From positions 1-34,368 of the IMG/VR virus record IMGVR_UViG_3300038312_000389: a stretch of DNA of 34,368 nt. The stretch is one strand, 5' to 3'. This DNA comes from a virus. Taxonomy: Duplodnaviria; Caudoviricetes. Under the pieces are notes generated by a model. That model searched no databases and was not told the origin of the DNA. It saw only the letters and a program-made list of their open reading frames with translations. Positions 1 through 34,368 of the stretch are shown one piece after another. A program made the position numbers and the translations under genes. Position 1 is the first letter of the stretch. Each line of letters opens with the position of its first letter.

Positions 1-1365
1 ATGAGCGTCTTTTTACGCAAGACCAGCAGCGGGGTAACCAAAGAGTATCATTATCAGTTCATGCAGTCAGGAAAGCGCCATTTTGGGGTTTGCGAGGGGT
101 GTACGACTGAAAAGGCGGCTAAAGATTATGAGGCGGAGCAAAAGCGCCATGTTAAAAACGCAGCGCGGGAAAAAAGCGTGGTCGCCATTTATGAAAACCG
201 GCGCAAGGAGTTGACCGGCGGACAGGATATCAAGCTGGTGGACGCGATGGAGTTAATGCTACTGAAACCCCACAAGCGCGACCGTTCGCAAAAAGTGATT
301 GATCAAAAACGGTCATTCTGGCGCGATTGGATGGCGTTCACGGCGGCGACCTATCCGGCGCTGGAAAACCTGCATGACGTATCCAGACAAGACGCCGAGG
401 CTTATATCGCCCATATCCAGCGATCCGGGCGTTTTGATAAGACAATCGAAATGACGGTCGGCATCCGGGGCGGGAAAACACGCAAGCGCACGATTGAGCG
501 TCAATACTATCTATCCAATCGGACGATTGTAAAAATCGGGCAGACGCTGAAAGAGGTTTTTGAACGCCTGAAAGCCGACGCCGGGTTGATCAATAATCCT
601 TTTGACGGCGTAGTGATGCCGGCGCAAAAGAGCACCAGCCGCGACGCTTTCAGCGACGACGATTTACGCGCCATCGCCAAACATATGACCATGCCCTATA
701 TCAAGCCGATATTCACTATTGGCCTATGTACCGGGTTGACCCTGGGCGATATCTGCTTGTTGCGGTGGGATGAAATCAATGACGGATGGATTGATAATAA
801 AAGGCGACGGAAAACCGGGGCCATGCTGGATATCCCGATCATGCCGCCGCTGGCCGCGCTTCTGGATGAGTTGAGCCAGGGTGAGCAGGGCGAATTTGTC
901 GCGCCGGAGCTGGCGAAAATGTACCAGCAAAATCCGTCCGGGGTGTATTATCGCGTCCGGAAATTTTTGGAGGGGATTGATATACAGACCACGATCCGCC
1001 CGGATATACCCGATTCCGCCGATCCGGCGAACGATAAAGGGGCTTTGCGGCGGCGGGCGATCGCGAATAAGGCGGCACACGCCATGCGCCATACGTTTGC
1101 TTATCTGGCCGGCGTGTATGAGGTCCCCTTGCCTATCGCCCAAAGTGTATTGGGCCATATGTCGCCTGAAATGACGAAACTGTACCAGCGCCACGCCAAC
1201 CGCGCGGACAAGGAGCGATTTTTCAGGCAGATGCCGGATATCCTTGGGAGCCCGGCGCGTCAAATCGCCGAGGTCGATCCGGAGCGGGCTGAATTGAAGC
1301 GCCTGGCGGACGAATTACCGCTCGAAACCGTCCGAAAGTTGCTCAAGGATTTCTGTTCGCCGTGA
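1..1365 (+). CDS. int: Tyrosine recombinase/integrase (first catalytic Arg appears replaced by Thr)
   Basis: N-terminal arm-binding-like region; TGLTLGDICLLRW (usually TGLR..D/E); RRKTG; HAMRHTF (HxxR); LGHMSPEMTKLY (H...Y). Confidence 0.93.
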   Translation: MSVFLRKTSSGVTKEYHYQFMQSGKRHFGVCEGCTTEKAAKDYEAEQKRHVKNAAREKSVVAIYENRRKELTGGQDIKLVDAMELMLLKPHKRDRSQKVIDQKRSFWRDWMAFTAATYPALENLHDVSRQDAEAYIAHIQRSGRFDKTIEMTVGIRGGKTRKRTIERQYYLSNRTIVKIGQTLKEVFERLKADAGLINNPFDGVVMPAQKSTSRDAFSDDDLRAIAKHMTMPYIKPIFTIGLCTGLTLGDICLLRWDEINDGWIDNKRRRKTGAMLDIPIMPPLAALLDELSQGEQGEFVAPELAKMYQQNPSGVYYRVRKFLEGIDIQTTIRPDIPDSADPANDKGALRRRAIANKAAHAMRHTFAYLAGVYEVPLPIAQSVLGHMSPEMTKLYQRHANRADKERFFRQMPDILGSPARQIAEVDPERAELKRLADELPLETVRKLLKDFCSP

Positions 1366-2494
1366 CACAAAATCTTTGCCGAAGTTTGATAAAAAGTTGC
1401 TCAAGGATTTCTGTTCGCCGTGACACAAAATCCTTGCGAAAGTCTAAGCAAAAGTTGCTCAAGGATTTCTGTAAAATTTGACACAAAATCTTCGGCAAGG
1501 TTTGACGTAAAGTTGACGAAAGATTTCTGTTCGCCGTGACACAAAATCTTCGGCAAGGTTTGACGTAAAGTTGGCGAAAGATTTCTGTAATTTTTCACAC
1601 AAATTCTTTGCCGAAGTTTGGCGTAAAGTTGGCGAAAGATTTCCGTAAAGCTTCACACAAATTCCTTGCGAAAGTCTAAGCAAAAGTTACTCAAGGATTT
1701 CTGTTCGCCGTGACACAAATTCTTTGCCGAAGTTTGGCGTAAAGTTGGCGAAAGATTTCCGTAAAGCTTCACACAAATTCCTTGCGAAAGTCTAAGCAAA
1801 AGTTACGCAAGGATTTCTGTTCGGCGTGACACAAATTCTTTGCCGAAGTCTGACGTAAAGTTGGCGAAAGATTTCTGTTTGCCGTGACACAAAATCTTCG
1901 GCAAGGTTTGACGTAAAGTTGGCGAAAGATTTCTGTTAAATTTGACACAAAATCTTGGGCGAAGTTTGATAAAAAGTTGCTCAAGGATTTCTATAATTTT
2001 TCACACAAATTCCTTGCTGAAGTTTGACGTAAAGTTGGCGAAAGATTTCTGTTAAATTTGACACAAAATCTTTGCCGAAGTTTGGTGAAAAGTTACGCAA
2101 GGATTTCTGTTCGCCGTGACACAAAATCTTTGCCGAAGTTTGGTGAAAAGTTACGCAAGGATTTCTGTTCGGCGTGACACAAATTCTTTGCCGAAGTTTG
2201 ATAAAAAGTTGCTCAAGGATTTCTGTTTGCCGTGACACAAAATCTTCGGCAAGGTTTGGTGGAAAGTTGACGAAAGATTTCTGTAATTTTTCACACAAAT
2301 TCTTTGCCGAAGTTTGGCGTAAAGTTGACGAGAGATTTCTGTTATCCGCGACACAAAATCTTCGGCAAGGTTTGGTGGAAAGTTGACGAAAGATTTCTGT
2401 TCGCCGTGACACAAAATATTGGGCGAAGTTTGACGTAAAGATCGTCACGGATTTCTATTGTCCGTGACGCAAATTCCTTGACGACGTTACTTCG
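1335..2494. repeat. Tandem array of 58-bp imperfect-palindromic units (19 full units plus 1 degenerate)
   Basis: AAAGTT recurs at 1335, 1393, 1451 ... 2379 at an exact 58-bp period with no indels; degenerate unit at 2437. Layout AAAGTT-N7-GATTTC-N11-ACACAAAWTC-N9-GTYT-N5. Confidence 0.97.
2443..2469 (-). terminator. Perfect 9-bp hairpin in the degenerate last array unit; possible terminator or processing site for the leftward operon
   Basis: CGTCACGGA (2443-2451) pairs with TCCGTGACG (2461-2469), just past the stop of 2487-2783. U-tract is weak. Confidence 0.35.
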
Positions 2495-2783
2495 CGGTAG
2501 TGGTTCCGGAGGTGTTCTTTTCTGCCGGTTTTGAGGAGGTCGTGTATTCTATTTTCCCGCTTCCGCTGCACTTTTTGCAAATATAAGCAGTCGATTTCCC
2601 GGCCTGTTTTGTTTTTCCTTTTCCTTGACAGACGGGGCAGTTCATTGTTTCTCTCACCTCACGCCTACCGGTTTTCGGGTCAACGACTACCCGGCTTGTC
2701 GGTTCTGCTTTTTTAGTGGTCAGGGATTGGGCGAACACCGGCGACAGCGCCAGCACGGCAACGATGATTAACAGGTTTTTCAT
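2487..2783 (-). CDS. Exported small protein with DnaJ-type zinc-finger motifs
   Basis: Signal peptide MKNLLIIVAVLALSPVFAQ; CPVCQGKG and CKKCSGSG; AGGAG RBS upstream. Confidence 0.8.
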   Translation of the reverse strand: MKNLLIIVAVLALSPVFAQSLTTKKAEPTSRVVVDPKTGRREVRETMNCPVCQGKGKTKQAGKSTAYICKKCSGSGKIEYTTSSKPAEKNTSGTTTAK

Positions 2784-2802
2784 GTTTCTCCTTTTACGGC
2801 TA

Positions 2803-3285
2803 TTATTCGGAAATCTCTTTTAAAAATGTTTCAATCTCACGGATCGGTATATTCAGCGTTTGGCACTTTTTAATCTTTGATGGTCCTGGATTTGCGCCGC
2901 AAACCAGATATTCCAAAACCCCCGATATGCTACTTTTCATAGAGATATCAAGGCATTCGCAGATATCAGCCAGAACACGTTTTTCGCTTGTGCCAAAGCC
3001 GGTAAAGCAGATGTTTTTCCCTCGAAAATAACATTCCCGCTTTATTTTATCCAACGCGGGGAACTGAATATCCTTTTGCTTCTCTACATTTGCGGGGCTT
3101 TGCCCGTAACCATCTTCACCCTCGCAATCAAAAGACCCAGTGTTAAGAGCATTCAGCATTTTACTGTACATCGCAGCCCGCCGCTTGTAGTCGTCATCTT
3201 CCATCGAACCACAATAACTGATCAAGGAATTCAGGAGATTAACGAGCTTTTCGGTATGCTTACGCAGGAAAAGATCATTATCCAT
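2803..3285 (-). CDS. BRCT-domain protein
   Basis: C-terminal FRGKNICFTGF...SISGVLEYLVCGANPGPSKIKKC..LNIPI matches the LigA-type BRCT pattern. Start overlaps the upstream stop (TAATG). Confidence 0.85.
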   Translation of the reverse strand: MDNDLFLRKHTEKLVNLLNSLISYCGSMEDDDYKRRAAMYSKMLNALNTGSFDCEGEDGYGQSPANVEKQKDIQFPALDKIKRECYFRGKNICFTGFGTSEKRVLADICECLDISMKSSISGVLEYLVCGANPGPSKIKKCQTLNIPIREIETFLKEISE

Positions 3286-3764
3286 TACAAATCAAGCTCC
3301 TCTTCTGTTTTTTCATTGTCAATTTTTGATAAAAGCAGGATTTTAATAATACCATCCCCCTCTATCGTTACAGCCCTGATATCGCGTTTTTCGAATGGAT
3401 TTTCGGATGCTTTAATAAATCGTATTTTGCAGTCCGTGTAATATCCAATCGCATGTTTCAATAAAAAATCCTGCCGATATTGTGACGGCATTTTTAAATC
3501 AGGGGCTTGATAGGCGCCGGCTAATAGTTGTACCGTTCTTGTTCCCCTCAATGCCTCGATGCCGTGTTCTTCTAATTTTGCAGTATCCCGATATATGACC
3601 TCCGTCGAGGCTAATATTTTAGAACCGTCCGGTCTGGTAAATTCAAATATCTGCGGAACATAGACCTCCCCCAATGAAACATATAGCCAAATGAAAAATT
3701 TCCCATTGAATTGCTCATAATCATGTTTCAGTTTTATTTGGAATGGAGTAGCGGCAATTGTCAT
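3285..3764 (-). CDS. Hypothetical protein, first gene of the leftward operon
   Basis: 159-aa ORF with GGGAGG RBS (3771-3776), translationally coupled to the BRCT gene. Confidence 0.75.
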   Translation of the reverse strand: MTIAATPFQIKLKHDYEQFNGKFFIWLYVSLGEVYVPQIFEFTRPDGSKILASTEVIYRDTAKLEEHGIEALRGTRTVQLLAGAYQAPDLKMPSQYRQDFLLKHAIGYYTDCKIRFIKASENPFEKRDIRAVTIEGDGIIKILLLSKIDNEKTEEELDL

Positions 3765-3793
3765 GTAAAACCTCCCTGATTCTAATTACTATC

Positions 3794-3822
3794 AAAATAA
3801 TAGCCGAATCACGGTTTGTCAA
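3794..3822 (-). promoter_or_regulatory. Sigma70-type promoter for the three-gene leftward operon
   Basis: Minus strand TTGACA (3822-3817), 17-bp spacer, TATTTT (3799-3794). Confidence 0.65.
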
Positions 3823-3832
3823 GTGCCTGGCA

Positions 3833-4258
3833 TTAAATTCCGGCATTATCCGCCATCTGGTCAAGGTTTTTAATTTTCATCTTTTCCATGATGCGGTAGA
3901 CCTCTTTCAGTTGTTTTTGTGTCAATTCATTGAGGTCCTCAATTATCATTTGTTTGAGCGGGTCCGAATCCACGACAGGGATAGGAATGTCTTTGATATC
4001 CATATTTGCCCGCGCCTCGATAAACATTCGATGAATATCATTCAGGTCGCTATCACCTACCCCAACCTCACTTAGCATCTCATACACTACCCCGAATTGA
4101 TCATTAGCGAAGATGGAACGCCCTGAAATCACCTGCGATACAAAAGACTGCGAACACTTCAGTGTGTCGGAAATATCCTTTTGTTTTATTTTTGCTTTCA
4201 GCATTAAAATTTTTAACCGCTGACCAAAATTTTCCCGCCATGAATCACCGGATATCAT
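3833..4258 (-). CDS. XRE-family HTH repressor (CI-like, no S24 peptidase domain evident)
   Basis: FGQRLKILMLKAKIKQKDISDTLKCSQSFVSQVISG HTH; divergent from the early operon. Confidence 0.88.
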   Translation of the reverse strand: MISGDSWRENFGQRLKILMLKAKIKQKDISDTLKCSQSFVSQVISGRSIFANDQFGVVYEMLSEVGVGDSDLNDIHRMFIEARANMDIKDIPIPVVDSDPLKQMIIEDLNELTQKQLKEVYRIMEKMKIKNLDQMADNAGI

Positions 4259-4290
4259 AAAATCACCTCGCTTTTATTTTGATTTACTAA

Positions 4291-4319
4291 AATATATAAC
4301 CAAACCAAAAATAAATCAA
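4291..4319 (-). promoter_or_regulatory. Leftward (repressor) promoter
   Basis: Minus strand TTGATT (4319-4314), 17-bp spacer, TATATT (4296-4291). Confidence 0.55.
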
Positions 4320-4334
4320 CTAAATTTTGAATTT

Positions 4335-4392
4335 TATAAGTAATTTACTTGATTTATTTTCAGATAGGATTATAATATAAGTAATTTACTTA
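4335..4392 (+). promoter_or_regulatory. Rightward early promoter flanked by two palindromic operators
   Basis: TATAAGTAATTTACTT at 4335-4350 and 4376-4391 (dyad AAGTAA-T-TTACTT), flanking TTGATT (4349-4354), 16-bp spacer, TATAAT (4371-4376). Confidence 0.7.
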
Positions 4393-4433
4393 ACTTTATC
4401 ACGATTCACTTAATCAAAAAAAGGAGGATGTGA

Positions 4434-4628
4434 ATGATAAAATCATCAAAAAATGCAATCCGCTTGATCCTGCAATCCAGTAATGTAAAAAAAATTATCC
4501 CGGCAGAAGATATCATGGAAGCGATCAAGTGTATTAACGCACTCCCGGAAAGCCGCGCCATTGAACGCTATCGAAAGCATCATGCGTCAACTACCAAGAC
4601 CGTGAAGCCCGAACAAAAAACCGCGTGA
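4434..4628 (+). CDS. Small protein in the Cro position
   Basis: AGGAGG RBS; first gene after the rightward promoter. No clear HTH seen. Confidence 0.65.
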   Translation: MIKSSKNAIRLILQSSNVKKIIPAEDIMEAIKCINALPESRAIERYRKHHASTTKTVKPEQKTA

Positions 4629-4711
4629 ACAATACCGGGGCGGTGTAATGCAAAGCGCTGATCCCGGCGAAACCATAAAAACGTATTGCAAAAAATAAGG
4701 AGCAGAATGTT

Positions 4712-5023
4712 ATGAAAAAGAATCGGGGCGATCTCGAATCTGGATTGGAAAACATGGTGGAACTGTTGGAGGGTGAAGTCAGGGGGCTTCAAGCGTTGAC
4801 GATGGAGGAACGCGGGCAATTGTTCACCGCGATCATGGAGTACAAGCCAACCGTTACCTACGTTAATTTCTCCTCGGCGGCGGTGGCGGTGGCATGGGGC
4901 TTCCTGGAGCCCCGCGTACGGCGGCAGAGCGAGCGCCGCGACCGGCAGAAAGAAGTAGCAAAAAACGCCGCCAGCGCCCGCTGGCATACTTTTAAAAAAC
5001 AAGGAGCAAAAAAATATGACTAA
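4712..5023 (+). CDS. DUF6291-like protein (resembles the N-terminus of phage replication initiators)
   Basis: LTMEERGQLFTAIMEY...KNAASARW parallels MTDKEAGALIKAIIAW...RQAAALKRW in 9673-10428. Confidence 0.6.
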   Translation: MKKNRGDLESGLENMVELLEGEVRGLQALTMEERGQLFTAIMEYKPTVTYVNFSSAAVAVAWGFLEPRVRRQSERRDRQKEVAKNAASARWHTFKKQGAKKYD

Positions 5024-5324
5024 AACAGAAATCCCGGAGCATCTGGTCCGGGCGATCAGTGACATGATCGCGCCTTATGGGTTTGATTTTGCCGCCCTGC
5101 TGGCGAAGCAGGACGCGACCCCGCGCAAGGCCAGTATCAGCATCGCGGAAGCAGTCGAACTGACCGGGATCAAGCCCTGGACGCTGTGGCGGCTGGTCCG
5201 CTCCGGCAAGGTCCAGAGTTACAAGCTGGGGGACAGTCGCAACAGCACGGTCACGGTCGATACTAAATCGCTGGAATCATTTCTGGCATCGCGCAAACGC
5301 GGTCGCCAGCGGAACAGTCGGTAA
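5016..5324 (+). CDS. Excisionase-like HTH DNA-binding protein
   Basis: ISIAEAVELTGIKPWTLWRLVRSGKVQSYKLG...VDTKSLESFL (MerR/HTH_17 pattern). Confidence 0.8.
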   Translation: MTKTEIPEHLVRAISDMIAPYGFDFAALLAKQDATPRKASISIAEAVELTGIKPWTLWRLVRSGKVQSYKLGDSRNSTVTVDTKSLESFLASRKRGRQRNSR

Positions 5325-5334
5325 GGGGCGCGGG

Positions 5335-5553
5335 ATGAAGTTATCGGAATTGATCGAGATATTGGGTCGGCGATTGGAGGATTATGGAGATGGCGAGGTC
5401 AAATTTCAGAACAACGGACGCGATTATTACGACGAAGAAAAAGAAGTCTTCGTATGCATCGGGGCGGCAAAAATTCCGGTCAACGGCGTTTCCGTCACCG
5501 CAGGTCGAGAAAAAGAACGAATCCACCTGATAACCGGTAGTGTGGAGGAATAA
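5335..5553 (+). CDS. Hypothetical phage protein
   Basis: 72 aa; MKLSELIEIL...YGDGEV resembles small phage early proteins; tightly packed. Confidence 0.7.
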   Translation: MKLSELIEILGRRLEDYGDGEVKFQNNGRDYYDEEKEVFVCIGAAKIPVNGVSVTAGREKERIHLITGSVEE

Positions 5554-5554
5554 A

Positions 5555-5908
5555 ATGGAAGCAAGGAGGCGGCAAACCGCACGGCTCCGGGTGAGCCGGG
5601 AACTGGCGGAGCTGGTGCGGCGGACGGCGGCGCATACCGGACTGGAGGAAGCCACAATATTCCGCGCATGTGCACTTTACCTGCGACGCGGAAAGCGTAG
5701 TACAAAAAAGATTGACAAGATGTACTACAGCAATAATCGGGTTGTAAAAAGTATTCGCAATTTTACCTTGCCCGTTGGCGTCACCGCCACGGATTTCCGC
5801 AAAACACTGGCGGGGCGTTGCCTGGACGCGCTGAACAAGCCATCCGGCGCCATGCCGGTGCGCCCGGAACAGCAGGGCGTTGATTATATCGTGATCGAGG
5901 AAAATTAA
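5555..5908 (+). CDS. Hypothetical protein, possible ribbon-helix-helix N-terminus
   Basis: ATG 5555 after GGAGGA; TARLRVSRELAELVRRTAAHTGLEEATIFRAC. Confidence 0.6.
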   Translation: MEARRRQTARLRVSRELAELVRRTAAHTGLEEATIFRACALYLRRGKRSTKKIDKMYYSNNRVVKSIRNFTLPVGVTATDFRKTLAGRCLDALNKPSGAMPVRPEQQGVDYIVIEEN

Positions 5909-5925
5909 ACAAAAATGGAGGAGCA

Positions 5926-6534
5926 ATGAAATACGGCGAGAGTATGGAGATTATTTTTCTGCGGCGGGGGCTGACGGTGTATATCGCCGGGCCGATGAGC
6001 GGAATCAAGGACCTTAACTATCCGGCGTTTAACGCGGCGGAACAGATGATCCGGGATTTTTATGGATTTGAGGTGTTGAACCCGGCGCGGCAGCCGGAGG
6101 GCTTGGAGTATGAGGAATACATGAAGCGGGGGCTGGAGGATGTCCGCGCCTGTGACGTGCTGGTCCTGCTGGACGGTTGGAACCGTTCGCCGGGGGCGCA
6201 GCGCGAGTACCAGTTGGCGATGCAACTCAAAAAACCCTTTATCCACGTCAAAAATATGACGCGACTGGCGGCGGCGGCGAAAGCCTTTCGCGCCTCGACG
6301 GACGATGTCATGGCGGCGGCGTGGACGATCTTGACCGTCGCGCCGGAAATCGAGGACGTAGACGCAGGAGAGCGTTTGCGGGGGCGCATCAGAGACTTGA
6401 GCGTCTTTGACACGTCTTGCGAGTTGCTGGATGCGTTTCGGGCGATTCACGATCATCAGGAATGGGATCACTTCCAGGTGATAAATAAAGAGCGGTGTAC
6501 GGTCTGCGGAGCCGTCCGGGAGGCGGAAAAATGA
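5926..6534 (+). CDS. DUF4406-like (nucleoside deoxyribosyltransferase-like fold) protein
   Basis: VYIAGPMSG...AFNAAE...VLNPA...CDVLVLLDGWNRSPGAQREYQLA. Confidence 0.85.
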   Translation: MKYGESMEIIFLRRGLTVYIAGPMSGIKDLNYPAFNAAEQMIRDFYGFEVLNPARQPEGLEYEEYMKRGLEDVRACDVLVLLDGWNRSPGAQREYQLAMQLKKPFIHVKNMTRLAAAAKAFRASTDDVMAAAWTILTVAPEIEDVDAGERLRGRIRDLSVFDTSCELLDAFRAIHDHQEWDHFQVINKERCTVCGAVREAEK

Positions 6535-6932
6535 AGAAAGTTGTGTCACTGGTAATCGCTCACTTTTCGCCCGGCGAACCGGCTATGAAACTGATCACGC
6601 GGGAAAAGGTGGAAGCCGAAATCGAAGTCGGCTGCCATGTCGGCGAAGCGGATTGTTTGATTATCCCCATTGGGGAGGTTCATGGCGCCGATTCGTTTTT
6701 TCGGAGCTCGATCAGCACTTTTAACAATAATCGCGTTATGGATCACGGCGCATACGATGGAGGATATGCGGTGTCGATGGTGTCTTATGACCTGTCGATT
6801 GATGACATGATCCAAAAGATCAAAGACAAACTCAAAATAAACATCGACCGGGCAATCAGCCGGAGCGAGGCGGAGTTGGACGAATGGCGGAGAATAAAAA
6901 ATCAATTTGAGGTGGCAAAAAATGGATCGTGA
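6531..6932 (+). CDS. Hypothetical protein
   Basis: ATGA overlap with the previous stop; GGAGG RBS; C-terminal coiled-coil character. Confidence 0.65.
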   Translation: MKKVVSLVIAHFSPGEPAMKLITREKVEAEIEVGCHVGEADCLIIPIGEVHGADSFFRSSISTFNNNRVMDHGAYDGGYAVSMVSYDLSIDDMIQKIKDKLKINIDRAISRSEAELDEWRRIKNQFEVAKNGS

Positions 6933-7017
6933 GGAGGTTTTTTATTGGATCGTGCAGGCGATTTGCGTTGGTTTGCTGGTGGCGCTTTTTGCCGCTGGCG
7001 TGAGCGGAACACTTTAA
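6922..7017 (+). CDS. 31-aa single-pass membrane peptide (not in the ORF track)
   Basis: MDREEVFYWIVQAICVGLLVALFAAGVSGTL*; GAGGTG RBS; fills the gap between neighbouring genes. Confidence 0.55.
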   Translation: MDREEVFYWIVQAICVGLLVALFAAGVSGTL

Positions 7018-7029
7018 AGGGGGGCAAAT

Positions 7030-7263
7030 ATGGCATCATCAGTATCGGGGAAGTGGCACGGATGCAATCCCGCCCATGATATCATCCTGACCGGCAAAGA
7101 CGGACAGCGGTACACGCTGACCGGGCTGCGGGCGCTGTTGCTGTTCGTATCGCGTTTCCGCATGACCGTGGAGACGCGGTACACCCCGCACGGCGTCCAG
7201 CGTTATTACTTTATCCAGGGCCTCGACCGCGTCGAGGTGCCGAAAATTAAAAAATGGAAATGA
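7030..7263 (+). CDS. Hypothetical protein
   Basis: 77 aa with AAGGGGG RBS, in operon. Confidence 0.65.
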   Translation: MASSVSGKWHGCNPAHDIILTGKDGQRYTLTGLRALLLFVSRFRMTVETRYTPHGVQRYYFIQGLDRVEVPKIKKWK

Positions 7264-7778
7264 AAATGAGAAAGTTTGAATGTATCGGGCGCTGTGAATT
7301 TAGCGATTGTGAAAAATGTCAAGCAGTATTGGGCGATGACATGGGGGAGCCATGCGAATGTTTGAAAGGCGGGAGACTCTTTCGTTGGATAGAGGTTAAA
7401 GAATCGGAACAGCTGCCTAGATTGACTGTTAAAGCTTTGAAGGAACGCGGCATCAGATGGCCTTCATGGGCTAAAGTTGCGGTTGTCTATAGGGATGGAA
7501 GTGGTGCATTCGGATCACACTCTGGAACTCTTGTACGGAATGTTAGTAGTGGTTGCTTCAGGGGAGTATCCAAAGATACTCGATGGATGGCGATTCCAGG
7601 TTTTGTATGGGATGCTACTGACTGGCAGAACAGTGTGGTCGATAAACCCGCTGATGCCGAACAGGAACTGCCGAAATGGTGCAAGGTCCTGTCCCTGCCA
7701 GGCGTTCAGCAGCGCCGGCAAGCAAAAAGGATTCGACGACGAACGCGACCTGTGGCCGGTGTTCGCCGGACTCATTAA
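7254..7778 (+). CDS. Hypothetical Cys-rich protein, probably 3'-truncated and fused at ~7686
   Basis: Plausible protein up to ELPKWCKV; the remainder is out-of-frame read-through of methyltransferase DNA. Confidence 0.55.
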   Translation: MEMKMRKFECIGRCEFSDCEKCQAVLGDDMGEPCECLKGGRLFRWIEVKESEQLPRLTVKALKERGIRWPSWAKVAVVYRDGSGAFGSHSGTLVRNVSSGCFRGVSKDTRWMAIPGFVWDATDWQNSVVDKPADAEQELPKWCKVLSLPGVQQRRQAKRIRRRTRPVAGVRRTH

Positions 7779-8758
7779 AGAGTGCCGACCTGAATACGTT
7801 TTTGGCGAACAGGTTGAAAACGCAATTAAGCACGGTTGGCTCGATCGAGTATACGCGGACTTGGAAAGAGAAAACTACGCCGTCGGGGCGGTCGTACTGG
7901 GCGCACACAGCGTCGGAGCACCGCACCGTCGCCAAAGATTGTATTGGGGGGCCGCAGTACTGGCCGACCGTGACATTGAATTGCGTGACGGGGCCGGGTT
8001 CGCAGGGGCGCGAGGGCGGAGCGAATCTACAGACGGCGGCGATACTGGCGGCATGGGGAACTCCGCGAGTCACAACGAATGGCGGGATTCCATGTCTGGA
8101 GCATACCGGGAAAGGTTCGAGGATCGAGGATCAGGCGGCAACGGCGGGATGGTTGACACCGAGGGCGTCGGAAACAACAGAAGATCAGGAGAAATTCGCA
8201 AAGAGGAACAACAGGAGTTCCACGAAATGCGGGAATCTTCAGTCGATGGCGATGGCGTTTGCAGCGTGGCCGACACCGGACTGTTCGGACCGGCGCTCAA
8301 TGAACAGCAGGCAGCAGGGGACGTCGAACACAGCGCAAATGGAGGCGTGCCCAACACCGCAAACAATGGACAAAATGGGGATTGTCAGGATGCCGGAAGA
8401 TCGTTCAGAGGCGGCCAGGATGGGAGGATGCGCAAATTTAAGGGAGAAGGTGATACTTTCGGCATGGCCGACGATATTGTCATCGGAATGCAGGCAGGGA
8501 TTTCAGGACCGGACGAGAGGGAAAAAGGGCTCGCAGGAGAGTCTTTCGACTGTGGTGTTCCAGGTTTTTCTCCCTGGGACGGATTCCGGCTCATCTATTG
8601 CCGGGACGGAAAAGTTAGAAGGATACCGGCTAAATCCTTACTTTTCGGCATGGCTGATGGGGTTTCCGAAAGCGTGGATGGAGGCGGGCTTGTCGGCATA
8701 TCGGAAACGGGCGGCTTCCCGCTCACCACGCAAAAGGAAGGCCGTGCCATGCTCCTGA
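7676..8758 (+). CDS. Overlapping-frame methyltransferase beta subunit (tandem WPTP modules plus motif IX); true start uncertain
   Basis: 360 open codons nested in the alpha gene; six W/C-x-T-P/V/I modules; C-terminal RLNPYFSAWLMGFPKAW is motif IX-like and absent from the alpha frame. Confidence 0.75.
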   Translation: MVQGPVPARRSAAPASKKDSTTNATCGRCSPDSLKSADLNTFLANRLKTQLSTVGSIEYTRTWKEKTTPSGRSYWAHTASEHRTVAKDCIGGPQYWPTVTLNCVTGPGSQGREGGANLQTAAILAAWGTPRVTTNGGIPCLEHTGKGSRIEDQAATAGWLTPRASETTEDQEKFAKRNNRSSTKCGNLQSMAMAFAAWPTPDCSDRRSMNSRQQGTSNTAQMEACPTPQTMDKMGIVRMPEDRSEAARMGGCANLREKVILSAWPTILSSECRQGFQDRTRGKKGSQESLSTVVFQVFLPGTDSGSSIAGTEKLEGYRLNPYFSAWLMGFPKAWMEAGLSAYRKRAASRSPRKRKAVPCS

Positions 8759-8856
8759 AAGGCTATGGAAACGCGATCGTACCGCAGGTAGCGGCAGAGT
8801 TTGTCATGGCGTTCGCGGAAGCTCTTGAGGATGCCAGTATTAATAAACTTAAATAA
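7688..8856 (+). pseudogene. C5-cytosine DNA methyltransferase alpha subunit lacking motifs I-III (5'-truncated)
   Basis: Motif IV SCPCQAFS, VI GEQV, VIII HRRQRLYW, X GYGNAIVPQVA. No FxGxG SAM-binding motif seen upstream in the ORF translations. Confidence 0.8.
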
Positions 8857-8884
8857 TTAATAACCAAATTATAACGGAGTCCGA

Positions 8885-9067
8885 ATGCGTAAAAAGAAAG
8901 CCAGGAACTTGACCTGTCGCGGATGTTTTTATCTCCGCGATGGGGCTTGTCAAAAATGGGGCGGCAAGTGCGCCGCCGGCGATCCCAGTTGCGGGTTTTA
9001 TATCCGGCCGGATCAGGCTCGCCGCCGCTGGCCGTATCTTGGAAACAACGAAAATGAGGTGAAATGA
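8885..9067 (+). CDS. Small Cys-rich protein
   Basis: TCRGCFYL...C...C...CGFY; GGAG RBS. Confidence 0.6.
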   Translation: MRKKKARNLTCRGCFYLRDGACQKWGGKCAAGDPSCGFYIRPDQARRRWPYLGNNENEVK

Positions 9068-9261
9068 TGGATAAGGCTGATTATACAAACCTTGAACGGC
9101 TACAAGGGTACGCCCAGGCGGGCGATGATGCCCCGCAGATGATGGCAAATTATTTGAGCGATTTCGATTTTTGTCCTTATCCAAACGGATGTGAACACCC
9201 CAATATTCCATGTTGTCGGGCATGTATTGCCAAATGGCTTAACGAAAAGGCTGAAAATTAA
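9064..9261 (+). CDS. Small Cys-rich phage protein
   Basis: FCPY...C...CCRACIAKWLNEKAE; GAGGTG RBS. Confidence 0.65.
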   Translation: MMDKADYTNLERLQGYAQAGDDAPQMMANYLSDFDFCPYPNGCEHPNIPCCRACIAKWLNEKAEN

Positions 9262-9276
9262 CAACAGTGAGGTGAA

Positions 9277-9648
9277 ATGATGGGTAAAAAGTATTTCAGT
9301 TTTCGGCATGACTATAACAAGCTCCAGCAGGAGATGTTTACTACCATTCGCGGGGCATCCGCCGCCGCGCAATACAAAGAGGGCGATGTGGTCGATATCA
9401 TCCATGCCAGCGCGACGCCGTCGAACGGCGCCGGGCGGGTGCTGTTCCGGGCGCGGGTTGAACATATCGAGGTCAAAGCCATCAAGGATATCCCGCTGGA
9501 GGTGTTGCAGGATGATGGGGTTTTTCCCGGTTTTAAAATCCGTGATCACTGGGGTTTTGTCGGGCTGTTAAACTCGCTCCGGCGTTTTTCAAAAATCCAG
9601 TCGCTGGACGAAAAAGTATGCGTTTTCGGGCTCTCCCGAATCGATTAA
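9277..9648 (+). CDS. ASCH/PUA-like domain protein
   Basis: FTTIRG...YKEGDVVDII...ARVEHIEVKAIKDIPLEVLQDDG. Confidence 0.65.
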   Translation: MMGKKYFSFRHDYNKLQQEMFTTIRGASAAAQYKEGDVVDIIHASATPSNGAGRVLFRARVEHIEVKAIKDIPLEVLQDDGVFPGFKIRDHWGFVGLLNSLRRFSKIQSLDEKVCVFGLSRID

Positions 9649-9672
9649 AAAAGAGGTCAAACCGGGGGCGGT

Positions 9673-10428
9673 ATGAGCAAAAAGCAAATAGGGATATTGA
9701 TCGCGCCTGATTGGGACGCGGCTTTTTTGTCCATGACGGACAAGGAGGCGGGTGCCTTGATCAAGGCAATTATCGCATGGAAAAACGGCACGGAAAACGC
9801 GGCGGAACTGCCACGCGCCGCCGCGCCGATCTTTCCACTGTTGATCGCGCAGCAGGAGCGGAACCTTGAAAAGTACAGGGATATCTGCGAAAAACGCCAG
9901 GCGGCGGCGTTGAAACGGTGGGAAAAAGATCAAAACAAGGAAAAATCCGAGCTGGACAATGCGGAAAAATCCAATAGCAACGCAAACAACCAGCAAACCA
10001 ATGCAAATGATATGCAATTGCATCCAAATGGTATGCAAATGGAACCTAATCGTAATCGTAATCGTAATCGTAATCGTAATGTATCTAAAGATACAATATT
10101 ATTATCTGATTTTGAGAAAATCAGTGTTTTTGATAAAATTAAACTGGGATTGAATGACTTTTTCCGGCGCAAGGAATCGACGCCATGGACGGATAAGGAA
10201 TTGGGGAAGCTGGCGAAAGTCGCCAAGCGCCCCGAAGCCCTGAAAGAATCCAGAGCGATTTTAGGACATTACCGGGGCGGTTATGAGTACCACTACAAAG
10301 CCATCGAAACGTTGCTCAATAACTGGACCACCGCTTGCGATCGCGCCAGCGCGGCGGGGTTCACCGGCGAAGCTGGCGAAACTGGAAGCATCGCGGGGCA
10401 CTCTCCCGATGCGGACTATGGACTTTAA
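9673..10428 (+). CDS. Phage replication initiator (DUF6291-like N-terminus)
   Basis: N-terminal helical motif, N/Q-rich linker with (NR)5, directly upstream of a DnaC-like ATPase. Confidence 0.8.
   Translation: MSKKQIGILIAPDWDAAFLSMTDKEAGALIKAIIAWKNGTENAAELPRAAAPIFPLLIAQQERNLEKYRDICEKRQAAALKRWEKDQNKEKSELDNAEKSNSNANNQQTNANDMQLHPNGMQMEPNRNRNRNRNRNVSKDTILLSDFEKISVFDKIKLGLNDFFRRKESTPWTDKELGKLAKVAKRPEALKESRAILGHYRGGYEYHYKAIETLLNNWTTACDRASAAGFTGEAGETGSIAGHSPDADYGL
10047..10080 (+). repeat. (TAATCG)5 microsatellite in the initiator linker; candidate origin region
   Basis: Five perfect hexamers plus a partial copy, followed by an AT-rich stretch (10081-10145). Confidence 0.8.
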
Positions 10429-10440
10429 AGGAGGTTTTTT

Positions 10441-11187
10441 ATGCAAGAAATACAAGAAACGCAAGAAACGCAGGAAACGAGCTATACAATCGAGTTTGTT
10501 TGTGCAAACGAGGATTGCCGGAAACCGTCCAGTATCACGCTGGAAACGACCAGCGGGGGCAAGCGGGTGGACCCCGGATGTTTTGCCGTGGTCATTTGTG
10601 AGGAGTGTGTACAAAAAGAAAAAGAAGCGTCCAAAAAACATCACATTGAGCAGAAAAAATTTCAACGCCTGGAAGCATCCGGGTTTCCGCTCGACAAGGT
10701 CGCGGCATGGAGTTTCAGCGACGGCAAGCGCAATACCGCGCTCGAGGACTGGATCAAGGAGCATCGCGACGATGCGCTATGGATTTCAGGCTTTTCGCAG
10801 ATCGGCAAGACGTTTGCCATGATCAAGGTGGCGCGGGAAGAAGTGGAGCGCGGCAAGCTGGTCCGGTGGGTCGCCGGAGGCGTTTTGATCGGTGGGTACG
10901 TGGACGCCGTCCGGGACAGTTCCGCTGCCGGTTCGGCGTATATCCGCCGATTTTTGAACTGCGACCTGCTGATCATCGACGACCTGGACGATCCGGGACA
11001 GTTCAGCTATACCGCCGGGCAGTTGATTTACAAACTCCTCGACGGTATCAAAAACGACCGGTCCAAACAGATTTGGATCACCGTTAACCTGCTCAAAGGT
11101 GAGCTCCAAAAGATGTTCAAAAGCAACAATCATGCGGTCAAGGTTGAGCAGCGGCTCAAAGACCGGTTTTGCATCTGGAAGGGGTGA
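10441..11187 (+). CDS. DnaC/IstB-like helicase-loader ATPase
   Basis: N-terminal Cys motifs, Walker A GFSQIGKT, Walker B LLIIDDL; N-terminal 9-bp CARGAAAYR x4 repeat. Confidence 0.85.
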   Translation: MQEIQETQETQETSYTIEFVCANEDCRKPSSITLETTSGGKRVDPGCFAVVICEECVQKEKEASKKHHIEQKKFQRLEASGFPLDKVAAWSFSDGKRNTALEDWIKEHRDDALWISGFSQIGKTFAMIKVAREEVERGKLVRWVAGGVLIGGYVDAVRDSSAAGSAYIRRFLNCDLLIIDDLDDPGQFSYTAGQLIYKLLDGIKNDRSKQIWITVNLLKGELQKMFKSNNHAVKVEQRLKDRFCIWKG

Positions 11188-11191
11188 CGAT

Positions 11192-11989
11192 ATGGGAACG
11201 AAGACACGGTTTGTGACGCCGGAGGAACTCAATAAATTTATCAGGGTTATCAATAATCCCCCTGAAAAGATGTTGATTTACGCGGCATTCGCGGCGGTCG
11301 TGATCGGCACCGGCGCAAGATGGACGGAAGTTGCCGACATGACCTTTGATGACCTTTTCGATCAAGACTGGACCCCCCGAAAAAAAGTAAGTCGAATGCT
11401 GGCGAAGAAGCGCAGGAAAAAAAGCAAAGGGAAGATCGTATTGGATTTCCTCGCAAACAATTGGGATGTGACTGCCAAAATGAAAGTTTCGGATGTATTC
11501 ACCCCTGCCGGGGAAATAAAGATTGACTACACCGGAAAGACGACCGAGAGCCGCCCCGGCAAAAAAAAGGAAATTGAATTCCCCTGGAGCATGTTGGGCG
11601 CTCCCATTATCGCATGGAAAGACAAGGCCATTGAAAAATATCACTTCAACCATAGCCACCGGATATTCAGTTTGCACTATGACAACCATAAACTGTCGCA
11701 TGGAAACTCTTATTTAAAAAACCGTCGTCTATTGAGACTGGCGGGTGTTGATTGGCGCCGGGTGGCGTTTCACGGTTGGCGAACAACGTTCCTCGTTATG
11801 GTTTACGAACAATGCAAACGCAACGGAATGGGGGACTTCGAAGCAGCGAATCAGGTAAAAGAAATGATCGGACATGAAAGCCTCGACACGTTGACGGAAT
11901 ACCTGAAAGAATACATCGGACAGGATTCCGGAAATATTATCATCGGCGCGTTTGAAAATGCGTTCCGCAATGCGCGCGCGGGAAAGTAG
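11192..11989 (+). CDS. Second tyrosine recombinase (catalytic domain only)
   Basis: GTGARWTEV (R), FHGWRTTF (HxxR), IGHESLDTLTEY (H...Y); ATG 11192 after GGGGTG. Confidence 0.85.
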   Translation: MGTKTRFVTPEELNKFIRVINNPPEKMLIYAAFAAVVIGTGARWTEVADMTFDDLFDQDWTPRKKVSRMLAKKRRKKSKGKIVLDFLANNWDVTAKMKVSDVFTPAGEIKIDYTGKTTESRPGKKKEIEFPWSMLGAPIIAWKDKAIEKYHFNHSHRIFSLHYDNHKLSHGNSYLKNRRLLRLAGVDWRRVAFHGWRTTFLVMVYEQCKRNGMGDFEAANQVKEMIGHESLDTLTEYLKEYIGQDSGNIIIGAFENAFRNARAGK

Positions 11990-12044
11990 AATCAAGAACA
12001 ATATATTAATACAATAAATCTAGTATCTAACAAGTGAGAGTGGC

Positions 12045-12275
12045 ATGAAACAAGACAAAACAGGGTCTAACAAAGAAATTGAAACAGCTTCGCCAATCAT
12101 GACGATAAAGGAGGTTAAAACCCTCCTGAAATGGTCTGACTGGAAAATCCGCCAAATGATCAAAGACGGGCGTATTGATTACTATCAGGACGGACGCAAG
12201 ATTTGTATTGATAGAGAATCGTTTATGGTCAAATTTATGTTCAAAAAATCTGTGGCGAAAAGGGATATGGGGTGA
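12045..12275 (+). CDS. Excisionase-like HTH protein
   Basis: IMTIKEVKTLLKWSDWKIRQMIKDGRIDYYQDGRKICIDRES. Confidence 0.8.
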   Translation: MKQDKTGSNKEIETASPIMTIKEVKTLLKWSDWKIRQMIKDGRIDYYQDGRKICIDRESFMVKFMFKKSVAKRDMG

Positions 12276-12338
12276 CAATCTCAAAACGGACTTGCGGATA
12301 GACCGTAAGCGCCCCTTTTTCGCGCAAAAAGCCAGGAA

Positions 12339-12623
12339 ATGGAAAATCATAAAATGTTGTGGAACAAAGAATCAGATAAATTAAAAAGTTTGAGAAGCTC
12401 GGCAGAATGGCAAAGATTGCGTCAAAAAGTGCTTTTCGATCAAAACGGACTTTGTCGCTTGTGCTCAAGGATGGCGACGGAGGTACATCACTTAGAGCTG
12501 GCTAATGAAAGTAATTTTTTCGTTCGGGAAAATCTTGTCGGGCTTTGCGTGAAGTGCCACAAGAAAGTACATAACGCTTATAAACTCGGAATCAAATGGG
12601 AGGATATTATATGGCGGGCGTAA
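12339..12623 (+). CDS. HNH endonuclease (packaging-associated)
   Basis: WQRLRQKVL...CRLC...EVHHL...NLVGLCVKCHKKVH. Confidence 0.92.
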   Translation: MENHKMLWNKESDKLKSLRSSAEWQRLRQKVLFDQNGLCRLCSRMATEVHHLELANESNFFVRENLVGLCVKCHKKVHNAYKLGIKWEDIIWRA

Positions 12624-13132
12624 AAGGACGTTCAGGTGGCGGAGGGAAAAAATCTGTCGCCCAACATTTAGCGGAGGGAACTTACAGACCATCCCGGCAC
12701 GGGAAGTTAACCAATCCGCCGGGCGGGTGTACGCCTATGCGGAAATCAGGTAATGAATCAGCCAGGCGGGATGTTTTTGCCCTCGCATTAAACGCACAAG
12801 AACAAGCTTTGGCGGATGCGATATCCCGCGTGTTTGGGGGGTATCCTCCAAACATGGATATTCGCCTGTCGCTCATGGTCCAAAACCTGAACCTGTACGC
12901 AGAGGCACACGCGGAAGTGTTGGAACATGGTCAATTTTCGGTCAACTCAAAAACCGGCGCCAGGATGGTGTCCGCCGCTGCCAAGGCGCGTGACATGCAC
13001 CTGAACCAGTTAAAAAGCGATTTCGCCGCGTTCGGTATGTCAGTCAGTGAAATGCTGGTGATGAAAACGCTGGCGGAACAAGCCCGGTCAAGTATTAATA
13101 AACCGTCACCGGGAAAGGCGTTGAAATCATGA
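12611..13132 (+). CDS. terS: Terminase small subunit (P27-like)
   Basis: MAGVKGRSGG...HLAEGTYRPSRHG; GGAGGA RBS; overlaps the TerL start. Confidence 0.85.
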   Translation: MAGVKGRSGGGGKKSVAQHLAEGTYRPSRHGKLTNPPGGCTPMRKSGNESARRDVFALALNAQEQALADAISRVFGGYPPNMDIRLSLMVQNLNLYAEAHAEVLEHGQFSVNSKTGARMVSAAAKARDMHLNQLKSDFAAFGMSVSEMLVMKTLAEQARSSINKPSPGKALKS

Positions 13133-14784
13133 AGCGTAAACGGCGTTATAAATTCTGGAAGAAAACACTTGCCGGATTCGATTTCTGGCGCGATCCTGGC
13201 GACGCCAAATTTTACCCGGACCTTGCGGAATGGGCTTGCGATTTTTTCCCGGAAAACCTCTGTTTCACGACCGGGGAATTTGCGGGTAAACCGTTCATTC
13301 TTGAGGAGTGGCAACAGCAAATCATAGGTCATTTATTTGGCTGGCTTCGTCCGGACGGCTCCCGGCGTTTCCGCTATCTGTTCCTCTACATTCCGCGCAA
13401 AAACGGCAAAACGGAACTCGCGGCTGGACTGGGCGTGTTATTCTTCGTTGCAGACGGTGAACCTGCGGCGGAAGTTTATTGCGGAGCCAAGACGAAAGGG
13501 CAGGCGAATATCTTTTTTTCCAAGGCGAAACGGATGGTCAAGTTCAACCCAGTGTTGAATGACCGCGTGAAACCTCCCAAGGGGCGGTATTCCTGGACGC
13601 TGTACGATGAAGAAACTGAATCAACGATGCAGATTCTCGCTTCGGACGAAGCATCGGCGCAGGGGTTCAACGCTCATGCGGGGGTTATCGACGAGCTTCA
13701 CACGCTGGCCGATGGCGGCTTTCCGGGGGCTTTGCGCGAATCGATGGGGGCGCGGCGCCAACCGCTTCTGGCGGAGCTGACGACGGCTGCGGATGTGGAC
13801 AACGAGTATTGCAATGAACAGCTTGCCTATGCGGAGCAGGTTCGGGACGGCGTTATCTCCGATTCCACCTGTATGCCGATCGTGTTCCGCGCCTTGGACA
13901 AAGATGATGTGTCCGACCCCGCCACCTGGTACAAGTGCAACCCGAATCTCGGCGTATCGATCAAGGAATCATTCATCCGTGACCAATACAATAAATTGAG
14001 CCGTACCACCAGCGGAATCATCCGGTTCAAAAAATATTTTTTGAACATGCAGACGGCCAATAACAAGTCATGGCTTGATGTTGATTTTTGGGATCATTGC
14101 CGTGTTCAACAAAGCTCAATCGACCTTGCCGGGGCGCATTGCTTCGGTGCCATCGACCGCTCGGCGGTGAACGATATTTCCGCGTTGGCGCTGTACTTTC
14201 CCGATTATGCGTCATTTCTATTTGACTTCATTGTTCCGCGTGAAACAGCGGAATCAAACGCGGCGTATGAGCAATGGGCCAAGGCGGGGTATATCCGGAT
14301 TTCGGAATTTTCAGCGATCCGCGACGATGAATTGTTCGAAATGGTCGCGGACGCCAAGGCGAAATACGATATTCGCGGCATCGGATATGACCCCTGGCGG
14401 ATGTCCTCGCTGGCGGATTGGCTGTCAAAGCCATTCGGCGTTGCGGATAGCGAGGAAAACTTACGTGAATTCGGGCTCGGTATCCCGGTGGCGGCAATTA
14501 AACAGGATTTCCGAACGCTGTCCGGGCCGGTGAATGATGTCGAAATTGCGATCCGGAACCGTACCGTCCGCCACTTCGGCAACCCGGTCATGCGCTGGAT
14601 GATGCAAAATTCCCGCGTCACCAAGGATCACAAGGAAAACATCAAAATCGTCAAGGAAAACCCGAATTCGCCCAAGAAAATCGACGGTGTTGTCACCATG
14701 ATCATGGCTCACAAAACCGCCACCGACGTAAGCTTGTTTACCAAAGATAAAGATTATTCAAACATGGAGATCAGATTACTATGA
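13129..14784 (+). CDS. terL: Terminase large subunit
   Basis: LEEWQ, Walker A PRKNGKT, Walker B VIDELH, YDPW, KKIDGVV. Confidence 0.97.
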   Translation: MKRKRRYKFWKKTLAGFDFWRDPGDAKFYPDLAEWACDFFPENLCFTTGEFAGKPFILEEWQQQIIGHLFGWLRPDGSRRFRYLFLYIPRKNGKTELAAGLGVLFFVADGEPAAEVYCGAKTKGQANIFFSKAKRMVKFNPVLNDRVKPPKGRYSWTLYDEETESTMQILASDEASAQGFNAHAGVIDELHTLADGGFPGALRESMGARRQPLLAELTTAADVDNEYCNEQLAYAEQVRDGVISDSTCMPIVFRALDKDDVSDPATWYKCNPNLGVSIKESFIRDQYNKLSRTTSGIIRFKKYFLNMQTANNKSWLDVDFWDHCRVQQSSIDLAGAHCFGAIDRSAVNDISALALYFPDYASFLFDFIVPRETAESNAAYEQWAKAGYIRISEFSAIRDDELFEMVADAKAKYDIRGIGYDPWRMSSLADWLSKPFGVADSEENLREFGLGIPVAAIKQDFRTLSGPVNDVEIAIRNRTVRHFGNPVMRWMMQNSRVTKDHKENIKIVKENPNSPKKIDGVVTMIMAHKTATDVSLFTKDKDYSNMEIRLL

Positions 14785-14900
14785 AATGCCCGAAATGTTC
14801 CGCGAAAATGAATGTGTACTGCATCCGCGCCGGTCGCCCGACAGTCCGTTATCGGAAGTGCAAAAAGTGCGGTTACACCGAGAAAACCGTCGAATCATAA
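14781..14900 (+). CDS. 39-aa zinc-ribbon protein resembling the NrdR N-terminal DNA-binding domain (not in the ORF track)
   Basis: MKCPKCSAKMNVYCIRAGRPTVRYRKCKKCGYTEKTVES*; ATGA overlap with the terL stop; GGAG upstream. Confidence 0.8.
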   Translation: MKCPKCSAKMNVYCIRAGRPTVRYRKCKKCGYTEKTVES

Positions 14901-14919
14901 CCCGATAAAACCAGTGAAA

Positions 14920-14955
14920 TACTATATATAGTACCGCCTTGTACTATATATAGTA
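14920..14955. promoter_or_regulatory. Two identical 14-bp palindromes TACTATATATAGTA, 22 bp apart (NrdR-box-like)
   Basis: Copies at 14920-14933 and 14942-14955; core CTATATATAG fits the NrdR-box core CwAtATaTwG. Confidence 0.75.
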
Positions 14956-14974
14956 TCGATGCGTTTTTACCCTA

Positions 14975-15021
14975 TTGCTCATCTCCGCTTTTCGGCTATA
15001 ATAAACCTGAAAAGCGGAGAT
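14975..15021 (+). promoter_or_regulatory. Putative late promoter with a 13-bp inverted repeat enclosing the -10 box
   Basis: TTGCTC (14975-14980), 16-bp spacer, TATAAT (14997-15002); ATCTCCGCTTTTC (14981-14993) pairs with GAAAAGCGGAGAT (15009-15021). Confidence 0.6.
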
Positions 15022-15026
15022 TATGG

Positions 15027-16259
15027 TTGAAAATATTCGGTAACATCAAGAAATTCTTTAATTCCAGTTTGCCGGGGGGGCTGGTGGAAGTCCCTGTTTA
15101 TGATCCGCTGCTCGGTAACGTCATGCGTTTTGTTGATCCGGAAACCGCGATGGCGGTTTCCACGGTTTATTCCTGCGTCCGCGTCCTGTCCGACAACGTC
15201 GCCTCGCTCCCTTGCAAGCTGTACACCCGCAGCGGTGAATACACCGCTGTGGCGGATTCGAATCCCCTGTACAATCTGCTGTTGCTTTCTCCCTGTCCGT
15301 CGATGTCCAGTTTCGATTTTTGGCGTTTCAACATCGAATCGCTGCTGCTCCGGCGTTTTTCGCTGTCGCTGATTATTCGAAGCGGGTCAAAAATTGTAAG
15401 ACTGGACCCGATTCACCCGAACCGGCTAATGGAGATCAAGCTCGATTCAGCAAAGAACCTCCAGTTCAAAATACAGGTAAACGATTCCGGCGAAGTCAAG
15501 GATTTCGGGGCAAACGATGTATTCTATGTCCCCTATGGAATCGGACGGGACGCGGCGCACCCTTATGGTCCCTTGGACTTTGCTGGTCGCCCGATCCGCA
15601 TGGCGGATATTTCCGAGGGTTTCCAGTATGACGCACTTAAAAACGGCGGCAAACCGAACGGCTATTGGTCCTCAAAGGACCGATTGAGCCAGGAAGATTT
15701 CGAGCGGCTGTCAAAACAGCTCAAAGAAAAAACCTCCGGCGGCAACCGTGGCGGCACTCCGTTGGTCGAAAACAGTGTTGAGTTTAAACAAATCACCCTG
15801 ACGGCTGCGGATTTGCAGATGGTCGAACAGCGGCGATACACCAAAGAGGATATTTGCGGTATCTTCGGGGTCCCGCCGCACAAGATCGGCGACACCAAAC
15901 AGGCAAAAGGCTGGTCCACGATGGAACAGGCGCAGACCGAATTTATCAACGACAGCCTGCTCCCCCTCCTAGTGCGTTATGAGCGCCAGATATCGCGTTA
16001 TCTGGTGCCGGTGGCGGAGCAGGGCAAAACCTATGCCAAATTCGTGCTTTCCGGCATCCTGCGCGGCGACATGAACACCCGCGCCAATTATTACACCAAA
16101 ATGCACATGATCGGTGTATTTTCGACGAATGAAATCCGTAAATTTGAAGAAATGAACCCGGTGGACGGTGGCGACGAGCATTTCCGCCCGGCGAATTTAA
16201 CCCCCCTTGATCAACCTGAACAGGATAACAACGACAATGAAAAACAAGAAACAGCGTAA
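15027..16259 (+). CDS. Portal protein, HK97 family
   Basis: AMAVSTVYSCVRVLSDNVASLP, EDICGIFGVPPHKIG, NEIRKFEEMNPVDGGD; TTG start 7 nt after GGAG. Confidence 0.96.
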   Translation: MKIFGNIKKFFNSSLPGGLVEVPVYDPLLGNVMRFVDPETAMAVSTVYSCVRVLSDNVASLPCKLYTRSGEYTAVADSNPLYNLLLLSPCPSMSSFDFWRFNIESLLLRRFSLSLIIRSGSKIVRLDPIHPNRLMEIKLDSAKNLQFKIQVNDSGEVKDFGANDVFYVPYGIGRDAAHPYGPLDFAGRPIRMADISEGFQYDALKNGGKPNGYWSSKDRLSQEDFERLSKQLKEKTSGGNRGGTPLVENSVEFKQITLTAADLQMVEQRRYTKEDICGIFGVPPHKIGDTKQAKGWSTMEQAQTEFINDSLLPLLVRYERQISRYLVPVAEQGKTYAKFVLSGILRGDMNTRANYYTKMHMIGVFSTNEIRKFEEMNPVDGGDEHFRPANLTPLDQPEQDNNDNEKQETA

Positions 16260-17007
16260 AATCAGTGCCATTTTGAATATGCGTACCGATAACTGGTTCA
16301 ATTTTAAGCCGTTTTCGGAGGAAAACGATTCGGTTGACCTGATGCTTTACGGCGTGATCGGCGGCGACTGGTTCGGTGATGGCGTACAGGCGGAAGATTT
16401 CAACCGCGATTTGAACCGGATCACCGCGTCAACCATCAATTTGCACATCAACAGCCCTGGCGGCTCCGTGTGGGATGGCTATGCGATCATGAACTCGCTG
16501 ATGGCATGGATGAACGCGAAGCCGGGCCGTACCATTGTGGGCCATGTGGATGGGATCGCCGCGTCCATCGCGTCCGCCATCCTGATGGCTGCGCCGGTAC
16601 GTAAAATGCCGTCCGCATCTCGATTGATGATACATGAGCCGTGGACATGGCTGGCCGGAAATGCCGCCGAGCTACGCGCCACGGCGGATGACCTTGATAA
16701 AATATCCGCCGACCTCGTTGATATCTACGCCAAAGCCACCGGGCAAACCCCGGAAAAAATAAAAGCGCTGATGACCGGCGCGGTGGACGGCACCTACCTG
16801 ACCGCCTCCGATGCTCTTTCGCTCGGATTTGCCACCGAAATTCTGGAATCCGTTCCGGTCGCGGCCTGTGCCGGGGCTGAAATGTACGACGGATTGCCCC
16901 GCGAACTTTATCCGAAAGACCAGCCCGGTGCGGATGCCGCTGCGCCGATTATTACCGCTCTCAATAACTCCATAAACAAAATCAAGGAGATCACCAATCA
17001 TGTCTGA
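16237..17007 (+). CDS. ClpP-like (S14) prohead protease
   Basis: INSPGGSVWDG, DGIAASIASAI, MIHEPW; start at 16237 or 16278. Confidence 0.93.
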   Translation: MKNKKQRKISAILNMRTDNWFNFKPFSEENDSVDLMLYGVIGGDWFGDGVQAEDFNRDLNRITASTINLHINSPGGSVWDGYAIMNSLMAWMNAKPGRTIVGHVDGIAASIASAILMAAPVRKMPSASRLMIHEPWTWLAGNAAELRATADDLDKISADLVDIYAKATGQTPEKIKALMTGAVDGTYLTASDALSLGFATEILESVPVAACAGAEMYDGLPRELYPKDQPGADAAAPIITALNNSINKIKEITNHV

Positions 17008-18253
17008 AACTACTGTCATCCTCACAAAAATCGAAGAACAGCAGACGGCATACGCCGCCTTGCAGGACGCGATCAAAAAAGAAAACAAAGAAGCCCAGGA
17101 CAAAGCGCTTGAACACTACAATCAGGCGAAGAAACAGGCCGACGCCGCGTTTGCCCTCCAGGAAGCCAACAAAGCCCAGCTCGAAAAGATCGAAGCGGAT
17201 GTCGCACAGCTTGCCGCCACCGGCGGCGGCGGCAAAAACGGCGGCAGCAAGTACAACGAAGCGCAGACCAAATATCGCGATGAATTCGCCAAATCGCTCC
17301 GCAATCAGACCATGCCCGGACCGATGAACAAAATGGCGATCGAGGCATTCGCGGAAATGGTTGAAAAGGATGCCAGCAAGGGCGGCTTTTTCGTATTCCC
17401 GGAGCTCTCCGGGCGGATTATTGAAATGGTGCCGAAAAACAACCCGATGCGCGGCCTTGCGGCCATCGAAAACATTTCCGGCAACACGCTTGAAATCCTC
17501 GCTGATCCGGAGGGAATTGAAGCGGAATGGTACGATGAAACCGAAACAATCAAAGACACCAAAACCGGAAAGATTTACAAGCACGATATCCCGGTTCACG
17601 GTCTCCGGGCCAAGATCAAAATTTCCCGTGATTTGGCGATGGACGCCCGCTATGACATTGAATCCAGGTTGATTCGCAAGGCCGGTACTGCGTTTGCCAA
17701 CGCCGAACGCGCGGCGAATATCAGCGGCAACGGCGTCAAGAAGCCGACCGGGCTTTTCACGGTGGACAAAGCAGCCGACGCTTCCAACCTCCAGTATGGC
17801 AAGGCCGGCTTCCTCAAGTCCGGCGCGGCCGCCGGCATCGGGACCAACATTGACCCGCTGCTCGATCTCATTTCCGCGCTTCCGAGTGTCTACCGCCCGA
17901 ACGCCCGGTTCATGGCGAACGCCGCCACTTTCAACTCGTTCAAAAAGCTGAAAGCCACGTCCTCGCTGGAGGGTTATTTGCTCTGGTCCCCCTCATTCAC
18001 CCCCGGCGAACCGGACCGTCTGCTCGGCTATTCGGCGGTCGAGAACGAAGCGTGTCCCGATATCGCCGCCGACAAGTTTCCGCTGGTGTTCGGCGATATT
18101 TATGAAGCCTATACCATCGTTGACCGCCAGACCATGTATGTCGTGATCGACTACATCTCGGATGATTCGTTCATCGTCTACAAGTTCTATTGGCGCGTCG
18201 GCGGTTCGTGGGTTAACACCCAGGCGTTTAAATTCCTGAAAATTGCCAGTTAA
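17000..18253 (+). CDS. Major capsid protein, HK97 fold with N-terminal coiled-coil (delta) region
   Basis: GGFFVFPE, GNGVKKPTGL, LWSPSFTPGEPDRLLGY, VFGD, RVGG. Confidence 0.96.
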   Translation: MSETTVILTKIEEQQTAYAALQDAIKKENKEAQDKALEHYNQAKKQADAAFALQEANKAQLEKIEADVAQLAATGGGGKNGGSKYNEAQTKYRDEFAKSLRNQTMPGPMNKMAIEAFAEMVEKDASKGGFFVFPELSGRIIEMVPKNNPMRGLAAIENISGNTLEILADPEGIEAEWYDETETIKDTKTGKIYKHDIPVHGLRAKIKISRDLAMDARYDIESRLIRKAGTAFANAERAANISGNGVKKPTGLFTVDKAADASNLQYGKAGFLKSGAAAGIGTNIDPLLDLISALPSVYRPNARFMANAATFNSFKKLKATSSLEGYLLWSPSFTPGEPDRLLGYSAVENEACPDIAADKFPLVFGDIYEAYTIVDRQTMYVVIDYISDDSFIVYKFYWRVGGSWVNTQAFKFLKIAS

Positions 18254-18266
18254 GGAGGTCAAAATC

Positions 18267-18704
18267 ATGCAGGATATCTACAACATCACCCAGGCGGCGG
18301 CGGTTATCCCCGCCGCTGTCGTCACCGCCTCTCCGGATGCGGTTGAAGTCGCGCTCGACGGCTCTTTCGATGCCGCCAAATTCATTATCAACACCGGCAC
18401 CACCGCCGAAACGCTCTCCGCGTCTCTCAAAATCGGCGTCCAGGTCGAAGCGTCCGACGATGGCGGCGCATCCTATCGCGTCGTTCGCGCCGACGAGATT
18501 CTCGGCGCCGAGCCGAACGCCTCCGGCGTCGTTTACGAACTTACCGACAAAGCCAAAGTCGGAATTTTTGAGTTCGGTTATGCCGGAGCGGCGGACAAGC
18601 TCAAAATTTCAGTCATTGTCACCGGGTCCATGACCACCGGCGTACCGCTGGCGGTCATCCTGGAAAAAGGCCACCTGCGCCTTGCTCCCCCGGATCGCTC
18701 GTAA
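18267..18704 (+). CDS. Putative capsid decoration/accessory protein
   Basis: AAGGAGG RBS; beta-rich; position directly after the major capsid gene. Confidence 0.65.
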   Translation: MQDIYNITQAAAVIPAAVVTASPDAVEVALDGSFDAAKFIINTGTTAETLSASLKIGVQVEASDDGGASYRVVRADEILGAEPNASGVVYELTDKAKVGIFEFGYAGAADKLKISVIVTGSMTTGVPLAVILEKGHLRLAPPDRS

Positions 18705-18719
18705 CCACCGCCTCCATCC

Positions 18720-18755
18720 GCCCGGCTCCCTGTTTGCTCCCGCAGGGGGCCGGGC
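18720..18755 (+). terminator. GC-rich hairpin after the capsid genes
   Basis: GCCCGGCTCCCTG pairs with CAGGGGGCCGGGC; poor U-tract. Confidence 0.5.
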
Positions 18756-18780
18756 ACCTTAAAAACTTTACGGAATCACC

Positions 18781-19314
18781 TTGAAATATCTTTCGAAACA
18801 ACTGATCACCGCGCCGAACCCGGCAGTCACGCCGGAGGAAGCCGCCGCGCAGCTCAATATTATCCATCTTGACGCCGCCGAGCGGACCGTGCTGGCCGCC
18901 AAGGTTGCCGCCGCCACGGATGCGGTGGAAAAGTATCTTCATCGCCCGGCGTCTCCTCAATCCTGGGCGTTTATCTTCCCTGTAGTACAAGGGGCGTTGT
19001 TGGAAATGTACTACGATCCAATCATTGAGGTGGAATCCATTTCCGCGTCCGGCGCGGATTTGCCGGAATTTGAGCTTCTGCCGCTGAATCCTCCGGCGGT
19101 CAAAGTTATTTCAACCGTCCCGCCCGGCGCGGAATACCTGACCGTGACCGCTCGTGTCGGTTTTGATCCGTTGCCGCCGTCCGTGCGCGAGGCGATATTA
19201 CAGCTCACGGCGGACCTGTACGAACACCGCGAAACGCAGCTCGAAACCAGCATCGCCGTGAACTCCTCGTTTGCGTTTATGCTGGACCGCTACAAACAGA
19301 TGGGGGCATACTGA
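18781..19314 (+). CDS. Head-tail connector (gp6-like)
   Basis: VTPEEAAAQLNI...AATDAVEKYL...PPSVREAILQLTADLYEHRE. Confidence 0.88.
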   Translation: MKYLSKQLITAPNPAVTPEEAAAQLNIIHLDAAERTVLAAKVAAATDAVEKYLHRPASPQSWAFIFPVVQGALLEMYYDPIIEVESISASGADLPEFELLPLNPPAVKVISTVPPGAEYLTVTARVGFDPLPPSVREAILQLTADLYEHRETQLETSIAVNSSFAFMLDRYKQMGAY

Positions 19315-19892
19315 TGAACTCCGGTCAACTGCGCCATAACGCCACGATACGACAGCCCCGATACGACCGCGACGGCAACGGACAGACTGTTACCTGCTGG
19401 CCGGTGTTCCGCCGCTGCCGGGCGCGTCTTACGCCGCTGGCGGGCACGGAATCACTGGTTGCCGGACAGGTTCAATCATCGATTACCCACAATTTACTGA
19501 TCCGCCACGTGGATGGGCTGTCCGAAAACATGATTGTCGTGATCGATGGGCGCGTGTTCCAGATCGGCGAAATCCGCCCGGACCCCACATTGGCCCGCCA
19601 CCAGTGGCTTAAACTTGCGGAACGGACCAATCCGAAGCCGAAACCGGGCGAAATCTGCCGTGTTTTCCGTGAATCATGTACTTTCTCCCTGGACGGTTTC
19701 ATCGATTGCGTCATCGTCCGCGTCAATGCCCCGGCGGTGATCAACTATGGCAGCGGCGAATCCATTGAAATTGACGCGGATTCCCCGCGCGAAATCTCCA
19801 TTTTTGAGGCTGGAACAGAGATTTTAATCACATTCAACACCAGGGCGGCGGATAACCGTGCCACCATTACCGGAGGATTGATCCATGATTGA
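19314..19892 (+). CDS. Head closure protein (SPP1 gp16-like) with C-terminal extension
   Basis: MNSGQLRHNATIRQP...IR...IDGRVFQI pattern in the first ~105 aa. Confidence 0.85.
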   Translation: MNSGQLRHNATIRQPRYDRDGNGQTVTCWPVFRRCRARLTPLAGTESLVAGQVQSSITHNLLIRHVDGLSENMIVVIDGRVFQIGEIRPDPTLARHQWLKLAERTNPKPKPGEICRVFRESCTFSLDGFIDCVIVRVNAPAVINYGSGESIEIDADSPREISIFEAGTEILITFNTRAADNRATITGGLIHD

Positions 19893-20373
19893 TGCTGAAA
19901 TATCAGGCGCGGACGCAATCAGGCGCGAATTGAAGCGGATCGAGGCGGAATTTCCCGAAAAAATACTGAATCCGGTTAAACGTACCGGCGCGGGCGTTAT
20001 CGCCAAGGCGGTTCGGCGCAACACCCCCACCCGATACGGTTTTTTGAAACGCTCGATCAAATCCGGCTTGACCAGCAAAAACAAAATCGGAAAAATCTTT
20101 GTCGACCGTGGCGCGGTGTTTGTCAACATCGACGGCAACACCCGCCGGATGAAACTTGGCAAGGGCGTCAAAATGCGCGACGCCAGAGGGCAGATTCGCG
20201 CCAGCAATCCCGGTGCCCGCTTTATCATTCCGGACAAATACGCGCCATTGGTGGAGTATGGCGCACGGGGGCGGCCCGGCGCGGCGATGTTTCGCCGGGG
20301 GGTCGAACAGTCGTCGCGGGAAGCCGTGGACGCGATGGCGAAAAAAGCGGATCAGCAATTTGCTAAACTGTAG
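19885..20373 (+). CDS. HK97 gp10-like neck/tail protein
   Basis: TPTRYGFLKRSI...YAPLVEYG. Confidence 0.85.
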   Translation: MIDAEISGADAIRRELKRIEAEFPEKILNPVKRTGAGVIAKAVRRNTPTRYGFLKRSIKSGLTSKNKIGKIFVDRGAVFVNIDGNTRRMKLGKGVKMRDARGQIRASNPGARFIIPDKYAPLVEYGARGRPGAAMFRRGVEQSSREAVDAMAKKADQQFAKL

Positions 20374-20381
20374 GGGAATTT

Positions 20382-20774
20382 ATGGGCTTTCGGCAAAAAC
20401 TTTTCAGCTATCTGGACGATGGACATTTGGGCGCGACCTGTTATTCGTCGCCGCTTCCGGCAACGGCGAACACCCCTTACGTGTTGGCGTCGATGATATC
20501 CTCCACCCCGAATCAGGATAATTTAGGCGCCACGGATACATTTGATCGGGTATGGCAGTTTGATATTTACGCGGATACGTTTGCGGAAATCGAACCGATC
20601 CGGGATCGGATATGGCAGCGGCTGAACCGCCCCGGCGAGTGGTTTTTTATGTCCGGCCTCCGCGTCTGGAACTGCCGGGTCGAATCGGAAATGGAAACAA
20701 CGGAACTGGAGATGCAATTTTCGGAAACGAAGCTCTCCAGATACACCATACAAGCAAGAATCATCACGGAATAA
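20382..20774 (+). CDS. Tail completion/terminator protein
   Basis: P...PYV, WQFDIYADT; position before the major tail protein. Confidence 0.75.
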   Translation: MGFRQKLFSYLDDGHLGATCYSSPLPATANTPYVLASMISSTPNQDNLGATDTFDRVWQFDIYADTFAEIEPIRDRIWQRLNRPGEWFFMSGLRVWNCRVESEMETTELEMQFSETKLSRYTIQARIITE

Positions 20775-20785
20775 GGAGATGAAAC

Positions 20786-21274
20786 ATGGGTGGACAAAAA
20801 TTTGACGGTAACGGCACCACTTTTCAACACAGCGACACTGCGATCAAAACCGGAATCAACACCATCGGCGCCGGCGGCTACTCGATCAGTGTGATCGATG
20901 ACAGCGACCTCGGCAACACGGCGGTATTGACCAAGATTCTGGCGAACCTGCGCGATCATTCCGACATCACCTTGAATGTCGATTTTGCCGCGCTCGGCAA
21001 GGTCCACTTTGTCGGGAAAAAAGAATGCGTGATCGGCTTTCCGCAGATCGGCGGGTCATTGACATTCTGGGGCGGAATCTCGGCGGTGGCGAATTCCACG
21101 TTTCAGAACGGACAATCCCCCACCTGCGATATCACCCTCACGGTTACGAATCTGAATGATGCGGGTGAAGAAACCCCGCCGGTGCTGAAGATCGGAGAGG
21201 ATGAAGTTTACGGCGCCGTAACCCCGCCTGAAACCCCGCCTGAAACCCCGCCTGAAACCCCGGCGGAAGGATAA
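20786..21274 (+). CDS. Major tail (tube) protein
   Basis: Position, strong RBS, beta-rich; C-terminal 12-bp repeat encoding (PETP)3. Confidence 0.75.
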   Translation: MGGQKFDGNGTTFQHSDTAIKTGINTIGAGGYSISVIDDSDLGNTAVLTKILANLRDHSDITLNVDFAALGKVHFVGKKECVIGFPQIGGSLTFWGGISAVANSTFQNGQSPTCDITLTVTNLNDAGEETPPVLKIGEDEVYGAVTPPETPPETPPETPAEG

Positions 21275-21280
21275 AAAATC

Positions 21281-21595
21281 ATGGATACTTTACGCAATAA
21301 ATTGATGCAGACTTGTAACCGCCATTTTCGCCCGGCGGTTCTGGAACTTGACGGGGAAAGATACGAAATCCTCGTCAAGACTTTTACCAGAAAAAACCTG
21401 ATCAAAATACTTAATGAAATCAAGGACCCGCTCCAGCAGAAAAAGATATTCTCCGGTTTGTTTCTCGACCCGGTCACGAAAGAGCCGTTTTTGGACGATG
21501 CGGTTATCGATTCGATGAAACAACGTGATATTCAGGCGCTTACCGAACTGTTTTTCCGCGTCAACACCGGCAGGGATATTGTCGCAAAAAAATAG
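21281..21595 (+). CDS. Tail assembly chaperone (G)
   Basis: Between tube and tape measure genes; ends GCA AAA AAA TAG. Confidence 0.8.
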   Translation: MDTLRNKLMQTCNRHFRPAVLELDGERYEILVKTFTRKNLIKILNEIKDPLQQKKIFSGLFLDPVTKEPFLDDAVIDSMKQRDIQALTELFFRVNTGRDIVAKK

Positions 21596-21948
21596 ATGCC
21601 GCCGACTACCTGCTGCACGAGCTTGCGGTGATCGGCGGCGAATTGCACGTGGACAAGCTTCAGGAGGATTTGACCCTGTACGAACAAGCACGTTGGCAAG
21701 CGTTTTTATCCGCCCGCGAACAGCGGCGGGATAAGCTCGAAATCTACCTTGCCCGGCTGATTTGGCGGCTCGGCCAGATTTTCGGCGCGGAAGAAACAAT
21801 GGACGATGTACTGATCCAGTGGGATAAGCCGCCGGCGGAAAAAGATGAGGTTACAAAACTTTCGCAAGAAGAACTGGCGCTCGGACTTGCCGCCATGATG
21901 GGCGCAAAAATTATCGATAAGCGGAAAAAAACGGAAAGCGGAAAATAA
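21586..21948 (+). CDS. Tail assembly chaperone T segment reached by -1 frameshift
   Basis: Slippery A AAA AAA at 21586-21592; the -1 frame is open from 21592 (IDAADYLLHELAVIGG...) to 21948. Confidence 0.75.
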   Translation, partial: KKIDAADYLLHELAVIGGELHVDKLQEDLTLYEQARWQAFLSAREQRRDKLEIYLARLIWRLGQIFGAEETMDDVLIQWDKPPAEKDEVTKLSQEELALGLAAMMGAKIIDKRKKTESGK

Positions 21949-21951
21949 GAA

Positions 21952-23703
21952 ATGGCGAAAAAAGGCATCGGCGACCTGGTCGTATATTTAAAAACGGATG
22001 AGAAAGACCTGAAAAAAGGGCTTAATACATCCAACAAAGTAATTAACGATTTCGCGGAATCCGCCAAAACCAAACTGATGGCGATTGGCGGCGCGGTCGC
22101 CGCCGGATTTACGGTCAGCGCCGCCTGGCAATACGTGGACAATACAATAACGAAACTGGACGCCATCGCCGACGCCGCCGAACGGCTGCAGGTGGGGACG
22201 GCGGAGTTTCAAACCATGTCCTACGCTGCTGAAATGACAACATCCAGCATGGAGGCGTTGGAAAAAGCCCTGCAACGCGCCCGCCTTACGATTTACGAGG
22301 CACGGGAGGGTAACAAGACGGCGGCGGAATCATTCGCTGCCATCGGCGTCTCAATCAAGGATTTGGACGGTCTGAATTCCAGCCAGATTTTGACACGCAT
22401 CGCCCAGGGATTGGAAACCATCACGGATGACACGGCAAAAGCGGCGCTTGCCGCGAAAATTTTCGGCAAAAGCGGCGTTGAGCTGGTCCCGATGCTTTCC
22501 CAACTCGAATACTTTAAGCAAGAACTTGAGGACACCAACCGGATTATTGCGGATGATGCCATTCAGGCGGCGGGGGCATACCGGGATTCGATCGATAAGC
22601 TGAATTTGTCCATGCAGGGAATGGTTGCCAATTCGGGGCTTATTCAATGGCTGGCGGATGTCGCGGACCGGATGGATTCACTGGCTTCCAGCACTGCGCG
22701 GATGGATAAGGCAATCAAACAGGGCGCAAGCGGTCCCCTGGTTGATAAAACAAGTAGAGCAGCTGATTTTTTGCTGGACTCGATGAGCTTTGGTTATGGC
22801 TCCGATTGGGCGGCGCAATATGCTCAATCAAGAGGAGTTAACCCTATCCGCATGGATTTGACCGAGGAGGATAAGTTTAAACTGGACACCTATCGGGAGG
22901 GCGTCCAGAACGGAACGGTTGACACCCCGGAGGAACGTCGACGTAAAAAAGAGGAAGCGCAGGCAACCGCGCGGGCGGCGGTGGAGGAAATGCGAAAAGC
23001 GGAAGCCCTCGTGAAAGCCAGAGAGGCGGCGGCGAAAGCGGAAGAAAAAATCGCCAAAACCTTAGAGGAAATTAACGAATCCTACCTTTTCCAGATTGAG
23101 TTTACCAAGGCGAACAATAAAGTCCTTGAGGATGAATATGAGCTGAAAAAGGCGATTTACGATGCGGAGAAACGCGCCGGGCGCGAATTGACCGGGATTG
23201 AGGAGGAGATTATCCGCGGAAACGTCCTTGCGTTGCAGGACGCGAAAAAAGTAAAAGCAGAAAAAGAAATCGCCAAAACACTTGACGAAATAAACGAATC
23301 CTATCTCGATCAGATCGATGCGATCGATGCGAAAAATAAAAAACTGACCGATGAATACGAACTGGAAAAAGCGATCCGCGACGTTGAGAAAAAAATCGAG
23401 CGTGAGTTGACCGATGAAGAATATTCGACCCTGCGCGGAAACATCCTTGCCTTGCAGGAGGCGCGGAAAAACGCGGTGGATAACGCCTTTAAAAATAACA
23501 TGGTGCAGGGCATGCAGCGCGGATCGCTGGAAGCATATCAGGCGCTCGGCAGACACACCACCGATTACCCCAAAAAACAAACCGAAATCGCGGAAAAACA
23601 ATTGCGCGAAACCGAAAATTTAAACAAAAACGTCACCGGCGTCATGAATCGTATCGTCTCTGATGCGGATACGAAACTTGTTCCGCTCAACCTGACGTTA
23701 TAA
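21952..23703 (+). CDS. Tape measure protein
   Basis: IGDLVVYLKTD N-terminus; Ala-rich helical sequence; internal 219-bp (73-aa) duplication at ~23050/23269. Confidence 0.92.
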   Translation: MAKKGIGDLVVYLKTDEKDLKKGLNTSNKVINDFAESAKTKLMAIGGAVAAGFTVSAAWQYVDNTITKLDAIADAAERLQVGTAEFQTMSYAAEMTTSSMEALEKALQRARLTIYEAREGNKTAAESFAAIGVSIKDLDGLNSSQILTRIAQGLETITDDTAKAALAAKIFGKSGVELVPMLSQLEYFKQELEDTNRIIADDAIQAAGAYRDSIDKLNLSMQGMVANSGLIQWLADVADRMDSLASSTARMDKAIKQGASGPLVDKTSRAADFLLDSMSFGYGSDWAAQYAQSRGVNPIRMDLTEEDKFKLDTYREGVQNGTVDTPEERRRKKEEAQATARAAVEEMRKAEALVKAREAAAKAEEKIAKTLEEINESYLFQIEFTKANNKVLEDEYELKKAIYDAEKRAGRELTGIEEEIIRGNVLALQDAKKVKAEKEIAKTLDEINESYLDQIDAIDAKNKKLTDEYELEKAIRDVEKKIERELTDEEYSTLRGNILALQEARKNAVDNAFKNNMVQGMQRGSLEAYQALGRHTTDYPKKQTEIAEKQLRETENLNKNVTGVMNRIVSDADTKLVPLNLTL

Positions 23704-23715
23704 GGAGCACTGAAT

Positions 23716-24663
23716 ATGCAGATCACAATAAGCAAGGTTGCGTCCGGCAGGTCGATTAACGTCACTAAAAACCTGCAATTTCAAACGCCGCAAGATGAAA
23801 TCAGCATCCTTTCCGCCCCCGGCGTAGTGGAGGAGGGCACGGAATTCCCCGGCATTCCCGGTGTGGTGGCCACCTCGGTAACCCTTACCCCTGTCGATTC
23901 GAAATTATGGACGATGACAGTTGTATATTCCCCGCGTAAATACGATTACGCGACGCCGGGCGCCATCCCGAAACCCTGGGAGGAGCCGGCGCGGATTACC
24001 CGCGATCCGCTTCCGGATGTAGTCAGGGTGCAGGATAAATGTTACAATGATGAGGATATCAAGGGCGACCCCACTACTCCGATCCTGCTTCCGACCGGGA
24101 CTGCTTTCGCCAATCCTCCGCTTGTGCCGGTGGGAGCCAGCCGGATCACGATTACCTGGAACGTCCAGTACAGCCAGGTCAATGACAGTGTATTCAGCGA
24201 TTGCGAATATACCTGTAACTCGCTGGACCTGACGATTGACGGTCGCCTTTACAAGGCCGGGACGCTCTACATGGAATTGTGTTACAACAACACCGCTTAC
24301 ACCTCGGATGGTACAAAATATAAAACCTGCGTCGCCAAAATTTTACATAATCCGGATGGTCACGCATTTAAGCCGCTCCTGATGGATTACAAGGCGTTTT
24401 TTATGGTCGAAATTGGTGAAGACACTGAAAGACAACTCCAGCCGATCAAGCTGAAAAATGGGCGATGGGGGCATTTCATTGGTGACAAAGAAGCAAAGCC
24501 GGTGACAGAGCCCGTCCCGATTGATTTTATGGGCGATCTGATCACCGACAACCCGGACGAAGTAAAAAACCTGAAGGCATCCTACGGAAATTTCGACTGT
24601 TTTTATAAGACCACGTGGGCGGATTTAAAAATCCCGGAAACAAAAGCAATCATCGAGAAATAA
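23716..24663 (+). CDS. Tail protein (post-TMP)
   Basis: AAGGAG RBS; position; beta-rich. Confidence 0.65.
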   Translation: MQITISKVASGRSINVTKNLQFQTPQDEISILSAPGVVEEGTEFPGIPGVVATSVTLTPVDSKLWTMTVVYSPRKYDYATPGAIPKPWEEPARITRDPLPDVVRVQDKCYNDEDIKGDPTTPILLPTGTAFANPPLVPVGASRITITWNVQYSQVNDSVFSDCEYTCNSLDLTIDGRLYKAGTLYMELCYNNTAYTSDGTKYKTCVAKILHNPDGHAFKPLLMDYKAFFMVEIGEDTERQLQPIKLKNGRWGHFIGDKEAKPVTEPVPIDFMGDLITDNPDEVKNLKASYGNFDCFYKTTWADLKIPETKAIIEK

Positions 24664-24664
24664 T

Positions 24665-24949
24665 ATGGCTCAATATTTCATGAATGAAAAAGATGCGGGA
24701 ATCATCCGCGACACCGTGAAACGTGTCGCGGCAGGATGGACCCCGCGCCCGCAGGTCACACCAAACCATCGTGACCCGGTCACTGATACAGAGGTCGAGG
24801 GCGGCGGCGTGGGGCTGTTGAAATCGGTGCCGTCTAGCGGGAGCGGTCGAGGGTCTTATGTGGATGTTGTTATTAATGAATTCGGGGATTTCGTTGAGAC
24901 CGGAGCGCCTAAGCCTGTGGTCATCCCTCGAATTTATCATATTGATTAG
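24665..24949 (+). CDS. Small tail-region protein
   Basis: 94 aa, tightly packed between tail genes. Confidence 0.6.
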   Translation: MAQYFMNEKDAGIIRDTVKRVAAGWTPRPQVTPNHRDPVTDTEVEGGGVGLLKSVPSSGSGRGSYVDVVINEFGDFVETGAPKPVVIPRIYHID

Positions 24950-24958
24950 AGGTAAATC

Positions 24959-27943
24959 ATGTCAGCGGCAAACCCGGTAGGGATCATCAACCATATACAC
25001 GCTTTTGATCTGGTCATGCTGTTTACGATCATGGACCAGTATTCGGACGGTTCGCCCGCTGGAATAACCCGGATTTACTACACACCGAAAATATCATCCG
25101 ACAATGGGTTCAGCGCTGTAGGGGATGCTTATGTGGGGCACGGGGTCACAATAACTCCGAGTATCAGCGGCAACAACATATCGTTCAATCTGACTACTGC
25201 GGGTGGACTGATCAGCGGATTCGACACCTGCTTTACCGACATATGGGAATTGGATATAAGCTCCGGCGGAAGTACTGTAGCCTCGGAGGATGGAGATTGG
25301 TTATCGGATGAAATCACCGTTCGGATAGCGATAATTATGCTCCCCTACTGGCGTTGTCAGATGCCGGACTTTGTTAATTTGAGAATGGGGGAATCGTTCA
25401 GCGGTCAAGGTCTTTCTCCGTCCGTTCCCTGGGGTCCGTACTTTTACGATGGTACTCACGGGCAGCTGTGGGTTCCGGAATATAAAAACGTTAACGGCTC
25501 CGAGCAGATCGAAGCCATATGCACCGGACTTAGGATTGACACGGAGGAGGATCTCCCTAATCAGCGCATGATGTTCGGGACGGTAGGATTCCGTGGTGCG
25601 TTTCAGATTTTTGGTTCTGCCTCTTATCCCTATAACGGACTGCCTAACTGGCCTGTAACTGAACTCATTGCCGGGGTCAGCGTGTACCGGTGCATAAGCC
25701 CGGCTTTATCCCCGTATCAGGTCGCGGAAATAGCGACCCAACCCATTACTATGGAGGGTAAGGATACGGCGCGTATTAGAGGCATGGCCCTGATATTAAT
25801 TGAAGACAGCCATTTGGAAGCTACCGGTGCCTCATGGGTTAAATCTAAGCCGTCAGCCGGAGCAACCGAGTGGAATATCGCCTACAGTTATAATGTCGTG
25901 GACTATACCGGAAAAATACGAATCGATCACGGTACGGTTATGTTGACGGGGACCAGGCAGGGACTGATGGACGATGAGCCTGTCGTGATAACGGCGGGAC
26001 CTTACTACATAGACCCTACTTATGATATCCCGCCGAAAGGAACGTGGAATGGATTCGATTTTGAACGGGGGTTAGCCATATGGCACATTAACAACCGCTA
26101 TGCGGCGACTGGTATAATTGACAAATACGTTGAGTATGAGGAAGACGGTTTTACAGTCAAAAAATCGGAAGAATATAAAATCCCGGAGCCTAATCATTGG
26201 CATGACATTTATGCCATAGACTTGGACTTTGCATCCGACATGCCTGACGATGTACCGCAGGAAGTCACGGATTGGATTCAGGAACTTGAATCGGAGGCGG
26301 CAAGCAAGGAGCCTCCCGAATCTTTAGACTATTCGACCATCAAGTACGATGTGTACGACAACGGCACCGAACTTGTTCCGAATCCCGACAGTGAAAGCAT
26401 TATCCCACAAGTCGTAGGCTGGTCTGACGAACGAATCCTCCATATAACCGCCCCTAAGGAGTGGTGGTTCGTAGGTGATCAGATAATCACACCTACTACC
26501 GTGTTCGATAAAACGGCGCTCGTTTATTCGCCTGGCGGTTATATAAATAATGATGTGGTTGATTTGGTTCCTGTTGCCAAAGAATCCCCTGATAGTGAGG
26601 CGTGGGATGGACTAAGCGCACTATCATTGTCAAATCAATATTCCAAACTTGATAATAAATGCGCGATCCTGCCGGGGGCGGTTGCGGCAATGTTTAACGC
26701 ACCACCCTGCGCCCATAATTTCGCCAGAAACTTAAGCGCAGTAACGATCAGTTTTAAAATCAAAACGGGAGGCGGGGTTTATCGTCAATATAGTACCAGT
26801 AAGAGTGAATCTTTTTATCCGGGAATGGAATCGGTAATGGACGGTACTAGCTATCGCATACAGGATTCGAATGCGGTCACACTAAAAGGGTCGTGCACTG
26901 CGGTCGGCATTATCGACTCGGCTAATCAGGACTATATCAAATTTATTTTCATCGGGACCGATGTCACATACGACACCGAAAACGCGAGGAGTTCTTACTA
27001 CATTACATCTACTTATAATGACCCGTGGATGGGAGGTCACGGATTTAGCGGGGACCTTATCGCCCCGCATATCCCGTCGCCGGACGCGGTATTCAGCGAC
27101 GGGTATGTCTTCGGGGAAATGATTATGACAACCTCACGGTCTATGCAGGACACCAGACCGACAGAGGTTATCTATTTCTCCAATTTCCAAGCCCGTGTGC
27201 GGGAGCAGGCTCCGGAGCAACCAGATGTACTGACGGAGACGTTTTGGGAGTATTGGCCCGGAGCAACCGAACTCTATACATCGGAACGCCGGAGTACCCG
27301 TGGAGCTATAGATGCCGTACACAAAGCATCGTTTATCGATTTTAAAGGGGAACGGTGGTTAGGCTCATTTGCACCAATCAGTACTGTAGGAAACGGCGGC
27401 ATCAGTCTAAGTTATCGGGCGAGAGGCAATTTTAATTATTACTGGGATAGAGAGGGCGAAAGCCCACCGTCTGGGTTTGAGTCATACCTGAATTATTTGG
27501 CTGACATGATGGCCCCGAACGGGGACGGCGAGCCTACGCTTAATTGCAGTTACGATGGAATCAAAGCTGTCGGCAACGGAGGGAGAGGGTTTGGACCTCA
27601 CGTAGGGAATAAAGAGTTTTATGGCGATGTAAAGTCCGTAATTGATCAGATGCACGAAGTATGCCTGACGCTTGGCGCAAATCGCTACAAAGGCGCTCCG
27701 TATGGGAATACACCGGCAGGTGATATATCCGGAGCGCCCGGATTTATTCAGCCGTCGGCAATGTTGGACGATGACTTTTCGTCTTATGCTTTTTTGGGTG
27801 AGAAGCCGATTATCTCATGCAACTACCCAGTAATGAACACCGAACCCCCCGTTGGATTTGTATTGGAGAGTAAATCGGTTCAGGAAGTCCGTCTGATTTT
27901 ACAAGTGTCAAATTTGTCAACGCTGGAAATTACAATCTCATAA
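24959..27943 (+). CDS. Large acidic tail/baseplate-region protein of unknown family
   Basis: 994-aa ORF, GAGGT RBS; codon usage visibly more A/T-ending than the core genes. Confidence 0.7.
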   Translation: MSAANPVGIINHIHAFDLVMLFTIMDQYSDGSPAGITRIYYTPKISSDNGFSAVGDAYVGHGVTITPSISGNNISFNLTTAGGLISGFDTCFTDIWELDISSGGSTVASEDGDWLSDEITVRIAIIMLPYWRCQMPDFVNLRMGESFSGQGLSPSVPWGPYFYDGTHGQLWVPEYKNVNGSEQIEAICTGLRIDTEEDLPNQRMMFGTVGFRGAFQIFGSASYPYNGLPNWPVTELIAGVSVYRCISPALSPYQVAEIATQPITMEGKDTARIRGMALILIEDSHLEATGASWVKSKPSAGATEWNIAYSYNVVDYTGKIRIDHGTVMLTGTRQGLMDDEPVVITAGPYYIDPTYDIPPKGTWNGFDFERGLAIWHINNRYAATGIIDKYVEYEEDGFTVKKSEEYKIPEPNHWHDIYAIDLDFASDMPDDVPQEVTDWIQELESEAASKEPPESLDYSTIKYDVYDNGTELVPNPDSESIIPQVVGWSDERILHITAPKEWWFVGDQIITPTTVFDKTALVYSPGGYINNDVVDLVPVAKESPDSEAWDGLSALSLSNQYSKLDNKCAILPGAVAAMFNAPPCAHNFARNLSAVTISFKIKTGGGVYRQYSTSKSESFYPGMESVMDGTSYRIQDSNAVTLKGSCTAVGIIDSANQDYIKFIFIGTDVTYDTENARSSYYITSTYNDPWMGGHGFSGDLIAPHIPSPDAVFSDGYVFGEMIMTTSRSMQDTRPTEVIYFSNFQARVREQAPEQPDVLTETFWEYWPGATELYTSERRSTRGAIDAVHKASFIDFKGERWLGSFAPISTVGNGGISLSYRARGNFNYYWDREGESPPSGFESYLNYLADMMAPNGDGEPTLNCSYDGIKAVGNGGRGFGPHVGNKEFYGDVKSVIDQMHEVCLTLGANRYKGAPYGNTPAGDISGAPGFIQPSAMLDDDFSSYAFLGEKPIISCNYPVMNTEPPVGFVLESKSVQEVRLILQVSNLSTLEITIS

Positions 27944-27966
27944 AAATACAATCGAGGTGAACGAAA

Positions 27967-30210
27967 ATGATTTATAGAGTAAACAACCAGACAAAAAAGT
28001 TCGCGAAATGGTCGGAAATCCCGGTCTTTTTCGCGGCGCAGATCGCGCCTTACACGTTTCGCTTTGCGGACGAATGCGGCAAGCCGCTGGCGATGGACGC
28101 CGCCGATCAGTTTTACCTGGTCGCGGATATCGATTTTAAGCGCCAGACCGAGGCGGCGGTGCCTAAAACGTTGGCGCTGGCGGCGGATATCGACGCGGAA
28201 ACCGGCACAGTTACATTCCGCCTGAACACCGCCGGGGCGCGCTACCTCGAAACAATCAAACAGGCCGGAACGCTGCTGAAAACCGAAATCCGGCGCTTGC
28301 CATTCGGCGGCGCCTCGTGGGAGGTGCTGTTGCAGGATGGCGCCACCGGCAACCCCGATGTGATCGATCCTATGACGCCGGTACCGGAGCCTCAAGATAA
28401 TTATGTGCGGTCAATAAACGATTTGTCCGGAAATGTTGTTTTTATTGATAGCGAGGGGAATATACTTGAAGTTGTTGATGGTAAAATAAAAATGCCAAGA
28501 GTTGCTGGCCCTGCCGGTGCGGCCGGAGCCAAGGGTGACAAGGGCGATCCCGGTGAGCCCGGCGCTGATGGCGCGGACGGCGCGAAAGGTGACAAGGGCG
28601 ACAAGGGCGATCCCGGTGAACCCGGCGCAGACGGTGCCAAGGGCGACAAAGGCGATCCCGGTGAGCCCGGCGCTGACGGCCAGGACGGCGCACAAGGCCC
28701 GCCCGGGGCCGATGGCGCGGACGGTGCGGACGGCCAGGATGGCCCGAAAGGCGACAAAGGCGACAAAGGCGATCCCGGCGAGCCCGGCGCTGACGGCCAG
28801 GACGGCGCACAAGGCCCGCCCGGGGCCGATGGTGCGGACGGTGCCAAAGGCGACAAGGGCGACAAGGGCGATCCCGGTGAGCCCGGCGCTGATGGTGCAG
28901 ACGGTGCCAAGGGCGACAAAGGCGATCCCGGTGAGCCCGGCGAGCCCGGCGCCGATGGCGCGGACGGCGCGGATGGCGCGAAAGGTGACAAGGGCGACAA
29001 GGGCGACAAAGGCGAACCCGGTGAGCCCGGCGCGGACGGCCAGGACGGCGCACAAGGCCCGCCCGGGGCCGATGGCGCGGATGGCGCGAAAGGTGACAAG
29101 GGCGACAAGGGCGACAAAGGCGATCCCGGTGAGCCCGGTGCGAAAGGCGACAAGGGCGACAAGGGCGATCCCGGTGAACCCGGTGAGCCCGGCGCGAAAG
29201 GCGACAAGGGTGATCCCGGCGAGCCCGGCGCAGACGGTGCAGACGGTGCCAAGGGCGACAAAGGCGATCCCGGTGAGCCCGGCGCAGACGGCGCGGATGG
29301 CGCGGACGGCCAGGATGGCCCGAAAGGCGACAAGGGCGATCCCGGTGAGCCCGGTGCGGACGGCGCAGATGGCGCACAAGGCCCACCCGGGGCCGATGGT
29401 GCGGACGGTGCCAAAGGCGACAAGGGCGACAAGGGCGATCCCGGTGAGCCCGGCGCGGACGGCGCGAAGGGCGACAAGGGCGACAAGGGCGATCCCGGTG
29501 AGCCCGGTGCGGACGGCGGCGGCATCCCGGATGCCCCGACTGACGGCAAAACCTATGGTCGAAAAGACGGTGACTGGAGCGAGGTTACTGGTCTAGAAGC
29601 GGGTGACTACAGCTTTACCAGCGCGGCGGTCATTGATCGCGAGCTGACGATCCCGGACACGCGCCCGGTTGTCGCGGTGATCGATGAATCTGGACGGCAG
29701 TATCCGTTTGCGTTGGATGAGGTGGTTTACAAATCGGCGACCACGGAAATCAGTCTGGCGGCGATCATGACGTATCGCAATCTGACCGCTATTCCCGGCA
29801 CTTGGCGAATCGTTTTCGCGGTCGGTCAAAAAGGTACAGACGGTGAAGATTTCGCCCCTGACGAGCGGGGAACACTTGCCGAACGCACCCAATACGACGG
29901 CGAAGCAAAGGGCTTTTCCTATCTCGATATCGACACAGGGGTCATTTATCATAAATTGAGCGCGACAAACGGCGACTGGAACGATGGATTCAGCCTGCGC
30001 GGTGACAAAGGCGATCCCGGTGAGCCCGGTGCGGACGGCGCAGATGGCGCACAAGGCCCACCCGGGGCCGATGGTGCGGACGGTGCCAAAGGCGACAAGG
30101 GCGACAAGGGCGACAAGGGCGATCCCGGTGAGCCCGGTTCAGTCAATGTTATCGTTAGTCTGACCGAACCGCAAAACCCAACTGACGGTATGATCTGGAT
30201 ACAGGAGTAA
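27967..30210 (+). CDS. Collagen-like fibre protein with a fibritin foldon-like motif
   Basis: About 112 Gly-X-Y triplets (28507-29514), then GIPDAPTDGKTYGRKDGDWSEV, and a second short collagen tract (30001-30137). Confidence 0.92.
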   Translation: MIYRVNNQTKKFAKWSEIPVFFAAQIAPYTFRFADECGKPLAMDAADQFYLVADIDFKRQTEAAVPKTLALAADIDAETGTVTFRLNTAGARYLETIKQAGTLLKTEIRRLPFGGASWEVLLQDGATGNPDVIDPMTPVPEPQDNYVRSINDLSGNVVFIDSEGNILEVVDGKIKMPRVAGPAGAAGAKGDKGDPGEPGADGADGAKGDKGDKGDPGEPGADGAKGDKGDPGEPGADGQDGAQGPPGADGADGADGQDGPKGDKGDKGDPGEPGADGQDGAQGPPGADGADGAKGDKGDKGDPGEPGADGADGAKGDKGDPGEPGEPGADGADGADGAKGDKGDKGDKGEPGEPGADGQDGAQGPPGADGADGAKGDKGDKGDKGDPGEPGAKGDKGDKGDPGEPGEPGAKGDKGDPGEPGADGADGAKGDKGDPGEPGADGADGADGQDGPKGDKGDPGEPGADGADGAQGPPGADGADGAKGDKGDKGDPGEPGADGAKGDKGDKGDPGEPGADGGGIPDAPTDGKTYGRKDGDWSEVTGLEAGDYSFTSAAVIDRELTIPDTRPVVAVIDESGRQYPFALDEVVYKSATTEISLAAIMTYRNLTAIPGTWRIVFAVGQKGTDGEDFAPDERGTLAERTQYDGEAKGFSYLDIDTGVIYHKLSATNGDWNDGFSLRGDKGDPGEPGADGADGAQGPPGADGADGAKGDKGDKGDKGDPGEPGSVNVIVSLTEPQNPTDGMIWIQE
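28507..29514 (+). repeat. Collagen-coding 9-bp-unit repeat mosaic (GAD, GAK, GDK, GDP, GEP, GQD, GAQ, GPP)
   Basis: Seen directly; the ~29326-29450 block is near-identically repeated at 30001-30137. Confidence 0.95.
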
Positions 30211-30215
30211 CGGCG

Positions 30216-31424
30216 ATGGCGGTAAAAGTATACAAAAATGAAGCATGGCATCCACTCGCAGGGCAGAAAATACGCGTCGGTAATCAATGGAAAACCATAA
30301 ATGACACTGACCGGTTTTATTATAATGGACAATGGTACGAAATTGGTGAATTCATGGAGAGGCAATATCTCTATGCGTGCGGCTATAGCGGTCGCGGTCA
30401 ACTCGGTCTCGACTATACCGAAACCAGCAACGTATTCACCCGTGTAGGTACCGCGTCAAATTGGGCGAAAGCCTCAGCAGGACAGTACCACACCCTTGCG
30501 ATCAATAGCGACGGGGAATTGTACGCGTGCGGCTTTGGCGATTACGGCCAACTCGGTCTCGGAGATTCAAGTAATCGAAACACACTGACCCGTGTAGGTA
30601 CCGCGTCAAATTGGGTACAAGTCTCAGGCGGGGGAGAACATACCCTGGCGATCAATAGCGACGGGGAGCTGTATGCGTGTGGCCGTAATAATAGCGGTCA
30701 ACTCGGTCTTGGCGACGAAAGTAATCGAAACACACTGACCCGTGTCGGTACCGCATCAAATTGGGTACAAGTCTCCGCAGGGTTTAGGCACACTCTTGCG
30801 CTTAATAGCGCAGGGGAGCTATATGCGTGCGGTTATAACGTTGACGGCCGGCTCGGTCTTGGCGACAAAAATAATCGAGACACACTGACCCGTGTAGGTA
30901 CCGCGTCAAATTGGGTACAAGTCTCAGCCGGGCGGCTCCATACTCTTGCGCTTAATAGTGAAGGGGAACTGTATGCGTGCGGTTATAACGTTGACGGCCA
31001 ACTCGGTCTTGGTGATTCACCTGACCACAGTAGCTTAACCCGTGTTAGCACCGCGTCAAACTGGACGCAAGTCGCAGCAGGGTATTACCACACCCTTGCG
31101 CTTAATAGCGCAAGGGAGCTGTATGCGTGCGGCTTGAACACTATCGGACAGCTCGGTCTTGGCGACAAAAATAATCGAGACACACTGACCCGTGTAGGCA
31201 CCGCGTCAAATTGGGCGAAAGTCGCAGCCGGGTATGGGCACACCCTGGCGATCAATAGCGACGGGGAGCTGTATGCGTGCGGCTATAACGGTAGCGGTCA
31301 ACTCGGTCTTGGCGACGAAAGTAATCGAAACACACTGACCCGTGTCGGAATCGCTTCAAATTGGATACAAGTCTCAGCAGGACAGGTCCATACCCTGGCG
31401 ATTCATAAAATTGAGGAGACTTAA
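30216..31424 (+). CDS. RCC1-repeat seven-bladed beta-propeller, probable receptor-binding protein
   Basis: Seven 50-aa repeats at an exact 150-bp period: LYACGxxxxGQLGLG...TRVGTASNWxxVSAGxxHTLA. Confidence 0.93.
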   Translation: MAVKVYKNEAWHPLAGQKIRVGNQWKTINDTDRFYYNGQWYEIGEFMERQYLYACGYSGRGQLGLDYTETSNVFTRVGTASNWAKASAGQYHTLAINSDGELYACGFGDYGQLGLGDSSNRNTLTRVGTASNWVQVSGGGEHTLAINSDGELYACGRNNSGQLGLGDESNRNTLTRVGTASNWVQVSAGFRHTLALNSAGELYACGYNVDGRLGLGDKNNRDTLTRVGTASNWVQVSAGRLHTLALNSEGELYACGYNVDGQLGLGDSPDHSSLTRVSTASNWTQVAAGYYHTLALNSARELYACGLNTIGQLGLGDKNNRDTLTRVGTASNWAKVAAGYGHTLAINSDGELYACGYNGSGQLGLGDESNRNTLTRVGIASNWIQVSAGQVHTLAIHKIEET

Positions 31425-31427
31425 AAT

Positions 31428-32615
31428 ATGCAGATTTCACCATTTAAAACCGAACAGGATTTTGCCAACGCCGCGCCGCCGCCCGAAGGCTACTACCTGC
31501 GCTGGATCAAGCGCAACGCGGACGGTACGGCAACAGAGTACATCAAGGACCATACAGGCACCGTCCGGGTGCTTAACACTGGAGGCACAGGCGGTGGCAT
31601 CCCAGAAGCTCCCGAAGATGGTAAGACCTACGGTCGAAGGGATGGTGGGTGGAGTGAGGTTACTGACAACGAAACACCCGGAAACCTTCCTGATCCGGTT
31701 AATCCCAATGATATGTTGGTTGCTACGGATACTGATCCATCAAACGACCCAAACACAACTTTACTCATGCATTTTGATGAATCGGACGCAGAATTCACCG
31801 ATGCGTCTATGTATGAAAATACTATTACTAATTTTGGAGCTACGTATAGTCCAAACGGTAAATTCGGCGGTTGTGCTGTTTTTAATGGAACTCAGTATTT
31901 ACAAGTATCAACAGGGGATGGATTAGATTGGGGCACCGGCGCTGGGACTGTAGAATTTTTGATGTACGGATACGAGGACGCCAATACATCCAGCGCTGTT
32001 ATTGCCGCTCCAGGAAACTGGGGAGCTGGTGGAATTTCGATCTCATTCGACCGCTCAGGACGTAGAAAAAAGATTGAAGTATGGATATACGACCACAAGT
32101 CCGGTAGTCCGTCATTAATATCGTCTAACGAATTCGATCGTCTGGCATGGCATCACGTTGCGTTGGTTCGGTATTCTAATACGATAATGTTGTTCGTCAA
32201 CGGTACGGTACAGGGAAGTATAACTGTTTCGTCATCCCTAACAATAAACTGGCAGGGGTCAGGGAATCATTCGGTTATCGGTTATAATGAAGCAGACTCA
32301 CTAGGCTTTAAAGGTATGGTTGATGAGTTACGTGTCACTAAAGGTAAAGCTTTATATTTGGTAGAATTCAGTCCTCCAGAACATCCGTACGGTGGTGGTT
32401 TGTCGTGGGAAGCAGTTTCTAAGGAATTCGTAAAAGACATGCTTGGACTCTCCCTTCCGATCCCGGCCACTGCCACCGAAGACGCTGTAACGGACCCGGA
32501 TACCGGCATCGTGACCGTCAAGTTGCGCCCGGTTACAGTTACCGAAAACGGCGCGGAATGGGATGGAGCCGAAGTGACTGCAATCGTGGGCTGGACGGCC
32601 CCGCAGGAGGGCTAA
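31428..32615 (+). CDS. Foldon-like motif plus LamG/concanavalin-like domain tail protein
   Basis: GIPEAPEDGKTYGRRDGGWSEV; TTLLMHFDE, GKFGGCAVFNG, WHHVALVR, FKGMVDELRVTKGKALY. Confidence 0.88.
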   Translation: MQISPFKTEQDFANAAPPPEGYYLRWIKRNADGTATEYIKDHTGTVRVLNTGGTGGGIPEAPEDGKTYGRRDGGWSEVTDNETPGNLPDPVNPNDMLVATDTDPSNDPNTTLLMHFDESDAEFTDASMYENTITNFGATYSPNGKFGGCAVFNGTQYLQVSTGDGLDWGTGAGTVEFLMYGYEDANTSSAVIAAPGNWGAGGISISFDRSGRRKKIEVWIYDHKSGSPSLISSNEFDRLAWHHVALVRYSNTIMLFVNGTVQGSITVSSSLTINWQGSGNHSVIGYNEADSLGFKGMVDELRVTKGKALYLVEFSPPEHPYGGGLSWEAVSKEFVKDMLGLSLPIPATATEDAVTDPDTGIVTVKLRPVTVTENGAEWDGAEVTAIVGWTAPQEG

Positions 32616-32617
32616 TT

Positions 32618-33334
32618 ATGAGTACATTTTACATAAATCCGTCCGGTATCCTGCCGAAAGCCGGTGACCCCCTTTTATATTATCCGAGCCTTGGTATCGC
32701 TGTTCCGCTGGTAAAACCGCTGCTCATGCCAACCGCAGGGCTATTGGCGTATTATCCGTTGACTGCAAACGGAAATGATGCTTCCGGTAATGGGCGCCAT
32801 GCGTTTGTTTCCGGCTCCCTGACATTCGGCGCAAACGGAGCAAGCGGTTTTTCGGTCGCCAACTACCTTAGTTTGCCGGCATCATTGCTGGCCGGAGTAA
32901 GCGCCTTTACCATTTCGATAAAATTCAAAGTAACTTCGGCATCAAAATGTGCCATTTATTATGCCAAAGGGTCCACGTCGAACAGCGCGCGAGACATTGG
33001 AGTTTATAACGTCTATGCTCTAAATACCACATGGTACGTATCCTGGGCGGTTGGTCGAGATTCCCCAACCATGACCTTTAGCCCTGGGGAGGAATACCAT
33101 ATGATACTTGCCTGGACCGGGTCGGTCATAGCCTGTAAAATCAATATGGTTCAACAATTTACCGCTAATTACTCTGATTTTGCAGGGATTGGCTTGCTCG
33201 AGCATTCGCTCGGGGTGTCGCAATATCATGTAAGTCAAAACGCATGGAGCGCGTTCAATGGGTCAATCCGTGCAGTGAGATTTTACAACCGCGTCTTGAG
33301 CACAGACGAGCAAACATTATTGATGGAGGAATAA
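32618..33334 (+). CDS. LamG/concanavalin-like domain protein
   Basis: GLLAYYPLTANGNDASGNG...FNGSIRAVRFYNRVLS; ATG 32618 after AGGAGG. Confidence 0.88.
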   Translation: MSTFYINPSGILPKAGDPLLYYPSLGIAVPLVKPLLMPTAGLLAYYPLTANGNDASGNGRHAFVSGSLTFGANGASGFSVANYLSLPASLLAGVSAFTISIKFKVTSASKCAIYYAKGSTSNSARDIGVYNVYALNTTWYVSWAVGRDSPTMTFSPGEEYHMILAWTGSVIACKINMVQQFTANYSDFAGIGLLEHSLGVSQYHVSQNAWSAFNGSIRAVRFYNRVLSTDEQTLLMEE

Positions 33335-33374
33335 TTATGAACAAGTTGACAATGACCGATTAAGTGGAGGGACC

Positions 33375-33818
33375 ATGACAAAATACACTGTAGCGCAAAT
33401 CGAACAATACCGGACAAGAGCGATTAAGCTCGGATTGAGCGCGTCGGATAACTATTGGAAAATGCCGACCGCGACACTGGCTGAAATCTGCAACGGTTAC
33501 GGCCCTGACCGCTGGCCGGAATCTTTACGCGATGTCCTTACTTGGATTTATCGGCACATGCCAATCGCCAGCCAAATCCATGACGAGCGATACGAGGCAA
33601 GCAACGGCATGGCCGATGCCCGTTTTGCGGCAGACGAGGAAATGCTGGCGAATATGCGAATCGAAGTCAAGTCCGAATATCCCTTGTGGAAAATCCACCG
33701 CCTGGGCCGTAGATGGGCTGAATTGGCAAAAGCCGAAGCGGCATACCTTGCCCTCCGGCGTAGCGGCAGCAAGGCGTGGATGGATGCTTATCAAAAGAAA
33801 AGGATAGCGCAAAAATGA
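33375..33818 (+). CDS. Phospholipase A2-like / DUF1353-like protein
   Basis: CNGYGP...SQIHDERY...RFAADEEMLANM resembles the HD..Y...D motif of these families; GGAGG RBS. Confidence 0.6.
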   Translation: MTKYTVAQIEQYRTRAIKLGLSASDNYWKMPTATLAEICNGYGPDRWPESLRDVLTWIYRHMPIASQIHDERYEASNGMADARFAADEEMLANMRIEVKSEYPLWKIHRLGRRWAELAKAEAAYLALRRSGSKAWMDAYQKKRIAQK

Positions 33819-34063
33819 CCGAAAACGAAATGCAGACATTGGCAAGTTTGATCGCCGCGAAAATGAAAAAAGAAAACACCTGCTGCCCCCTGAATGGGGT
33901 GACGCAGGAGCAAGCCGACGCGATTAAAAATGTCGCGGACGGCCTGATTGTCTCGAGGAAGACCTTTTGGGAGGTCACGCGCAAAGTACTGGCATACCTG
34001 ATTTGGGGCCTGATCGGCTATGGCATCATTGCCATGCTTGCGGAAGCATTCAATAAACGATAA
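33815..34063 (+). CDS. Holin-like single-TM protein
   Basis: ATGA overlap; C-terminal hydrophobic VLAYLIWGLIGYGIIAML. Confidence 0.55.
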   Translation: MTENEMQTLASLIAAKMKKENTCCPLNGVTQEQADAIKNVADGLIVSRKTFWEVTRKVLAYLIWGLIGYGIIAMLAEAFNKR

Positions 34064-34092
34064 TCACCACAAAAAAAAATGGAATCAAAAAA

Positions 34093-34368
34093 ATGCCGAG
34101 AAGTTTAACTCTTGATGCTGAATATAATCGGGGCGCGCGTGATATGGCGATGCTTATTCTTGACCACCTCGAGCACAACGGCGGCAGTATTTGCAATGGA
34201 TTGAATAAAAAACAGAAACTGCAGTTCATTGGTCATCTACGGAATTATTTGTCGCATGCTCATAATTCATTAAAAACCTGCCGAAATGCCTTGCCGCAAA
34301 TCGGCTGGAATTTCACATTCCATTATGATGACAAAAAGAATCTTATCCGAATTGAACCAACCAAATAA
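34093..34368 (+). CDS. Hypothetical protein
   Basis: 91-aa ORF ending at the window end. Confidence 0.55.
   Translation: MPRSLTLDAEYNRGARDMAMLILDHLEHNGGSICNGLNKKQKLQFIGHLRNYLSHAHNSLKTCRNALPQIGWNFTFHYDDKKNLIRIEPTK

Follow-up and report, generated by a model that had tools for sequence, protein, structure and literature searches.

Minisatellites (VNTRs) consist of head-to-tail units of tens of bases in which variant units are interspersed, with a unit order that differs between strains and with exchange in register. Sub-repeats of 9-12 nt grouped into higher-order units are found in iteron- and centromere-type arrays, including the origin repeats in phage replication genes, and REP/BIME elements are imperfect palindromes located between convergent genes. 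In the R64 shufflon, vlsE and pilS/pilE, interchangeable in-frame C-terminal segments are stored behind an expressed gene.

PMC4383910 describes tRNA-targeting tyrosine integrases of prophages and genomic islands that sit beside a tRNA gene or its displaced 3' fragment. The tandem arrays described in its passages on these integrases consist of entire islands, and every island carries an integrase and a tRNA fragment. The integrase studied here resembles those integrases in being next to a tRNA or tRNA fragment, whereas its array is made up of short non-coding repeats behind the gene and not of entire islands. No description of such an array was found in the titles and abstract openings of the open-licence literature.

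The DNA analysed (the window) is a single virus record of 34,368 bases, in which integrase, repressor-like, replication, terminase, portal and capsid genes were identified. An earlier note on this DNA had put forward a candidate recombinase-array system behind the integrase gene. The recombinase-array reading was found to be mostly unsupported; instead of a new system of recombination, the array is likely to be a repeat that varies.

Structure of the array

The array and the genes at either end of it are as follows:

1..1365, plus strand: tyrosine integrase of 454 aa (PF00589; PHROG integrase; 169 homologues) of a tRNA-targeting family in Lentisphaeria
1335..1365, plus strand: first 31 nt of unit 1, containing integrase codons 446-454 and the stop codon
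1335..2488, no strand assigned: tandem 58-bp array of 19 units and a divergent 52-bp 20th, with five ~11.6-nt sub-repeats per unit
2437..2489, no strand assigned: unit 20, a divergent allele class that contains the stop codon of the convergent gene
2487..2783, minus strand: convergent ORF of 98 aa with CxxCxGxG-type motifs and weak Pfam matches below cut-off

TRF placed the array at 1335-2488 with a period of 58, 19.9 copies, 76% matches, 0% indels and a score of 915. This result, together with cutting of the units in register, bears out the earlier description of 19 units and a degenerate 20th at an exact 58-bp period without indels. The four constant blocks in that description were recovered, AAAGTT, GATTTC and GTYT in 19/19 units and ACACAAAWTC in 18/19, and the listed alleles of the variable blocks V1 to V4 were also present, with units 6 and 8 the sole identical pair. 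All 20 units have the same orientation. The array does run between two convergent stop codons, but the statement that it fills the gap between them needs correction, as it overlaps both genes, with the integrase stop codon within unit 1 and the convergent stop codon within unit 20.

The mean pairwise identity of the units is 0.77 (units differ by ~23%), and 28 of the 58 alignment columns are invariant. This number is close to the neutral expectation, which is 28.4 under evenly spread substitutions (p 0.66) and 25.4 when derived from 48 tree steps, and the invariant columns are only marginally clustered (runs test p 0.04). One multi-base allele jump is explained by an inversion, as two V3 alleles differ by 1 mismatch when one of them is inverted and by 4 when they are compared directly. 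Unit 20 represents a divergent allele class and not simple decay; similar alleles occur in the arrays of runs X2, X3 and X4, which come from three further studies.

A five-fold sub-period of 11.6 nt was detected in the unit (Fourier peak at 58/5, p 5e-5, family-wise 0.001). Five A-tracts start at unit positions 2, 11, 23, 35 and 47, all in the integrase frame, and this frame breaks solely at the unit junction, where the preceding codon is a stop in 12/19 units. An imperfect dyad flanks the 8-bp centre of the unit (p 0.008) and may be a by-product of semi-palindromic sub-repeats. A coding tandem repeat was rejected, as each of the six frames contains 7-21 stops across the array and the best frame gave p 0.037, the other five being non-significant. 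A frameshift reading of the array was also rejected. A 155-aa shadow ORF in the coding-repeat reading matched only itself and two unrelated repeat proteins.

No close homologue was found for the convergent 98-aa ORF. It is probably a neighbour and not part of the array system, because in X3 one array end (a loose end at 2063) passes into a different flanking sequence.

Distribution of the array

The last 827 bases of the array were found at 100% identity at a single locus in the genome G001. A pattern search of G001 gave 19 matches, of which 14 lie in the array and the other five carry 1-2 mismatches; two that were profile-scored were at background, and no solo units were found in this genome. 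In another assembly (contigs L134 and L128), the array is letter-identical and the contig breaks inside it; this may be the same strain, so the match tests the assembly only. In runs X2, X3 and X4, the unit is present in other orders and with some new alleles. The contigs of these runs are short and none spans the array, and 6/6 joints listed between units are multiples of 58 in the same register. An assembly artefact and a dispersed host repeat had both been raised beforehand as explanations, and neither is upheld given the single locus in G001, the identical second assembly and the variants in other runs. The array is real.

A physical link to this integrase lineage is supported by an X3 contig in which the end of a ~91%-identical integrase continues into units 1-2. 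More distant homologues gave a different result. Of 98 homologue loci that were fetched, 96 matched again, and in 83 the sequence extended for 600 or more bases past the stop codon (at least one contig is counted twice); none of the 83 (best 54% identical) has the unit or a comparable adjacent array. The expectation that arrays would follow homologous integrases thus holds for the nearest relatives, as in the ~91% end in X3, but not for the 83 loci at 54% identity or below.

The strict array pattern gave no matches among viral contigs, and a loose two-unit pattern gave nine loci, none homologous. Among metagenome contigs nine loci were found, two being the array itself and seven being single matches without an array. 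In a sample of the phylum, 2/401 genomes matched, namely G001 and one with a chance match inside a gene, and 1/351 genomes matched in a class-level sample. No array was found in annotated phages and plasmids. The array is unusual and, in the collections searched, of narrow distribution.

Exchange between units

V4 was found to be linked to the V1 of the following unit (permutation p 1e-4), as the earlier note had claimed, and V3 is linked to V4 (p 0.0025). Free re-assortment of V2, also claimed, was not borne out, as V2 is linked to the A/T column on its right (p 0.008), with p 0.06 for V2-V3 and p 0.12 for V1-V2. Four-gamete conflicts were found between all block pairs and across all four constant blocks, with 16/42 conflicting column pairs for V3-V4 and 15/36 for V4 and the next V1. 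These conflicts and the joints in other runs agree with the claim that blocks are re-assorted at fixed length. The same allele can be present as many as 8 times, and alleles can be lined up in series of single steps.

Allele association drops smoothly with distance, from 0.66 to 0.28, as expected for homology-driven exchange. Across the two blocks beside the centre of the unit it seems somewhat lower, at 0.34 and 0.41, against 0.56 and 0.48 across the other two at equal distance. This slight dip would be the one trace of a central hotspot; confinement of crossovers to the central dyad is otherwise unsupported, given the conflicts across every constant block and the smooth decay.

Overlap with the integrase gene and proposed origin of the unit

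The C-terminal end of the integrase is a small two-helix domain (predicted helices 427-438 and 441-452; AlphaFold mean pLDDT 85). The stop codon occupies positions 29-31 of unit 1, and unit positions 2-19 encode residues 446-451, within the predicted last helix. The first six unit codons match the profile of 119 homologues (p 0.0012; p 0.013 for nine codons), and D450 and C452 deviate from the family pattern. When registers were ranked by helical hydrophobic moment, that of the integrase was 2nd of 116, the first being the same stretch on the opposite strand. The helix signal extends over codons 1-17 (p 0.003) and includes codons 11-17, which lie past today's stop codon (p 0.03). The best match to the family profile is given by units 6 and 8, which lack a stop over 17 codons.

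In the X3 contig that carries the related integrase end, the last two integrase residues would read Lys-Val, against Ser-Pro here, and the same allele was seen on other X3 array contigs (read by hand). Because this tail allele recurs there, unit 1 likely participates in the exchange, the last residues of the integrase changing as a side effect.

We propose, with moderate confidence, that the array is a strain-variable 58-bp repeat that likely grew by amplification of the last ~17 codons and stop codon of the integrase gene and was likely reshuffled by ordinary in-register recombination without a dedicated enzyme. A 58-bp segment spanning the stop codon would have been duplicated, the copies would then have accumulated point changes and one or more short inversions, and the alleles would have been mixed by exchange between misaligned units. 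The pattern of A-tracts and T-tracts and the loose dyad would follow from an amphipathic helix in which codons for Lys/Glu and for hydrophobic residues take turns. The 11.6-nt sub-period is consistent with the codons of such a helix, and the unit would be a copy of an older, longer gene end. The parts of this model that are directly supported are the overlap, the codon fit, the re-assortment and the different orders in other studies. An origin from the gene end is favoured because the unit codons match the terminal helix of the family and the helix signal continues past the stop codon; alternatively, the array could have overwritten the gene end.

At residue 247 of the integrase, the usual place of the first catalytic Arg of tyrosine recombinases after Thr-Gly-Leu, the 119 homologues have Ser (78), Thr (32), Arg (6) or Ala (3), so that this Arg is mostly absent there in the family. 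R214 is invariant in the family and might stand in for it. Intact att sites beside many family members suggest that these integrases are active.

Possible constraint on unit spacing

In neutral DNA with A/T runs, a few indels are expected for a substitution number such as that seen here, and tandem repeats tend to collapse. No indels were found across the 20 units against ~48 substitution steps, the register is kept, and ~1.1 kb of repeat persists in the runs of four studies. All three observations count against a neutral minisatellite, and a constraint on spacing is hinted at most strongly by the complete absence of indels. It is therefore conceivable, though rather improbable, that an array of the same origin is now kept by selection as a fixed-geometry row of binding sites (iteron- or centromere-like, with ~11.6-bp boxes) for a phage or host DNA-binding protein. 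The register kept in all runs and the strong five-fold sub-period are consistent with such a role, as are the 38 differences shown in other runs, of which only 4 fall on the 28 invariant columns (12 rows lie outside this count, and the differences are non-independent because alleles are common to the runs). Short repeats are also common in the linkers of DUF6291 replication genes of related prophages in Lentisphaeria, where 13/23 linkers were significant against 8/85 control windows. However, no site matching the unit was found elsewhere in the window, in the repressor region, in the attL arms or in the phage's own replication gene, and the array shares no 5-mers with the replication-gene linkers (p 0.77). 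No partition gene was found among the ORFs scanned (25 by Pfam and 23 by PHROGs, of 134 listed overlapping ORFs), and no LexA scored above cut-off in G001. A LexA-box reading was rejected on this last result, obtained with the query used; a near-match site in contig C31 of G001 belongs to a dyad unrelated to the array, with a score no higher than background.

Units as possible alternative integrase tails

All units are in frame with the gene end, giving hypothetical tails of 7 to 40 residues (mostly 7-17), and unit 1 differs between the window and X3. The prophage might thus hold ~20 silent in-frame versions of the last helix that are swapped into the gene by in-register exchange with unit 1, so that the recombinase would diversify its own C-terminal domain. 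This tuning of the two-helix domain would perhaps alter activity or the pairing with rival integrases in the same cell, and seven family-like integrase matches were found in G001. A silent library of this type is nevertheless unlikely. Synonymous changes are slightly in excess in the integrase frame (11, where 6.4 are expected; p 0.037 with 19 units and p 0.11 with all 20), but one inversion accounts for part of this, and random mutants match the family profile as well as the 21 variant codons do (p 0.16). In addition, Leu448 is replaced by Ala, Thr or Arg in 13/19 units, and the integrase family manages without an array.

tRNA genes and the attachment site

In G001, the window's integrase begins ~155 nt downstream of an intact tRNA-Pro, and an 88%-identical sister integrase begins behind a reversed tRNA-Arg 3' half. 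The other prophage end is absent from G001. A tRNA or tRNA 3' half was located within 500 nt upstream in 45 of the 80 homologues with enough upstream DNA, and the tRNA fragments beside family integrases begin at or near the anticodon arm. The array does not match the core of its own tRNA-Pro (p 0.83). Judged from these sequences, the attachment site is tRNA-derived and upstream of the gene, which is the usual pattern of tRNA-targeting integrases, and the array would for this reason not be the attachment site.

The family (L002-L091) targets many different tRNAs, and a motif of the GAGC/GTGC type is frequent in the flank on the phage side, ~20 nt ahead of the anticodon loop. The two integrase alleles in G001 (L100:1267-1914 by tRNA-Pro and L101:1310-1948 by the tRNA-Arg half) differ in the first ~610 nt and have the middle in common. 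Upstream of each allele lies a separate pair of direct repeats with 11-bp spacing, which may be arm sites. Contig L134 links the Arg-type start to the array but may be a chimeric assembly, because in run X1 the second allele leaves the sequence at 827.

The earlier note had suggested a library of recombination sites or a record of recombination events. In this reading, the integrase or a second tyrosine recombinase (11189-11989) would bind or act on the units as sites of recombination or mimics of att, and the array would serve as a library, a decoy or an event record. In addition to the dyad around the 8-bp centre and the mild dip in linkage beside it, a stretch of ~43 nt across the boundary between units 8 and 9 can be aligned with the tRNA-Arg 3' half that precedes the sister integrase, and this half ranked first of 55-56 family tRNA halves (column-permuted p 0.008). 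However, this was one of seven regions tried (~0.06 corrected), and four gaps are needed over the whole unit. The likeness is independent of the natural allele order (p 0.22), and unit likeness was significant neither to the own tRNA-Pro (p 0.12) nor to tRNAs generally (p 0.82). A tRNA-derived origin of the unit is thus a weak lead. As the attachment site appears to be the upstream tRNA here and in the 45 homologues, breakpoints are not confined to the centre and no solo unit was found in G001, the library is not supported, and a role of the units as sites or mimics is unlikely.

The remaining suggestion, an array of multi-segment RNAs that would be cut into ~58-nt products and act as guides, antitoxin mimics or decoys, is very improbable: the array lies in sense direction behind the integrase gene with no terminator-like site found, so co-transcription would be possible, but unit folding z-scores average only -0.6 to -1.1, block shuffling leaves the folding of the arrays no worse than in their natural form (30 and 32 of 60), V1 and V3 are not complementary within units (p 0.43; p 0.04 for V3 with the next V1), no Rfam match comes near the gathering score, and the variable blocks recur and differ by single steps and are not unique spacers.

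Other genes in the window

The second tyrosine recombinase gene is short and lies directly before HNH and terminase genes. Matches to it were found in 6/351 genomes of the class, some again beside HNH and terminase genes, and no such array was present in five fetched regions around these matches. Two DUF6291 proteins are encoded, a short one (4712-5023) and a full replication-type gene (9673-10428) with ~11-nt repeats at 9960-10050. A 160-aa protein (2803-3285, minus strand) is encoded between the array and the repressor, and its C-terminal half, which matches the end of NAD-dependent DNA ligase families, is likely a BRCT-type domain. The DNA methyltransferase region contains two long overlapping ORFs (7477-8856 and 7676-8758), possibly a split or two-frame gene, and the tail region (27967-31424) encodes a collagen-like repeat protein and an RCC1-repeat protein.

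Implications

On the best reading, the array shows clearly how a long row of variant repeats can grow in nature out of the end of a gene, here in a phage from a phylum that has received little study, and it doubles as a strain marker. It also serves as a warning that constant and variable blocks with a dyad can arise from helix codons and ordinary recombination. If the array, which has no indels and is kept across four studies, is under selection, it would be an undescribed cis element or an integrase tail-swapping device, of interest to the study and engineering of recombinases.

Comparison with known systems

An integron cassette array (or CALIN) was rejected, as there is no cargo between the units and folding is weak. 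A CRISPR- or TIGR-type guide array was rejected because the spacers are not unique, with alleles that recur up to 8 times, and no effector of such a family was found among the 25 ORFs searched with Pfam and 23 with PHROGs (of 134 listed overlapping ORFs).

REP/BIME elements are similar in being imperfect palindromes between convergent genes, but the array has weak hairpins and is confined to one locus in G001, where dispersed copies are absent and 14/19 pattern matches lie in the array itself. Iteron- and centromere-type arrays share the short sub-repeats within higher-order units; the array differs from them in lying outside the replication gene, in its 20 copies and in having no match to its own replication gene. 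Replication-origin iterons were therefore rejected, the array being 7 kb from the initiator gene with p 0.78 against the repeats in the window's own replication gene.

As in shufflons and silent cassettes, in-frame C-terminal segments are located behind a gene. Here, however, the segments are direct and not invertible, all 20 units having one orientation, which excludes a shufflon; the tails are mostly 7-17 residues, and the gene that would be altered is that of the recombinase itself. Selection on the stored variants is not supported by the comparison with random mutants (p 0.16). An att or core-site array would have inverted arms round a 6-8-bp spacer, which the imperfect dyad resembles, but the unit does not appear to be the att site and exchange is not confined to spacer edges.

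The closest likeness is to a minisatellite with variant repeats, in the many head-to-tail 58-bp units, in the re-assorted variant units, seen as four-gamete conflicts and decay with distance, and in the order polymorphism between strains (runs X2, X3 and X4). What sets the array apart from a minisatellite is the match of its unit to a recombinase gene's 3' end, the coding role of unit 1, and a divergence of ~23% between units with no indel. The array has the tested features of a variant-repeat minisatellite and lacks defining features of att arrays, integrons, guide arrays, REP/BIME, shufflons and origin iterons.
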